Part shown: piece after piece, positions 1 to 55,415 of the stretch
Numbering within the stretch: the first letter of the stretch is position 1
How the letters are laid out: each line of letters starts with the position of its first letter
Sequence record: DRR723986_3079
Reading direction: 5' to 3' (one strand)
DNA length: 55,415 bases
The notes under the pieces: model-generated
Seen by the model: only the letters and a program-made list of their open reading frames with translations
Told to the model about the DNA's origin: nothing
The model's database searches: none
Position numbers and translations under genes: made by a program

Positions 1-2
1 CC

Positions 3-209
3 GAAGATCTTCGGGAGGAAATCATTGAAGCCCGAAATCTGGCGGCCAAGCACCGGGCCAACGGCAAGGCATTTGTCGCCCGGAATTTTGAACGGCTCGC
101 CAATCTCAAGGAGCGGTCGCGTAAGGCCGCCTTGAAGGCAGCAGATACCGCCGACCGCAGGGCCGACGAGATGGAAGGAACCTCCAACCAGAAGGAGATG
201 GCAAGTTGA
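3..209 (+). CDS. Phage hypothetical protein, 5' truncated by window edge
   Basis: Open frame EDLREEIIEARNLAAKH...QKEMAS*; TGA (207-209) overlaps the TTG start of the next gene. Confidence 0.6.
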   Translation, partial: EDLREEIIEARNLAAKHRANGKAFVARNFERLANLKERSRKAALKAADTADRRADEMEGTSNQKEMAS

Positions 210-1231
210 ACGCTGATCCGAAAATCGACATCCTGTCGACGCTGGAATCCAACCCCAGCGCAATCTTCACCGATAAGGCCTTTAGCGTTAAGGCACTCGC
301 CGACGCGCTGAAGAAGAAGCACGCCGATGCAGAGGTGGATCTCTCCACCGATAAGGGACGCAAGGCTGTCGCCTCACGTGCCCGGTCTGTCGTCACCGTC
401 AAGACTTCCATCGACAATGCCGGCAAAGAGCTGAACGCCGGTTTGCGCGAGCAGATCAACGCCGTCGACGAGATCCGGCGCCAGGTCAGGACCGACTTGG
501 ATTCACTGCGCGACACCATCCGCAAGCCTCTCGCCGACTGGGAGGCGCAGGAAGAGGCCCGTGTCGCCCAGCACAAGGAGCTAATCGAGAAGATCGTCCA
601 GGCCTCTTACGTCTCGCAGGAAGACACCTCCGAAATCATCGCTGAACGGATTGCTTGGATGGAGGGCCTCGACCTCTCCGAAACGGCCATGCAGGAATTC
701 TCCATGCATGCCAGGGGCAAGCAAGAGTTCGCCTTGAACCAGCTCCGGCCCGCCTTGGTTCGGGCCAAGGAAACCGAAGAGGCCCGCGCCGAACTGGAGA
801 AGCTTCGTAAGCTTCAGGCTGAACAGGCCGAGCGTGAGGCCAAGGCTCAGCAGGAACTCGAAGCCGAGAAGAAGGCAGAGGCTGAAAAGCATGCCGCTGC
901 TGAGGCTGAGGAGCGCCAGAAGCGTGAAGCCGCAGAACAGGCTGCCGCCGCGGCCGAGACTGCTCGCAAAGAGGCCGAGGAGAAGGCTGAGCGCGAGAAA
1001 CGCGAGATCATTGCCGAGCAGGAGCGCAAGGAGCTGCAGCGTCTCGAAAACGAGCGCCGCGAGCAGGAAGAAGCCGAGGCCCGCGCCGAGAACAAACGGC
1101 ATCGCAACAAGATCCACCGTGCCGCAATTCAGGCGTTCCAGGACGCCGGCGATATGGGTGAGCCGCAGGCTCAGAAGATTGTGGCCGCCATCGCAGCGGG
1201 AGCGATCCCGCACGTTTCGATCACTTACTGA
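206..1231 (+). CDS. Phage coiled-coil protein (type often mis-annotated 'TolA')
   Basis: E/A/K/R-rich helical sequence; C-terminus IAAGAIPHVSITY resembles a recurrent phage family; RBS AAGGAG upstream. Confidence 0.7.
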   Translation: MNADPKIDILSTLESNPSAIFTDKAFSVKALADALKKKHADAEVDLSTDKGRKAVASRARSVVTVKTSIDNAGKELNAGLREQINAVDEIRRQVRTDLDSLRDTIRKPLADWEAQEEARVAQHKELIEKIVQASYVSQEDTSEIIAERIAWMEGLDLSETAMQEFSMHARGKQEFALNQLRPALVRAKETEEARAELEKLRKLQAEQAEREAKAQQELEAEKKAEAEKHAAAEAEERQKREAAEQAAAAAETARKEAEEKAEREKREIIAEQERKELQRLENERREQEEAEARAENKRHRNKIHRAAIQAFQDAGDMGEPQAQKIVAAIAAGAIPHVSITY

Positions 1232-1242
1232 GGGCTGGAGCG

Positions 1243-2226
1243 ATGAAGACCATCAAATGGCAAGAGGGCATGCTGATTAAGGAGCCCGGTATCTACGAGG
1301 GTATCCCTCTCTCGGAGTATCACGGAAACCGCGAGCTGTTTGATGGTCCCTCGATCTCGAAAAGCTCCTTGAAATGGCTCCTGCCCTTCCATGGCGGCAG
1401 CCCTAAGGCCTTCTGGGGCCGGTGGAAGTGGAACCCGAACCGGATCGAGCCGAAGGCCTCTGAAGCCCTCAATTTCGGGAAGGCCGTCCACTGTCTCCTC
1501 CTCGGGGACGAGATCTTCAATGAAAACTTTGCGGTTCGTCCCGAACACCGTGTCGAGGACATGGGACTGCCTGAGGCAAAACGCCGGAAATGGAATGCCA
1601 ATGCCAACGACTGCAAGGAATGGCTGGCATTCCACGAAGCGAAGGGCCTTACCATCCTGAACCCTGATCAGATCGCGATGATCGAGAAGATTGCCAAGGA
1701 TGCCGGTCAGTACGATCTGGTCAAACAAGGCATCTTGAACGGGGCGATCGAGCGGACGTTCTGCGTTCGCGATCCCGAAACCGGGATCTGGATTACCACC
1801 CGCCCGGATGCCTGGCCTATGGACGGGATCTATTCCGACCTGAAGACAGCCTCGGACTTCTCTGAAGACTTCTTGGAACGTCAGCTCTTTGACGCCGGAT
1901 ATTACCTTCAAGGCGGGATGACCAAGACCGTTTGCGACCTCCTCGGCCTGAAGTTCGAGGAATTCTATCTGGTCTATGTCCTGAAGGATGATGTCCCCGA
2001 CACCACCCATGTTCCGATCTCGCAGGCCGCCATCGACCGTGGCGAGCGCTCCATCCGCTGGAGCCTAAGGAAGATCCGGGAATGCCTGGATAGCGGGGAC
2101 TGGCCCGGTGCTCGTCCCTTCAATGAGGGCAACCGGCCCATCTTCATGAAGCCGTGGGCCTCCGACAAGGCCGACCAGTTCCTTGATCAGGAAGACCGGG
2201 CTTTTGCAGCCAAGGAGGCAGCATGA
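1243..2226 (+). CDS. RecE/exonuclease VIII-like PD-(D/E)XK nuclease (DUF3799-like)
   Basis: EYH...ISKSSLK, FGKAVHCLLL, RPD...SDLKT and GYYLQ motifs; lies upstream of recT. Confidence 0.85.
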   Translation: MKTIKWQEGMLIKEPGIYEGIPLSEYHGNRELFDGPSISKSSLKWLLPFHGGSPKAFWGRWKWNPNRIEPKASEALNFGKAVHCLLLGDEIFNENFAVRPEHRVEDMGLPEAKRRKWNANANDCKEWLAFHEAKGLTILNPDQIAMIEKIAKDAGQYDLVKQGILNGAIERTFCVRDPETGIWITTRPDAWPMDGIYSDLKTASDFSEDFLERQLFDAGYYLQGGMTKTVCDLLGLKFEEFYLVYVLKDDVPDTTHVPISQAAIDRGERSIRWSLRKIRECLDSGDWPGARPFNEGNRPIFMKPWASDKADQFLDQEDRAFAAKEAA

Positions 2227-2483
2227 CCGTCATCTTCGATCAGGACTTCGCCGAGGTCGATGGACCTCTTGTCATCCTGTCGCTCTCGAAAGGACAGGCT
2301 GAGCAGCTTTCCAACGCGATGTCGGATCTCCTGTGCTGGCACCGTGGCTATGCCGCAGGAAAAGGCGAAGACACCAGCAACTCACCTATGGGCGTTGAGG
2401 ACCTTCGCGAATTCAGGATCGCCTTGAACAAGGCCATCACCGACGCCGAACCGGCAATTGAACTTCCACTGAAAGGGCAATGA
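2223..2483 (+). CDS. Phage hypothetical protein
   Basis: ATGA overlaps at both ends; RBS AAGGAGG. Confidence 0.7.
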   Translation: MTVIFDQDFAEVDGPLVILSLSKGQAEQLSNAMSDLLCWHRGYAAGKGEDTSNSPMGVEDLREFRIALNKAITDAEPAIELPLKGQ

Positions 2484-3541
2484 GCATGAACCAGCAGGTC
2501 GCAATGCAGCAGAAACCACTTCCTGCCCGTGAGGTCGGCATGGCCTCGGGTAACGGATCTCAGGTCGCACCGCAGAACCTTGCAGAGGTGGTCCGGTTTG
2601 CTGAGGTCATGAGCAACGGCGGCATCGCCCTTCCGAAGCACCTCAGGGGCAATCCCGGCACCTGTATGGCGGTCACGCTCCAGGCTCTTCAGTGGGAAAT
2701 GAACCCCTTCGCGGTCGCCCAGAAGTCCTACGAGGTCAACGGGATGATCGCCTACGAGGCGCAGCTCATCGCGGCGGTCGTCAATACGAGGTCCGGCATC
2801 GAGGGGCGTCTGAAGTACCAGTTCGAGGGTTCTGGCGACGATCTTAAATGCAAGGTCACCGGTAAGGTCGACGGCGAGGTCCTCGAATACGAGTCCCCGC
2901 GCAAGGGCGATATCAAGCCGCAGAACTCGCCGCTCTGGAAGACCGATCCCCAGCAACAGCTCGGTTACTATTCCGCTCGGGCCTGGGCTCGCCGGCACAC
3001 CCCCGAGGTTCTCCTCGGTGTCTATGATCGTGACGAGGCTCAGGAGTTCCAAGGTCCTGATCAGGCCAAGGATGTGACCCCGCGCATTCCGCTGACGCAG
3101 CGCCTGGCTGAGGCGAAGTCGGCTGAATCCGGAGAAGGTTTCAACGAGAACCACGTCTTGAATGAGACCTCCTCCGCTCAGGGCAAGGAAATCGATGACG
3201 ACGAATTCGGCGAGGATGCGGGGCAGGCCTCCGCGGACGCCGACGCGCCGGGGGATGACGGTTTGCCCTCCGAAGAAGCCCCCGGCGCAGAAGATCAGGA
3301 CGGTGACCTCTTCCCGGGTGATGTCGAAGAGGGTGACGACGACGGGGACGTTCAAGACGTCGAAGAAGTCGACCCCATCGAGCAATTCGAGGTCGAGCTG
3401 AAGGGATGCTCATCTCCTGAGGAAGTCCAGGCACTGACCGACAAGTTCGTGCCTGTCATCAACCAGATGAGCAAGGAAGACATCGCACGGGCGAACCAAG
3501 CCCGTGGGGCAAGGCTCAATGAACTGAAGGGGGCACAGTGA
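2480..3541 (+). CDS. recT: RecT-family ssDNA annealing protein with acidic C-terminal extension
   Basis: LPKHLRGNPGTCMAV, MNPFAVAQKSY, YEAQL, SPLWKTDPQQQLGY, WARRHTPEVLLGVY. Confidence 0.88.
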   Translation: MSMNQQVAMQQKPLPAREVGMASGNGSQVAPQNLAEVVRFAEVMSNGGIALPKHLRGNPGTCMAVTLQALQWEMNPFAVAQKSYEVNGMIAYEAQLIAAVVNTRSGIEGRLKYQFEGSGDDLKCKVTGKVDGEVLEYESPRKGDIKPQNSPLWKTDPQQQLGYYSARAWARRHTPEVLLGVYDRDEAQEFQGPDQAKDVTPRIPLTQRLAEAKSAESGEGFNENHVLNETSSAQGKEIDDDEFGEDAGQASADADAPGDDGLPSEEAPGAEDQDGDLFPGDVEEGDDDGDVQDVEEVDPIEQFEVELKGCSSPEEVQALTDKFVPVINQMSKEDIARANQARGARLNELKGAQ

Positions 3542-3852
3542 TGAACTCCCTGGCTTCGAAGCATGATTTCAAGCCCAGTCCACATCGCTCGCTGGTGATC
3601 ATGGACGGTCATTCGGAAGCTGGTCGTGTCTACCTTCATGACGGGATCAGGTCGCTAGAGGAATGCGAGGTCATTCAGAACCTCTGGATGGCTTCTTCAG
3701 CGATGCTCTCAGCATTGGAGGCGCTCTGCGAAACCGACGTTGTTTTCCATGGATCTGAGATCCGTATCCCCTGCAAAGACCACGGCGATGCACTCCAGCG
3801 CATGCGGGTTGCCAGATCAGCGGTCATGAAGGCGCGAGGTCAATGGAGATGA
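3538..3852 (+). CDS. Phage hypothetical protein
   Basis: Coupled to recT stop; 'MLSALE...ARSAVMKARG' end is typical of small phage proteins. Confidence 0.6.
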   Translation: MMNSLASKHDFKPSPHRSLVIMDGHSEAGRVYLHDGIRSLEECEVIQNLWMASSAMLSALEALCETDVVFHGSEIRIPCKDHGDALQRMRVARSAVMKARGQWR

Positions 3853-4649
3853 CCGTCCGCCCTATCCTCTTCTCCGCACCCATGGTCCGCGCTCTTCTGG
3901 AAGGAAGGAAGACGCAGACCCGGCGGGTGATGACCAGGGCTCGCGTGTTCGCCACGCCGGAGACGCCAGCATTTACTCTATCCGGTGCTGATATGGAGCG
4001 AGCCCTGCAGAACGCAGATAAATTCCGGCGCCTCGGCGATGATGGTTGGTATTGGGAGTCCGATGCCTTCGAATGGCAAGCTCCTTCTCCGCGCACCGGT
4101 TGGATGGCTCACATCGGTTATGCACCCGGCGATCTGCTCTATGTGCGGGAGGCTCACTACCTGACCGATGACGGTCACGACGAATTTTCTATCCCAGCGA
4201 TCGACACTGATGCGGTTAAGGAACATCTGGCTCTCGTAGAAAGCCTCCCATCCTATTTCGATCCTGGGATTCGCGCAAAACATCGCCGTCTTCGACCTGC
4301 GATGCATATGCCTCGTTGGGCCTCCCGCCTCACCCTAAAGGTGACCGACGTCAAGGTGCAGCGGTTGCAGGATATCACCGAGGAAGATGCTGTCGCGGAA
4401 GGAGTCGAAGAACAGCCTTACGATGGGGATGACGAACGGTTCATTGGCGAAATTGGCTACCGCGATTACCGCGACCATCCGCACAACGTCGTTCCATTTT
4501 GCTTAGCTGAAACGAGTTTCGCTTCTCTCTGGAATAGCCTCAACGAAAAGCGCGGCTTCGGCTGGGATGTGAACCCGTGGGTGGTCGCCCTCACCTTCGA
4601 GGTGCACCGCTGCAACGTCGACTCCTTCGAGAAGGAGAAGGCGGCATGA
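3843..4649 (+). CDS. Phage ASCH-like domain protein
   Basis: RPILFSAPMVRALLEGRKTQTRR, GDLLYVRE, HMPRWASRLTL, RLQDITEEDAVAEG, WDVNPWV. Confidence 0.75.
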   Translation: MEMTVRPILFSAPMVRALLEGRKTQTRRVMTRARVFATPETPAFTLSGADMERALQNADKFRRLGDDGWYWESDAFEWQAPSPRTGWMAHIGYAPGDLLYVREAHYLTDDGHDEFSIPAIDTDAVKEHLALVESLPSYFDPGIRAKHRRLRPAMHMPRWASRLTLKVTDVKVQRLQDITEEDAVAEGVEEQPYDGDDERFIGEIGYRDYRDHPHNVVPFCLAETSFASLWNSLNEKRGFGWDVNPWVVALTFEVHRCNVDSFEKEKAA

Positions 4650-5257
4650 TTTATACCGATTTTCTATCCTTGGATGCGGAGACCACGGATCTGATCAAGC
4701 CCGGTCAGACCATTGAGGCCGAGGACTTCCCTCGCCTGAAGCAAATCGGGATGGTCCAGTTCGACGATCAAGGCAACGTCTTCGGCCGCGAGGAGAAGCT
4801 CGTCGCCTCTGAGGCCTATTCCAAGAGGGGCGCTGAACGCGTCCACGGCATTTCAGACCGTCAGGCTGGCCGTAGAGGTATCCCCGAGCTCAGGGCCTTG
4901 GTCACGATTTATGAGGCCCTGGAGGCCTCTCAGATCATTACGGGCTGGAACATCAAGTTCGACCTCGATGTGATCCGGGCAACCTGCCACCGGCTGAAGC
5001 GGGACCACACCAAGCTTATCCGAGCCGGTCTGCGTGTCGTCGATCTCCAGGAGATCATGATCCCGGTGGTGGATGCCAGGTTCGAGGACGGCGGCCAGAA
5101 GTTCCCGTCCTTGGAACAGGGTTACGAGTTCCTGTTCGGTCAGCCGATCGCGGGTCACCACAACGCGTATCGGGATGCCAAGGCCTGCATGGAGATCTTT
5201 CTGGAGGTCGCACGCCGTGGATTGGTGCCGGATCTGAAACTCAGGGAGGCTGCGTGA
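4646..5257 (+). CDS. DEDDh 3'-5' exonuclease (DnaQ-like)
   Basis: LDAETT, WNIKFD and HNAYRDA motifs; start moved to the ATG at 4646, which overlaps the upstream stop. Confidence 0.85.
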   Translation: MIYTDFLSLDAETTDLIKPGQTIEAEDFPRLKQIGMVQFDDQGNVFGREEKLVASEAYSKRGAERVHGISDRQAGRRGIPELRALVTIYEALEASQIITGWNIKFDLDVIRATCHRLKRDHTKLIRAGLRVVDLQEIMIPVVDARFEDGGQKFPSLEQGYEFLFGQPIAGHHNAYRDAKACMEIFLEVARRGLVPDLKLREAA

Positions 5258-5655
5258 TGAGTTACGAGTTCCACAATCCCTACCGGGCGACGGCGTTCTC
5301 ACACGATCCCTCGGACAAGAGCCAGAAGCGGATCGAGGATGAAAAGCACCTCGCGTTCATCCGCGAGCTGCCGAGCCTCCTCTCCGGCATGGTTCCCTGC
5401 GAGGCCTGCCATGTCCGGTACGGCGATCCCAAACACCGCAAGGCAAAAACACCCAAGGGGCGGAAGCCCGATGATGCCTGGACGGTACCACTGACGTCCG
5501 AGGAGCACCGACTCCAGCACAGCATCAACGAGCTGGTGTTCTGGCAAAGGTCTGGGATCGATCCTCTGGAGATCGCTTATCAGCTCTATCAGGTTTCCGG
5601 TGATCTGGAGCGTGGCCGCGAGATAATCGCAGAAGCGAGGAGGAATCGGAAATGA
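5254..5655 (+). CDS. DUF968-like phage protein
   Basis: HLAFIRELP...EACHVR...KPDDAWTVPL..EHRLQH...E..FW. Confidence 0.7.
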   Translation: MMSYEFHNPYRATAFSHDPSDKSQKRIEDEKHLAFIRELPSLLSGMVPCEACHVRYGDPKHRKAKTPKGRKPDDAWTVPLTSEEHRLQHSINELVFWQRSGIDPLEIAYQLYQVSGDLERGREIIAEARRNRK

Positions 5656-5927
5656 CCGTTGAACCCTTGAGCGATGGCGAAACGATCATGCTCGGGAACA
5701 TCCTGATCATGCTCAAGGAGCCGCTGCAACTCTCCTGCGAGTACACGAACTGGCGTGGGGAAACATCGGTTCGCATGTTCCGCCCGGTGGAGATCTGGTT
5801 CGGAGAGACCGAATTCCATCCCGAACCCGGCTTGATGCTGAAGGCATTCGACCTCGACAAGCAGGCCGAGAGGGATTTCAGGCTGACCGACTTCAACCTT
5901 GCAACACTGCGGAAGGTCGAAGGCTGA
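5652..5927 (+). CDS. Stand-alone WYL-domain protein
   Basis: YTNWRGETSVR...P...LKAFDLDKQAERDFRL fits the WYL pattern. Confidence 0.75.
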   Translation: MTVEPLSDGETIMLGNILIMLKEPLQLSCEYTNWRGETSVRMFRPVEIWFGETEFHPEPGLMLKAFDLDKQAERDFRLTDFNLATLRKVEG

Positions 5928-6283
5928 TGGCAACTCCCCTGCCCCTGCACAAGATCGAAGCCCTGAAGGCTGTCATTGCCGGCGAAATGCTGACATCCGA
6001 ACAGCTCAAGGTGCTTGAGGCTTGCCTCGCCGATTACCGGTTCGTGTTCCGGCTGGGGAACGGGTTCAAGCTGAACCGGGATCACCTCAACGAGCTTATC
6101 CAGCTCGTCCATGACGATGTCCCGTTCATGGTTGGTGAACGTCAGAAACGGGCAATCAGAATTTTGAACGCGGCCGGTGCGAAGGGCTTCCAGACCGAGA
6201 GCTTTTATGCTCGGTCCAGGTTCGACGACAAGCCTGGCCGTGACTTGACTGAAGACGAGATCTGGGAGGCTGTCCACGGATGA
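5927..6283 (+). CDS. Phage hypothetical protein
   Basis: TGATG and ATGA coupling with its neighbours. Confidence 0.65.
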   Translation: MATPLPLHKIEALKAVIAGEMLTSEQLKVLEACLADYRFVFRLGNGFKLNRDHLNELIQLVHDDVPFMVGERQKRAIRILNAAGAKGFQTESFYARSRFDDKPGRDLTEDEIWEAVHG

Positions 6284-6492
6284 ATGCGTTAGCACAACAA
6301 GAGCCTGTCGTGATGCTCAAGCTCGCCGAGGTCATGGATCGGGTGAAGCTCGGTTCGTCGACGATCTATCGGCGCATGGCGGCCGGAACGTTCCCTGCCC
6401 CAGCGAATTTGGGCGGGTCAGTCCGCTGGTACGAGCATGAGATCAACGAGTATCTGCTCAGCTTGCCAAGAGTGAAGGAGCCGAAACCATGA
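6280..6492 (+). CDS. alpA: AlpA-family regulator/excisionase
   Basis: LKLAEVMDRVKLGSSTIYRRMAAGTFPAPANLGGSVRWYEHEI. Confidence 0.9.
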   Translation: MNALAQQEPVVMLKLAEVMDRVKLGSSTIYRRMAAGTFPAPANLGGSVRWYEHEINEYLLSLPRVKEPKP

Positions 6493-6782
6493 ATGACGCA
6501 CTGAAAGCAGAACTCGACAAGCCGCTGAACGGCATCGACCGGTTGCGGTTGTGGGTATCGGACCCGGAGACCTTCGACGCCATCCACACGGATGACGCAG
6601 AGGCCATCATCGAAGAAATCGAGCGGCTAAACACAGATGCCGCCCGTTACAACTGGCTACGGAGCCGTGACCTCGACACGATCAGCCAGGGAGGAGTGTT
6701 CGCTGGGATGACGCCTGAAAACGTTGTCCTTAACGAGGAAGATCTGGACCGCGCAATTGATGCGGCCATGAGCGGAAAATAG
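6489..6782 (+). CDS. Phage hypothetical protein
   Basis: DAARYNWLR...LDRAIDAAM motif common in small phage proteins; ATGA overlap. Confidence 0.7.
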   Translation: MNDALKAELDKPLNGIDRLRLWVSDPETFDAIHTDDAEAIIEEIERLNTDAARYNWLRSRDLDTISQGGVFAGMTPENVVLNEEDLDRAIDAAMSGK

Positions 6783-6920
6783 AGACGTCCAAGAAGCACC
6801 CGCGTCACTGACTGGGCTTGTTTTCGCATGCGGTAATACTTGTATTACGCAATTTCACGGGCAATGAGCGCAACTTAATTTGGCGCCCAGCGTTGTCGAC
6901 GGAAGTTTTCCTCTGTTGAT

Positions 6921-7835
6921 TTATTTTGGCTTAGATAATGTTAGGCGCTCTGGATGTTGAGCATCCCATCCAACCAGACCGAAAAGGCCCATAACAGGCG
7001 GCATCTCGCATTCATCGAGTGAGGAAATCTCTTTCCAATCTGTCCAAACTGCATCGGGATCTAACATTCCTGTCTCAAAGGCGTTAGCGATGACACCACC
7101 ATTTAAATGATCGTTGAAACCTGAAATCTTCGTAATCGGCACGTATCCGAAGAAAAGCGTTCTGGTAACCGTTAAACCCACCCACAATTTAACTGGCACA
7201 TTCATCCCATATCCGTTGTCCATGTGGGTGTCGGCTCCGAATATCTCTAGTTTTTCGTGTCGCCCTGGCTCCGTCGGAAGCTCTCCTTTGTTCCATTGGT
7301 CACTAACAATTTCTAACATTGTGCCGGCGGACGCACCGGACGCATCGTTAACAGTTCGCGTGCACTGAAAATCATCGGGAAACAGAAACGGATAAGGTGC
7401 CTTAGTGCCGAGACCAAAACTTATGGCGGCACTTCTAAAGTCACATGTCACTGGGATTTCGGGGTTTACCTGCCATTTGTGAGCGTCGGTATCAACGGGG
7501 CTGTAAAGTGCAATTTGTAGGCCCCTCGCTCGCTCTTTAGCAGCGCTCGAAAAGCCTGCAGGGCAAACCAATACCCCTTTTTGAGCTCCCACATCATCCA
7601 GAAGTCCGAAGAACTCCTCTACATTCTTCACATCAACCGACTTTTTGTAGTCCTTGCAATCAATGACTATTCGAATTTCGTATTGGCCGATCTGGTCAAT
7701 GACGAGAACATCAACTTGGCGTTTTCGCCCAGATTTTCGACCTTCAAGTCGTTGATCATGTAAAACATTTGAATTGGGCGCTAATTCTTTTTGGATTTTT
7801 GCGACAAGAAGTTCGAGGTCCTTGTAGTCTGGCAT
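6921..7835 (-). CDS. Mrr-like (restriction endonuclease fold) nuclease with unknown C-terminal domain
   Basis: LELLVAKI...RQVDVL...IDCKDY...GVLVCPAGFSSAA; DNA is visibly AT-richer than its flanks. Confidence 0.75.
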   Translation of the reverse strand: MPDYKDLELLVAKIQKELAPNSNVLHDQRLEGRKSGRKRQVDVLVIDQIGQYEIRIVIDCKDYKKSVDVKNVEEFFGLLDDVGAQKGVLVCPAGFSSAAKERARGLQIALYSPVDTDAHKWQVNPEIPVTCDFRSAAISFGLGTKAPYPFLFPDDFQCTRTVNDASGASAGTMLEIVSDQWNKGELPTEPGRHEKLEIFGADTHMDNGYGMNVPVKLWVGLTVTRTLFFGYVPITKISGFNDHLNGGVIANAFETGMLDPDAVWTDWKEISSLDECEMPPVMGLFGLVGWDAQHPERLTLSKPK

Positions 7836-7874
7836 CTCGTTTTCTTTCTTCTTTTTTGCTCGAGCGATTTTCTT

Positions 7875-8105
7875 TTATCTCGGCTGTATTGTGATCTGAC
7901 CAGCTCGCCGACCACACATTGAGCATCTCAACGCTCTCAGGATCCGCTTCTCGCCGATAAACACGTAGCCCTCTCCAAACCTGTCGATGAGCATGTCCAT
8001 GTTGAGCAAGTCAGCATGACCGCAATAGCAGTGGCCGTAAAGCTGGTAGCCGGAGGCTTTCAGGTCGCCCAGAGTCTCCAATGATCGGGAGAACTTGCGC
8101 TCCAT
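7875..8105 (-). CDS. Small Cys-rich (zinc-ribbon-like) protein
   Basis: HCYCGH...LRCSMCG; starts 2 nt after the SRAP stop. Confidence 0.65.
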   Translation of the reverse strand: MERKFSRSLETLGDLKASGYQLYGHCYCGHADLLNMDMLIDRFGEGYVFIGEKRILRALRCSMCGRRAGQITIQPR

Positions 8106-8107
8106 GA

Positions 8108-8782
8108 CTACGCTGACACAGGCTCGATCAGGCTCGGATCGTTGCCGGTCCTGGAGGAATTGACAGCTCGGCCCACGCGGTAGAATTCAAATTCCGATCC
8201 TCTGTTGTGCTTCAGCAGAGCCTTGGCATCGAGGACAGAGGTCTGCGGATCGAGCCATGCGTCGTACTGGTCCTCTTCAAGGACGATGGGCATGCGGGTG
8301 TGCACCTTGTCGATCGGCGAAACGGCCGGAGCTGTCAGAATGGTGAAGGACACCACGTCTACGGTGCTGTTATGCGCCCAGAGTCCTGCGAAGGAAAACG
8401 GGGCCTTTTCCGGCAGAAGTATGTACCAAGGGTCTTTGCCGCCATCTTCGCCCTTGGTCCATTCATACCAGCCGTCGGCCGGCACCAAGCACCGGTGGCC
8501 CTTGTAGGCATCCCGGAAGGCTGGCTTCTTTTCGGCGTCCTCGCTCCGGGCGTTGAACATTGGGTATTTGCTTTGCAGTTCTTTGGCCCAATGAGGCACA
8601 AGCCACCAACGACCCTCAGAAGCTATTTGAGATCCGTTCTTGTCGAGGTGGATGAACGGCACATCCTGTGTCGGCGCGATGTTATATCGAGCGGCTGTAT
8701 TCCGTTCGTGTTGGTCGAGTGTCAGTCGATAAAGCCTGACAATCTCGCGCCAGGGTCTGATTTGGGTAAAGCGGCCGCACAT
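8108..8782 (-). CDS. SOS response-associated peptidase (SRAP/HMCES family)
   Basis: N-terminal MCGRF, RYNIAPTQ, FNARSE, RCLVPADGWYEW, HTRMP; start trimmed to the ATG at 8782. Confidence 0.95.
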   Translation of the reverse strand: MCGRFTQIRPWREIVRLYRLTLDQHERNTAARYNIAPTQDVPFIHLDKNGSQIASEGRWWLVPHWAKELQSKYPMFNARSEDAEKKPAFRDAYKGHRCLVPADGWYEWTKGEDGGKDPWYILLPEKAPFSFAGLWAHNSTVDVVSFTILTAPAVSPIDKVHTRMPIVLEEDQYDAWLDPQTSVLDAKALLKHNRGSEFEFYRVGRAVNSSRTGNDPSLIEPVSA

Positions 8783-8901
8783 ACAATCCAGATCTCCAAC
8801 ATTGCGGAGCAATTAAAGGCCATCTGAACGTTGTTTAAAAGCCTTGCAGTTTCGATCTCCATGACTATCGAGTTCGGAAATCCCGACGTCCACGACATCA
8901 G

Positions 8902-8940
8902 AAAAGCAGGCATAAAAAGCGGGTATAAAAGCGGGTAAAA
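8902..8940 (+). repeat. Three tandem 12-13 bp direct repeats, putative integrase arm-type sites
   Basis: AAAAGCAGGCAT / AAAAAGCGGGTAT / AAAAGCGGGTAAAA, about 60 bp before the att core. Confidence 0.6.
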
Positions 8941-9002
8941 TCTCAACACGGATAAAGGAAAGACTAATAAAAACAATTCTCTGTATGTCTCTGCTGCGCC
9001 GT

Positions 9003-9016
9003 CACCCTCACCGCCA
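9003..9016 (+). other. Putative att core: duplicated tRNA-Ser-like 3' end
   Basis: CACCCTCACCGCCA resembles the acceptor-stem 3' strand plus GCCA of tRNA-Ser; no cloverleaf upstream; sits at the phage/host boundary. Confidence 0.65.
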
Positions 9017-9171
9017 TTCTTTTCCCAGCACATTTCAATTTGATCCGGCGGCTGATGGACATACACGTCGGTATCACGCGTAATTTGATGCAGATTTCTC
9101 TTTCCCCTATCATCTGATCCGGAGGAACCGTCGCTTGTTGCGGCGGCGGCTACTGGGAGGAGATAGCCGGC

Positions 9172-10434
9172 ATGTCAGTGATGCACGAGCCTTGGCTTGT
9201 TGCGCTGTCCCTGGTGATGGCCTTTCAGGGCAGTTTCGTAGGCTTGAACCTTGCCGTTCAGGTTCGCAGCGCGATTGACCCGAGACGTCGGCTGTTGCTT
9301 GCAGGGGCAGCATTGACCGTCGCCCTTGCCATCTGGTCCATGCATTTCGTCGGAATGCTGGCAGCCCGTCTGCCTGTCGCCGTTGATTTTCTCGTTCTGC
9401 CGACACTGCTGTCGTTTCTCGTCTGTGTACTCGTTGTCGGTATTGCTGTTTTCGCAGCGAGCAATGCGCGGCTGACTCCGATTCGCCTCGGCCTTTCCGC
9501 CTTCGTCATGGGAAGCGGTATCTGCACCATGCATTATCTGGGCATGTATGCCCTGCATGGGTCTTTGCGCATGGAGCATGACCCGGCCTACGTCTTTGCC
9601 AGCTTCCTGATTGCCTTCAACGCAGCTGGTCTCGCCATGTGGCTGTTGTTCGGTCTGGGCAGGCGCCCTCCTCTCGTCATTTCGGCAGCGGTTCTGGCGC
9701 TTGCGATTTCAGCCATGCATTACACGGCCATGGCAGGATTGACCTATGAAACGCTGCGACCGGTTTCAGGTACTCTTGCGCCAGCCCTGAGCCCCGGAAT
9801 GCTGGCTATTCTCGTTTCCTGCGTAGCATTTCTGGTGTCGGGCCTGTTCCTGCTGGCCCTCATTCCAGCCCAGGAAGACCAGACCGATCGCGGCATGGTC
9901 AGGAACCAGATGCCAGAGGAAGAGCTGCGTGCGGCAAGTGAAGACAAGCAGGGCCAGTCAGCGGAAGCTGTTATGGCTGTCAGCGCCAAATCCGCATCCG
10001 GATTGCAGGCGGCGGCTCAAGCGGTCCGGCCAGGTCAGCCACTTGGCAAGGGAATGTTGCCGATCGAGCGGGACGGCCAGAAGACCAAGATCGGCGTGTT
10101 GGACATATATGCCATTCACGCGGACGCCCATTACACACGTCTTTATGATGGCAGCAGAGAATTCTTCTGCCCTCTTTCCATCAGTGAAGCGGAACAGCAG
10201 CTTGATCCACGTACCTTCAACCGTGTCCACCGAAGTCACATCGTCAATCTCAGCCGCGTTGTCAGCTACAAGCGCTCCGGTGACGGCGGTGTTCTTATCC
10301 TTGCCGGCCAGGCGGGGCAGAGTGTTCCTGTCAGCCGGTCTCGTTGGGGGCGAGTGAAAGCGCGATTGAAGGCGCTTGGGCAAAACAGGCATCAAAGCCA
10401 CGCGGGCCATGAACAGCCCGCTGCCGCCCAATAA
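9172..10434 (+). CDS. MHYT sensor-LytTR DNA-binding regulator of the cox operon (CoxC/RcoM-like architecture)
   Basis: MHFVGM, MHYLGM and MHYTAM within hydrophobic helices; C-terminal FNRVHRSHIVNL...VPVSR. Confidence 0.88.
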   Translation: MSVMHEPWLVALSLVMAFQGSFVGLNLAVQVRSAIDPRRRLLLAGAALTVALAIWSMHFVGMLAARLPVAVDFLVLPTLLSFLVCVLVVGIAVFAASNARLTPIRLGLSAFVMGSGICTMHYLGMYALHGSLRMEHDPAYVFASFLIAFNAAGLAMWLLFGLGRRPPLVISAAVLALAISAMHYTAMAGLTYETLRPVSGTLAPALSPGMLAILVSCVAFLVSGLFLLALIPAQEDQTDRGMVRNQMPEEELRAASEDKQGQSAEAVMAVSAKSASGLQAAAQAVRPGQPLGKGMLPIERDGQKTKIGVLDIYAIHADAHYTRLYDGSREFFCPLSISEAEQQLDPRTFNRVHRSHIVNLSRVVSYKRSGDGGVLILAGQAGQSVPVSRSRWGRVKARLKALGQNRHQSHAGHEQPAAAQ

Positions 10435-10640
10435 TCAGATCATCGGTTAGGTTCACTTTCGGTGTTGCAGTGCATGCAAGGCCGCAAAATACGCCGTTCG
10501 TGCAAATGGGCATCAAGCGGACACTCTTCATGGTGGTGGTATTTGCGGCCTGGATCCCTATCGTAAGCTATTGTAATTACCTTTCTTTCTCGAAATCATC
10601 TGAATTTACGCCGTGAAATGCGTCAGAAGAGCTGTCGCAG

Positions 10641-10690
10641 TTCGTGCAGGACAGCACGTCATCCGTGTGGCCAGACAGGCTTTTTGTGCA
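10641..10690 (+). promoter_or_regulatory. LytTR/RcoM-type direct-repeat triplet upstream of coxM
   Basis: TTCGTGCA (10641), TCCGTGTG (10662) and TTTGTGCA (10683), starts exactly 21 bp apart. Confidence 0.65.
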
Positions 10691-10856
10691 AGCGTTCTTG
10701 AGTGTGCGCCGCACTGTTCCGCACCCTTCTCAAACGTGAACAATTCGGCCGTTTCCAGCGTCCGGACACGACGTTGCCGGTGGAAGGCGAAACCAATCGC
10801 TTTTCGGGAAAACCGGCATCCGGCCCAGAGGTGGCCGGCAGAGGGAGGAGAAAGAC

Positions 10857-11723
10857 GTGATACCTGGTGCATTCACCTATCACCGGCCATCGTCCGTGGC
10901 GGAAGCTGTCGCGATCCTGGTCAGCCATGGCGACGAAGCGCGGCCGCTGTCCGGTGGCCATAGCCTGATCCCCATGATGAAGTTGCGCATGGCAGCGCCG
11001 GAACATCTGGTCGACCTTGGTGGCATTGTCGATCTCAAAGGCATTTCCGACGACGGCGGCACGATCACCATTCGCGCCATGACCACGCAACATGAGCTGA
11101 TCGCCTCGGACCTCTTGGCGTCAAAACTGCCGATCATTCGCGAAACGTCGCTTCTCATTGCCGATCCGCAGATCAGATATGTCGGCACCCTTGGCGGAAA
11201 TGTGGCCAATGGTGATCCGGGCAACGATATGCCGGCGCTGATGCAGTGCCTTGATGCGACCTATGTTCTGACCGGGCCGGACGGCGAACGAGAAGTGCCT
11301 GCACGCGACTTCTACGAGGCGGCCTATTTCACGGCCCTTGCGCCTGAGGAAATTCTGACAGCCGTTCGTATACCCGTCCCGCCTGCAGGGCATGGCTATG
11401 CCTATGAAAAGCTGAAGCGCAAGGTTGGCGACTATGCGACAGCCGCTGCTGCCGTGGTCCTGACGATGGAAGGTGGCAGTGTGTCCTTCTGTTCGATTGC
11501 CCTCACCAATGTCGCGGATACACCGCTTTTTGCGCAGGAAGCCGGAGAAATTCTGGCTGGTTCGACGCTCGATACGGCAACCGTTGCCCGCGCGGTCGCA
11601 GCGGCTGAGGCGATCACCGAGCCCGCTTCGGACGGACGTGGATCTGCAGAATATCGCACCAAGATGGCAGGCGTGATGTTGCAGCGGGCGCTCGCAAAAG
11701 CTGCATCGCGCGCATCCAGCTGA
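10857..11723 (+). CDS. coxM: Aerobic CO dehydrogenase medium (FAD) subunit
   Basis: [42 protein letters not shown] start with GGAGG RBS. Confidence 0.95.
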
Positions 11724-11745
11724 ATCAGGATCGAGGGAAACGACT

Positions 11746-12251
<506 letters not shown>

Positions 12252-12255
<4 letters not shown>

Positions 12256-14672
12256 ACGACATGACCCCGACACGGGAACAGCGCGAAGCCGCCCTTGAAG
12301 GCATGGGCTGCAAGCGCAAGCGTGTGGAAGATATTCGCTTCACGCAAGGCAAGGGCCAGTATGTCGATGATGTGAAACTGCCCGGGATGGTGTTCGGCGA
12401 TTTCGTCCGTTCTCCCTATGCCCACGCCAAGGTTACGAAGATCGACGCTTCCGAAGCGTTGAAACTGCCTGGCGTGATCGCTGTCCTGACGGCGGAAGAC
12501 CTGAAAGGCGTCAATCTTGCGTGGATGCCGACACTCGCCGGTGACGTGCAGATGGTGCTGGCCGATGGCAAGGTGCTGTACCAGAACCAGGAAGTCGCCT
12601 TCGTGGTGGCCGAGAACCGCTACATCGCCGACGATGCCATTCAGCTCGTGGAAGTCGAATATGAAGAGCTTCCCGTCCTGACGGACCCTTTCAAGTCGAT
12701 GGATCCGGACGCTCCGGTTCTGCGGCCTGATCTCGACGGCAAGATGGAAGGCGCACACGGGCCGCGCAAACACCACAACCACATCTTCACCTGGGAAGTT
12801 GGCGACCAGGAGGAAACCGACAGAGCCTTTGCCGAAGCCGATGTCACCATCAAGGAACTGATCTCCTATCACCGGACGCACCCCTCACCGCTCGAGACCT
12901 GTCAGTGCGTTGCATCGATGGACAAGATCAAGGGCGAGTTGACGGTCTGGGGAACGTTCCAGGCTCCCCATGTCATCCGAACGGTGGCCTCTCTGCTCTC
13001 GACTATTCCGGAGCAGAAGATCCATGTGATCGCGCCGGATATCGGCGGCGGTTTCGGCAACAAGGTCGGGGCTTACCCGGGATACATCTGTGCCATCGTT
13101 GCGTCCATCGTCACCGGTGTGCCGGTGAAGTGGGTCGAGGATCGGATGGAGAACCTTTCGACAACGTCCTTTGCTCGCGATTATCACATGACCGCGGAAA
13201 TCGCTGCGAAGAACGATGGTACCGTCACTGGTCTCAAAGTGCATGTTCTGGCTGACCATGGCGGCTTTGATGCCTGTGCCGATCCGTCGAAATGGCCGGC
13301 TGGTTTCTTCAACATCGTGACCGGGTCCTACGACTTCCCGGCAGCGCATCTGGCTGTCGACGGGGTCTATACCAACAAAGCCCCGGGCGGCGTCGCCTAC
13401 CGCTGTTCGTTCCGCGTAACGGAGGCGGCCTATTGCATCGAGCGGGCGATGGATATCCTGGCCCAGAAGCTCGACATGGATCCGGCGGACTTGCGGATGA
13501 AGAACTTCGTCAAGCCGGAGCAGTTCCCCTATCACTCGGCCCTTGGCTGGGAATATGACAGCGGCGACTATCACACCGCCATGCAGAAGGCGATGGACAC
13601 GATCGGCTACCGCGAGCTGCGCGCTGAGCAAAAGGTCAAGCAGGAAGCCTTCAAGCGCGGCGAAACCCGCGAGATCATGGGCATTGGCGTGTCGTTCTTT
13701 ACCGAGATCGTCGGTGCCGGACCGTCCAAGAATTGCGATATCCTCGGTGTCGCGATGTTCGACAGTGCGGAAATCCGCGTGCACCCGACCGGCTCGGTGA
13801 TTTCCCGCATGGGGACCAAGTCACAAGGCCAGGGGCATGAAACCACCTGGGCGCAGATCATCGCCACGGAAATCGGTATTCCGGCTGCCGATATCATGGT
13901 GGAGGAAGGCAACACGGATACCGCGCCCTACGGTCTGGGAACCTATGGTTCACGCTCCACACCTGTCGCTGGTGCCGCGATTGCGCTTGCGTCTCGCAAG
14001 ATCCGCAACAAGGCGCAGATGATCGCGGCTCACATGCTGGAAGTTTCCGAATACGACCTGGAATGGGACGTGGACGGCTTTCAGGTGAAAGGCAATCCGC
14101 AGGCACGCAAATCCATGAAGGAGATTGCCTGGGCTGCCTATCACGCTCCGCCACCGGGCATGGAACCGGGTCTTGAAGCGGTCAGCTATTACGACCCGCC
14201 CAACATGACCTATCCGTTCGGCGCCTACCTCTGTGTTATGGATATCGACGTCGACACCGGCGTTGCAAAGACACGGCGGTTCTATGCGCTGGACGACTGT
14301 GGAACCCGGATCAACCCGATGATCATCGAGGGCCAGGTCCACGGTGGTTTGACCGAGGCCTTCGCCATCGCGATGGGTCAGGAGATCCGCTACGACGAGA
14401 TGGGCAACGTGCTGGGGGCGTCCTTCATGGACTTCTTCCTGCCGACAGCTGTCGAGACACCTCACTGGGAAACGGATTTCACCGTCACTCCCAGCCCCCA
14501 TCATCCGATCGGGGCAAAGGGTGTGGGCGAAAGCCCGAATGTCGGCGGTGTGCCGGCCTTCTCCAATGCGGTGAACGATGCCTTCAAGTTCCTCGGGTCG
14601 ACCCACATCCAGATGCCGCATGACGCCTGGCGTATCTGGCAGGCGGCCAAGGACCTGGGTGCGCACGCATAA
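12252..14672 (+). CDS. coxL: Form I CO dehydrogenase large (Mo-Cu) subunit
   Basis: Active-site loop AYRCSFR (13395-13415); MSL gene order. Confidence 0.96.
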
Positions 14673-14682
14673 AGCACTTTTT

Positions 14683-14718
14683 ACCGCAGGCTGGCTCCTC
14701 CGGGACAAAGCCTGCGGT
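14683..14718 (+). other. Intra-operon hairpin after coxL
   Basis: ACCGCAGGCT ... AGCCTGCGGT, perfect 10-bp stem, no U-tract. Confidence 0.55.
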
Positions 14719-14802
14719 GACGTTCCGATCGTCCTCTCGTAACTGATTCTGGATCAGAACCTGAAAGACGATGGATGCGACCTTCTCACCGAACGGACCA
14801 GC

Positions 14803-15684
14803 ATGACCCAAACCAAGGATCAGATAGCGCTTCAGCTCGCGGATGCCGGTTATATCGCGGACGAAGGTCTTGCGACGGCACTTCTGCTGACCGGAATGCT
14901 CGGGCGGCCGCTGCTTCTGGAAGGCGAAGCTGGTGTCGGCAAGACGGAAGTGGCGAAGGCTCTGGCGCGGCTCGAGAACACCGATCTCATACGACTGCAG
15001 TGCTATGAGGGCCTCGACCGTTCCGATGCCATCTACGAGTGGAACTATCAGCGCCAGCTTCTGGCCATCAAGGCGCGGGAAGGGTCTGGCGACAGCGCGG
15101 AAACTGTAGAGGAAGCGATTTTCTCCGAGAAATATCTTCTGGAACGCCCGCTTCTGGCGGCCATCCGAAAGGACGTGCCGCCGGTTCTGCTGATCGATGA
15201 AATCGACCGGGCGGATGAGGAATTCGAGGCATTCCTGCTTGAGATCCTGTCTGACTTCCAGGTGTCGATCCCGGAACTCGGAACGGTTCAGGCAGTTACA
15301 ATCCCACGCGTGGTTCTGACCTCAAATGGTACACGCGAACTGTCGGACGCATTGCGCCGGCGTTGCCTTTATCATTTCGTCGATTACCCCTCGCCCGACC
15401 GCGAAACACGAATTCTGTTGGCGCGTGTCCCGGATCTGGATGCTGCTCTCGCCCAACAGATCGCCGAACTCATGAACAAACTGCGCAAGGAAGACCTCGT
15501 GAAGGTTCCAGGCGTTGCCGAAACAATAGACTGGGCGGCGGCTCTTCTCGGCCTTGGGGCCAAAAACCTGCAGGAGAGCCGGGAGCTTGTCTTTGAGACG
15601 CTTTCTTGTGTCCTGAAAACCCGGGAGGACAGTGCCCGTGTCAGCCGCGAAGTCACCGACAGGTTGCTTGGAAAGGTGGCTTGA
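14803..15684 (+). CDS. coxD: MoxR-family AAA+ ATPase
   Basis: GEAGVGKT, LLIDEIDRADEEFEA, DALRRRC. Confidence 0.92.
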   Translation: MTQTKDQIALQLADAGYIADEGLATALLLTGMLGRPLLLEGEAGVGKTEVAKALARLENTDLIRLQCYEGLDRSDAIYEWNYQRQLLAIKAREGSGDSAETVEEAIFSEKYLLERPLLAAIRKDVPPVLLIDEIDRADEEFEAFLLEILSDFQVSIPELGTVQAVTIPRVVLTSNGTRELSDALRRRCLYHFVDYPSPDRETRILLARVPDLDAALAQQIAELMNKLRKEDLVKVPGVAETIDWAAALLGLGAKNLQESRELVFETLSCVLKTREDSARVSREVTDRLLGKVA

Positions 15685-15687
15685 GCA

Positions 15688-16887
15688 ATGTCCGGCCTTT
15701 TCCTTGAAACCAGTGCAGACATCGGGCCGATCCTGAGGCTGCGGCTGGCAGGCTTTGTCCGCTCACTGCGTGACAGTGGCTTCAAGGTCGGATTGGCCGA
15801 GACCCGGGATGCTAGCCGGTTGCTGTGTTCGCGGATGATTCAGCGCCCCGGAAGCTTGAAGGCGGCCTTTCGCAGTCTTTTTTGCGGACGCTTGTCTGAC
15901 TGGCAGCGTTTCGACGACATCTTCGATGCCTATTGGATCGGCAAGGGTGTCAAATCTGGCGTGAAGGTTACCGGGACGAGTACGCGCAAGGGCATGAAGA
16001 CCATTCGCGAGTTGATAGACGCAAGTGGTAACCATCAGGAGACAATTGCAGGCGATGTCGAACGCCTCCCCGGCGAAGAGGATGAGGCGTGCGACGACGC
16101 TCCCTCCGGGCGGCGGGAAGGTGCGAGCATTGCCGAAAACCTCGGCCAGCTGGATTTTCGACATCTCAGCGATCCGGAGGCGGTGAAACAGGCACATGAG
16201 CTTGCCGAACGGCTCGCACGGGCAATGCGCGTAAGACTGACCCGCAGGGATCGTCAAAAGCGAAAGGGCCGAAAGCTGGATCTTCGCAGAACCATCCACC
16301 GGTCCATTGCCCATGGCGGAGCACCTATTGAACTTGTGCGTAAAGGCCCTCGTGAGAAACAGTTGCGATTGGTGATCCTGCTCGATGCGTCCGGGTCGAT
16401 GAACAACTACACGGGTGTCTTCACTCGGTTCGTGCACGGTTTGCTTGATAGCTTCCGCGAAGCAGAAGCGTTTCTTTTTCATACCCGTCTTGTGCACGTC
16501 TCCTCAGCCCTTTCTGAGCGGGACGCCGGCCGTGCTCTCGATCGCATGGGGCTGATGGCGCAAGGGATCGGTGGCGGCACGAAGATCGGCGCGGCGCTGG
16601 CCGACTTCAACAGATGGCACGCCGCCCGGGTCGTCCACTCGCGCACCTGCGTCCTGATCCTGTCAGATGGCTACGACACAGGCACGCCGGAAGCACTTGG
16701 CGATGAGATGGCACGGTTACGTAGGCGCTGCAGGCGCATTGTCTGGCTCAACCCGCTGCTTGGCTGGCAGGGATATGAACCGACAGCCGGAGGCATGGCC
16801 GCCGCCCTGCCCCATGTCGATTTCTTCGCGCCAGCCCATAACCTCGCCAGCCTTGAAGCCCTAGAGCCTTATCTTGTGAGACTTTGA
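15688..16887 (+). CDS. coxE: VWA-domain CODH accessory protein
   Basis: LLDASGSM, GGGTKIG, ILSDGYD, WLNP. Confidence 0.92.
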   Translation: MSGLFLETSADIGPILRLRLAGFVRSLRDSGFKVGLAETRDASRLLCSRMIQRPGSLKAAFRSLFCGRLSDWQRFDDIFDAYWIGKGVKSGVKVTGTSTRKGMKTIRELIDASGNHQETIAGDVERLPGEEDEACDDAPSGRREGASIAENLGQLDFRHLSDPEAVKQAHELAERLARAMRVRLTRRDRQKRKGRKLDLRRTIHRSIAHGGAPIELVRKGPREKQLRLVILLDASGSMNNYTGVFTRFVHGLLDSFREAEAFLFHTRLVHVSSALSERDAGRALDRMGLMAQGIGGGTKIGAALADFNRWHAARVVHSRTCVLILSDGYDTGTPEALGDEMARLRRRCRRIVWLNPLLGWQGYEPTAGGMAAALPHVDFFAPAHNLASLEALEPYLVRL

Positions 16888-16890
16888 ACG

Positions 16891-17778
16891 ATGGGAGATG
16901 TCGAGATGAAGCATTCTGTTCCCGTGTCCGGTAAAGAGGCCTCACCAGAGGTCGTGCAGGACCTGCCGCGCCTGATGAACCGTTTGCAGAGTGACAACGA
17001 ACCCTTCGTTCTGGCAACCGTTGTACGCACAATATCGGTGACCGCGGCCAAGGCGGGCGCGAAGGCCGTGATCGACAGGAATGGAGACATTGTCGGCGGC
17101 TGGATCGGCGGTGGCTGCGCAAGATCGGCAGTCATCAAGGCGGCAAAGTCCGCTTTTGAAGATGGTCAGACACGATTGATCTCCCTTCAACCGGCGGACC
17201 TGCTGGCGGAAATCGGCGTGGAAGCCGGTGAGGAGCGCGAAGGCATTCAGTTTGCCCGGAACATGTGCCCGAGCCAGGGAACCATGGATATATTCATAGA
17301 ACCGGTTCTGCCGCGGCCCACGCTTGTCATCTACGGCGCCAGTCCGGTTGCCGTTGCCCTTGCGAGCCAGGCGCCTTCCATCGGATTTGACCTGACCTTC
17401 TGCGCGCCTGCAGAAGAGCTGTCCGTCTTTTCAGGTGCCGGAAAAAGAGCGGAAGGGTTTGACAGTCCCGTTCGAAGCAACGGGCATATCTACTCCATTG
17501 TTTCGACCCAGGGACGCGGCGATCTGGTGGCCCTGAAGGCAGCTCTTCTGACGGATGCGCGCCACATCGGGTTTGTCGGTAGCCGCCGAAAGATTGCAGC
17601 CCTGAAGGCGAAATTGCGCGAGGAAGGCGTAGCGGATCAGACCCTCGACCGGATCAAGGGGCCCGCAGGCCTTGATCTGGGAGCCATTGCACCGGAAGAA
17701 ATTGCACTCTCTATCCTGGCGGAACTTTTGATGATCCGCCGCAGCGGACACCGCCAGACCAACATCCATCACGTTTGA
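16891..17778 (+). CDS. coxF: XdhC/CoxF-family Moco insertion protein
   Basis: GWIGGGC, CPSQGTMDIFIEP, GPAGLDLGAIAPEEIALSI; exact start uncertain. Confidence 0.88.
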   Translation: MGDVEMKHSVPVSGKEASPEVVQDLPRLMNRLQSDNEPFVLATVVRTISVTAAKAGAKAVIDRNGDIVGGWIGGGCARSAVIKAAKSAFEDGQTRLISLQPADLLAEIGVEAGEEREGIQFARNMCPSQGTMDIFIEPVLPRPTLVIYGASPVAVALASQAPSIGFDLTFCAPAEELSVFSGAGKRAEGFDSPVRSNGHIYSIVSTQGRGDLVALKAALLTDARHIGFVGSRRKIAALKAKLREEGVADQTLDRIKGPAGLDLGAIAPEEIALSILAELLMIRRSGHRQTNIHHV

Positions 17779-17799
17779 CCCCACCAGGGAAGCAATCAC

Positions 17800-18405
17800 A
17801 TGCAAATGAACGACAGTCAGCGGATCGAAGCTCCAAAGCACAAGGTTTGGGAGGCATTGAATGATCCGGAAGTCCTGAAGGCCTCTATTCCGGGATGCGA
17901 AGACCTGATCAAGCATTCCGATACTGAACTGGAGGCGAAGGTACGTCTCAAGGTGGGCCCGGTAAAAGCAACTTTCGGCGGCAAGGTGACGCTCAACGAT
18001 CTCGATCCGCCTAACGGCTACACCATTGAAGGCGAAGGTTCCGGCGGGGTAGCCGGCTTTGCCAGAGGTGCTGCCAAGGTTCATCTGGAAGAAGACGGTC
18101 CTGATGCGACGATCCTTCACTACGAGGTTGATGCGAAGGTTGGCGGCAAGCTGGCGCAGCTTGGTGCCAGACTGATCGATTCAACCGCCAAACGGCTTGC
18201 CGGTGAGTTTTTTACCGCCTTCGGAGAACAGGTCGCCCCGGGAAAACCGGCTGCGACGAACGAGGTGGAAGCCGAGACCGCGCCAGCAGACGCTTCTCCT
18301 TCAGATGGCGAAGAGAAGAAGGGATGGATCAAAGGCCTTTTCACCGGCAAGAAAAAGCAGGACGTGGCTGGTGACGAGGGTAAGATCGACGAACCTGCGG
18401 AGTAA
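17800..18405 (+). CDS. coxG: CoxG (SRPBCC-fold) protein
   Basis: VWEALNDPEVLKASIPGCE, GGKLAQLGARLID. Confidence 0.92.
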   Translation: MQMNDSQRIEAPKHKVWEALNDPEVLKASIPGCEDLIKHSDTELEAKVRLKVGPVKATFGGKVTLNDLDPPNGYTIEGEGSGGVAGFARGAAKVHLEEDGPDATILHYEVDAKVGGKLAQLGARLIDSTAKRLAGEFFTAFGEQVAPGKPAATNEVEAETAPADASPSDGEEKKGWIKGLFTGKKKQDVAGDEGKIDEPAE

Positions 18406-18412
18406 ATCCCAA

Positions 18413-18442
18413 CTGCAAGAGCCGCTTGCCTGGCTCTTGCAG
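18413..18442 (+). terminator. Hairpin after coxG
   Basis: CTGCAAGAGCC / GGCTCTTGCAG 11-bp stem with weak U-tail. Confidence 0.55.
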
Positions 18443-18465
18443 ATGTTCAAACCGGAGGAATTGTT

Positions 18466-18651
18466 ATGGTACATACCGAAGTTCAAGCCATGAGTGGCAT
18501 TCGCGAAGTGACGCGTGATCCATCGCTGGTTCTGGCACTCGTCACCGGTTCGGCCTTGACCGGATTTTTGCTGGTGGCGCACGCCTGTTGTCTGGGCATC
18601 ACCGAACAGCATTTCCTGCCGTTGGTTCAAATCTGTTCTTTCGCCGGCTGA
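18466..18651 (+). CDS. Putative small membrane protein
   Basis: GGAGG RBS upstream; one hydrophobic segment followed by HACC. Confidence 0.45.
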   Translation: MVHTEVQAMSGIREVTRDPSLVLALVTGSALTGFLLVAHACCLGITEQHFLPLVQICSFAG

Positions 18652-18679
18652 GACTGTTTTTCGATAGATCAGCAAAGCC

Positions 18680-18733
18680 TGCTTAAGGTCTGGGCATGGT
18701 GCATTCTTCACCATGCTGCCCATATTCTGCTCA
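18680..18733 (+). promoter_or_regulatory. Tandem NtrC-like enhancer sites
   Basis: TGCTTAAGGTCTGGGCA (18680-18696) and TGCCCATATTCTGCTCA (18717-18733), TGC-N11-GCA-like, 100-150 bp upstream of a sigma54 motif. Confidence 0.55.
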
Positions 18734-18830
18734 GAATACCAATTGTTGTTGATTGGTTTCGACGAGCTCAATCCAGAATCTATTTCTTAAATTATTGAAA
18801 CAATGTACGAAATTTCCGCCTTCGCCTTTC

Positions 18831-18846
18831 TGGCATTCCCCTTGCT
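18831..18846 (+). promoter_or_regulatory. sigma54 (-24/-12) promoter
   Basis: TGGCATTCCCCTTGCT with GG at 18832-33 and GC at 18844-45, canonical spacing. Confidence 0.75.
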
Positions 18847-18861
18847 TTGGTTATGATGTGC

Positions 18862-18972
18862 AGCGCGCCTAGGGATCCGGTCGCAAGACGACGCAGGACC
18901 GAGAGGTGCAAGCCGGTTGAGAGGCACATGCCGACATAGACCGGTGACACGGCGGGACAAAAACCCGGGAGA
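18862..18972 (+). ncRNA. Guanidine-I (ykkC-yxkD) riboswitch
   Basis: CTAGGGATCCG...GGACCGAGAG...ACACGGCGGGACAAAAACCCGGGAG; lies upstream of guanidine transport and hydrolase genes. Confidence 0.88.
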
Positions 18973-19080
18973 CAACTGCACGAGGTTTCGCGCGCGCGAA
19001 CCTGCTCCCGGCCGTGCGCAAAAACCTCATGACGTAAGTCCGGTTCTGATGACCGGGCCCAAGACAGGAGACGCGCACAG

Positions 19081-20151
19081 ATGTTGAAATCGATTGCCAA
19101 AGCTTCCCTCCTCGCCGCAGCGCTGACGCTGCCTCTTTCTCTCACTTCGGCCAGGGCCGAGGAAAAGACGGATTTCAAGGTCTGCTGGTCCATTTATGTC
19201 GGCTGGATGCCCTGGGGCTATCTGCAGGACAGTGGCCTCATGAAGAAATGGGCCGACAAGTACGACATCTCCGTCGAGATCGTTCAGATCAACGACTACG
19301 TGGAGTCCATCAATCAATACACCGCAGGAGAATATGACGGCTGCTCCATGACCAATATGGATGCCCTTTCGATCCCGGCTGGCGGCGGTGTCGATACGAC
19401 TGCGCTTATCGTCGGTGACTATTCCAACGGCAACGACGGCATCATCCTGAAGGACAAGTCCGAACTTGCCGATATCAAGGGACAAAGCGTCAACCTGGTG
19501 GAGCTTTCCGTCTCCCACTACCTGCTTGCACGTGCGCTCGACACGGTTGGTCTCAGTGAACAGGATTTGACGGTCGTCAATACCTCAGATGCAGACATGA
19601 TTGCTGCCTATCAGACGCCGGATGTCACGGCGGTGGTCACCTGGAATCCGCTCCTGTCTGAAATCGAAGCGGAAGCAAATGCCACCAAGGTGTTCGACAG
19701 CTCCGGCATTCCGGGCGAAATCATCGATATCATGATGGTCAATACCGAGACGCTTGCGGACAATCCTGCCTTCGGAAAAGCCCTTGTCGGAGCGTGGTAC
19801 GAGCTGATGGCGATCATGTCGTCAGACAGTGACGAAGGCGTTGCTGCACGCACCGCCATGGCCGAAGCCTCCGGCACGGACCTTGCCGGCTACGATGCGC
19901 AGCTCGCGACCACCAAGATGTTCTACACGCCCGCAGAGGCGGTCGCGTTCACCAAATCCGCAGAACTTCTCGAGACGATGAAATTCGTTGCCGAGTTCCT
20001 TTTCGACAAGGGCATTCTGGGTGAAGGAGCGCCCAGCCCTGAATTCGTCGGTGTCTCTTTCCCGGATGGATCGATCTATGGCGATACCGGAAACGTGAAA
20101 CTGAAATTCGACCCGAGTTTCATGACGATGGCAGCAGAAGGCACGCTCTAG
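19081..20151 (+). CDS. ABC substrate-binding protein, urea-carboxylase-associated type (probably binds guanidine)
   Basis: Signal peptide; WSIYVGWMPW, INDYVESINQYTAG, DYSNGNDGI, VELSVSHYLL. Confidence 0.88.
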   Translation: MLKSIAKASLLAAALTLPLSLTSARAEEKTDFKVCWSIYVGWMPWGYLQDSGLMKKWADKYDISVEIVQINDYVESINQYTAGEYDGCSMTNMDALSIPAGGGVDTTALIVGDYSNGNDGIILKDKSELADIKGQSVNLVELSVSHYLLARALDTVGLSEQDLTVVNTSDADMIAAYQTPDVTAVVTWNPLLSEIEAEANATKVFDSSGIPGEIIDIMMVNTETLADNPAFGKALVGAWYELMAIMSSDSDEGVAARTAMAEASGTDLAGYDAQLATTKMFYTPAEAVAFTKSAELLETMKFVAEFLFDKGILGEGAPSPEFVGVSFPDGSIYGDTGNVKLKFDPSFMTMAAEGTL

Positions 20152-20223
20152 GCTTCCTTTGCTGATCCGGTGTTCCGGCGCCTCGGCGCCGGAGCCGCAG
20201 CCATAGACTGATCGGACCGTTTC

Positions 20224-21045
20224 ATGCGTATCATCAACCGGAAACCCTCCCGGGTCACCGCCCTGGCGCTTGGGCTCCTGCCTTTCGTGCTGACATTGGT
20301 CGCCTACGCGATTGCCAGCCATTATCGCCGGCTCGACAATCCGGCGGACAAGCTTCTCCCCTCCATCACCAGCATGGGAGAAGCCTTCTGGCGCATGGCG
20401 GCAGTGCCGGACCGGAGGTCGGGAGACCTTCTGCTCTGGTTGGATACTTTCGACAGTCTCTGGCGTCTTGGGACAGGGATGGCAGTGTCGACGCTTCTGG
20501 CAATCTCCCTTGGCATTGCAATCGGCTTCATTCCCCATATCCGAAGCGGACTGGCACCTTATCTCGCGACATTCTCGCTGATACCGCCGATCACCATCCT
20601 GCCGATCCTGTTCATCACCTTCGGTCTTGGCGAACTCGCGAAAATCGCCCTGATCGTGATCGGAACGGCACCGGTGATGATCCGTTCCACGGCCCAGGCG
20701 GTTCTGGACATTCCGCGGGAGATGATCATCAAGGCGGAAACACTTGGGGCCAGCGTCTTGCAAATGGTTACGCGGCTCGTGTTGCCGCAGGTGCTTCCGC
20801 ACCTGATCACCAGCCTGCGGCTTTCTCTCGTGCCAGCGTGGATCTTTCTGATTTCAGCCGAGGCCATCGCCTCCACGTCAGGGCTTGGGTACCGGATTTT
20901 CCTGGTGCGTCGCTATCTCGCGATGGATGTGATCCTGCCTTACGTCGTCTGGATCACGCTGCTGGCCTTCCTGCTCGACAGAGCCCTGCTCCTCCTGTCG
21001 CGCCGCGCTTTTCGCTGGCACCATCTGGGAGGTGACGCGCTATGA
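20224..21045 (+). CDS. ABC permease (TauC/SsuC type)
   Basis: Hydrophobic helices; KAETLGAS loop; SAEAIASTSGLGYRIFLVRRYLAMD. Confidence 0.9.
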   Translation: MRIINRKPSRVTALALGLLPFVLTLVAYAIASHYRRLDNPADKLLPSITSMGEAFWRMAAVPDRRSGDLLLWLDTFDSLWRLGTGMAVSTLLAISLGIAIGFIPHIRSGLAPYLATFSLIPPITILPILFITFGLGELAKIALIVIGTAPVMIRSTAQAVLDIPREMIIKAETLGASVLQMVTRLVLPQVLPHLITSLRLSLVPAWIFLISAEAIASTSGLGYRIFLVRRYLAMDVILPYVVWITLLAFLLDRALLLLSRRAFRWHHLGGDAL

Positions 21046-21884
21046 ACACTGCGTCCAAACTCTCGGTCCAGAACCTGGCAAAGTTATACGACGGCGTGCC
21101 TGTTCTCGAACGGGTCAACCTGGAAGTCCAGACCGGGTCTTTTTGCACGATCGTTGGAGCATCCGGCTGCGGAAAATCGACATTCCTGCGGATGCTGCTT
21201 TCCCAGGAACATCCAAGCCGTGGACAGATCCTCCTGGACGGCGCTCGCTTGCCACTTGAGCCGACACCCGATCGCGGGATCGTCTTCCAGAAATACTCGG
21301 TGTTTTCGCATCTGACCGTGGCTGAAAACCTCATCCTTGCGCAAGAGTTTGAATCGTCGCGCTGGACCGGGCGGCTTTTTGGTACTTCCCGCAAGGCGGC
21401 TTTTGGATCGTCCGACGACCTGCTTGACAGGATCGGGCTGCGACCAGCGGCAAACAAGTATCCGGCGCAGCTGTCCGGTGGCATGCAGCAACGTCTCGCG
21501 ATCGCCCAGGCCTTGATCAAGAAGCCAAGCATCCTGCTGCTCGACGAGCCTTTCGGCGCGCTAGACCCGGGTATACGCGTCGATATGCATGAATTGCTTC
21601 TGGGGCTCTGGAAAGAGTTGTCCATGACGGTTTTCATGGTGACGCACGATATTCACGAGGCCTTCAAGCTCGGCACGCGTCTGCTGGTGTTCGACAAGAT
21701 CCGCCACGACCCTCAAGCGCCACAAGCCTACGGCGCGACCATCACCTACGACCTGCCACTCAAATCGCCAACAGGAGCATCCTTGCGGTCTCCGGAGGCC
21801 ATCGCAGGTGCAATCGGCGCCCCACAGTCAAACAAGCCCACTCCGTCTTTCCAAAGCATCCATACCCCAAACAATCAGGAATGA
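21042..21884 (+). CDS. ABC ATP-binding protein
   Basis: GASGCGKST, LSGGMQQR, LLLDEPFGALD. Confidence 0.93.
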   Translation: MNTASKLSVQNLAKLYDGVPVLERVNLEVQTGSFCTIVGASGCGKSTFLRMLLSQEHPSRGQILLDGARLPLEPTPDRGIVFQKYSVFSHLTVAENLILAQEFESSRWTGRLFGTSRKAAFGSSDDLLDRIGLRPAANKYPAQLSGGMQQRLAIAQALIKKPSILLLDEPFGALDPGIRVDMHELLLGLWKELSMTVFMVTHDIHEAFKLGTRLLVFDKIRHDPQAPQAYGATITYDLPLKSPTGASLRSPEAIAGAIGAPQSNKPTPSFQSIHTPNNQE

Positions 21885-21894
21885 GGACCATCCC

Positions 21895-23133
21895 ATGAGT
21901 TTCAATCGAGCCTCAGGCCCCAGGACGCACCACCTTGCCGCAGGTCATTTCACCCGAGCCCCCAACCGAAGACAGCATCATCCTGACTTCGACAAACTGC
22001 AATTGCGGGGTTGGAAGGCCGCTGAAAAGGAAGGTGCCCTGCCCTCTGCCGCGTGGGAAAAGGAAAAAGCCTGGGCACTGCGAATGGGATTGACAGGATC
22101 GGATAGTCTCACCGACAAATCGATCCCGACCTTTGCCCGTGGAGAACTGCCCCACTATGCGGGGATCAACACCTTCCTGAAGGCGCCCTATATCGAGGAT
22201 GTGACAAAGGTCGGGGCTTATGATGCGGCCGTCATCGGCATCCCTTTCGATGGGGGCACCACTTACAGACCTGGTACACGGTTCGGGCCGCAAGGAGTTC
22301 GGAAGATTTCCGCGCTCTACACGCCCTACAACTACGAGATGGGTGTCGATCTTCGGGAACAGATGACGCTTTGCGATGTCGGTGACATCTTCACCATTCC
22401 TGCCAATATCGAGAAGACGTTCGACCAGATTACGCGGGCGGTCTCGCACGTCGCATCGTCCGGAGCCTTGCCGATCATGATCGGCGGCGATCATTCAATC
22501 GGATTTCCTTGCGTACGCGGGATTGCCCAGTGCACGTCCAAGCGCATTGGTATCGTGCATTTCGACCGGCATATCGACATTCAGGAAAAGGACCTGGATG
22601 AGCGGATGCATACGACGCCCTGGTTCCATGCGACCGATCTCGTCAACGTTCCGGCCGTCAATCTGGTCCAGATCGGAATTGGTGGCTGGCAGGTTCCGCG
22701 AGAAGGGGTGGAAGTTGCCCGGGAGCGGAATACCAACATCTTTACCATGCGCGATGTTGAGGAACTGGGATTGGCGGAAACGGCCGCACGGGCGCTGGAA
22801 CTGGCATGGAAGGACGCAGATGCAGTCTATATCTCGTTCGATATCGACAGTGTCGACTGCGGCTTCGTGCCCGGTACCGGCTGGCCGGAACCAGGTGGCT
22901 TCCTGCCGAGAGAGGCACTTGAGCTGGTGTCGCTGGTCGCGAAGGAAGGCATCTGCGGTCTGGAGGTCGTAGAAGTTTCACCACCTTACGATTGCTCCGA
23001 CATCACAGCCCTTCTGGCAACTCGGGTGATTGTAGATGTTCTCGGGACCCTGGTTTCCCATGGAAAAATGGGTTCGCATAAATCCATCATCGACAAGCCG
23101 GTGTCCATTCCGGCCGGTCCGGACGTGGAGTAA
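21895..23133 (+). CDS. gdmH: Guanidine hydrolase (ureohydrolase family, Ni-dependent GdmH-like)
   Basis: N-terminal extension with TFARGELPHYAGINTF; GGDHS, HFDRHID, SFDIDSVD, PGTGWPEPGG; riboswitch context; start at the ATG at 21895 after GAGGA. Confidence 0.85.
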   Translation: MSFNRASGPRTHHLAAGHFTRAPNRRQHHPDFDKLQLRGWKAAEKEGALPSAAWEKEKAWALRMGLTGSDSLTDKSIPTFARGELPHYAGINTFLKAPYIEDVTKVGAYDAAVIGIPFDGGTTYRPGTRFGPQGVRKISALYTPYNYEMGVDLREQMTLCDVGDIFTIPANIEKTFDQITRAVSHVASSGALPIMIGGDHSIGFPCVRGIAQCTSKRIGIVHFDRHIDIQEKDLDERMHTTPWFHATDLVNVPAVNLVQIGIGGWQVPREGVEVARERNTNIFTMRDVEELGLAETAARALELAWKDADAVYISFDIDSVDCGFVPGTGWPEPGGFLPREALELVSLVAKEGICGLEVVEVSPPYDCSDITALLATRVIVDVLGTLVSHGKMGSHKSIIDKPVSIPAGPDVE

Positions 23134-23137
23134 GGCG

Positions 23138-23650
23138 ATGGCGCGACATCATCGCGGGCACGATCACCATGTTCACCACGATCATGAACATGGTCATCAC
23201 CACCACCACCACACACATGACCACGATCATGGAAGTCTCGCCGGACATAATCACGTGGGCCCGGACCATCTGCATTCTCATGTTCATGGGGCCTCGCATG
23301 CGGACCGGGCCGAAGAACTGCAGGCACTTGCGGTGAGCTTCATCGACGGCTTTCGGGCTGCCGACGACAAGACCAGTTACCTGCGTCTTGCAGGCGTCCC
23401 GTTTCACCGCCCCGGTGCCGATGGTCTCATACAGCACCTTGTCGACGCAAAGATCGTCAGCAATTGGCAGGTCGGCACAGCCTCGCCGGCCTTTGCTTCC
23501 CGAGAACTCGTCTACATGAGTTTTCCAGGTTCAATGGTCCAAGCCCGGGAAACCATGACCTTCACCTTTGTATCCCTGTCGCAACGGTCAGACATTGACC
23601 TCATCGACATCCTCACCACTCGTCTGGCCCATGGAGATATCGCAGAATGA
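23138..23650 (+). CDS. His-rich protein of unknown function, candidate Ni chaperone
   Basis: 25 His in the first 54 aa, then a ~115-aa globular domain; starts 4 nt after the gdmH stop. Confidence 0.8.
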   Translation: MARHHRGHDHHVHHDHEHGHHHHHHTHDHDHGSLAGHNHVGPDHLHSHVHGASHADRAEELQALAVSFIDGFRAADDKTSYLRLAGVPFHRPGADGLIQHLVDAKIVSNWQVGTASPAFASRELVYMSFPGSMVQARETMTFTFVSLSQRSDIDLIDILTTRLAHGDIAE

Positions 23651-23880
23651 AACAGCTTTTGATGACGTCAATTCTTGCCTTGGCATCCACCCCTGCATTT
23701 GCACACCCTGGTGCGCACGATCATCTGACCGGTTGGCAAGGCGCAGGTGAGCATCTGCTTGGCTCGCCATTTCATCAGCTGCTGCTCGTCGTGGCTGTTA
23801 GCGGGCTGGTTCTGGCCGTTTCCCTGGTCCGGAAATCGAAAAAAACCACGAGGAAACAGCCTGTAGAACGCAGGTCCTGA
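23647..23880 (+). CDS. Small HupE/UreJ-N-terminus-like membrane protein
   Basis: Signal peptide ending AFA, then HPGAHDH, HLLGSPFH, one TM helix and a basic tail; ATGA overlap. Confidence 0.65.
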   Translation: MKQLLMTSILALASTPAFAHPGAHDHLTGWQGAGEHLLGSPFHQLLLVVAVSGLVLAVSLVRKSKKTTRKQPVERRS

Positions 23881-23924
23881 GGGTCTCTCTCGTTAAAGCG
23901 GGGCCCTTGATACCAACCGAGGTG

Positions 23925-25883
23925 TCAGAGCCCCGCCAAAGTGCTTTTGGAATGATCCGAGAAGAACAGGGTCGTTATGTCGTCGATCGCCATCGGACCG
24001 CCGAACAGGTAGCCTTGGCCGATGGTGCAGCCGATATCGACCAGTACATCGCGTTGCTCGACTGTCTCGATGCCTTCGATCAAGACCTGAGAGCCCATGG
24101 TTTCGGCAATACCAAGGACCATCTTGAGAATATCGCGAATTTTCTTGTCCTTGACCGCCTTGGTGGCAAACGACCTGTCGATCTTGATTTCGTCCCAGTC
24201 AAAGTCCGTCAGGTAAGACAGGGCGGAATAACCGACGCCAAAGTCATCCAGCGAAATGCCGATACCCAATGATCGCAACTCAACGAGTGTCGTCTGAATG
24301 CGGCGCAGATCGCTCATCAGGGTTGTTTCGGTCACTTCCAGTTTCAGCCTGGAGGCTGGCAGACCGGTCCGACCGAGGCATTCGTCGAGCATTGCAACGA
24401 CGTCGTCGCTCAGAATTTGCGCAACAGAAAGGTTGACCGACAGGCTCAGGTCCGATGGCAACAACTGTACTTCCGAACACGATGTTTCCAGGATCTTCCA
24501 TCCCAGCGATACGATATCGCCATTGCGTTCAGCGATCGGGATGAATTCCGAGGGGGAAATCCAGCCCAGTTCGGAATGGTACCAGCGTGCCAAAGCTTCC
24601 ACGCCGAAGATACGTCCGGTCATGAGATTGAACTGAGGCTGGAAGTGCGGAAGGCATTCGTTCGCCTCAATGGCGCGGGCAAGTGCGTTTTCGACGATTG
24701 TACGCCGTTCAATTTCCGCGCGCATGGCCGGTTGGTAGGTCACGACGCGGCGGCGGCTGTGGCTGACGGCATTACCAACCGCGAGATCCGCATTGCGAAT
24801 GATGTCGGTGGCATCTCGCTCGACGGTGGTTGAATCCGCATAGCCGATAGCTGGTGAAATCAGGAAGGATCCGAGTGCCGTTGGGACCGGGCGCAGGAAG
24901 ATGTCGTGGATCCGGTTTGCGACGACAGAAGCAGTCAGCCCAACCTCTTCATCACTTACAGTCATGAGGAGAAATCCCTTGCCTCCTGAGCGGGCAAGGC
25001 AATTTACACCTTCCATCCGGTCTACCGCGTGACGCAACAGGTCCGCAGTCGATGCCAGGATAGCTTCCTCCGTTACAAGACTGAACTTGTTGATAGCCGG
25101 CAGTCTGGACTCCAGATCGATGTTGAGAATGCTCAAGGTCTGATCAGGAGCAAGTGTATCGTGCGTAGAGCGCACGATCTCTGCAAAGACACGGGAATTT
25201 ACCAGGCCTGTAACACTGTCGTGGTCCAGCCGGTGCTCCAGAAGCCTGGTTTGCTCGCGAGTTGCCTCTGCCTGTCCTTGCAGCACCTGGCTGCGCTTGT
25301 TGGAGAACCAGATCCATCCAAGGCTGACCAGAAGGAAAACAACAACGAGCGCGTCCTGTACAATCTGGTGGAAATGAAAGCTCTTTCTCGCCGCCGACAT
25401 TTGCTTGGCAGCTTCCTGGGTCACCATCTGATTGATTTGTTGAAGGGAACTTCCTATCCCCTGCAGGATGATCAGTGCATTGCTCACGGAGGTCTGGTCA
25501 TCGAGCGTATCCAGGAACGGTTTCACCCGGTTGCTCGTACGAACGATGTGAACCAGTTTGTCCTGGATGTAGTCCGACGGCCCCACAATTTCGCTATAGG
25601 CGTCGCTGGGCCACGTTTCGAAGGCGTTCAGCAGTGCTTCGTAGGTTTTTCCAGCCTCTGCAGCATCTTCCGGGCTTTTCAAGGCACTGTACCGTGCAAT
25701 CAGTTTTTCCAGGGCTGTAGTGTTAAAGCGCAGCGTGTCGTTGAGGACCGAACGTTCCAACTGATCCTTGTGAAGGTAGTCGGCTTGCGCGCTATAGAGC
25801 GAGTAGGCGTTTACACCGAGCAAAAGTGTAAGGGAGGCGCAAAGCGCCGGAAATCCTATTCGCAACAGTTTATCAAAAATCAT
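23925..25883 (-). CDS. Membrane-anchored degenerate-GGDEF/EAL c-di-GMP phosphodiesterase
   Basis: Two TM segments; GGKGF in place of GGDEF; VEALARW, DDFGVGYS, KIDRSF, EGIET. Confidence 0.88.
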   Translation of the reverse strand: MIFDKLLRIGFPALCASLTLLLGVNAYSLYSAQADYLHKDQLERSVLNDTLRFNTTALEKLIARYSALKSPEDAAEAGKTYEALLNAFETWPSDAYSEIVGPSDYIQDKLVHIVRTSNRVKPFLDTLDDQTSVSNALIILQGIGSSLQQINQMVTQEAAKQMSAARKSFHFHQIVQDALVVVFLLVSLGWIWFSNKRSQVLQGQAEATREQTRLLEHRLDHDSVTGLVNSRVFAEIVRSTHDTLAPDQTLSILNIDLESRLPAINKFSLVTEEAILASTADLLRHAVDRMEGVNCLARSGGKGFLLMTVSDEEVGLTASVVANRIHDIFLRPVPTALGSFLISPAIGYADSTTVERDATDIIRNADLAVGNAVSHSRRRVVTYQPAMRAEIERRTIVENALARAIEANECLPHFQPQFNLMTGRIFGVEALARWYHSELGWISPSEFIPIAERNGDIVSLGWKILETSCSEVQLLPSDLSLSVNLSVAQILSDDVVAMLDECLGRTGLPASRLKLEVTETTLMSDLRRIQTTLVELRSLGIGISLDDFGVGYSALSYLTDFDWDEIKIDRSFATKAVKDKKIRDILKMVLGIAETMGSQVLIEGIETVEQRDVLVDIGCTIGQGYLFGGPMAIDDITTLFFSDHSKSTLAGL

Positions 25884-26353
25884 TGGCTCAACCGCCTTGA
25901 TGACAGATTACACCGCCCCAATTGGAGCTTATCGATAGTCCTCTCCGGCCCAATGTCTCTGTCACAGACGAACCGGTGCCCCCCGGCTTGCCATTTCCGG
26001 TATCAGCGGCAGGCCATCTACCTGCTGCGCTGGACCAGCGGTGGATTACGCCCGATTGTTAGCGCCGCAAACTTTCACGAAACTTGCGAGTAAAAAACGG
26101 TTGTAGACCCCGATCGCGGAAAGATCTTTCTGCCCTTCAATCCACGATGTAGGAATTTAGACCCGACAACGGTTAAGACCGTCTAAATGCCAAAAGACGC
26201 AACGTAAATTATGCTTGGTTTTGCGGTGGATAACGGGGATGGGCACAAGATTGCTGTCATGTTGCCATTGTTTACCCAAGGTTGTCTTGACGCGCTCATT
26301 CCAACACGAAATCCTGCAGCTGAATCGTGAAATCGTGTTGGGAGCGGGTGCAA

Positions 26354-28003
26354 ATGCCGATCTTAAGGACACTCCGAGATGGGCTTACGCCAACCGGGCT
26401 CATAGTAGCGGCCAGTTTCTTCGGTGCCGCACTGACGCCGTCGATGATGCCGAGGGAACCAATTGTACAAGCGACCCTCGCCGCCGTGGCAGCGACGTTT
26501 GGCTATGAGGTGACCCTTCTGGCAAGGAGTGTCTGGCGTTATCTGGAGTTGCCGGAGCCCAAGGGACGTTTGTGGACACTCTGGCTCCTTGCCGCTTGCG
26601 GTATCAGTCTTGCGATCATGGTCTACAGTCTGTCGAAAGCTGCCAGTTGGCAGAACGCGACCCGTGAAGCTGTTGGTTTGCCGCCGCTCGAGAGCGCAGC
26701 GCCGTTCTTCATCGTCACTGTTGGCGTGTTGATCGCACTTTGCTTGTGGCTGGTTTTCCGGGTTGCAGGTGCCTTGCGTAGAACCGTCGCTGTTGTTCTG
26801 GACAAGATGCTTCCAAGGCGCGTCGGCGTGGTCCTGTCCATCGTTCTTGTTGGCTGGTTCCTGTGGGCACTTGTCGATGGAGCCCTTGTACGTAATGCGT
26901 TTCGTATGGCCGATACGTCTTTTCTGGCTGCAGACCTGCTTCTTGAACCTGATATTGAAAAACCTGCTGATCCCGAAAAAACCGGCAGTACCCGGTCGCT
27001 GGTCAAATGGGAGGAGATGGGGCGTTGGGGTCGTCACTATGTCGCGACCGCTCCGACTGCAGCAGAAATTTCCGAATTCTGGCCGGATAAAGCCGTTGAT
27101 CCTATCAGGGTCTATGTTGGACGAAGGTCTGGCGACACCGCAGAAGAACGTGCCCAACTCGCTTTGCAGGAACTGATCCGCGTTGGGGGGTTCGACCGGT
27201 CGGTTCTTGTGGTCGTGGTACCACCCGGCACCGGTTGGATGGACCCGGGAGCTCACGACACAATCGATTTCATGCTTGGCGGTGATGTGGCGACGGTGGC
27301 TGTCCAATATTCCTATCTGACCAGTTTTCTAGCGCTGCTTGCCCATCCAGACTACGGGGTAGATCAGGCTCGAGCCCTTTTCAACGCAGTCTATGCCCAC
27401 TGGACGCAGCTGCCCAAAGACAGTCGACCGGAGCTTTATGTTCACGGGCTCAGCCAGGGGGCCTTCAACTCCCAGGCAACACTTCCTCTGTTTGACATGC
27501 TGGGTGACCCGATCCAGGGCGCCTTTTGGGCTGGGTCTCCTTTCTTTTCGCGCTATTGGTCGGAGGTCCGGGATCGGCGGAAGGCTGACAGTCCGGCATG
27601 GCGTCCGAACTATGGAAACGGCTCGCTTGTCCGGGTGATGGATCAATATGGCGGACTGGAGGGGAACTATGCGCCCTGGGGGCCAATTCGTGCGGTGTTT
27701 CTGAATTATGGCAGCGACCCTATCGTGAACTTCACGTTCGATTCGGGTTTCAGGCCGCCAGCCTGGATGGCCTCACCGCGTGCGCCGGATGTTTCAGAAA
27801 AACTGTCCTGGTTTCCCGTGGTGACAATGCTTCAGATTGCGCTGGATTCCATGTTTGCGCTGGATGTTCCCAGATACGGGCACTACTACATTGCGCCTGA
27901 TTACATCGACGGATGGGCTGCAGTTGTCGATCCGGACGGCTGGTCACCAGAAAGAGCGGAAGCGCTGAAAAAGATATTCGAGCGCCGTGATCCTGCGATC
28001 TAA
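26354..28003 (+). CDS. Membrane alpha/beta-hydrolase family protein (Abhydrolase_9-like)
   Basis: ALTPSMMPR, N-terminal TMs, PGTGWMD, QYSYL, LYVHGLSQG, SDPIV. Confidence 0.8.
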   Translation: MPILRTLRDGLTPTGLIVAASFFGAALTPSMMPREPIVQATLAAVAATFGYEVTLLARSVWRYLELPEPKGRLWTLWLLAACGISLAIMVYSLSKAASWQNATREAVGLPPLESAAPFFIVTVGVLIALCLWLVFRVAGALRRTVAVVLDKMLPRRVGVVLSIVLVGWFLWALVDGALVRNAFRMADTSFLAADLLLEPDIEKPADPEKTGSTRSLVKWEEMGRWGRHYVATAPTAAEISEFWPDKAVDPIRVYVGRRSGDTAEERAQLALQELIRVGGFDRSVLVVVVPPGTGWMDPGAHDTIDFMLGGDVATVAVQYSYLTSFLALLAHPDYGVDQARALFNAVYAHWTQLPKDSRPELYVHGLSQGAFNSQATLPLFDMLGDPIQGAFWAGSPFFSRYWSEVRDRRKADSPAWRPNYGNGSLVRVMDQYGGLEGNYAPWGPIRAVFLNYGSDPIVNFTFDSGFRPPAWMASPRAPDVSEKLSWFPVVTMLQIALDSMFALDVPRYGHYYIAPDYIDGWAAVVDPDGWSPERAEALKKIFERRDPAI

Positions 28004-28025
28004 CGCCCGGAACCAATTGGTTCGA

Positions 28026-28970
28026 CTATCGATTTTCCAGGAAGCTGGCCAGGCCACGCTTGAAGGTTTCTCCGGCTGGTTCTGCTGCTTTCACGATGTC
28101 CGCGACCTTGAAGAATTCCATGGTCTTGAAACGGCCAACTGGCGGTTCAATCAACAAATCAGGTTGATTGCAGGCCAATTTGGCGGCGACCAATGAGTGA
28201 AGGGTGATCGAGAACGAGCCGATCCAGGTTTCCAGGCCGGTTGGAAGCCCGCTTTTTCGCTCTTCGAAATTGCTGCCAGTAACATCGACAGCGACTGTCG
28301 GAACGCCGTCGTCCTGAAAGACATCGAATGGTGTCGGGTTGACGAAGCCCCCGTCTATCAAAACCTGGCCGTCTATCCTGACAGGCGTCAAAAGCATGGG
28401 GAGAGCGGACGAGGCTGCAATTGCAGGCAGCAAGGGCCCCTCCTCCAGAACCACCTGCGACTGGGTGTAAAAATCCGTCGCAACGATCTTCATTGGAAGT
28501 TTCAAATCCGAGAACTGCTCGGCCAGGTCTTCAGGAAACACCGTTTCGAAAAGAACGATGGGATCGATAATCGCCGGACGGACAACATTGAAGAGCGACG
28601 ACCAGGTTCGGCCATCCTTCAGAAACAGCTTTTGAAGCAATTGCGTTTTCTGGGTGAAGAGATCAACTGCAAACTGTCGGATCTCTCGACCGCTCATACC
28701 GCTGGCGTAAAAAGCACCCAGGATCGACCCCATTGATGTCCCGGCAATTTCGACGGGTTTGACACCCAGGTCATCCATCGCTTCCAGAATGGGAATGTGA
28801 GCGAATGCCTTTGCGGCTCCGCCACCAAGGGCCAGACGGAACCCCTGGGCAGAGCTGCGGCTGTGTGTCGTCATTTCTGCCTCTGGGGCACTGCTGGCAG
28901 AGGCCAAGCGAGCCATGCTGCCAGATCCAGCAGCGGCCGCGGCGAGCATCAGTTCTCGTCTGCGGATCAT
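28026..28970 (-). CDS. Patatin-like phospholipase
   Basis: ALGGGAAK, GTSMG, LIDGG; start uncertain. Confidence 0.88.
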   Translation of the reverse strand: MIRRRELMLAAAAAGSGSMARLASASSAPEAEMTTHSRSSAQGFRLALGGGAAKAFAHIPILEAMDDLGVKPVEIAGTSMGSILGAFYASGMSGREIRQFAVDLFTQKTQLLQKLFLKDGRTWSSLFNVVRPAIIDPIVLFETVFPEDLAEQFSDLKLPMKIVATDFYTQSQVVLEEGPLLPAIAASSALPMLLTPVRIDGQVLIDGGFVNPTPFDVFQDDGVPTVAVDVTGSNFEERKSGLPTGLETWIGSFSITLHSLVAAKLACNQPDLLIEPPVGRFKTMEFFKVADIVKAAEPAGETFKRGLASFLENR

Positions 28971-29163
28971 TCGTCAAAGGTCCGTATCGTGTGGATTGCG
29001 GCGATCCATCCTGGATGGAAACGAAATTATAGTTTCGTTTGTAGAGGTGTCGATGTTGGGATTCAACGTTGCGGCGATTTCTGCGCAAGTCTTCAATCAG
29101 AACGATCGCGATGGGAAGCAGGTGCTTTGCGCACAACATTCAGACAATCGGTCACCGGATATG

Positions 29164-29195
29164 AAAACGGCCCGGAACCGCTGGCTCCGGGCCGT
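29164..29195 (-). terminator. Rho-independent terminator after the BMP gene
   Basis: ACGGCCCGGA / TCCGGGCCGT stem followed by TTTT on the - strand. Confidence 0.65.
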
Positions 29196-29217
29196 CCTGG
29201 ATAGGTGATAACCGCGA

Positions 29218-30282
29218 TTATTGCGGCAGTTTGTCGTCGATACCCTGCACGTACCAGTTCATGCCGAGAATGGCTCCATCATCGAGGGCGACGCCATCTT
29301 CAGCGGCAACCGAGCCGTCTTGCTTGGTGATCGGGCCGGTGAACGGCTCCCAACCGCCGGCGATCTTGGCTTCGGTTTCCTTGGCCATTGCAACGACATC
29401 ATCCGGGAGATTGGTGTAAGGCGCCATCACGACGTGACCTTCGGCAAGGCCTGCCCAGGTGCTCTTGGGCTCCCAGGTGCCATCCATGACTTCCTGGATG
29501 CGCTCGATGTAGTACGGACCCCAATCGTCGATGATTGCCGTGTACTGGGCTTCCGGTGCGAACTGGATCATGTCAGATGCCTGACCGAAGCCATGCGCGC
29601 CACGTTCCTGTGCTACCTGAAGCGGTGCGGTGGAATCGGTGTGCTGCGTAATGACATCGGCACCCTGATCGATCAGCGCCTTTGCAGCGTCGGCTTCTTT
29701 GCCCGGATCGAACCAGGAATTGACCCAGACGACCTTCAGCTTGAAGTCCGGGTTGACGGACTGAGCACCGAGCAGAAATGCATTGATGCCGGACACCACT
29801 TCCGGGATCGGGAACGAGGCGATGTAACCTGCGACACCGGATTCGGACTGTTTGGCGGCAATCTGGCCGATAATGTAACGGCCCTGGTGGAACTTGGAGT
29901 TATAGGTCGCGACGTTGTCTGCAGTCTTGTAGCCGGTCGCGTGTTCGAACTTCACATCCGGAAACTTCTTGGCGACCTTGATTGTCGGGTTCATGTAGCC
30001 AAAGGACGTGGTGAAGATGACATTGCAGCCTTCACGGGCGAAACGCTCGATCGCGCGCTCTGCATCCGGACCTTCCGGCACACTTTCAAGATATGCGGTT
30101 TCCAGCTTGTCGCCGAAATGCTTTTCCGCATCAAGACGGCCCTGGTCGTGCTGATAGGACCAACCGAAGTCGCCAACTGGTCCAACGTAGATAAAGCAGG
30201 CTTTGACGTCTGCAGCGTTTGCGGCAGAGCCGGCAGCTGCGAAGGCAACGGCGGCAACGGTTGCTTTCAAAAGAGATTTCAT
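29218..30282 (-). CDS. BMP-family ABC substrate-binding protein (purine/nucleoside)
   Basis: YVGPVGDFGWSYQHDQGR, TTSFGY, QHTDSTAP; signal peptide from the ATG at 30282. Confidence 0.9.
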   Translation of the reverse strand: MKSLLKATVAAVAFAAAGSAANAADVKACFIYVGPVGDFGWSYQHDQGRLDAEKHFGDKLETAYLESVPEGPDAERAIERFAREGCNVIFTTSFGYMNPTIKVAKKFPDVKFEHATGYKTADNVATYNSKFHQGRYIIGQIAAKQSESGVAGYIASFPIPEVVSGINAFLLGAQSVNPDFKLKVVWVNSWFDPGKEADAAKALIDQGADVITQHTDSTAPLQVAQERGAHGFGQASDMIQFAPEAQYTAIIDDWGPYYIERIQEVMDGTWEPKSTWAGLAEGHVVMAPYTNLPDDVVAMAKETEAKIAGGWEPFTGPITKQDGSVAAEDGVALDDGAILGMNWYVQGIDDKLPQ

Positions 30283-30380
30283 CTGGTTCTTTCCCCTCTG
30301 TTTCGATCTCTCTGTTGCGATCTTGTTTAAGGCCAAGCCCCCGATCGCACCGGGGCCGGGCCAACCGGTGGCTGGGAGGC

Positions 30381-31295
30381 TTACCGGTCTGGAACGAATG
30401 GCTTGCCGAGACAGGCTGGCGTGTTGACGAGCGTCAGTCTGCGGTTTGCCGAAATGAGCACAAGCACCAAAATAGTCGCAAGGTACGGCAAGCTGGACAG
30501 CAGTTGGGACGGAATGTCCAGCTCAACTGCCTGGGCGTGGAGGTTCAGGACGCTGACTGCACCAAACAGATAGGCGCCAACAACCACGCGAAGCGGCAGC
30601 CAGGACGAGAACACGACCAATGCCAACGCAATCCAGCCTCGGCCTGCAGTCATGTTTTCAACCCACTGAGGCGTATAGGCAAGCGACATGTAGGCACCCG
30701 CCAGACCTGCACAGGCGCCGCCAAAAAGAACCGCTGCGAACCTGATGCGAATAACGGAATAACCAAGAGCGTGAGCCGACACATGGTTGTCACCAACAGA
30801 CCGAAGCACGAGGCCAAGCCGGGTCCGGAACAGGAAATAGGCAACAGCGATGACCAAGGCGAAACTCACATAAACGAGCGCGTCCTGCTGGAAGAAGACA
30901 GACCCGAAGAACGGAATGTCGGACAGCACAGGAATGTAGAGATCCGGAAGTTTAAGGCCTGGAATGCCGATGAAGGCCTCCCCGATCAGGCCCGAGAAGC
31001 CGACGCCGAGGATGGTCAGGGCAAGACCGGTTGCCACCTGATTGGTTACCAGGACGAGCACAAGGAAGCCGAAAAGTGCCGACATGGCCATGCCGGCGGC
31101 AATTGCCGCAAAGACGCCGAGCGTCCCGGATCCGGTCTGATTGGCGACGGCGAATCCGACCACGGCCCCCATGATCATCATGCCCTCGACACCAAGGTTC
31201 AAAACACCGGAGCGTTCAACGACGAGTTCGCCGATCGCAGCTATCAACAGCGGTGTTGCCGCGGTGATAACGGTCAGGAGAACGGCTTCAAACAT
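30381..31295 (-). CDS. Nucleoside/purine ABC permease
   Basis: GELVVERSGVLNLGVEGMM, GRGWIALALV. Confidence 0.9.
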   Translation of the reverse strand: MFEAVLLTVITAATPLLIAAIGELVVERSGVLNLGVEGMMIMGAVVGFAVANQTGSGTLGVFAAIAAGMAMSALFGFLVLVLVTNQVATGLALTILGVGFSGLIGEAFIGIPGLKLPDLYIPVLSDIPFFGSVFFQQDALVYVSFALVIAVAYFLFRTRLGLVLRSVGDNHVSAHALGYSVIRIRFAAVLFGGACAGLAGAYMSLAYTPQWVENMTAGRGWIALALVVFSSWLPLRVVVGAYLFGAVSVLNLHAQAVELDIPSQLLSSLPYLATILVLVLISANRRLTLVNTPACLGKPFVPDR

Positions 31296-32376
31296 GGGAG
31301 ACCTCCCCTGCCGAACCACGCCGGCCGACAAATCTGATGCGATAGAGGATGAGTGTGTCGCAGGCGAGCACGAAGAACAGCAGAAGGCCCTGAATGACAC
31401 TGGCAATCTTGTTGGAGACACCCATCGCCGATTGCACCGCTTCGCCGCCGATATAGGACAATGCCAACACGAAACCCGCGACGATGATACCGAAGGGATT
31501 CAGCCTTCCCAGAAAGGCGACGATAATGGCTGTAAATCCATAGCCGGGAGAGATGGTCGGGAGGAGCTGGTTGAGTGCACCGGACACTTCCATCGTGCCG
31601 GCAAGGCCTGCAAGACCACCGGCAATTGCGAAGGAAAACAGCGTCAGTTTCTTGGCAGAAAAACCGGCAAAACTGCCTGCGCGAGGGCTTTCGCCCATCA
31701 CCCTGATCTCGAAACCCTTTATGGTCTTGCCGAGGACCACCGCAAGCACGACTGCGACGATCAACGTGATCGGGGCCGCATAGCTGAGTGACGTGCCGGG
31801 GACGGTGGACAAGGTGGCGGCGTCGGAGAAGAGCGCCGATTCCGGGAAGTTGTAACCGCCGGGATCCCGCCACGGTCCGCGAACCAGGTAGTCCAGCAGG
31901 AGACTGGCGACATAGACCAGCATGAGGCTGGTCAGGATTTCGTTGGTATTGAACCTGGTTTTCAACAGCGCCGGGATCAGGGCCCAGAGTGCCCCACCGA
32001 TAGCGCCGAAAGCCATCATCAAGGGAAGCGTGGCAGCACTTTCGAAGTCCGGCATCAGAATGGGCAGAGCAGAGCCGAACAGCGCGCCGACGACGAACTG
32101 GCCTTCAGCACCGATGTTCCAGTTGTTCGACAGATAGCAAACCGACAAGCCGCAGGCGATCAGGATGAGCGGTGTTGCCTTGGCGATTGTCGCGTTGAGA
32201 GACCATTCTTGTGTCAGAGGTTCTATGAAGAACTTATACAATCCAAACAATGGGTTATGTCCGGATATTGAGAAAATGAGTCCGGCTGCGATTGCGGTCA
32301 GACCAACAGCGATCAATGGCGACAGCAGTGCCATCTTTCGGCTGTGCTCTTTTCTTTTCACGAGTTCGACGCGCAT
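31288..32376 (-). CDS. Nucleoside/purine ABC permease
   Basis: WNIGAEGQ, NEILTSLML, GYGFTAIIVAFLGRLNP. Confidence 0.9.
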   Translation of the reverse strand: MRVELVKRKEHSRKMALLSPLIAVGLTAIAAGLIFSISGHNPLFGLYKFFIEPLTQEWSLNATIAKATPLILIACGLSVCYLSNNWNIGAEGQFVVGALFGSALPILMPDFESAATLPLMMAFGAIGGALWALIPALLKTRFNTNEILTSLMLVYVASLLLDYLVRGPWRDPGGYNFPESALFSDAATLSTVPGTSLSYAAPITLIVAVVLAVVLGKTIKGFEIRVMGESPRAGSFAGFSAKKLTLFSFAIAGGLAGLAGTMEVSGALNQLLPTISPGYGFTAIIVAFLGRLNPFGIIVAGFVLALSYIGGEAVQSAMGVSNKIASVIQGLLLFFVLACDTLILYRIRFVGRRGSAGEVSHV

Positions 32377-33971
32377 CAGGCAACCTCCCCTTGCGCTTCC
32401 GCGCCGCCTGCCATGAGCAGGCCGACCCGCTCGCGGTTCATGTCTGAAGTCGGCTCGGCCGCAGACAGATAGCCTCTGGAAATAACCGCAATCCGGTCGG
32501 CGATTTCGAATATTTCATCCAGGTCCTGGCTGATCACCAGCACCGCCGATCCGGAGCGGGCAAGGTCGATGAGTGCCTGCCGGATAAGTGCGGCGGCACC
32601 GGCATCGACACCCCAGGTTGGCTGGTTCACGATCAGCACACCAGGTTTGCGGTCCAGCTCGCGGCCGACTACAAATTTCTGAAGATTGCCCCCTGAAAGG
32701 GAACGCGCTTCCGGATCGTCATGGGACATGCGCACGTCGAAGGACTTCTTGATGCGCTGTTCCATCTTGCCTGCATTGGCATTGGAGACGAAGAAACCAC
32801 TGACCAGCTTGTCGCCGGTTCTGTGGCGCGTCAGAACGATGTTCTGCGATAGTTTCATGCCCGGTACGGCGCCGTGGCCGAGACGTTCTTCTGGCACGAA
32901 AGCCGCGTTCTGCCTGCGTCGCCAAGTAATGTTCCTGTTGCCGCAGGGCTTGCCGTCCAGATCGACCATGTCGGCTGCCACTGGCATTTCACCGGAGATC
33001 GCGTCGAAGAGCTCACCCTGGCCGTTGCCTGCAACGCCGGCGATCGCAACCACTTCACCGGCTCTGAGATCCAGCGAGACCTTGTTCAGCGCTGTTGCAA
33101 ATGGCGTTGCGGCTTTTGCGGACAGGTTCTTCAGGGCAAGCCGGGTTTCGCCGATCTGCGGCTTTTGAGAGCTGGCGCTTACGGAGGCAACGTCGGCTCC
33201 CACCATCATGCTGGCCAGAGATGCCGGTGTTTCCTTGGTCGGGTCACATTCGCGCACCACCTGGCCATGCCGGAGGATCGTCGCGTGGTGACAAATGCGT
33301 TTGACCTCTTCCAGCCGATGGCTGATGTACAGAACGGCACAGCCTTCCTTGGCCAGGCGCTCCAGCGTCAGGAAGAGAAGATCCGCTTCCTGGGGCGTAA
33401 GCACCGATGTCGGTTCGTCCATGATGATCAGCTGCGGTTCCTGAAGCAGGCATCGCACAATCTCGATACGCTGGCGGATGCCGACCGGCAAGTCCGCGAC
33501 AATGTCGTCCGGATTCAGGGGCAAGCCATAATCGCGCGACACGGATTGGATCCGATTGGCGAGTTCAGACATTCGCCCCGGATTTGGCAATGCCAACGCG
33601 ATATTTTCAGCAACCGTCAAGGCTTCGAACAGCGAAAAATGCTGGAACACCATCCCGATGCCGAGTTCGCGAGCAGCTGCCGGGTTGCCGATGTCGACCC
33701 GTTGGCCCTGCCAGAGAATTTCACCGCCATCCGGCTCCAGTGAACCGTAGAACATTTTTACGAGGGTCGATTTGCCTGCGCCATTTTCGCCAAGGAGTGC
33801 ATGTATTTCACCCTTGTTTATGACGAGATCGACCCTGTCGTTCGCCAGAATGTCGCCAAATCGTTTGGTCAGGCCCCGGGCATCGAGCAAAGTATCCTTT
33901 CCGGATCTGCTCTGCCGCGCCGTGCCGCCGTCCCCTGTCATCGTTTCTGTTTCTGCCACGCCGTCCCCCAA
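32376..33971 (-). CDS. Nucleoside/purine ABC ATPase (two domains)
   Basis: GENGAGKST, DEPTSVLTPQE, LSGGNLQK; start uncertain. Confidence 0.9.
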   Translation of the reverse strand: MGDGVAETETMTGDGGTARQSRSGKDTLLDARGLTKRFGDILANDRVDLVINKGEIHALLGENGAGKSTLVKMFYGSLEPDGGEILWQGQRVDIGNPAAARELGIGMVFQHFSLFEALTVAENIALALPNPGRMSELANRIQSVSRDYGLPLNPDDIVADLPVGIRQRIEIVRCLLQEPQLIIMDEPTSVLTPQEADLLFLTLERLAKEGCAVLYISHRLEEVKRICHHATILRHGQVVRECDPTKETPASLASMMVGADVASVSASSQKPQIGETRLALKNLSAKAATPFATALNKVSLDLRAGEVVAIAGVAGNGQGELFDAISGEMPVAADMVDLDGKPCGNRNITWRRRQNAAFVPEERLGHGAVPGMKLSQNIVLTRHRTGDKLVSGFFVSNANAGKMEQRIKKSFDVRMSHDDPEARSLSGGNLQKFVVGRELDRKPGVLIVNQPTWGVDAGAAALIRQALIDLARSGSAVLVISQDLDEIFEIADRIAVISRGYLSAAEPTSDMNRERVGLLMAGGAEAQGEVA

Positions 33972-33983
33972 GCGAATGCCGCC

Positions 33984-34997
33984 TTATTGACCAAGTGTTA
34001 GTTTTTGTGCAAGCCCCCCGGCTGCAGCGGCCTGTTGATGATTTCCAGCTTCGTCCCGAACCAGCAGATCGACAGCTATTCCTGCAGCGATTGCAGCGGG
34101 TTGTTTTGATTTGACTGAAGTCACCCCGACGGGACAGACCATGTTTGCCGTCAAAGTGTCATTCAGCCCCCGGGCCTTCAGTCGTTTCAGGAAGCGCGCC
34201 CGCTTGGTTTTGGAGCCGATCACACCGCAATAGGCAAAGCGTTGTTGAAGCAAGGCACGTGCCATGATGTCTTCATCCAGGGCGTGCGAGTGGGTCATCG
34301 CCAGGACAAAGGCGCCATCAGGGGCTTGTTCAAGGCAGACAGCTAGATCAGGGTTTGAAACTTTCCGGACATTTCCCGGAACCGCAGCCGGAAACTGGTC
34401 CGCCCTGCTGTCGATCCATGTCACGCTGAAAGGCAGAGGTGCGAGCGCAAGGACAACAGCTTTTCCTACATGCCCTGCACCAAACAGATAAAGTTCGCGC
34501 CGCTTGCTGCCAAATTGCTCGATCAGCAGTTGCTTGCCCGTTTTTTGGTCAAGTTGAAGGAAGAAGCGGTTCGTTGAAACGTCCGGCAGCAGATCGCGTG
34601 TCTGCACCACACCGTTCACAATACTGGCCTCGGTGGAAAACTGCGTTCCGTCGTTTTCCCGAAGCGAGAGTGTCTGAGCCATTTCAAGCGATGACGTTGT
34701 CAGCACCTCGATGGCGATTTGCGTACGCCCACCGCAGCACTGACCGAGGTCCGGGCCAAGCGAGACATTGTGGAGCTCGAAGCTGGCCACGCCATCCAGG
34801 ATAGCTTTGTGTGCACGGCGGATGGCTTCGAACTCAAGCGTGCCGCCACCAATCGTGCCATAAAATCCACCACCAGCCGTTACCACCATACGAGCACCGT
34901 CTTCGCGTGGTGTCGAGCCGTCGGCACGAGCAACGGTTACAAGTGCACAAGCGCCGTTTCGCTTCAAACAGTCGGCAATGTGCCCCCAGACCTTCAT
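33984..34997 (-). CDS. xdhC: Xanthine dehydrogenase accessory protein
   Basis: GSTPRE, GTIGGGTLE, LGQCCGG, FGAGHVG, MTHSHALD. Confidence 0.92.
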   Translation of the reverse strand: MKVWGHIADCLKRNGACALVTVARADGSTPREDGARMVVTAGGGFYGTIGGGTLEFEAIRRAHKAILDGVASFELHNVSLGPDLGQCCGGRTQIAIEVLTTSSLEMAQTLSLRENDGTQFSTEASIVNGVVQTRDLLPDVSTNRFFLQLDQKTGKQLLIEQFGSKRRELYLFGAGHVGKAVVLALAPLPFSVTWIDSRADQFPAAVPGNVRKVSNPDLAVCLEQAPDGAFVLAMTHSHALDEDIMARALLQQRFAYCGVIGSKTKRARFLKRLKARGLNDTLTANMVCPVGVTSVKSKQPAAIAAGIAVDLLVRDEAGNHQQAAAAGGLAQKLTLGQ

Positions 34998-37333
34998 CAG
35001 GAGATCTTCCTCCGGCGCATATCCTGGACGGCTTTCATGATTGCCTCAGGTGTTGCCGGTGCGTCCAGATTGGGAACAACTCCCGGGCTAAGGCTCGCGA
35101 CGGCATCATTGATCGCGCAAAACACTGCATTGGCCAACATGACAGGCGGTTCGCCAACGGCCTTGGACCGGTAAACGGTTGCCTGAGGGTTGCCGCTGCC
35201 TTCATAGAGACGGACGTTGAATTCCTCTGGAATGTCGGATGCTGTCGGGATCTTGTAGGTCGAGGGAGCGTGGGTACGAAGGCGCCCCTTTTCGTCCCAG
35301 ACCAGTTCTTCGGTGGTAAGCCACCCCATCCCCTGAACAAAGCCACCTTCGATCTGCCCCAGGTCAATCGCAGGGTTCAGCGAATGGCCGACATCGTGAA
35401 GAATATCCACCCGGTCGACGGTCATCTCGCCGGTCATCGTATCGATTGTCACCTCGGCGCATGCGCCGCCAAAGGCAAAGTAATAGAAGGGGCGCCCGGT
35501 AGCGCTTTCTCTCTCCCACGTTATCCCTGGCGTTGCGTAATAACCTGCGTGTGAAAGCTGAATACGTGCCATGTGCGCCAGCTTGGCGACTTCCGAAAGG
35601 GCAAAGCTCTGGTCACCGACAACCACCTTGTTATCGCCGAAGAAGATTGCTTCCGGTCCGCATTGATGCAGTTCGCACAGGAAGGTCATCAGTCGGTTCT
35701 TGATTTCCTTCGCCGCCAGCTTGGCGGCCATGGCGTTGAGGTCTGTCCCGGAAGATGCAGCCGTTGGGCCCGTGTTGGGAACCTTTGAGGTGTTGGTGGC
35801 GGTGATGCGTACCTTGGTCAGGCTGACACCGAATTCCTCCGCAACAACCTGCGCCACTTTCTGATACAGCCCCTGGCCCATCTCGGTGCCACCATGGTTC
35901 AGATGAATCGAACCGTCGGTATAAAGATGAACGAGCGCACCGGCCTGGTTGAGATGTTTCAGCGTGAAGGAAATGCCGAACTTAACCGGTGTCAGGGCCA
36001 GGCCCTTTTTCAGAACAGCGTTGTTTTCGTTGAAGAAGCGCACATCATCACGTCGTGCCCAATAGTCTGAACTCTCTTCCAATTGGGCGATCAGGTCATG
36101 CATGACCTGAAACTCTTCCACCGGCATGCCGAAAGGCGTCAGGTTCCGTTCTCCGTCATAGAAATTCAGCTTGCGAATTTCGAGCGGGTCCTTGTCGAGA
36201 CTGATCGCGATCGCATCGATCATGCGTTCGGCAGCGAGCATGCCTTGCGGTCCACCGAACCCGCGGAATGCGGTGTTGGAGCAGGTGTCCGTGCGCAAGC
36301 GCCGGGAGCGGATGAGTGCATCCGGGTAGAAGTAGCTCGAATCGGCATGAAACAGCGTTCGATCATTCACACCGAGTGAAAGATCGACGGAATAACCGCA
36401 ACGGGCCAGGAATTCCATGTCGACGGCACGGATGCGACCTTCGCTATCGTGGCCGACCTGCCAGTTGACCTTAAAGTCGTGTCGCTTGCCAGTCATGATC
36501 ATGTCATCGTCGCGGTCGAGGCGGATCTTGCAGGTTCGGCCCGTGTGACTGGCTGCGATGGACGCCAGGGCAGCCCATTGGTTCGCCTGCGATTCCTTGC
36601 CGCCGAAACCACCTCCCATGCGGCGAACCTCAGCCGTGACAGCGGCATCGGGTACACCGAGCACCTTGGCAACCGTGTGCTGGATTTCGGTCGGGTGCTG
36701 GGTCGAGGAATACACCAGCATGCCGCCGTCTTCCTGTGGCTGGGCCATGGCGACCTGGCCTTCCAGGTAAAAATGCTCCTGTCCGCCGATTTTCATGCTG
36801 CCAGAGAGGATTTCCTCGGCTGCGTTCATGCCGGTTTCAGGCGAACCACGCCGGAACTGATAATCCGGAAGCACTGTGGTGTCGGCGTCGACAGCGTCTT
36901 CAGCCGTCAGGATGGGGGTGATCGGTGCAATATCGATCTTTGCCTTCAACGCCGCTTTGCGCGCCAGGTCTCTTGTTTCGCCGACGACGGCAAAGGCGAC
37001 CTGCCCGTAGAACAGGATTTCATCCTCGGCGAAAACAGGATCATCGCCAAAGGCGGATGAACAGTCATTCTTTCCCGGGACATCCTTCGCGGTCAGGACG
37101 GCAACCACACCAGGTGAAGCATGGACCTCTTCAAGATCCATTGCCAGGATCCTGCCCCTGACAGCCTGCCTTGACCAGCCGGGCACCACGTGAAGCGTGC
37201 CAACGGGTTCGACCATGTCGTCGATATAGGTCGCCGTACCGGAAACGTGTTTAGCCGCGCTGTCATGCGGCAACGCCTTGCGGACATGCTTCAGGGGTGT
37301 TGTCAGGTCGTTGGGATCAAGCTGCGCGGTCAT
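34997..37333 (-). CDS. xdhB: Xanthine dehydrogenase molybdopterin subunit
   Basis: QEHFYLEG, RRMGGGFGGKESQ, AFRGFGGPQG, SKAVGEPP. Confidence 0.95.
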   Translation of the reverse strand: MTAQLDPNDLTTPLKHVRKALPHDSAAKHVSGTATYIDDMVEPVGTLHVVPGWSRQAVRGRILAMDLEEVHASPGVVAVLTAKDVPGKNDCSSAFGDDPVFAEDEILFYGQVAFAVVGETRDLARKAALKAKIDIAPITPILTAEDAVDADTTVLPDYQFRRGSPETGMNAAEEILSGSMKIGGQEHFYLEGQVAMAQPQEDGGMLVYSSTQHPTEIQHTVAKVLGVPDAAVTAEVRRMGGGFGGKESQANQWAALASIAASHTGRTCKIRLDRDDDMIMTGKRHDFKVNWQVGHDSEGRIRAVDMEFLARCGYSVDLSLGVNDRTLFHADSSYFYPDALIRSRRLRTDTCSNTAFRGFGGPQGMLAAERMIDAIAISLDKDPLEIRKLNFYDGERNLTPFGMPVEEFQVMHDLIAQLEESSDYWARRDDVRFFNENNAVLKKGLALTPVKFGISFTLKHLNQAGALVHLYTDGSIHLNHGGTEMGQGLYQKVAQVVAEEFGVSLTKVRITATNTSKVPNTGPTAASSGTDLNAMAAKLAAKEIKNRLMTFLCELHQCGPEAIFFGDNKVVVGDQSFALSEVAKLAHMARIQLSHAGYYATPGITWERESATGRPFYYFAFGGACAEVTIDTMTGEMTVDRVDILHDVGHSLNPAIDLGQIEGGFVQGMGWLTTEELVWDEKGRLRTHAPSTYKIPTASDIPEEFNVRLYEGSGNPQATVYRSKAVGEPPVMLANAVFCAINDAVASLSPGVVPNLDAPATPEAIMKAVQDMRRRKIS

Positions 37334-38801
37334 GGCCTGCCTCCCGCTTGGCAAGCACGCGGAGTTCTTCCGGTGCGGTACCGCTGACCTCCATAAGGGC
37401 CTTTGCGAGCAACGCCCGCGCCGTTTCCATTCGGTACTCGGCACTTGCGCGCATATCTGTCAGTGGCGTGTAATCGGACAGCAATGCCTGCATGGCAGCG
37501 CCCCAGGTGGACGGATCGTCCAGCGAAGCTCCTTTCAAGGCAGCTTCCGCACCGGTTGCCCGTTTCGGTGTTCCTGCCATGCCGCCAAAGGCGATCCGGG
37601 CATCCGTAACCATGCCTTCTCCATCCACCGTCAGGCGGAATGCTCCCATGACGGATGAGATGTCCTGATCGAAGCGCTTGGTGATCTTGTAGCAACGGAA
37701 AGCCTGATTTGCAGAAAGTCGGGGTACGAAGAGACCGGTTACGAACTCTCCCGGTCTGCGATCCTGCTTGCCGTAGTCGATGAAGAATTCTTCCAGCGGC
37801 AACGCCCTTGAGCCTTCTGCGGAATGCAGTTCCAGAGTTGTCCCCAGTGCGATCAATGCAGGAGGCGTGTCGCCGATCGGCGAGCCATTTGCAATGTTTC
37901 CACCGACTGTTCCCGAGGCGCGAACCTGCTTCGAGCCGATCCGGCGCCAGAGTTCACCCAGGTTTGATGAAATGCCAGTCATGGCTTCTTCGGTCGCGGC
38001 ATAAGTAGCCGTTGCGCCGATCAGCACTCCGGACGGACTGTCTTCCACACGGTCGAGGCCCTCTATTCGGCCAAGCCAAATCATCTTGGGCAAGTCGCGC
38101 AGATGCTTCGTGATCCACAGACCGACATCTGTCGCCCCGGCAACAAGGGTCGCATTGGGGTGCTGGCCGTAAAGAGCTGCCAAACCGTCAAGCGTTGCCG
38201 GCGAGGAAAAGAAGCAGTCGCTGTCTCCGATGAAGACATCGCTGCTGTCGGACAATTGTCGCAACTGTTCCCGTGTCTCATGAGCCCGCCACGAAAAAGC
38301 ATCGTCTGCAGCGTCAAAACAAGAGTCCAACGCGGCGTCGATAATCGGTCTGTATCCCGTGCAGCGACACAGGTTTCCGGCCAGCCATTCGGTGACGGTC
38401 TTGCGTGATTTTTCCGCCCCTGCGTCATGATAGAGCGTGAAAAGCGTCATGATGAAGCCGGGCGTACAGAACCCGCATTGTGAGCCATGCATCTCGACCA
38501 TCGCGGCCTGAACCGGGTGGAGCCTCGTATCGTCGGAGAGGTCTTCGACAGTCACCAGTTCAGCGCCATCAATCATGCCGAGCAACTGGATGCAGCTGTT
38601 CACGGGTTGATAGACCAACTTGCCGTCGATCAATCGGCCAAGGGCGACGGTGCAGGCCCCGCAGTCCCCCTCGCCGCAGCCTTCCTTCGTTCCGGTTTCG
38701 CGGCGGCGGAGGCGCAAGTAATCGAGAACGGTTTCCGTTGGACCGACATTCGCAAGTTCAACGATTTCACCACCCTTGAGGAAACGGATCGTGTCACGCA
38801 T
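37317..38801 (-). CDS. xdhA: Xanthine dehydrogenase small (FeS/FAD) subunit
   Basis: [39 protein letters not shown]; start at the ATG at 38801. Confidence 0.95.
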   Translation of the reverse strand: MRDTIRFLKGGEIVELANVGPTETVLDYLRLRRRETGTKEGCGEGDCGACTVALGRLIDGKLVYQPVNSCIQLLGMIDGAELVTVEDLSDDTRLHPVQAAMVEMHGSQCGFCTPGFIMTLFTLYHDAGAEKSRKTVTEWLAGNLCRCTGYRPIIDAALDSCFDAADDAFSWRAHETREQLRQLSDSSDVFIGDSDCFFSSPATLDGLAALYGQHPNATLVAGATDVGLWITKHLRDLPKMIWLGRIEGLDRVEDSPSGVLIGATATYAATEEAMTGISSNLGELWRRIGSKQVRASGTVGGNIANGSPIGDTPPALIALGTTLELHSAEGSRALPLEEFFIDYGKQDRRPGEFVTGLFVPRLSANQAFRCYKITKRFDQDISSVMGAFRLTVDGEGMVTDARIAFGGMAGTPKRATGAEAALKGASLDDPSTWGAAMQALLSDYTPLTDMRASAEYRMETARALLAKALMEVSGTAPEELRVLAKREAGHDRAA

Positions 38802-39036
38802 GGGCCTGCTTCCCAATGTTAGCCAAAAACGGACCGGAGACATCTGATGCGTAACAGTTTGAACACTCCGCATGCATTGGGAGCATTGCATCACGAGCCG
38901 CAAAATGGTGGTCATGGAGTACCCGGTGCGAAGCATGCGGACCAGGTGCCTTACCCATGCTCCACAGCCTGCTCAGCAGGCCGCTTTCGGGCCCTGCCAA
39001 GGCTGTATTCAGATCGTGCGTAGGCAAACGCCCCAT
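38794..39036 (-). pseudogene. Eroded 5-hydroxyisourate hydrolase (uraH/pucM)-like relic
   Basis: RBS GAGGGAG, then MGRLPTHDLNTALAGPESGL...LW, resembling the UraH N-terminus (MGRLTTHVLDTA...P..G); 80 aa, no YRGS end; directly before xdhA. Confidence 0.6.
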
Positions 39037-39137
39037 CAGTTTTCTCCCTCGCACGGCGCATTGCCGCAAAACTGTCACAAAAAATGTGCCTTAAAAAAAC
39101 ATGGAACCAAAGCGCTCATTTGAGACCGCAATGTTGC

Positions 39138-40088
39138 CTATTTGGCATCAAGAGCTGAAAGTTGGTCCCTCAAAGCGAACACGGCATGGTCGAAAAACAT
39201 GCCCGGCGCAAGCGCAAGAGCACGCAGAGACGACGTTACCACACAGAGTCGGTCGGCCTGAAGCGGCGTATCTGACAAAGGTTTGAAGATCAGGAAACCG
39301 TTGGCAAGGTCGTCTTCGCAACCGATCATCGTCTGAAAGCCAATTACCTGTTCCTCCCTGGCAAGGGCTCGCATCAGCCTGAGCGAATTGGCTTCCACAT
39401 AAGTGCGCGAAGCGCCGGGTATCCGGCTTCGGACGATGTCCAGGCGGGTGCGCAGTGACAGTCCTTCTGCGGGCAGCGCCACCGGATATTTCAGGCAGTC
39501 TTGCAGTCCAAGTGTTTTCGCTCCGGCCAACGGATGATCCGGACGCATGAGTGCTCCGATCACGAGATCATGGTGAAAGGCGGTTGTGAGTGCCGAGGTC
39601 TCCGGCGGGTCGAAAGTGAAGCCGACATCCGCTTCAGCCGCCTCCACCTTTCGGGCAGCTTCTCTGGATGAGGAAATCGAGACATTCACGTGAATGCCGG
39701 GATAGCTCTTGCGAAACGTGCTGATGACCGCCGGGAGGAGCTTTTCGGCAACGCTTTCGACGCTTGCAATCGAAACCGTACCGCGTCGCAGTCCCTTCAA
39801 GGCGTCGAGTTCGGCAACCGTACCTTCGAAATCGGAATAGGTGCGCCGGATATGTGCCAGCAGCAACTCTCCGGCTTGCGACAGACGCAGGCGCCGGCCG
39901 ACACGGTCAAACAACTGCAGTCCGAGCGCCTCTTCCAGCCAGAGAACCTGCCGGTTTATGGCAGATGACGCCACGTTGAGCTCCCGGGACGCGGCGCGGA
40001 TCGAGCCGGCCTCGGCGACGGCCAGAAAATAGCGCATCGCCGGGCTGTAAAGATTTCGAGAAAGATCCTGTGCTCGTCCGGACCGCAT
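39138..40088 (-). CDS. LysR-family regulator
   Basis: YFLAVAEAGSIRAASRELNVASSAINRQVLWLEEALGLQLFDR. Confidence 0.93.
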   Translation of the reverse strand: MRSGRAQDLSRNLYSPAMRYFLAVAEAGSIRAASRELNVASSAINRQVLWLEEALGLQLFDRVGRRLRLSQAGELLLAHIRRTYSDFEGTVAELDALKGLRRGTVSIASVESVAEKLLPAVISTFRKSYPGIHVNVSISSSREAARKVEAAEADVGFTFDPPETSALTTAFHHDLVIGALMRPDHPLAGAKTLGLQDCLKYPVALPAEGLSLRTRLDIVRSRIPGASRTYVEANSLRLMRALAREEQVIGFQTMIGCEDDLANGFLIFKPLSDTPLQADRLCVVTSSLRALALAPGMFFDHAVFALRDQLSALDAK

Positions 40089-40101
40089 GAAATTCCTGCT
40101 C

Positions 40102-41079
40102 TTAGGGGATCAGGACCGTGGTGCCGGTGGTCTTTCGGCCTTCAAGGTCCTGATGCGCCTGGACGGCATCGGCAAGCCTGTATTCCTGGTTGACGCCGAT
40201 CTTGACGATGCCTTTCTGGACGACATCGAACAATTCGCCCGCGGTCGCTTCCAGCGCTTCGCGGCTGGCGATGTAGCTGAACAGCGTCGGCCGGGTTGCG
40301 AACAGAGAGCCTTTCTGGGCGAGGAGCGCCAGGTTGAAGTCGGCAATCGGCCCGGAGGACTGACCGAAAGTGACCCAAAGACCCCTAGGTTTCAGGCAGT
40401 CGAGCGAACCGGGATAGGTGTCTTTGCCGACACTGTCATAAACAACATCGCAGCCCTTGCCGCCGGTAATATCCTTTACCCTGTCGACAAAGTTTTCAGT
40501 CCGGTAGTTGATCACGTGCTGGTAGCCGTGTGCCTTTGCAAGTTCGACCTTTGCTTCCGAACCGGCAGTGCCAATGACAGTGGCGCCGAGATGTGCCGCC
40601 CATTGACCGGCAATCAGGCCGACGCCTCCGGCAGCAGCGTGAAACAGCAGTGTCGTGTCCGGGCCAACGGAAAAGGTCTGGCGCAGAAGATACTGTGCCG
40701 TCATGCCCTTCAGCATCATGCCGGCAGCAGTCTTGTCATCAATTCCGTCTGGCAGGACGACAAGACGGTCAGCGGGTACAATTCTTTCCTGCGCGTAGGC
40801 ACCGAGCGGGCCAACATAGGCAACACGGTCGCCGGGGCTGAGATGTGTCACACCCTCACCGACCGTCTGCACGACCCCTGCCCCCTCGTTGCCGGGGCTG
40901 AACGGCACGCCGGCAGGCGCTGGATAGAGGCCCGAGCGGAAATAGGTATCGATGAAATTGAGGCCAACTGCTGTGTGGCGGATGCGCGCCTCACCTGGGC
41001 CGGGCTCACCGACTTCGATATGTTCCCAGCGCATGACATCCGGTCCACCGGTTTCGTGTACGCAGATTGCTTGAACCAT
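40102..41079 (-). CDS. qor: NADPH:quinone oxidoreductase
   Basis: GLNFIDTYFRSGLY, HAAAGGVG, VVYDSVGKDT, KGSLFATRPTL. Confidence 0.92.
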   Translation of the reverse strand: MVQAICVHETGGPDVMRWEHIEVGEPGPGEARIRHTAVGLNFIDTYFRSGLYPAPAGVPFSPGNEGAGVVQTVGEGVTHLSPGDRVAYVGPLGAYAQERIVPADRLVVLPDGIDDKTAAGMMLKGMTAQYLLRQTFSVGPDTTLLFHAAAGGVGLIAGQWAAHLGATVIGTAGSEAKVELAKAHGYQHVINYRTENFVDRVKDITGGKGCDVVYDSVGKDTYPGSLDCLKPRGLWVTFGQSSGPIADFNLALLAQKGSLFATRPTLFSYIASREALEATAGELFDVVQKGIVKIGVNQEYRLADAVQAHQDLEGRKTTGTTVLIP

Positions 41080-41309
41080 GACTTTATCCCCGGGGTGATG
41101 GGCCGAGACCGATTTGGTCTTGCGGCAATTGAAGTTGGCAAGACCATAAATGATTTCAACGCCATCGGAAAAGGTCATTCCGAAGCATAAATGGCATCAG
41201 GCGTTCGTGACGCTTCCTGCCGGTCAGCGCTTCAAGAGAAAGCGCGGCACAACACCGGCGCCTTGGTTCGCGCCAGTGCCAAAACTGGATTTTGAATGTA
41301 GGTAAAAGG

Positions 41310-42026
41310 TCAGTCGACCCTGTCGAGCAATTGCTGAACAGCAGAGACCAGCAGCAGATAGAAGCTGGCTGCCGTGAATGCCCAAGCGAGCGGGCCGTTC
41401 AAAACCATACCGTCCAGAATTGCGTAGGCGGCCAATCCCATCCAGAGCAATGTCACCGGCAAGGTAATCATGCGCCAGCGACGCACGCGGACAGGATGGA
41501 CAAAGCGGACAGGAGCGAACGTCAGTGCGCAGCACAAGAGCACGAACATGATCGTGAAGCTTTGCGATGGCGACAGAACCATGAGGCCGAAAACGACCAT
41601 GTTCCATCCAGCGGGAAAACCCTTGAAGGAGCCATCGGGTGTCTTCATGCCGTTGTCGGCAAAATAAAGAGCGCCGGTAAAGACCACGAGCCCGCCACAA
41701 ATCCAGTTCCAAGGGCTTGTCAGCATCAAGCTCCAGGAAAGCGCGAAAGCGGGAAGAAACACGTAAGTGGCGTAGTCGATCACGAAATCCAGCGAGGCAC
41801 CGGACCAGCGAGGCAGACGCTCTGCAATCTTGTAACGGCGCGCCAGCGGGCCATCGATGCCATCGATGAAAAATGCCAGTCCAAGCCAGGCGAACATCTC
41901 CGCCCAGTTTTCACGCGCACCTGCCAAGAGGGCAATAAGAGCGATCGGAGCACCGGAAGCCGTCAGGATATGGATCAGGAACAGAGCGGGCTCAGTCCTC
42001 TCTTTACCTGGTGTAATATCCGCCAC
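41310..42026 (-). CDS. pcs: Phosphatidylcholine synthase
   Basis: HILTASGA, DGIDGPLAR, LDFVIDYATYV, FKGFPAGWN, FVHPVRV. Confidence 0.9.
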   Translation of the reverse strand: MADITPGKERTEPALFLIHILTASGAPIALIALLAGARENWAEMFAWLGLAFFIDGIDGPLARRYKIAERLPRWSGASLDFVIDYATYVFLPAFALSWSLMLTSPWNWICGGLVVFTGALYFADNGMKTPDGSFKGFPAGWNMVVFGLMVLSPSQSFTIMFVLLCCALTFAPVRFVHPVRVRRWRMITLPVTLLWMGLAAYAILDGMVLNGPLAWAFTAASFYLLLVSAVQQLLDRVD

Positions 42027-42206
42027 GGGGTTCCCTCACTTTATGATCTGAACGCAGTAAACTGGTGCATTTGCGTTCTGAGATGTGTGCGGTTCACGAT
42101 TGACCCGCTGGCCCATGGATCACACACTGACGCTGATACGGTCCTTTATTGCAATCGTATGACAGTGTGAACCTAAAAAACAGTCCCCGCACCAATAGCA
42201 GTGAAT

Positions 42207-43142
42207 TTAGGTTGCCGCATTTCCCAAAAGGATGAGGGAAACGAGGATACCTGCCCAGACCAGCAGAACAGCCCCGATGGCAGGTGGCAGAATGCGGCTC
42301 GGGAACGTTTTTTCAATGGCCATCAACGCGCCGAGTAGAGCGATCCAGACGATGTTCATCAGGCCGACCGCGAACATGACAGTCATTACCGCCCAGCAGC
42401 AGCCAAGGCACACCCAGCCCTGCACCAGCCCTTCCCGCAAGCCAGACATCGCACCCGGCCCAGCATCGTCACTGGCAAACACCCAGCGCGGATACCAGCA
42501 GCGCCGGAGACAGGCCTTCTTGGAGGGGGTGAACTGATATAAACCAGCGGCGAAGAGGACCGACGTCGTCAGAGCCATGCTTGCAGGTGCCATCATATCC
42601 GTCATGGCGCCTGCCCTGGACAAAGCCCATTGCGCCGCGGTTGCTGCGACTGCGTAGCCAAGCCAGACCGCCAGATAGCCGAACATTGCGGTGACAACGA
42701 GAAGTACCGGCGTTGCCGTGCCGCCGGACTGTGCCGAAAGCTCGGTGTAATAGGCCCGAAGCATCGGCACGGCCGTAGGCAACATCATGGCAAGGGCCAT
42801 CATTGCCCACATCAGGAAGATCTTCACAAGATCAACTGTCGTCATGTCCGCACCAGGCATGCCGAATGTTGCGCTGGTCGGCAGGCAAAGAACCGCAAGT
42901 GCGGCCCGTGCTTCCGCAGGCAAACCTGCGAACTGGTTGAAACTGTTGAGAATCACCATGCCGGGTCCGGCTTCGCTCATATCCATGACCGGCACCATGT
43001 CGGCTACCATTGCAATCAGGTATGCCCAGCCGGCGGCGGCCAATATCGAGACCAGCACAAGCACTAGCGGCCAGCCACGCATGTTTTGTTCCGGCTTGGT
43101 GGAACCGGCCTGATTGGAAGATGTGCGCGTCAAACTCGTCAT
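42207..43142 (-). CDS. DUF2182 putative metal-binding membrane protein
   Basis: MWAMMALAMMLP, YQFTPSKKACL, CLGCCWAVM, EK. Confidence 0.85.
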   Translation of the reverse strand: MTSLTRTSSNQAGSTKPEQNMRGWPLVLVLVSILAAAGWAYLIAMVADMVPVMDMSEAGPGMVILNSFNQFAGLPAEARAALAVLCLPTSATFGMPGADMTTVDLVKIFLMWAMMALAMMLPTAVPMLRAYYTELSAQSGGTATPVLLVVTAMFGYLAVWLGYAVAATAAQWALSRAGAMTDMMAPASMALTTSVLFAAGLYQFTPSKKACLRRCWYPRWVFASDDAGPGAMSGLREGLVQGWVCLGCCWAVMTVMFAVGLMNIVWIALLGALMAIEKTFPSRILPPAIGAVLLVWAGILVSLILLGNAAT

Positions 43143-43320
43143 TTCGGCCTTGAGGTGGCGTGTGTGTCCGGGGTCTTGAGACGTCTTAGCGGATTAGTCG
43201 ATGCAGGCATTTGATCTTACTCATGGTCGACCTTGAAAGCCCTGCGTGTATTCGTCCCGTTGATTTTGAGCCCGTAAACAGCAATTTAGATCTCAAGATC
43301 AAATCAGATGGAATTTTACC

Positions 43321-44523
43321 ATGTCCAGCAGCCACGCGCCGGAACAGTTTGACATTGCAATCGTCGGCGGAGGGCCATCCGGGCGAATTGCAGCTCTTGC
43401 TCTGGCCCAGCAGGGACTGTCCTGTGTCCTGATTGCCCCCTCAATGGAAATCAAGGATGGCCGGACAACCGCGCTGTGGCAGCGTTCAATCGATCTGTTG
43501 CGCGATATTGGCGTCTGGTCGGACATAGAAGGCAACGCCGCATCCTTGAAGAAGATGCGCATGATCGACAGCACGGGGCGGCTTTTTCGTGCACCTGAAG
43601 TGGTCTTCGACAGTTCTGAGCTTGGCCTTGAAGATTTTGGTTTCAATATCTTGAACAGTGAACTTAACGCGGTACTTGAAAAATTCTGTGCTGCGCAATC
43701 CGGACTGGAGGAGATTTCGGACACTGTCGAGAGTGCCGAATTCGGAGACGATCACGCTACCCTCGTCACCAATGGGAGGCGGACGATTTCAGCCAAATTG
43801 GCCGTAGCTGCAGATGGCCGCCGGTCGACACTGCGTGAAGCGGCTGAGATCGAAGTCAAAAGCTGGTCGTATCCGCAGGTGGCTGTTGTTTTGAACCTTG
43901 AGCACCGGCTTCCACACCAGCAGGTCTCGACCGAATTCCATACTGCGACTGGTCCGTTCACATTGGTACCGCTCCCCGGCAGACAGTCATCACTTGTTTG
44001 CGTGGAAACTGCGGACGGTGCTGCAGATCTGTTGGCGATGACGGACGAGGACCTGGAAGCGGACCTCGAACGGCGGGCACATTCGATTCTGGGTCGGTTC
44101 AAACTGTCTACGAAACCACAAAGTTTTCCGCTTTCAGGACTGACTGCCACTTCCCTGGTTGGGCCGCGTCTGGCGCTTGTGGGCGAGACCGCACATGTCT
44201 TTCCGCCCATCGGCGCGCAGGGTCTGAACCTGTCGTTACGTGATATCCGGGACCTCACCTCCGTCGTGGCATCGGCCAAGCGCGCGCATGCGGACTTTGG
44301 TGGCAAGACCGTTTTGAGTGCTTATGAGAAGAAACGGTTCAGCGATATCCGGACACGGACAAACGCGGTGGACATGCTGAACAGATCACTGCTGACAGGC
44401 TTTCTGCCGGTCCAGGCTGCGCGAAGCGCGGGCATGTATCTGGCTGGCAAGGTTGGTCCGCTGCGGCGCTTGCTCATGCGGGAGGGCATTGCACCGGGAA
44501 CCGCCTTTCAACTGCATCGATAG
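43321..44523 (+). CDS. UbiH/UbiF/UbiL-family flavin hydroxylase
   Basis: IVGGGPSG, AADGRRS, LVGETAHVFPPIGAQGLNL. Confidence 0.9.
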   Translation: MSSSHAPEQFDIAIVGGGPSGRIAALALAQQGLSCVLIAPSMEIKDGRTTALWQRSIDLLRDIGVWSDIEGNAASLKKMRMIDSTGRLFRAPEVVFDSSELGLEDFGFNILNSELNAVLEKFCAAQSGLEEISDTVESAEFGDDHATLVTNGRRTISAKLAVAADGRRSTLREAAEIEVKSWSYPQVAVVLNLEHRLPHQQVSTEFHTATGPFTLVPLPGRQSSLVCVETADGAADLLAMTDEDLEADLERRAHSILGRFKLSTKPQSFPLSGLTATSLVGPRLALVGETAHVFPPIGAQGLNLSLRDIRDLTSVVASAKRAHADFGGKTVLSAYEKKRFSDIRTRTNAVDMLNRSLLTGFLPVQAARSAGMYLAGKVGPLRRLLMREGIAPGTAFQLHR

Positions 44524-44543
44524 ACGGTTTTCGGGTGCTGCAT

Positions 44544-44969
44544 TCAAACCTGTGACCGTGCTGCTGATCGCTTGGCGCTGTGATACGTCAGCGCCATGCC
44601 GATCATCTGACGGAGCGCATCCTCTGGTAACGGCTGGCCTTGACTGAAGTGAACGCTTCTATCGCCGCCGAAGACGAGGTCCGGGAACATTGTGCGCCAG
44701 TCAGACACCAGTGAAGATTGACAACTGACATAGAGAGCAACGTCCCCTGCCCCGGAATTGTCCCGGTCTATCCGGATTGTCGTTCCGGTTTTCGGGCGCT
44801 TCGTCAGATAGCTGGCCTGACCCCATTTCATGGTTTCTTCCAGTTCTCCGATATCGTCGCGCTGCGTCGCTGTCTCGTTGATCAATGACCTGATGGTCAG
44901 CAGTCTTTCGCGGATATCCGCCGGATATCTTTCGAATATCGCAAGGACTTCCGGATTGTCTTTCACCAC
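44544..44969 (-). CDS. DUF1801-domain protein
   Basis: LEETMKWGQASY, GTTIRID, ALTYH. Confidence 0.8.
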   Translation of the reverse strand: MVKDNPEVLAIFERYPADIRERLLTIRSLINETATQRDDIGELEETMKWGQASYLTKRPKTGTTIRIDRDNSGAGDVALYVSCQSSLVSDWRTMFPDLVFGGDRSVHFSQGQPLPEDALRQMIGMALTYHSAKRSAARSQV

Positions 44970-45008
44970 AAGTCCTCCTGTTGCGACCGGGATGCCTGGT
45001 TTGATTTT

Positions 45009-45965
45009 CTAGCCACCGGTTGGAAGGAAACCGCTCGTCAATGCCCAGATGAAACCGGTAACGGTGACGATCGACAAGGCCGTGCCTATCAGTACGAAGC
45101 TCGACGCCCGCTGGACATACGTCCCATATTGCTGCGCGATAACAAAGACGTTTGTCGCCGGCGGCAGGCAGGACATCAGAACCGCGGTTGCGATCCAGTT
45201 GGGATCGAAGCCGCCAAGCCAGGTCAGGAGCAGAAAAATCAGGATCGGGTGCAGCAGCAACTTCACACCCAGCACCAGCGGCAGTTCCAGCGGTATCCGA
45301 CCGATCGGACGAAGTGCAATGCTGACACCCATGGCAAAGAGGGCGCAAGGCGCTGCAGCATTGCTGAGATAGCGCAGAAGCGTATCTATCGCTTGAGGTG
45401 GCTTGACCTCCAGCGCGGCGGCGAAGACACCGGCAATCGTTGCCACGATGAAGGGATGGGTGAAGATCCTGACCACGATCTTCTTCAATGTCCCAAGGAT
45501 CGATTCTTCTTCGGTACCGGCCAATGCCATCATCAACGGTGCCAGTATGAACATCAGCGCATTGTCAAAGGCCAGGATGAGCGCAGTCGGTACGGTTGCC
45601 TGCTCACCCAGAACAGCCAGCGTCAGCCCCGGCCCCATGTAACCGATGTTGGAATAGGCCCCGGCAATGCCCAGGATCGTGGATTCGCCAATGTTGCCGC
45701 GTGTTGCGACCACACCTATGCAGAAGGAGATCGCGAACACGATGTAGGTCGTGAAGGTCGTGGCGGTAATGTAGGACGCGTTTGCGAGCTCTTCGATCGG
45801 TGTCTCAGACAACAGACGGAAGAAGAGCGCCGGAAGGGCCAGGTAGATCACGAAGAAGTTCATCCAGCTCAGACCTGCCTCGGGCAGGTTCTTGATCTTG
45901 CCGGCACCGAAGCCGAGAAGGATCAGTCCGAAAAACGGAAGAGCCAGTGAAATGACGTTCTGCAT
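45009..45965 (-). CDS. AEC-family transporter
   Basis: YLALPALFF, SNIGYMG, PCALFAMG, LPPATNVFVIAQQY. Confidence 0.88.
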   Translation of the reverse strand: MQNVISLALPFFGLILLGFGAGKIKNLPEAGLSWMNFFVIYLALPALFFRLLSETPIEELANASYITATTFTTYIVFAISFCIGVVATRGNIGESTILGIAGAYSNIGYMGPGLTLAVLGEQATVPTALILAFDNALMFILAPLMMALAGTEEESILGTLKKIVVRIFTHPFIVATIAGVFAAALEVKPPQAIDTLLRYLSNAAAPCALFAMGVSIALRPIGRIPLELPLVLGVKLLLHPILIFLLLTWLGGFDPNWIATAVLMSCLPPATNVFVIAQQYGTYVQRASSFVLIGTALSIVTVTGFIWALTSGFLPTGG

Positions 45966-46190
45966 TCAAATACCAAAGATGAAGACGACGCGCTGTATCG
46001 CGGTTGGTTGGGTTTGAAGGCGCTTGCATCTTGCGCCTGGCTTGGATATGGACGCGTGACTTGGAGGTCACCTCGGTGATCCGCATTCCAATCAGGTCTG
46101 AGGGCGCATCGCAAGGCCCCAATCAGTCGGACAAGGTCGGAAGTGCCCTCTTTTCAGGACGGGCGGACAACATGAAAGCATTCGGTCGTA

Positions 46191-47156
46191 ATGTCCCGCA
46201 AAAAAAAGCAGCGTAAACACCCGAAGCTCACAGCTGTGCAAAACCGGGTGGAGGGCTTTGCGCTGACGGTAGCCATCTGGCTGTTCCGCCTGATCCCCGT
46301 GGACGTTGCCTCCTATGTCATGGGCGCCTTCTGGCGTCGGCTGGCACCGTTCAATCCCAGACACAAGCGTGCTCTGCGCCACTTGAAGAAGGCCTTTCCG
46401 GGCATGCGGCGCGCGGAACGAGAACTGATTGTGCGTGGAATGTGGGAGAACCTCGGCCGCGTGGCAGCCGAAACTTTCCACATCGACCGACTTCTGAAAC
46501 AGGACTACCGGTTTGAAGCAGTTGCGGATGAAATCACCGAACAGGTTCTGAACGGCGAGCGTGCCTGTTTGTTCGTTTCATTCCACAGCGCAAACTGGGA
46601 ATTGTGTGTTCAGCCCGCCGTCCGGCGCGGTATCGAGATAACAGGCGTCTATCAGGCTCTGCGCAATCCGGAGGCAGACAAAGCCCTGCAGGCGCTGAGG
46701 AAAGACCTCTACAAAGGCGGTCTTTTGTCGAAAAGCCACCAGACCGCTCGCAAGATCCTGGCGACCCTGAAAAGCGGCGGTATCGTCGCGATGATGGGAG
46801 ATCTCAGGGAAACGCGCGGTGTGCAAGTGCCCTTTTTCGACCAGATGGCTTACGCCACGCCGGTCCCGGCTTCGCTCGCCCGGTCCTGCAACGTGCCGAT
46901 TGTTCTCGGCCGGGTCGTGCGCAAGAAAGGTGTGCATTTCCGGATTGAGGCCCAGGCCGTCGAAGTGCCTGTAACGGATGACAGGCAGGCGGACATCGAG
47001 GTCGCAACCGCCAGGATCCACGCAATTTTCGAAAGCTGGATCCGCGAACACCCCGAACAATGGATGTGGATCCACAAGAAGTGGGCGCCTCCAGGTAAAA
47101 CGTCTGCCCAGAAACAAGCCCGGCGCGCAGCAGCGGCTCGCTTGGAAGACGAATAA
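46191..47156 (+). CDS. Lipid A late acyltransferase (LpxL/HtrB family)
   Basis: HSANWEL, VPFF, WIREHPEQWMWIHKKW. Confidence 0.88.
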   Translation: MSRKKKQRKHPKLTAVQNRVEGFALTVAIWLFRLIPVDVASYVMGAFWRRLAPFNPRHKRALRHLKKAFPGMRRAERELIVRGMWENLGRVAAETFHIDRLLKQDYRFEAVADEITEQVLNGERACLFVSFHSANWELCVQPAVRRGIEITGVYQALRNPEADKALQALRKDLYKGGLLSKSHQTARKILATLKSGGIVAMMGDLRETRGVQVPFFDQMAYATPVPASLARSCNVPIVLGRVVRKKGVHFRIEAQAVEVPVTDDRQADIEVATARIHAIFESWIREHPEQWMWIHKKWAPPGKTSAQKQARRAAAARLEDE

Positions 47157-47238
47157 GCCTGTTCTCCTTTCGGGGTATGGTTGCAGCGCAGCATTGACGT
47201 TATAGCTATTCCTCAAACTGGTGGAGGACAGCTGTTTC

Positions 47239-48279
47239 ATGAAAACCCCAAGCGCATTCTACAAGCCGCTCGCAATCGGCGCGCCGGACCCTTATCGCGA
47301 GCTTCCCGTCTCGCTGGAGCGCATGATCCATTTCGTCCCTCCGCATATTGAAAAGATGCGGTCCAAGGTGCCGGATCTGATCAAGAACGTCGATGTCGTA
47401 CTCGGCAACCTTGAAGATGCAATTCCCGCCGATGCCAAGACCGATGCCCGCAGGGGCTTCATTCAGATGGCGCAGGACAATGACTTCGGAACCACTGGCC
47501 TGTGGACCAGGGTAAATTGCCTCAACAGTCCCTGGTTTCTCGACGACCTTCTTGAGATTGTTCCTGCGGTTGGAGAAAAACTCGACGTGATGATGCTTCC
47601 CAAGGTGGAAGGCGCCTGGGACATTCATTACCTCGATCAATTGCTTGCGCAGCTTGAAGCCAAGGCTGGTCTTTCCAAGCCGATCATGATCCACGCCATT
47701 CTGGAAACGGCCGAAGGCGTCAAGAACGTCGAAGAGATTGCTGCGGCCAGTCCGCGGATGCATGGCATGAGCCTGGGACCGGCAGACCTTGCGGCTTCCC
47801 GCGGAATGAAAACAACACGTGTGGGCGGCGGCCATCCCGACTATGCGGTTCTTTCAGATGCTGACGGCACAGGTGGCAGAACCGCATATCAGCAGGATCT
47901 CTGGCATTACACGGTCGGAAAGATGGTCGATGCCTGCCTGTCTTACGGCCTGAAGCCCTTCTACGGCCCCTTTGGTGATTTTTCCGACGCGGCGGCCTGC
48001 GAAAGCCAGTTCCGCAATGCATTCCTGATGGGCTGCCTTGGCGCGTGGTCCCTGCATCCGACGCAAATCCAGATCGCGAAGAAGGTTTTCTCTCCGGATC
48101 CGGGCGAAGTCGCCTTTGCCCGCAAGATCCTTGAAGCGATGCCGGACGGAACCGGTGCCGTGATGATCGACGGCAAAATGCAGGATGACGCCACCTGGAA
48201 GCAGGCAAAGGTGATCGTCGACCTTGCAAAACTGGTTGCATCCAAGGACGCGGAACTCGCGGAGGTCTACGGCCTTTAG
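47239..48279 (+). CDS. mcl: Malyl-CoA/beta-methylmalyl-CoA lyase (CitE superfamily, Chloroflexus Mcl-like)
   Basis: [50 protein letters not shown], recalled as very similar to C. aurantiacus Mcl. Confidence 0.8.
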
Positions 48280-48381
48280 ACTTTCGCAAGGCTCGTCGTC
48301 TAAGGTTTAATGTTACAATGCTTGCACGCCGGCTGCCGACACGGTATCCCGGCAGTGCATGCAGTATGCGGACGAGTAACC

Positions 48382-48705
48382 ATGCGAACGGCAAAATTCA
48401 GAATTGGCCAGGTCGTCCGGCACCGGATCTACCCCTTCCGTGGCGTTATTTTCGATGTCGATCCGACCTTCAGCAATACGGAAGAATGGTGGAACGCCAT
48501 TCCGGAGGACGTGCGTCCTTTGCGCGACCAGCCGTTCTATCATCTCCTCGCCGAGAACGAGGAAACCGAATATGTGGCCTATGTCAGCGAACAGAACCTG
48601 GAAGCGGATATGACCGGTGAACCGGTGCGCCATCCGCAGGTTGAAGAGATTTTCGAGGAACAGACGGACGGCTCTTATCTGCCACGCAGCGTAGAAATCC
48701 ACTAA
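48382..48705 (+). CDS. hspQ: Heat shock protein HspQ
   Basis: KFRIGQVVRHR...RGVIFDVDP...QPFYHLLAEN...YVSEQNL. Confidence 0.93.
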   Translation: MRTAKFRIGQVVRHRIYPFRGVIFDVDPTFSNTEEWWNAIPEDVRPLRDQPFYHLLAENEETEYVAYVSEQNLEADMTGEPVRHPQVEEIFEEQTDGSYLPRSVEIH

Positions 48706-48748
48706 TCGTCCCAACTCCCGGCGATTTTCAGTCTTGATCTTCAAATAC

Positions 48749-48785
48749 AAAAAAGGCCGGAACTTCTACAGTTCCGGCCTTCTTC
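48749..48785. terminator. Bidirectional terminator between hspQ and ialB
   Basis: AAAAAAGGCCGGAAC-ttctaca-GTTCCGGCCTTCTTC. Confidence 0.8.
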
Positions 48786-48806
48786 AATTCTGGCAAGAGC
48801 AGCCTG

Positions 48807-49418
48807 TTACTGGCTTTGCTTCTGAGCGTCGATCAGCTTCTGACGCGCTTCGTCAGCGCGCTTCTGCAATTCGCTCTGCAGTTCTTCCTGACGCTTTTGC
48901 AGCTCGGCAATGTTCATCGGCTCGCCGTCGTAAACCTTGGTGAAGCCGATCAGGGTCATCTTGAAGACGATTTCCTTGGCTTGTTGGTTATACGGAGCCA
49001 CAATCACCTCACCGCCCTGCTTCATGGTGTTGATGAACGAGTCATCAATCGCCAGTTCAGCGTAGCAGGCATTGGGTGCGCAGATGCTGTACTTGCCCTG
49101 TACGGGCTTGCCATCATCGATCTGAATGCGCACACCCGGCTGGATCAGAACGCCAGTCGGTACAGCGACCAGCAGTTTCTTGCGGGCTTCGCCCTCAGTT
49201 TCCTGAATAGCAATGTTACTCAGGAACTGTCCGGTATTTGTGCGCAATTCAATCGAAATAAAGCAGATTTCCTTCTGCGTGTTCGGATTGGTGTTACACG
49301 CTTTCGTCCATGGGCTTTTTTCTTCCTGGGCGATTGCGGGTGCACCTGCAAAAGAAGATAGGGCTACGAACGCACCTACTGCACATCCGAACAATCCTCT
49401 TTTCAAAACACTCGTCAT
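48807..49418 (-). CDS. ialB: Invasion-associated locus B family protein
   Basis: Signal peptide; W.K.C...C, VPTGVLIQPG, C.PNACYAE, LIGFTKVYDG. Confidence 0.82.
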   Translation of the reverse strand: MTSVLKRGLFGCAVGAFVALSSFAGAPAIAQEEKSPWTKACNTNPNTQKEICFISIELRTNTGQFLSNIAIQETEGEARKKLLVAVPTGVLIQPGVRIQIDDGKPVQGKYSICAPNACYAELAIDDSFINTMKQGGEVIVAPYNQQAKEIVFKMTLIGFTKVYDGEPMNIAELQKRQEELQSELQKRADEARQKLIDAQKQSQ

Positions 49419-49683
49419 CGATACGTCCTCAATCGTGCGTGTACGAAACTTTCGCGTTGTTCTGAGCCATTCCGGAACCAACCGCAAGGCCCGTAACGAC
49501 ATTCAAACAGTGAAACCATGGTAAGACACTTAATTTGGGCGAGAGGGTGGCCGATTTGCAACGCACCCCTGTTGGCGAATTGAAACCTGAATATCTTGCG
49601 GTTTGTTGCTTGTCCCGGGCGCGTCCGTGGGAACCCTGTGCTACTGTAATCGCTGAGAATCAACAGAATCTCCGGCGGTGGTG

Positions 49684-51555
49684 ATGCGTAGTTCGATAGT
49701 TTCCGGTCTTCTTTTTCATGCCGGCAAGGCGATCGGTTTGGCAACCTCGTCTGCATGCCTGCTTGCCTTGGCTATCAGCCTGCCCGTGAGCGCGGACGAT
49801 GAAAACGTGCCCTGGACGCATGCCATCGCCATGCACGGGACACCTGCACTTGGACCTGACGAACCATTTCCCTATGCCAACCCCGATGCGCCCAAGGGCG
49901 GCACAATCACACTTGGTGTACAGGGAACCTTCGACAGCCTGAATTCCTTCATTGTTCAGGGCGGCTGGACCTCGGCACGTGGAATGCGCGAACGCGAATT
50001 CGGCAACAACATTCTGGAAAGCCTGATGGTCCGCTCCTACGCGGAACCTTTTTCCCTTTACGGTCTTCTGGCTCAACGTGTGCGCATGCCGGACAGCCGG
50101 GAGTGGATCGAGTTCGAGCTTAATCCGGATGCAAGGTTTTCCGACGGGACACCAGTCACAGTCGATGATGTCATCTTTTCTCTGGAAGTGATCCGCGACA
50201 AGGGGCGCCCGCCCTATCGAAACTGGTATGCGGCTATCACCGAAAAGCAGGTAACCGCACCCAACCGGCTGAAGCTGGTATTCGAAAACGGTGAAAACCG
50301 CGAACTGCCGCTGTTGATCGCGTTGGCTCCAATTTATTCCAAGGCAGCCACCGATGCGGAGAATTTCGACAAATCGTCGTTGAACCCGCCCATCGGCACA
50401 GGGCCGTACACCTTCAAGACGATCGAGCCAGGCAGGCTCGTCGTTTATGAGAAGAACCCGGACTATTGGGCCAAGGATCTGCCTGTCAAAGCCGGCTTCG
50501 ACAACTTCGACGAGATCCGGGTGGAATATTTCCGCGACGAGACGACCTTGCAGGAATCCTTCAAGAAGGGCCTGGTCCAGGCGTTGCAGTTCCGGGATCC
50601 TGCCCGTTGGGCAACGGGGCTAGATTTTCCGGCAGTGAAAAATGGCGATGTTCTCAAGCGGGCAATTCCGCTCGGGATTCCCGCCGCCATGCAGGGCATC
50701 GCATTCAACACCCGCAAAGACCAGTTCTCCGACCCGGCCGTGCGCAAGGCCTTGCGCATGCTGTTCGATTTTGAATGGGTGAACCGCAATCTCTATTACG
50801 GACTTTACACGCGCACGGCAGGGTACTGGGACAATTCCGAGCTTTCATCGATCGGCCGTCCGGCAAGCGACCGGGAAAAGGAATTGCTGGCTCCCTTCCC
50901 TGACGCCGTCGACCCCGAGGTGATGGACGGCACCTGGCGTCCGGCGGAAGCGGACGGTTCAGGACGTGACAGAAAGGTGCTGCGGGCAGCGCTGGAAGCC
51001 TTCGGCAAGGCCGGTTACAGGCTCAAGGACGGAAAGCTCCTGCACTCCGAAAACGGCAATCAGCTTTCCTTTGAAATTCTTGCCAAGAATGAGGACGAAG
51101 AAAAGCTGGCTCTCGCCTATATCCGTACTCTTGAGTTGCTCGGCGTATCCGCAAGCGTACGCAGTGTAGATCCGACGCAATTCGAAGACCGCAGGACGAA
51201 ACGCGAGTTTGATATGGTGTTCAACACCTGGTTCTCCTCGCTGTCCCCTGGCGCCGAGCAATATGGGCGCTGGTCATCGAAAGCAGCGGAAACGGAAGGA
51301 TCCTTCAACTTTGTGGGCGCACATGAACCGGCGATCGATGCGATGATCGACGAGATTGTCGGTGCAAGGAGCCGCGACGAATTCGTGGCTGCCGTTCGCG
51401 CATTCGACCGCGTTCTGATTTCGGGAGCCTACGCGGTCCCACTTTATCATGTCGCGGACGATTGGGTGGCGCACTGGAAGCAGATCGTTCCGCCGCAAAA
51501 CGAGTCGCTCTACGGCCACGAGTACGACACCTGGTGGTCGGCCACGGCGCAATAA
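49684..51555 (+). CDS. Family 5 extracellular solute-binding protein (YejA-like), stand-alone
   Basis: HAIAMHG, YANPDAPKGG, GTFDSLN, ARFSDG.PVT..DV.FS, FDFEW. Confidence 0.88.
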   Translation: MRSSIVSGLLFHAGKAIGLATSSACLLALAISLPVSADDENVPWTHAIAMHGTPALGPDEPFPYANPDAPKGGTITLGVQGTFDSLNSFIVQGGWTSARGMREREFGNNILESLMVRSYAEPFSLYGLLAQRVRMPDSREWIEFELNPDARFSDGTPVTVDDVIFSLEVIRDKGRPPYRNWYAAITEKQVTAPNRLKLVFENGENRELPLLIALAPIYSKAATDAENFDKSSLNPPIGTGPYTFKTIEPGRLVVYEKNPDYWAKDLPVKAGFDNFDEIRVEYFRDETTLQESFKKGLVQALQFRDPARWATGLDFPAVKNGDVLKRAIPLGIPAAMQGIAFNTRKDQFSDPAVRKALRMLFDFEWVNRNLYYGLYTRTAGYWDNSELSSIGRPASDREKELLAPFPDAVDPEVMDGTWRPAEADGSGRDRKVLRAALEAFGKAGYRLKDGKLLHSENGNQLSFEILAKNEDEEKLALAYIRTLELLGVSASVRSVDPTQFEDRRTKREFDMVFNTWFSSLSPGAEQYGRWSSKAAETEGSFNFVGAHEPAIDAMIDEIVGARSRDEFVAAVRAFDRVLISGAYAVPLYHVADDWVAHWKQIVPPQNESLYGHEYDTWWSATAQ

Positions 51556-51579
51556 TCGGACCAATGGACGAAAAACAAG

Positions 51580-53211
51580 ATGAAAGCCACGCCTGAAAGC
51601 CTGTCCACGGAGTATCATGAGAGCGGAGCCTGGTCCGATGTGCCGCTTGATGAAATGTTCCGCAAGACAGCAGCAGAACACCCCGACCGGCTTGCGCTGG
51701 TTGATGCTCCTGACAGGGCTACCTGGACAGGTGGTGCTCCCCGAGCGTTGAGTTATGCCGAGGCCGATCGGGAAATTGATCGTCTTGCCGCTTTCTACAC
51801 CACCGTCGGGCTGTCATCCGATCATGTCGTCGGTGTCCAGGCTCCCAACACAGTCGACACCGTAATCGCGATTTTGGCAGCCCTGCGAGCAGATCTGATC
51901 ATTTCTCCGTTGCCATTGCACTGGCGGCAGAAGAACGTTCTGGAAGCCTTGAACTCCATTGGTGCCAAGGGATTTGTCGCAGCCGACCGGGTAGAAACAC
52001 GCGAGGTTGGTGTTGCCGCACGCGATGTTGCTGCAGACCTGTTCTCGTTGCGGTTTGTTTTCGGCCTTGGCAAGGACGTTCCCGATGGTTTGATTGAATT
52101 GGGGCCGATGCTTGCCGAAATGGGTGACGATCTGAAGTTCACTCCGAGTGAGCGCCCTGATCCGGCCGACCACACCGCGACCATCTGCTGGAGCCGAAGC
52201 GGCGAGGAAAACGTTCCGGTTACCCGCTGCCATAACCATTGGGTATCGGTCGCACATATGATCGTGCGGGAAGCTCATGTGCGCGATGCCAGCGTGATGG
52301 TTCTCCCCTATTCGCTCAGCGGCTTGACCGGCCTGGGCGGAGGACTGGTTCCGTGGTTGCTGACCGGCGGCACTTTGCATCTGCACCACCCGACTTCACT
52401 TGCCAATCTTGCCGCTCATGCCAACGAGGTTCAGGCGGATATCGTCATGACACCCGGGCCGCTGGCACAGACGCTCGACCGTAAACTTGAAAACACCAAG
52501 ACGACGCTACTTGCAGCCTGGAATATTGCGGCCCCGCACCCGACGACTTTCGTTGCGAGGCGCCGTCTGATCGATCTTCACATCGCTGACGAATTCGCAC
52601 TCGTTGCCAAGGCGCGAGGTCCCTCGGCGAAGATGAAGGCCACCGCGCTGGGAAAGCATAGCGGGCCGATAGGGTGTGAAAGCGGGCCAGCCCTTCTCGA
52701 GATTGCGGTCACCGACGAGGTGGATACGCAAGCTCCAACGCTTCTGGTGAAGGGGCCAATGGTTCCCGATGTCGGGTGGCGAACCATCAATGGTGACCAG
52801 CGGCGCGTCCGCTGGGAAGGTACCGGTTTTCTGAATACCAACATCAAGGTTGAACTGACGGATGGCGGCATTGCTGGTTTCGGTATCCCGGGCCACTATG
52901 CCCTTGGTACCGGCAACCTTGAAACGGTGGATATTGTCTACGCAGGGTACCCGGGCGTCAAGGAAGCTGCTGCCTTCATAGTGGAAGATCCTCTCCTCGG
53001 AGCCAGGATGTACGCAGCGCTTGTACCCGAGGCCGGGAACGTTCCTGATGCGGGTGCCTTTTTCGCGTATCTGGATGCCGAAGGCGTGGACCTTGCCAAG
53101 ATCCCCCATCGTGTGTTGATTTTACAGTCTCTGCCGCGGAACGAGGATGGAACCATCAGCCGGGAAAGGCTGACCATGCGGACACAGCGATTGCCTGCTG
53201 CCGTGGCGTAG
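51580..53211 (+). CDS. Adenylate-forming (AMP-binding) superfamily protein with degenerate motifs
   Basis: HPDRLALVD...LSYAEADREIDRLA N-terminus and YPGVKEAAAF...KIP...LPRN C-terminus. Confidence 0.75.
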   Translation: MKATPESLSTEYHESGAWSDVPLDEMFRKTAAEHPDRLALVDAPDRATWTGGAPRALSYAEADREIDRLAAFYTTVGLSSDHVVGVQAPNTVDTVIAILAALRADLIISPLPLHWRQKNVLEALNSIGAKGFVAADRVETREVGVAARDVAADLFSLRFVFGLGKDVPDGLIELGPMLAEMGDDLKFTPSERPDPADHTATICWSRSGEENVPVTRCHNHWVSVAHMIVREAHVRDASVMVLPYSLSGLTGLGGGLVPWLLTGGTLHLHHPTSLANLAAHANEVQADIVMTPGPLAQTLDRKLENTKTTLLAAWNIAAPHPTTFVARRRLIDLHIADEFALVAKARGPSAKMKATALGKHSGPIGCESGPALLEIAVTDEVDTQAPTLLVKGPMVPDVGWRTINGDQRRVRWEGTGFLNTNIKVELTDGGIAGFGIPGHYALGTGNLETVDIVYAGYPGVKEAAAFIVEDPLLGARMYAALVPEAGNVPDAGAFFAYLDAEGVDLAKIPHRVLILQSLPRNEDGTISRERLTMRTQRLPAAVA

Positions 53212-53224
53212 GTGGGGATAAGGA

Positions 53225-54406
53225 ATGGATGTTGAAACCTCGCTTTCCTGGCGCGGCCCGTATTGGTATGCGGGACGTCGACCAAGGCGGAGCAGCAATG
53301 GTGATGCGCCAGAAGATTTAGACGTGTCGCTTATCAGCATGTTCGACCGTCGCAGCAAGCTGCCCATGGCGCTGCCCGCAGCGATCGTGGTTGATATCAG
53401 CATCCTGGAAGACGACCGCAGAGACGAATTCTTTTCCTGGCTGCTTCCGCAAATCAGACTCCTTGCAAGTGAAGTCCCTTTCTACATCCTCACCGGCAGC
53501 GACGATATTCTGCCCCCCGGTCTGCAACCGACTGCAATCATCGACAAGGTCGTTCCCGATGAAGTCCTGCTGATGTTGATATGCATTCATCAGCGCGCAT
53601 TGCTTCGGTCAGAGGAAGCCCAACTTCGCAGACGTGTTTTTGGCAGGATTCCGGGTTTCGGGAGCGCTCCGCATCATTCAGGAACCAGCAGCCTGCTTGT
53701 CGTTGGCCTGAGCGGTCGGTTTCTGGAATGGCAGGACGCCAGTGAAGAAAAGGTCGAGGTCGTCGGTGCATTCGACGGCAGCATGGCCGTCGAGTTCATG
53801 TCCAAGCGTGCATTTGACGCCGTGGTCATTGATGCGCCCTTTGAAGATGCCGTCGACTATATGCAGCAGATCCGCAGGGATGCCCGCTTCGCGGGGTTGC
53901 CGGTTCTGGCTGTCTGTGAGCGGGAGGAAGATCTCGTTCAACTGTTCCGAAACGGAGCTTCGGATGTGCTGGTCGGAGAAAACCGTAAGGAAACCCTCGC
54001 CCGCCGACTCAACTCCGCCACTCGTTTCGGCAAGAGGCGCCGTCTTGCAGACCGGGTGCTTGCGGAAAGCCACATGTGGTTGCGCCAGCAGATCCATCAG
54101 GGCGGACTTGGCGTTGAGGAATACACGAATTATCTCGAAGCCTGCAGCAATGGCCTTGCGGCGCGCGGCCTCGATCTTTGGGAAATGAGGCTTCAGCCTG
54201 AAAACTTCGGCATTGCCGTCACTTCCGCTGAAGAAATTGAAGACATCAACACGACCTTGCTGTCCATCGCAGACGCCACGAGCCGGGACGAGGATCTTGT
54301 TTGCCTGGTGAAGGACTTCGGGCCGGTTGCCGTCTTGAAGAACGAGGCTGGCACGACAAGGCTGCAGAAGCGGATCAGCTCGATCCTCACACACACTGTT
54401 CTGTGA
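53225..54406 (+). CDS. PleD/PopA-like protein: receiver-like domain plus degenerate GGDEF remnant
   Basis: FDAVVID...IRRDARFAGLPVL...GASD receiver-like segment; C-terminal RDED with no GGDEF. Confidence 0.6.
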   Translation: MDVETSLSWRGPYWYAGRRPRRSSNGDAPEDLDVSLISMFDRRSKLPMALPAAIVVDISILEDDRRDEFFSWLLPQIRLLASEVPFYILTGSDDILPPGLQPTAIIDKVVPDEVLLMLICIHQRALLRSEEAQLRRRVFGRIPGFGSAPHHSGTSSLLVVGLSGRFLEWQDASEEKVEVVGAFDGSMAVEFMSKRAFDAVVIDAPFEDAVDYMQQIRRDARFAGLPVLAVCEREEDLVQLFRNGASDVLVGENRKETLARRLNSATRFGKRRRLADRVLAESHMWLRQQIHQGGLGVEEYTNYLEACSNGLAARGLDLWEMRLQPENFGIAVTSAEEIEDINTTLLSIADATSRDEDLVCLVKDFGPVAVLKNEAGTTRLQKRISSILTHTVL

Positions 54407-54526
54407 ACAGACGCTGGTCTGTATGCGTCTTTTGTCTATTGCCTTAACACTGCCGCGAATTTGGGGTTGGCATATTTGTCAGAGTCTTTAGCCTGACAAA
54501 AATATCTCCAACGTTCTGGATGTCCG

Positions 54527-55201
54527 ATGACCCTATCATCCGCCCTTACCGTCGATGTCGTATCCGATGTAATGTGCCCCTGGTGCTTCATTGGAAAAAG
54601 ACGCCTTGAAGCGGCGTTGAAGTCGGTTCCGCAGCTCGATGTGCTGGTTCGTTGGCACCCCTTTCAGCTTGACGCCACCTTGCCGAAATCTGGCAAGGAC
54701 AGAAAACAGTATCTGAGCGACAAGTTCGGTGGTCTGGAGCGGGCGGACACGTTTTACAAACAAATCCGTGCAGCGGGACAGGAGGAAGGCATCAACTTTG
54801 CTTTTGATGATATCACCTTGTCGCCGAATACCCTTGATTGCCACAGACTGATCCTTTGGTCACGTGACGACGATCTTCAGGACGAAGTCGTGGAGCTTTT
54901 GTTCAAGGCCTATTTCCTGAACGGAGAAGATCTGACACGCCCCGAGGTTCTTGTGCGAATTGCCGAGGAAGCGGGGATGCAGTCCGATCTGGTGGAGCAT
55001 CTATTGAGAACCGAAACCGATCTCGACAAGGTCGAGGCCCAGATTGCCAATGCTCAAAAGTCCGGGATCACAGGTGTGCCATGTTTCATTATCGATGGCA
55101 GGTTTGTTCTGGCAGGTGCCGAAAAACCGGAAACAATTGCCGCAGCGCTTCTTCACGCCGACGAAACACGGACCGATCCACAAGCGGCAGTTTCCAATTA
55201 A
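54527..55201 (+). CDS. DsbA-family oxidoreductase (FrnE-like)
   Basis: SDVMCPWCFIGKRRL, GITGVPCF. Confidence 0.92.
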   Translation: MTLSSALTVDVVSDVMCPWCFIGKRRLEAALKSVPQLDVLVRWHPFQLDATLPKSGKDRKQYLSDKFGGLERADTFYKQIRAAGQEEGINFAFDDITLSPNTLDCHRLILWSRDDDLQDEVVELLFKAYFLNGEDLTRPEVLVRIAEEAGMQSDLVEHLLRTETDLDKVEAQIANAQKSGITGVPCFIIDGRFVLAGAEKPETIAAALLHADETRTDPQAAVSN

Positions 55202-55224
55202 AAGCAGCTTGAGTTGCCGAAACT

Positions 55225-55253
55225 AAAAAGCCCCGCACGAATGCGGGGCTTTT
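55225..55253. terminator. Bidirectional terminator
   Basis: AAAAAGCCCCGCA-cgaa-TGCGGGGCTTTT. Confidence 0.85.
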
Positions 55254-55276
55254 CTGATTTTGACGACCTGAAAAGA

Positions 55277-55415
<139 letters not shown>

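Follow-up and report, generated by a model that had tools for sequence, protein, structure and literature searches.

A guanidine-assimilation operon in which a His-rich protein, HisX, is a candidate nickel accessory protein of a GdmH-type hydrolase

Organization of the locus

The DNA analysed here, called the window, is a single stretch of 55,415 nucleotides. Between positions 18858 and 23880, its + strand carries a guanidine-I riboswitch followed by the genes of an ABC importer, a GdmH-type guanidine hydrolase, a His-rich protein that we name HisX and a protein of 77 aa. All five elements of the guanidine operon described in the original prediction are confirmed on this strand. Its assignment to an alphaproteobacterium also stands, as the best HisX match is named Roseibium aggregatum. 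The features of the locus are as follows.

18830..18857, + strand: promoter-like site (CTGGCA, 16 nt, TATGAT), directly 5' of the riboswitch, from a consensus scan
18858..18973, + strand: guanidine-I riboswitch aptamer (Rfam RF00442)
19081..20151, + strand: substrate-binding protein of the ABC importer, 356 aa (NCBIfam TIGR03427; Pfam NMT1/NMT1_2)
20224..21045, + strand: permease of the ABC importer, 273 aa (Pfam BPD_transp_1, 70.6 bits)
21042..21884, + strand: ATPase of the ABC importer, 280 aa (Pfam ABC_tran, 109.4 bits)
21895..23133, + strand: predicted GdmH-type guanidine hydrolase, 412 aa (Pfam Arginase; PDB matches)
23138..23650, + strand: HisX, 170 aa, candidate nickel accessory protein of GdmH
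23647..23880, + strand: 77-aa protein with a predicted signal peptide and a single membrane helix (both assigned by eye)
23898..23936: stable hairpin, possible terminator, between the end of the operon and a convergent GGDEF-EAL gene

The permease and ATPase genes share 4 nt at the permease stop, and the start of gdmH was placed at the ATG at 21895, which has GAGGA upstream. The last three genes are tightly coupled. A gap of 4 nt separates the gdmH stop (23131-23133) from the HisX ATG at 23138, and the HisX stop and the start of the 77-aa gene overlap as ATGA (23647-23650). In two of four runs, contigs from RNA libraries cover the stretch from the riboswitch up to and including the 77-aa gene; stretches of the locus have no cover in runs X10 and X7, to which no evidential weight is given.

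The consensus scan found two promoter-like sites in the region while 2.0 were expected by chance, so that the site at 18830..18857 counts by its position alone. Together with the start of an RNA-library contig at 18873 (run X1), this position gives a weak hint of a promoter. At the other end of the operon, the hairpin folds as RNA at -33.6 kcal/mol (z -3.2) and could be a terminator. A terminator scan ruled to loops of 3-8 nt listed nothing 3' of the last gene, the hairpin having a longer loop.

Loci and genomes compared

The locus was compared with 80 further loci, which are the best 80 of 577 GdmH relatives (74-97% identity to the query), and with two samples of 401 genomes each, one taken at class level and the other at phylum level. 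It should be kept in mind that the genome samples and the locus set were drawn from overlapping collections, so that counts across samples are not independent. Genome-wide statements about the operon refer to G001, which is the nearest genome and not the source assembly; it shares 46% of sampled words, and its HisX is 99% identical.

Riboswitch, importer and hydrolase

The match to RF00442 covers the full model (1-107) at 18858-18973 with 64.8 bits for a gathering score of 63 (E 2.7e-09). The operon is thus preceded, on its own strand, by a guanidine-I riboswitch that passes the Rfam threshold. The riboswitch is also found upstream in six of eight loci of the class sample and, using a covariance model of our own, in 67 of the best 80 of 577 loci. 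The substrate-binding protein belongs to TIGR03427, the urea-carboxylase-associated ABC substrate-binding proteins (560.4 bits, cut-off 333.9), and a protein at least 45% identical to it is encoded upstream of gdmH in 68 of these best 80 loci. An ABC importer next to gdmH is not unusual: the cyanobacterial gimABC genes have been reported to adjoin gdmH.

The hydrolase is a member of the Pfam Arginase family (PF00491, 259 bits, E 7.1e-77). Its best PDB matches are 7esr/7oi1, the solved Synechocystis enzyme (542.8 bits, E 4.6e-162), and 9fek (531.6 bits). The next-best is a proclavaminate amidinohydrolase at 177 bits, agmatinases reach at most 133 bits, and the agmatinase equivalog TIGR01230 scores 172.8, under its cut-off of 174.3. 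By these comparisons the hydrolase is nearer to the characterised guanidinases than to agmatinases. The motifs GGDH (D199, H200), HFDRHID (D224, H226, D228) and SFDIDSxD (D316, D318) are invariant in 81 GdmH sequences, and their numbered residues are presumably the ligands of a binuclear metal centre, as in the arginase family. The scores to the two solved guanidinases and the position under a guanidine-I riboswitch identify the enzyme as a GdmH-type guanidine hydrolase, whose nickel dependence and specificity for free guanidine are predicted.

HisX, a His-rich protein outside known families

HisX, annotated "hypothetical", has two parts: residues 1-53 form an N-terminal arm rich in His, and residues 54-165 a compact alpha/beta domain. 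It has no Pfam match at E<=0.01, and no family is matched consistently among 39 relatives. In NCBIfam, only a chance-level match to ZrgA was obtained (E 0.009, 15.7 bits for a cut-off of 185), and the HisX profile had 0 matches among PDB sequences at E<=10. HisX thus lies outside the known families of nickel chaperones (HypA, HypB, UreE, SlyD and the like), as judged from sequence. Small Protein Atlas clusters label the protein DUF1800 (0.97), a label that was rejected because the Pfam scans of the 39 members contain no DUF1800.

The core was modelled by AF2 with a pLDDT of about 97. A Foldseek search with this model gave 0 matches at E<=0.001. With VIA-align, the best of 48,161 chains reached Z 3.8 and none reached 5, an absent match being no proof of a new fold. 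A prediction of the complex between GdmH (25-412) and HisX (50-170) scored 0.00 but, as alignments were unused and the fold of the partner was uncertain, this value says nothing either way. A literature search by title and abstract found no description of a HisX-like protein with a guanidinase.

The N-terminal arm carries two semi-conserved motifs, GHNH and DHLHSH. Among the best 80 of 577 loci, GHN occurs in 63 and H[LFM]HSH or QWQxPH in 73, and the N-terminal tail holds at least five His in 60 and at least three in 72. In some relatives the His tract is found at the C-terminus instead. Eight of the 80 members, with starts set by a start-codon rule, have fewer than three His in either tail. 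No His or Cys is conserved in the folded domain, where the invariant positions are D77, P117, Y126 and P130.

Linkage of HisX to gdmH

In the best 80 of 577 loci, a HisX profile match comes immediately after gdmH and in the same orientation without exception (80/80), and in most of them the inferred HisX start is located between -11 and +5 nt from the gdmH stop. In the class sample, HisX is present in nine genomes, and a GdmH of 74-100% identity is encoded immediately upstream in all nine. In the phylum sample, the six genomes with HisX are exactly the six with GdmH (E<=1e-90). HisX away from gdmH was not found in either sample of 401 genomes. Moreover, the order substrate-binding protein, permease, ATPase, GdmH and HisX was seen in nine of nine loci of other genomes. 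This recurrent order and the constant position of HisX after GdmH indicate that the arrangement is not due to chance. Many alphaproteobacterial genera carry the pair, among them marine Roseibium and roseobacters and, of the rhizobia, Bradyrhizobium, Mesorhizobium and Sinorhizobium.

No fused GdmH-HisX protein of at least 299 aa was found, which is weak evidence. A shorter candidate (P0161, 268 aa) was discarded, being apparently a read-through across the two genes with a frame shift.

The last gene of the operon

The original prediction included a maturation module of two genes. Only HisX is conserved: the 77-aa gene follows it in 6 of the best 80 of 577 loci, and the 77-aa protein has six homologue clusters. 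This gene is therefore a lineage-restricted add-on, outside the core module. Within the alignment of the 77-aa family, AHPGAHD and HLLxSPFH are invariant. In five other loci (4 of the best 80, and L130), HisX is directly followed by the gene of a HupE permease, detected with a query verified in Pfam at 189.5 bits. HupE ends the operon in Mesorhizobium/Sinorhizobium loci and the 77-aa gene is found in Roseibium/Stappia.

The 77-aa product had also been described as a "mini-HupE", a proposal that is weakly backed. BLASTP against HupE gives E 0.36, and none of five members of the family matches Pfam HupE (PF04955) at E<=10. An hhalign comparison of the family with HupE reaches a probability of 30% over 36 columns, covering the N-terminus and the first helix. 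Like HupE/UreJ proteins, the 77-aa protein has a signal peptide that ends in AFA followed by His, and its gene occupies the operon slot that HupE holds elsewhere. However, HupE is a protein of about 200 aa with several helices whereas the 77-aa protein has a single predicted helix, and the later FHGxxHG-type motif of the HupE alignment is absent from it. From the hhalign comparison, a distant relation to the HupE N-terminus may be suspected.

DUF6732 (PF20506) matches the 77-aa protein with 17.4 bits (E 0.0039) for a gathering threshold of 27 bits, and is below threshold in five of five members of the family (best E 0.0011). In the Protein Atlas, the cluster of this protein is labelled HupE_UreJ for 13% at 0.88 and DUF6732 at 0.77; these labels are leads only.

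Nickel chaperones near the locus and elsewhere

A tblastn search of the 55-kb window with the HypA, HypB and UreG of G001 and a Pfam-verified HupE returned nothing at E<=0.01, in agreement with the earlier observation that the window holds no hypA/hypB. Among the best 80 of 577 loci, HypA was found within 7 kb in none, and the HypB query matched within this distance UreG-like genes alone, in two loci (L069 and L096). No GhaA/GhaB-type module, i.e., HypA/HypB-like, adjoins gdmH in the window or in these loci. The prediction of an undescribed His-rich accessory gene in place of adjacent hypA/hypB is thus borne out by the tie between HisX and gdmH (80/80, 9/9 and 6/6).

The proposal that nickel delivery is GTPase-independent fared less well. 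About 1.9 Mb from the locus, G001 carries hypA and, beside it, a HypB-like/cobW-family gene; it has a ureG-like gene as well. HypA was not found in six of the nine HisX genomes; among the five HypA-lacking ones that were tested, HypB is over cut-off in none and UreG in all five. Furthermore, ureG abuts the guanidine locus in two genomes (G113 and G399) and lies within 7 kb of it in L069 and L096. The presence of UreG in these five genomes and near these four loci suggests that urease accessory proteins could perform a GTP-dependent step.

Proposed role of HisX

HisX is likely a new nickel accessory family for GdmH, a function inferred here, and it is the best candidate for nickel supply to GdmH in this operon. 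In the reading that we prefer, to which a probability of about 0.6 is given, the operon is guanidine-inducible and HisX is a dedicated accessory of GdmH that replaces GhaA/GhaB. The riboswitch would turn on the ABC importer and GdmH, which would convert guanidine into urea and ammonium. HisX would be a cytoplasmic protein dedicated to this enzyme, whose flexible His-rich arm captures Ni(II) while its folded domain docks onto apo-GdmH; it would fill the place held in cyanobacteria by the HypA/HypB-type pair GhaA/GhaB. The product of the last gene, either the 77-aa protein or a full HupE, may help to bring nickel across the inner membrane. Nickel binding by HisX, its docking on GdmH and any GTPase independence are what we infer from the arrangement described above.

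A bolder version can be envisaged in which HisX founds a nickel metallochaperone family, new also in its fold and specific to alphaproteobacteria, and loads the metal centre of GdmH by itself, without any GTPase of the HypB/UreG type, some lineages adding a one-helix nickel-uptake helper derived from the HupE N-terminus or convergent with it. This version is tentative and probably goes too far. Instead of donating metal, HisX could serve GdmH structurally or as a regulator, acting in assembly, in stability (for example against the chaotropic substrate) or on activity, with a secondary role for the His tract. A folded core devoid of conserved His or Cys and the eight members of 80 with His-poor tails point in this direction, and the strict linkage to gdmH would suit any obligate partner. 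Another indication is a C-terminal tail, HKxIIDKPV, common to HisX-linked GdmHs and absent from three HisX-less relatives. Such a role is nevertheless rather unlikely, as most members have a His-rich arm at one or the other end of the protein (at least five His in 60/80), the next gene after HisX codes for a HupE nickel permease in five loci, and the enzyme family is nickel-dependent in both published cases.

Alternatively, nickel could be inserted by UreE/F/G/D or HypA/HypB encoded elsewhere, HisX serving only to buffer or store nickel, in the manner of a His-rich storage protein, or to feed those GTPases. UreG in all five HypA-lacking genomes, the proximity of ureG to four loci and the hypA and HypB-like genes of G001 are in line with this proposal. 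However, most of the HisX genomes tested lack HypA and HypB, and pure storage would explain neither the one-to-one linkage to gdmH in all examined loci nor a conserved and well-folded domain that is not based on His; we consider this proposal improbable. Finally, HisX might merely share the operon and do something that concerns neither metal nor the maturation of GdmH, such as by-product handling or guanidine sensing. It has no family, fold or motif that points to a known function, but in both samples it shows the same phyletic distribution as GdmH and is never seen without gdmH, and the His-rich arm and HupE neighbours suggest metal. An unrelated role therefore appears very unlikely.

If HisX is indeed a nickel donor, it would add a new protein family, probably with a new fold, to the few nickel insertion systems. 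It would also provide a one-gene helper to obtain active guanidinase in heterologous hosts, and pairs now annotated as "agmatinase family protein / hypothetical protein" could be annotated as guanidine-assimilation genes.

Comparison with known systems

UreE is a small cytoplasmic protein that serves one nickel enzyme, and its His-rich tail varies in length or is absent between species; it works with the GTPase UreG. HisX would resemble it in mode of action only, as there is no sequence match and, among 48,161 chains, no fold match at Z 5.

Chaperones of the HypA/HypB type, encoded next to the enzyme, serve both the cyanobacterial GdmH and the metformin hydrolases. The original prediction stated this reliance for the characterised Ni-dependent guanidine hydrolases, and the papers agree. 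A close parallel is the gdmH-ghaA-ghaB cluster of Synechocystis with gimABC, which shares with the present operon a guanidine-I riboswitch, an ABC importer and GdmH (543 bits). In both, accessory genes directly follow gdmH. However, the Synechocystis accessories are a HypA-like zinc-finger protein and a HypB-like GTPase, whereas one unrelated small protein is encoded here.

The metformin/dimethylguanidine hydrolase operons of Aminobacter and Pseudomonas are reported to have the order hypA-hypB-mefH alpha-mefH beta-hupE. They likewise associate a nickel ureohydrolase with nickel-supply genes and, like the Mesorhizobium/Sinorhizobium loci, have HupE at the 3' end. They differ by HypA/HypB and a heteromeric enzyme, where the present operon has a single GdmH and HisX.

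The comammox Nitrospira guanidinase is close to the enzyme described here (9fek, 532 bits) and is reportedly also associated with a guanidine-I riboswitch and with no adjacent HypA/HypB-type chaperone. The authors of that study detected no protein at all that would load nickel, and regard the mechanism as unclear. Its importer is an APC permease, whereas the present operon has an ABC importer and, beside the enzyme, a conserved candidate for this function, HisX.

Organization and expression of the guanidine operon

The operon carries the genes of an ABC importer, a hydrolase (GdmH), a His-rich protein called here HisX and a small protein of 77 residues (77-aa protein):

18830-18857, +, promoter-like site 5' of the riboswitch (consensus scan)
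18858-18973, +, guanidine-I riboswitch aptamer (RF00442, 64.8 bits against a gathering score of 63)
19081-20151, +, substrate-binding protein (SBP) gene (TIGR03427, 560 bits)
20224-21045, +, ABC permease gene
21042-21884, +, ABC ATPase gene
21895-23133, +, GdmH hydrolase of the arginase family, 412 aa (ATG with GAGGA 5' of it)
23138-23650, +, HisX ORF, 170 aa (ATG 4 nt past the hydrolase stop, preceded by GGAG)
23647-23880, +, 77-aa ORF (start overlapping the HisX end as ATGA)
23898-23936, stable hairpin (-33.6 kcal/mol, z -3.2) between the operon and a convergent GGDEF-EAL gene

Promoter-like sites are no commoner in this region than expected by chance, so only the position of this one is suggestive. 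The gene set of the original prediction and its lack of hypA and hypB are confirmed: tblastn queries with HypA, HypB, UreG and HupE found no match anywhere in the window. The upstream flank (15688-18405) carries homologues of coxE, xdhC and coxG, genes of an accessory kind that serve molybdenum hydroxylases or CO dehydrogenase, and the convergent GGDEF-EAL protein gene occupies the downstream flank (23925-25883).

In two of the four RNA-library runs compared, a single contig covers everything from the riboswitch to the last gene inclusive. In run X1, this contig starts at 18873 with a depth of 521, the contig upstream having a depth of 26. Contigs are no proof of a transcript and RNA libraries may contain DNA; these contigs are a weak hint at co-transcription.

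The hydrolase

The hydrolase matches the solved Synechocystis protein (7esr/7oi1; 542.8 bits, E 4.6e-162) and 9fek (531.6 bits), the next best PDB chain reaching 177 bits. Published work identifies 7OI1 as GdmH and 9FEK as the guanidinase of Nitrospira inopinata. Arginase-type metal motifs are invariant across 81 aligned sequences. Together with the riboswitch, the matches to solved guanidinases make guanidine hydrolase the clear reading of this sequence, with a predicted dependence on nickel.

The GdmHs linked to HisX share a C-terminal motif, HKxIIDKPV (residues 395-412, window 23077-23133), of which H395, I399, D400 and P402 are each kept in at least 90% of the 81 sequences. Three relatives without HisX (L041-L043) lack this motif and end with LGHRxxVM instead. 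The motif is a possible docking site for HisX.

Linkage of HisX to gdmH

Among 401 alphaproteobacterial genomes, the HisX profile matches nine and GdmH is found in 11 at E<=1e-90. Each of the nine HisX genes has a GdmH gene of 74-100% identity as its immediate 5' neighbour on its strand, the gene order being SBP-permease-ATPase-GdmH-HisX; the two remaining genomes carry remoter GdmH-like genes (53-61% identity) that HisX does not accompany. In the phylum sample (401 genomes), HisX and GdmH are found in the same six genomes and in no others; all six are of this class, and in the four new ones gdmH is again immediately 5' of HisX. Species-representative genomes contain 577 GdmH relatives and a HisX match lies directly 3' of gdmH, on the same strand, in all 80 loci examined, which are the closest of the 577 (74-97% identity). 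They belong to Roseibium, Stappia, Thalassospira, Hoeflea, Oricola, Bradyrhizobium, Mesorhizobium, Sinorhizobium and many roseobacters, among other genera. Most HisX genes of these loci start -11 to +5 nt from the gdmH stop (starts set by a start-codon rule). The riboswitch precedes the operon in six of eight class-sample loci (Rfam) and in 67 of the 80 (purpose-built covariance model), eight of the 13 loci without a match being cut off upstream. The genome collections overlap and the genomes are related, so these linkage counts are not independent. The linkage of HisX to gdmH is solid; its function is inferred.

One of the 80 loci (L068) comes from a metagenome bin labelled Anaerolineae. Its GdmH shares 84% identity and its HisX is nearly devoid of the N-terminal tail; the explanation is a transfer or else an error in binning.

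HisX, a putative metal-binding arm on an unnamed domain

The N-terminal tail of HisX contains at least five His in 60 of the 80 loci and at least three in 72. None of these proteins has a His-rich C-terminal tail, and remoter relatives have their His tracts at the C-terminus. Recurrent motifs are GHN (63/80), H[LFM]HSH (55/80) and a variant QWQxPH (18/80). No His or Cys is conserved in the folded core, where D77, P117, Y126 and P130 are the invariant residues. Since the tails are His-rich and the core lacks conserved His or Cys, the arm is read as a metal-binding appendage, and HisX looks like a putative metal-binding arm on a docking domain that would not itself bind metal. The length of the His tract differs among strains with the reading frame preserved: at window 23197, related strains show 6 nt inserted in frame in their contigs, CACCAC in runs X1 and X7 and CATCAC in run X2.

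HisX belongs to no Pfam family and its sole NCBIfam match is at chance level; 39 aligned members gave no consistent Pfam match either. Residues 55-170 match 425 proteins in a word-indexed search, and the 120 listed of these have no Pfam domain, any source name among them being "hypothetical protein". Among 1.84 billion representatives, phmmer finds 120 matches at E<=0.001, of which 58 reach E<=1e-10. In a public plasmid record, the gdmH-HisX pair is labelled "agmatinase family protein" and "hypothetical protein".

AlphaFold2, run on the 39-row alignment, predicts that the N-terminus is disordered and that residues 54-165 form a compact domain (pLDDT about 97) made of two helices, six strands and a last helix. 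The HisX profile has no match at E<=10 among PDB sequences, the model none at E<=0.001 with Foldseek, and exhaustive alignment with 48,161 chains gives a best Z of 3.8, none reaching 5. For the predicted fold, no known counterpart was thus found, which does not by itself prove a new fold.

The 77-aa protein

The last gene has six homologue clusters and no more. It lies 3' of HisX in six of the 80 loci (Roseibium, Stappia and one Hoeflea) and in G001, the nearest genome. In five aligned members, the N-terminus resembles a signal peptide and precedes a conserved AHPGAHD; HLLxSPFH, a hydrophobic helix and a basic tail come next (topology by eye). The description of this protein as "mini-HupE-like" finds little support: BLASTP is not significant (E 0.36), and hhalign gives a probability of 30% over 36 columns, covering the end of the HupE signal peptide and the first motif. 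In a cluster of language-model look-alikes (score 0.88), 13% of members carry HupE_UreJ. We read the gene as real and as an addition specific to its lineage, encoding a membrane protein in the slot taken by HupE in other loci; any kinship with HupE is conjectural.

All five members also show a sub-threshold match to DUF6732. In L125 of G001 (1489-3210), and likewise in L124 and L126, a gene that truly belongs to DUF6732 (about 62 bits) runs into the start of a CbiX-like gene, which a CobH-like gene follows; this order is found in 3/3 genomes having DUF6732. Both names are our sequence reading, and the CbiX-like protein bears a long His-rich C-terminal tail. This neighbourhood points to a metal link, and the small membrane proteins of DUF6732 may accordingly have a connection with cobalt or B12 metabolism.

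Nickel genes and the question of a GTPase

A HupE/UreJ permease gene lies directly 3' of HisX in five loci (L102, L109 and L119 from Mesorhizobium, L113 from Sinorhizobium, and L130); the HupE query was checked against PF04955 (189.5 bits). In the genome G085, HupE/UreJ directly follows both GdmH-like genes (L042:1002-2857, L043:6009-7878; 53-56% identity), where neither riboswitch nor HisX was found; these may encode nickel-dependent ureohydrolases for another guanidino substrate. One of them has a LysR regulator 5'.

HypA was found in none of the 80 loci, and the HypB query matches in two, to UreG-like genes alone. Of the nine class-sample genomes with HisX, three gave a HypA match and six did not; five of these six were tested, and none has HypB above cut-off. 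This supports an independence of HisX-linked GdmH from HypA/HypB across the clade. The broader proposal of a GTPase-independent nickel delivery is hypothetical: UreG is above cut-off in all five, and G001 has hypA (118.9 bits) with a cobW-family gene beside it, a pair about 1.9 Mb away from the guanidine locus, plus a UreG-like gene. The ureG gene adjoins the guanidine locus in two genomes (G113, C17:36636-37211; G399, C2:116524-117099).

Urease genes accompany ureG beside the operon in several genomes (G113 and G399, also L069 and L096). The ureG gene of G113 shares its strand with the SBP gene and ends about 240 nt 5' of it, with no riboswitch detected there. The Rfam 5' ureB sRNA model matches L033 and L039. 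Actinobacterial GdmH-like genes (L133, on a Rubrobacter indicoceani plasmid, and L134; 57-61% identity) adjoin neither HisX nor hypAB; one of them neighbours a sodium:solute symporter, a formamidase and a urease operon.

Comparison with known systems

No description of HisX was found in the literature searched, and the supplements of the GdmH discovery paper may show proteobacterial neighbourhoods. Metformin hydrolase operons begin with hypA-hypB and end with hupE; the latter position is shared with the HupE-bearing HisX loci, whereas the hypA-hypB start is their own. The operon type combining riboswitch, importer, GdmH and nickel accessory genes is known in cyanobacteria. Unlike there, the accessory gene here encodes a single small protein, HisX, whose family is unnamed and which has no detectable relative among known chaperones and is associated one-to-one with an alphaproteobacterial clade of GdmH.

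Follow-up and report, generated by a model that had tools for sequence, protein, structure and literature searches.

A histidine-rich protein encoded behind GdmH-type guanidine hydrolase genes of Alphaproteobacteria is a candidate nickel-maturation factor

The locus described here touches the question of how Ni, rather than Mn, enters guanidine hydrolases where HypA/HypB-type helpers are missing. Recombinant Ni ureohydrolases require coexpressed Ni chaperones (PMC11399263; PMC10927577), and the metformin and dimethylguanidine hydrolases needed both HypA and HypB (PMC11399263). Cyanobacterial gdmH commonly occurs together with ghaA and ghaB according to section 5 of PMC12704784, section 5 of PMC11410670 reports comammox gdmH loci without Ni chaperones, and the latter paper leaves open, for its own enzyme, how Ni rather than Mn enters without helpers of the HypA/HypB type. 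We analyzed a 55,415-nucleotide stretch of DNA (record DRR723986_3079; hereafter, the window) from a Roseibium-like genome, in which a GdmH-type gene is followed by a gene for a 170-aa, extremely His-rich protein (23138 to 23650, + strand), here called the partner. An initial annotation, made from the letters and their reading frames, had proposed that this protein is a Ni chaperone or store. We consider it about 60% probable that the partner is a Ni-maturation factor dedicated to GdmH, with a folded domain that likely docks on the apo-enzyme and a tail that buffers or supplies Ni.

Translation of the gene gives 25 His within residues 1 to 54, 28 His in total, and no Cys in 170 aa, with His6 at residues 20 to 25, GHNH at 36 to 39, and HLHSH at 44 to 48. 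The His count and tail motifs in the initial annotation are thus borne out, as are the domain motifs that it listed and its description of the domain as Cys-free. The maximum in all other stretches of the window's six frames is 10 His per 54 residues, so the His density of the partner is far above the window background. As a start codon, the GTG at 23036 would give a 98-nt overlap with the end of the hydrolase gene, whose stop lies at 23133; the ATG at 23138, which the annotation had preferred, has GGAG in front of it, lies 4 nt past the upstream stop, and is equivalent to the start Met of P0002, the nearest database homologue. The gap between the two genes is also 4 to 5 nt in most close loci, and we adopt the ATG. 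RNA-library contigs from four runs overlap the partner gene, and one of them begins at 18873, within the riboswitch described below; we rejected them as evidence for a transcript start or for expression, since contigs can show neither and DNA may be present. In three of the four runs, the contigs of relatives differ by in-frame 6-nt insertions within the His tract, which fits a real coding frame.

The operon runs, all on the + strand, from a Guanidine-I riboswitch aptamer (RF00442, 18858 to 18973; cmscan score of 64.8 bits against a gathering score of 63, E = 2.7e-9, full model) through genes for an ABC substrate-binding protein (TIGR03427, 19081 to 20151; 560 bits, cut-off 334), an ABC permease (20224 to 21045; PF00528, E = 1.9e-19), an ABC ATPase (21042 to 21884; PF00005, E = 2.7e-31), a GdmH-type guanidine hydrolase of the ureohydrolase fold (21895 to 23133, with an inferred start codon), and the partner, to a 77-aa membrane protein (23647 to 23880) that resembles the N-terminal third of HupE/UreJ and whose gene overlaps the partner stop by 4 nt. 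The riboswitch and the example of Synechocystis GimABC (PMC12704784) make it likely that the binding protein is specific for guanidine and is a subunit of its importer. A terminator scan found no intrinsic terminator between the riboswitch and the first gene (18974 to 19080), and the promoter and terminator scan gave results at chance level. Upstream of the operon, at 14803 to 18405, lies a cluster with a CoxG gene (Pfam) and genes presumably of the AAA ATPase, VWA, and XdhC types, a set typical of carbon monoxide dehydrogenase accessory genes.

The assignment of the hydrolase comes from its PDB matches and metal motifs. Its best matches over about 350 residues are the guanidine hydrolases of Synechocystis (7ESR/7OI1, E = 6e-162) and Nitrospira (9FEK, E = 1.5e-158), with the next family at E = 6e-51, and the motifs GGDH, HFDRHID, and FDIDS are present. 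The protein has the N-terminal extension of the GdmH clade and keeps equivalents of Thr105, His222, Trp313, and Glu344 of Nitrospira inopinata, which PMC11410670 names as specificity residues; they correspond to T152, H268, W359, and E389 in ORF numbering, a mapping that takes a two-residue offset from the PDB-search alignment. From this homology and the riboswitch, we infer that the enzyme of the window and its alphaproteobacterial relatives carry out Ni-dependent guanidine hydrolysis.

The two genes are tied together across genomes. Among GTDB loci, of which the best 80 of 131 were kept, gdmH lies immediately upstream of the partner in 80/80, as it does in G001, the genome that serves as a stand-in for the whole genome of the window (81 loci in all). 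When the order was sampled evenly (251 genomes), the partner domain was found in 35 and GdmH (E ≤ 1e-100) in the identical 35, or about 14%, with neither in the other 216; these counts include kin genomes, which are not independent observations. The 35 genomes hold 36 gene pairs, two of them in G544, and all are adjacent by coordinates. A sample of 401 genomes of the phylum contained GdmH in 7, each an alphaproteobacterial genome in which the domain follows directly, and among 301 genomes of the class, which were searched for the domain and checked for GdmH at the domain loci, the domain occurred in 7, each time behind GdmH. For 28 metagenome loci of a divergent subfamily (subfamily 3, below), GdmH is upstream in 22, the contig ends within 70 nt upstream in 5, and an IS-like element occupies that place in 1. 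Outside the class Alphaproteobacteria the tie is not universal: four actinobacterial GdmH-like loci were found, and the domain was missing within 6 kb in all three that were inspected, so GdmH can exist without the partner. At least two loci look decayed: in G422 (L223:8467-9981), gdmH is truncated at its N-terminal end, 16 kb of sequence contains no gene for a binding protein, and urease gave no match; in G446 (L103), gdmH matches only in part and a stop interrupts the partner gene.

The partner is in this way encoded and codistributed with a putative Ni enzyme, as a metallochaperone would be (35/251 shared genomes; 80/80 loci). The initial annotation had named homologues unlinked to Ni enzymes as grounds against its own proposal; a GdmH-type hydrolase was tied to the partner in every intact case examined, and the link to this putative Ni enzyme is strongly supported. 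Pairwise distances of GdmH and partner sequences correlate with a Spearman coefficient of 0.83 (maximum of 0.29 in 1,000 shuffles), and the 15 members with a WQTPH motif form one clade in both trees; we rejected the correlation as a sign of physical contact because it is expected from gene linkage.

A homologue search with partner residues 55 to 170 returned 425 proteins at E ≤ 1e-3 among 476 candidates, and a domain-only profile search of 1.84 billion sequences returned 144 representatives at 50% identity. The nearest named homologue is from Roseibium aggregatum (100% over residues 55 to 170), and one named member derives from a Myxococcota metagenome-assembled genome. No Pfam domain was found in the 120 homologues listed, all of which are named hypothetical or uncharacterized. 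Three subfamilies can be distinguished. The N-terminal tail ends in HN..HLHSH in subfamily 1, to which the window protein belongs, and in HN..WQTPH in subfamily 2; subfamily 3 is a shorter form in which the His tract is mostly C-terminal. With approximate domain boundaries, at least 4 His follow the domain in 78/120 members of subfamily 3, precede it in 14/120, and are found at neither end in 28/120, so a tract is retained at one end or the other in 92/120. Close homologues have a median of 20 His.

By these comparisons, the tail has two parts. Residues 1 to 35 (23138 to 23242, + strand) are a variable poly-His stretch, predicted to be disordered (pLDDT of about 55), that differs in length and sequence among homologues. 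Residues 36 to 50 (23243 to 23287, + strand) form a conserved core, GHNH..HLHSHxH, that is a candidate for a specific metal site. The pattern H[ND]..[LF][HR]SH was found in 111/120 homologues, and within the H37-N38...H44-L-H-S-H48 core, residues H37, N38, and H44 are 98 to 100% kept in subfamilies 1 and 2 and missing from most of subfamily 3. In the domain, the residues common to the three subfamilies are hydrophobic, Gly, or Pro (F68, G71, F72, L82, L84, A85, P88, L101, G113, P117, Y126, P128, P130, F142, and Y144), plus D77, which is likely a helix cap; several fall within a hairpin at residues 110 to 130. The window protein itself has Ser at residue 128 (23519 to 23521) of this hairpin, where 94 to 100% of each subfamily have Pro. 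Across the three subfamilies, the domain holds no conserved His, Cys, or acidic residue except D77 and an acidic residue at position 60, so a metal site within the domain itself is not evident. Since the tail moves or shrinks in subfamily 3 and the domain residues are shared, comparison of the sequences points to the folded domain as the constant element and to the His tail, N-terminal, C-terminal, or short by subfamily, as the adjustable one. We rejected apparent fusions of the partner to arginase, HupE/UreJ, or an NMT1 binding protein (6 longer proteins, together with P0179 and P0226) as real proteins, in most cases because the linkers look out of frame and read as frameshifted joins of neighboring genes; P0412 looks like a deletion or an assembly join. 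These fusions reflect adjacency only.

The folded alpha/beta domain covers residues 54 to 165 (23297 to 23632, + strand), with the conserved Gly/Pro-rich beta-hairpin at residues 110 to 130. An AlphaFold2 model of residues 36 to 170 made with a 70-sequence alignment (pLDDT, 86.6; pTM, 0.71) predicts two helices, a beta-sheet with a long hairpin, and a closing helix; a model from a narrower alignment left the hairpin unresolved. Searches of solved structures with the two models gave no match of note, with best E values of 0.15 and, for the 70-sequence model, 0.45 in Foldseek (weak COMMD-like and PF0246 rows, TM under 0.3) and best Z values of 3.9 and, for the 70-sequence model, 3.8 in VIA-align; such blanks are evidence neither of kinship nor of a new fold. 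UreE, HypA, CooJ, and CooT folds were not among the structural matches listed, beyond which a family may still lie. A PDB profile search gave tag-like matches only (E = 0.79). Neither Pfam nor NCBIfam yielded a match to the window protein at E ≤ 0.1, and no family member scored above the Pfam cut-off (0/70, and 0/12 nonjoined members in a separate check). A lead to DUF1800 (PF08811), based on Atlas feature matches of 0.96 to 0.97 to clusters 19 to 55% positive, was rejected after 0/70 members matched at E ≤ 1. A match to a known, unrelated family, which the initial annotation had also counted against its proposal, was therefore not found in the Pfam, NCBIfam, PDB profile, or fold searches.

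The families of known Ni helpers gave similar results. For HypA/GhaA (PF01155, N-terminal MHE Ni site, and two CxxC pairs), there was no Pfam match, the partner has no Cys, and hhalign to the HypA of G001 gave a probability of 0.6%. For the HypB/GhaB/UreG/CobW GTPases (PF02492, TIGR00073), there was no Pfam or NCBIfam match, and Walker A is absent from the sequence, so the P-loop and HypA-type CxxC pairs are missing, as the initial annotation had stated. For UreE (PF02814, PF05194), 0/70 family members matched at E ≤ 1, and hhalign gave a probability of 0.4%. The partner also departs from Hpn and Hpn-like proteins in being 170 aa long with a confidently modeled domain of 110 residues.

A constant domain with an adjustable tail could also be explained if the partner were a folding or assembly factor, stabilizing subunit, or regulator of the GdmH hexamer, with the domain carrying out the function and the His tail serving as an optional buffer for metal. 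The domain is indeed the universal part, conservation in it falls on hydrophobic, Gly, and Pro residues, and the tail is mobile or short. Against this explanation, most members keep a His tract at either end, as the counts above show even for subfamily 3, and the cyanobacterial and comammox GdmH structures 7OI1 and 9FEK are homo-oligomers without a partner-like subunit. Heteromeric ureohydrolases are known (PMC11399263), but in cyanobacteria the same slot is filled by Ni maturases, and we regard this explanation as rather unlikely, although it is the strongest competitor.

We also surveyed Ni genes near and far from the operon. No HypA or HypB gene was found in any of the 80 close loci, which extend up to 8 kb on each side (less for some). 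Among 41 positive genomes, each at least 90% complete, HypA occurs in 12 and HypB over the cut-off in 9, none beside gdmH. Four HypA loci that we inspected (G001, G100, G316, and G526) look like hydrogenase clusters, some of their gene labels being presumptive; those of G316 and G526 encode an 87-aa HypA without the zinc-finger half (L171:6569-6829, L172:5911-6171; PF01155 positions 1 to 65 only). A HypB/UreG-type GTPase match is present in 40/41 positive genomes, the inspected sub-cut-off HypB matches being UreG, and the sole exception is G422, with its truncated gdmH and no urease.

The gene that follows the partner is of the full HupE/UreJ type in G468 and G498 (PF04955, E of about 6e-55), in G405, G750, and metagenome locus L199 (tblastn), and in G501 (by sequence), and encodes a small HupE-like protein of 60 to 90 aa in 42/81 close loci. 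Four His of the small protein align with N-terminal His of HupE/UreJ. The 77-aa protein of the window has a signal-like sequence, AxA-HPGxH..H..H, and one hydrophobic helix, and its only Pfam match is a weak one to DUF6732 below the cut-off (E = 0.004). Members of the small family (window, 23647 to 23880; L165:3111-3329; L202:6402-6614; L208:6397-6612) share a signal-like AxA-H-x-G-x-H, two further His, and one hydrophobic helix. Their genes stand where full HupE/UreJ stands in other loci and are also found between ureA and ureB, and L165 has a similar gene within a urease operon. The small protein is possibly a minimal Ni-capture protein.

The near-universal GTPase raises the possibility that the partner is an adaptor that lets UreG, with UreE and UreF, load Ni into GdmH, a UreD-like role with a nonurease target. 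Full urease operons flank the guanidine operon in L164 and L165 (G509 and G102), and in three genomes of one genus, ureEFG lies beside it with ureDABC elsewhere. On the other hand, urease is expected anyway because GdmH makes urea, the relocation of ureEFG is one event in one genus, urease genes lie within 8 kb in only 1/80 close loci, and the partner has no sequence similarity to UreE; we therefore give this adaptor role a lower probability than a subunit or assembly function. The split urease operons are an observation in their own right: ureEFG is divergent beside the guanidine operon (L166:9962-11729, L167:7316-9276, L168:6598-8363), ureDABC is at a separate site (L220 to L222), and we rejected the idea that this ureEFG is an extra dedicated copy because ureDABC has no ureEFG within 18 kb in any of the three genomes.

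The closest functional parallels to the partner are defined by gene position. GhaA/GhaB (Sll1078/Sll1079) of Synechocystis GdmH and HypA/HypB of the metformin and dimethylguanidine hydrolases share with it the slot immediately after or next to a Ni ureohydrolase gene, within a guanidine operon that includes an ABC importer (PMC12704784; PMC11399263). HypB in these operons is also His-rich, and HupE/UreJ follows there too. In contrast to both pairs, the partner is one gene, not two, and lacks the CxxC zinc site, the P-loop GTPase, and any HypA similarity. By analogy, the partner likely takes the place in Alphaproteobacteria of the cyanobacterial HypA/HypB-like GhaA/GhaB pair, the mutual exclusion of the two being drawn from the papers. 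UreE resembles the partner in having a folded domain plus a His-rich tail, and its tail is dispensable for delivery in Klebsiella aerogenes (PMC7055735), which parallels the variable tail of the partner. However, a conserved His sits at the dimer interface of UreE, the partner domain has no conserved His, and the two show no sequence similarity by hhalign and no fold match among the top rows.

CooJ and Hpn or Hpn-like proteins are likewise small and very His-dense and bind several Ni ions each, with Kd values in the micromolar range (PMC8704837, Table 4). The partner, with 25 His in 54 residues, is in the range of Hpn (28/60), HypB (24/39), and CooJ (16/34) in the same table. It differs from CooJ and Hpn in having an alpha/beta domain of 110 residues and in being tied to a ureohydrolase. 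CooJ folds as a coiled coil, and Hpn lacks a globular domain, Hpn-type stores being about 60 to 70 aa and nearly all His-rich; His tracts in general also bind Zn, Co, and Cu. An Hpn-like Ni store or detoxifier that is coinduced with GdmH and never touches the enzyme would account for a His density equal to that of Hpn and for a tail predicted to be disordered, yet here the domain is conserved and some members are almost tail-less, and a general store is not expected to track one enzyme in 35/35 genomes and be absent from the other 216. We thus find a store improbable, and this option of the initial annotation is disfavored, since conservation lies in the folded domain. A role for the partner in guanidine metabolism as a small enzyme or ligand-binding protein is highly improbable: MgdL, which was hypothetical when first seen in a guanidine operon and turned out to be a lyase (PMC12508155), offers a precedent, but the partner subfamilies share no conserved polar residues of a catalytic type, and the His tail would be left unexplained.

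A GdmH-dedicated Ni-maturation factor would work as follows. Guanidine would turn the operon on, and the ABC system would import it. Ni would enter via HupE/UreJ or via the small HupE-like product of the following gene, and the poly-His tail may collect several Ni as a local reservoir, as is plausible from its His content and by analogy to the His-rich tails of UreE, HypB, and CooJ. The folded domain would bind apo-GdmH through the conserved hairpin at residues 110 to 130, a docking suggested by the co-occurrence and the hairpin itself, and this binding may favor Ni rather than Mn in the buried two-metal site. In subfamily 1, the HN..HLHSH core beside the domain is a candidate hand-over site. 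The partner has no nucleotide-binding motif and so would work without a GTPase or with a borrowed one (UreG). The initial annotation had given Ni binding to the tail and docking on the hydrolase to the domain; the link to a putative Ni enzyme has strong support from co-occurrence, and the tail is not the invariant part, as it moves and shrinks and the domain is constant.

A stronger version is that the partner is a single-component, GTPase-free Ni insertase of unsolved fold that suffices alone to load the di-metal site of GdmH, in many marine lineages with a minimal HupE-like Ni-capture peptide; we hold this only as a tentative possibility. If true, it would add a third maturation route for Ni enzymes to those of Hyp and Ure. 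A maturation role of any kind would bring a new fold to the few known Ni chaperones and could provide a one-gene tool for producing active Ni ureohydrolases. The operon type is already known from Synechocystis, and the partner family is apparently undescribed: the papers listed by full-text literature searches include none on it. Carriers of GdmH in the order, with marine Roseibium and rhizobia among the relatives found, are mostly without HypA/HypB, and the family flags guanidine as a source of nitrogen for many alphaproteobacteria of sea and soil.

The operon also occurs in a record titled Flavobacteriaceae (L048), with a GdmH 90% identical to that of the window, which reflects mislabeling, misbinning, or transfer. 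Some operons have one or two extra genes after the binding-protein gene; L036:3972-5024 and its relatives form a cluster of 13 loci, and inserts between the binding protein and permease genes are found in L007, L008, L022, L025, L033, L036, L037, L076, and L081. One of the extra genes presumably encodes a 2OG/Fe(II) dioxygenase. By analogy to MgdH/MgdL (PMC12508155), this insert suggests a methylguanidine-demethylation module that would feed GdmH.
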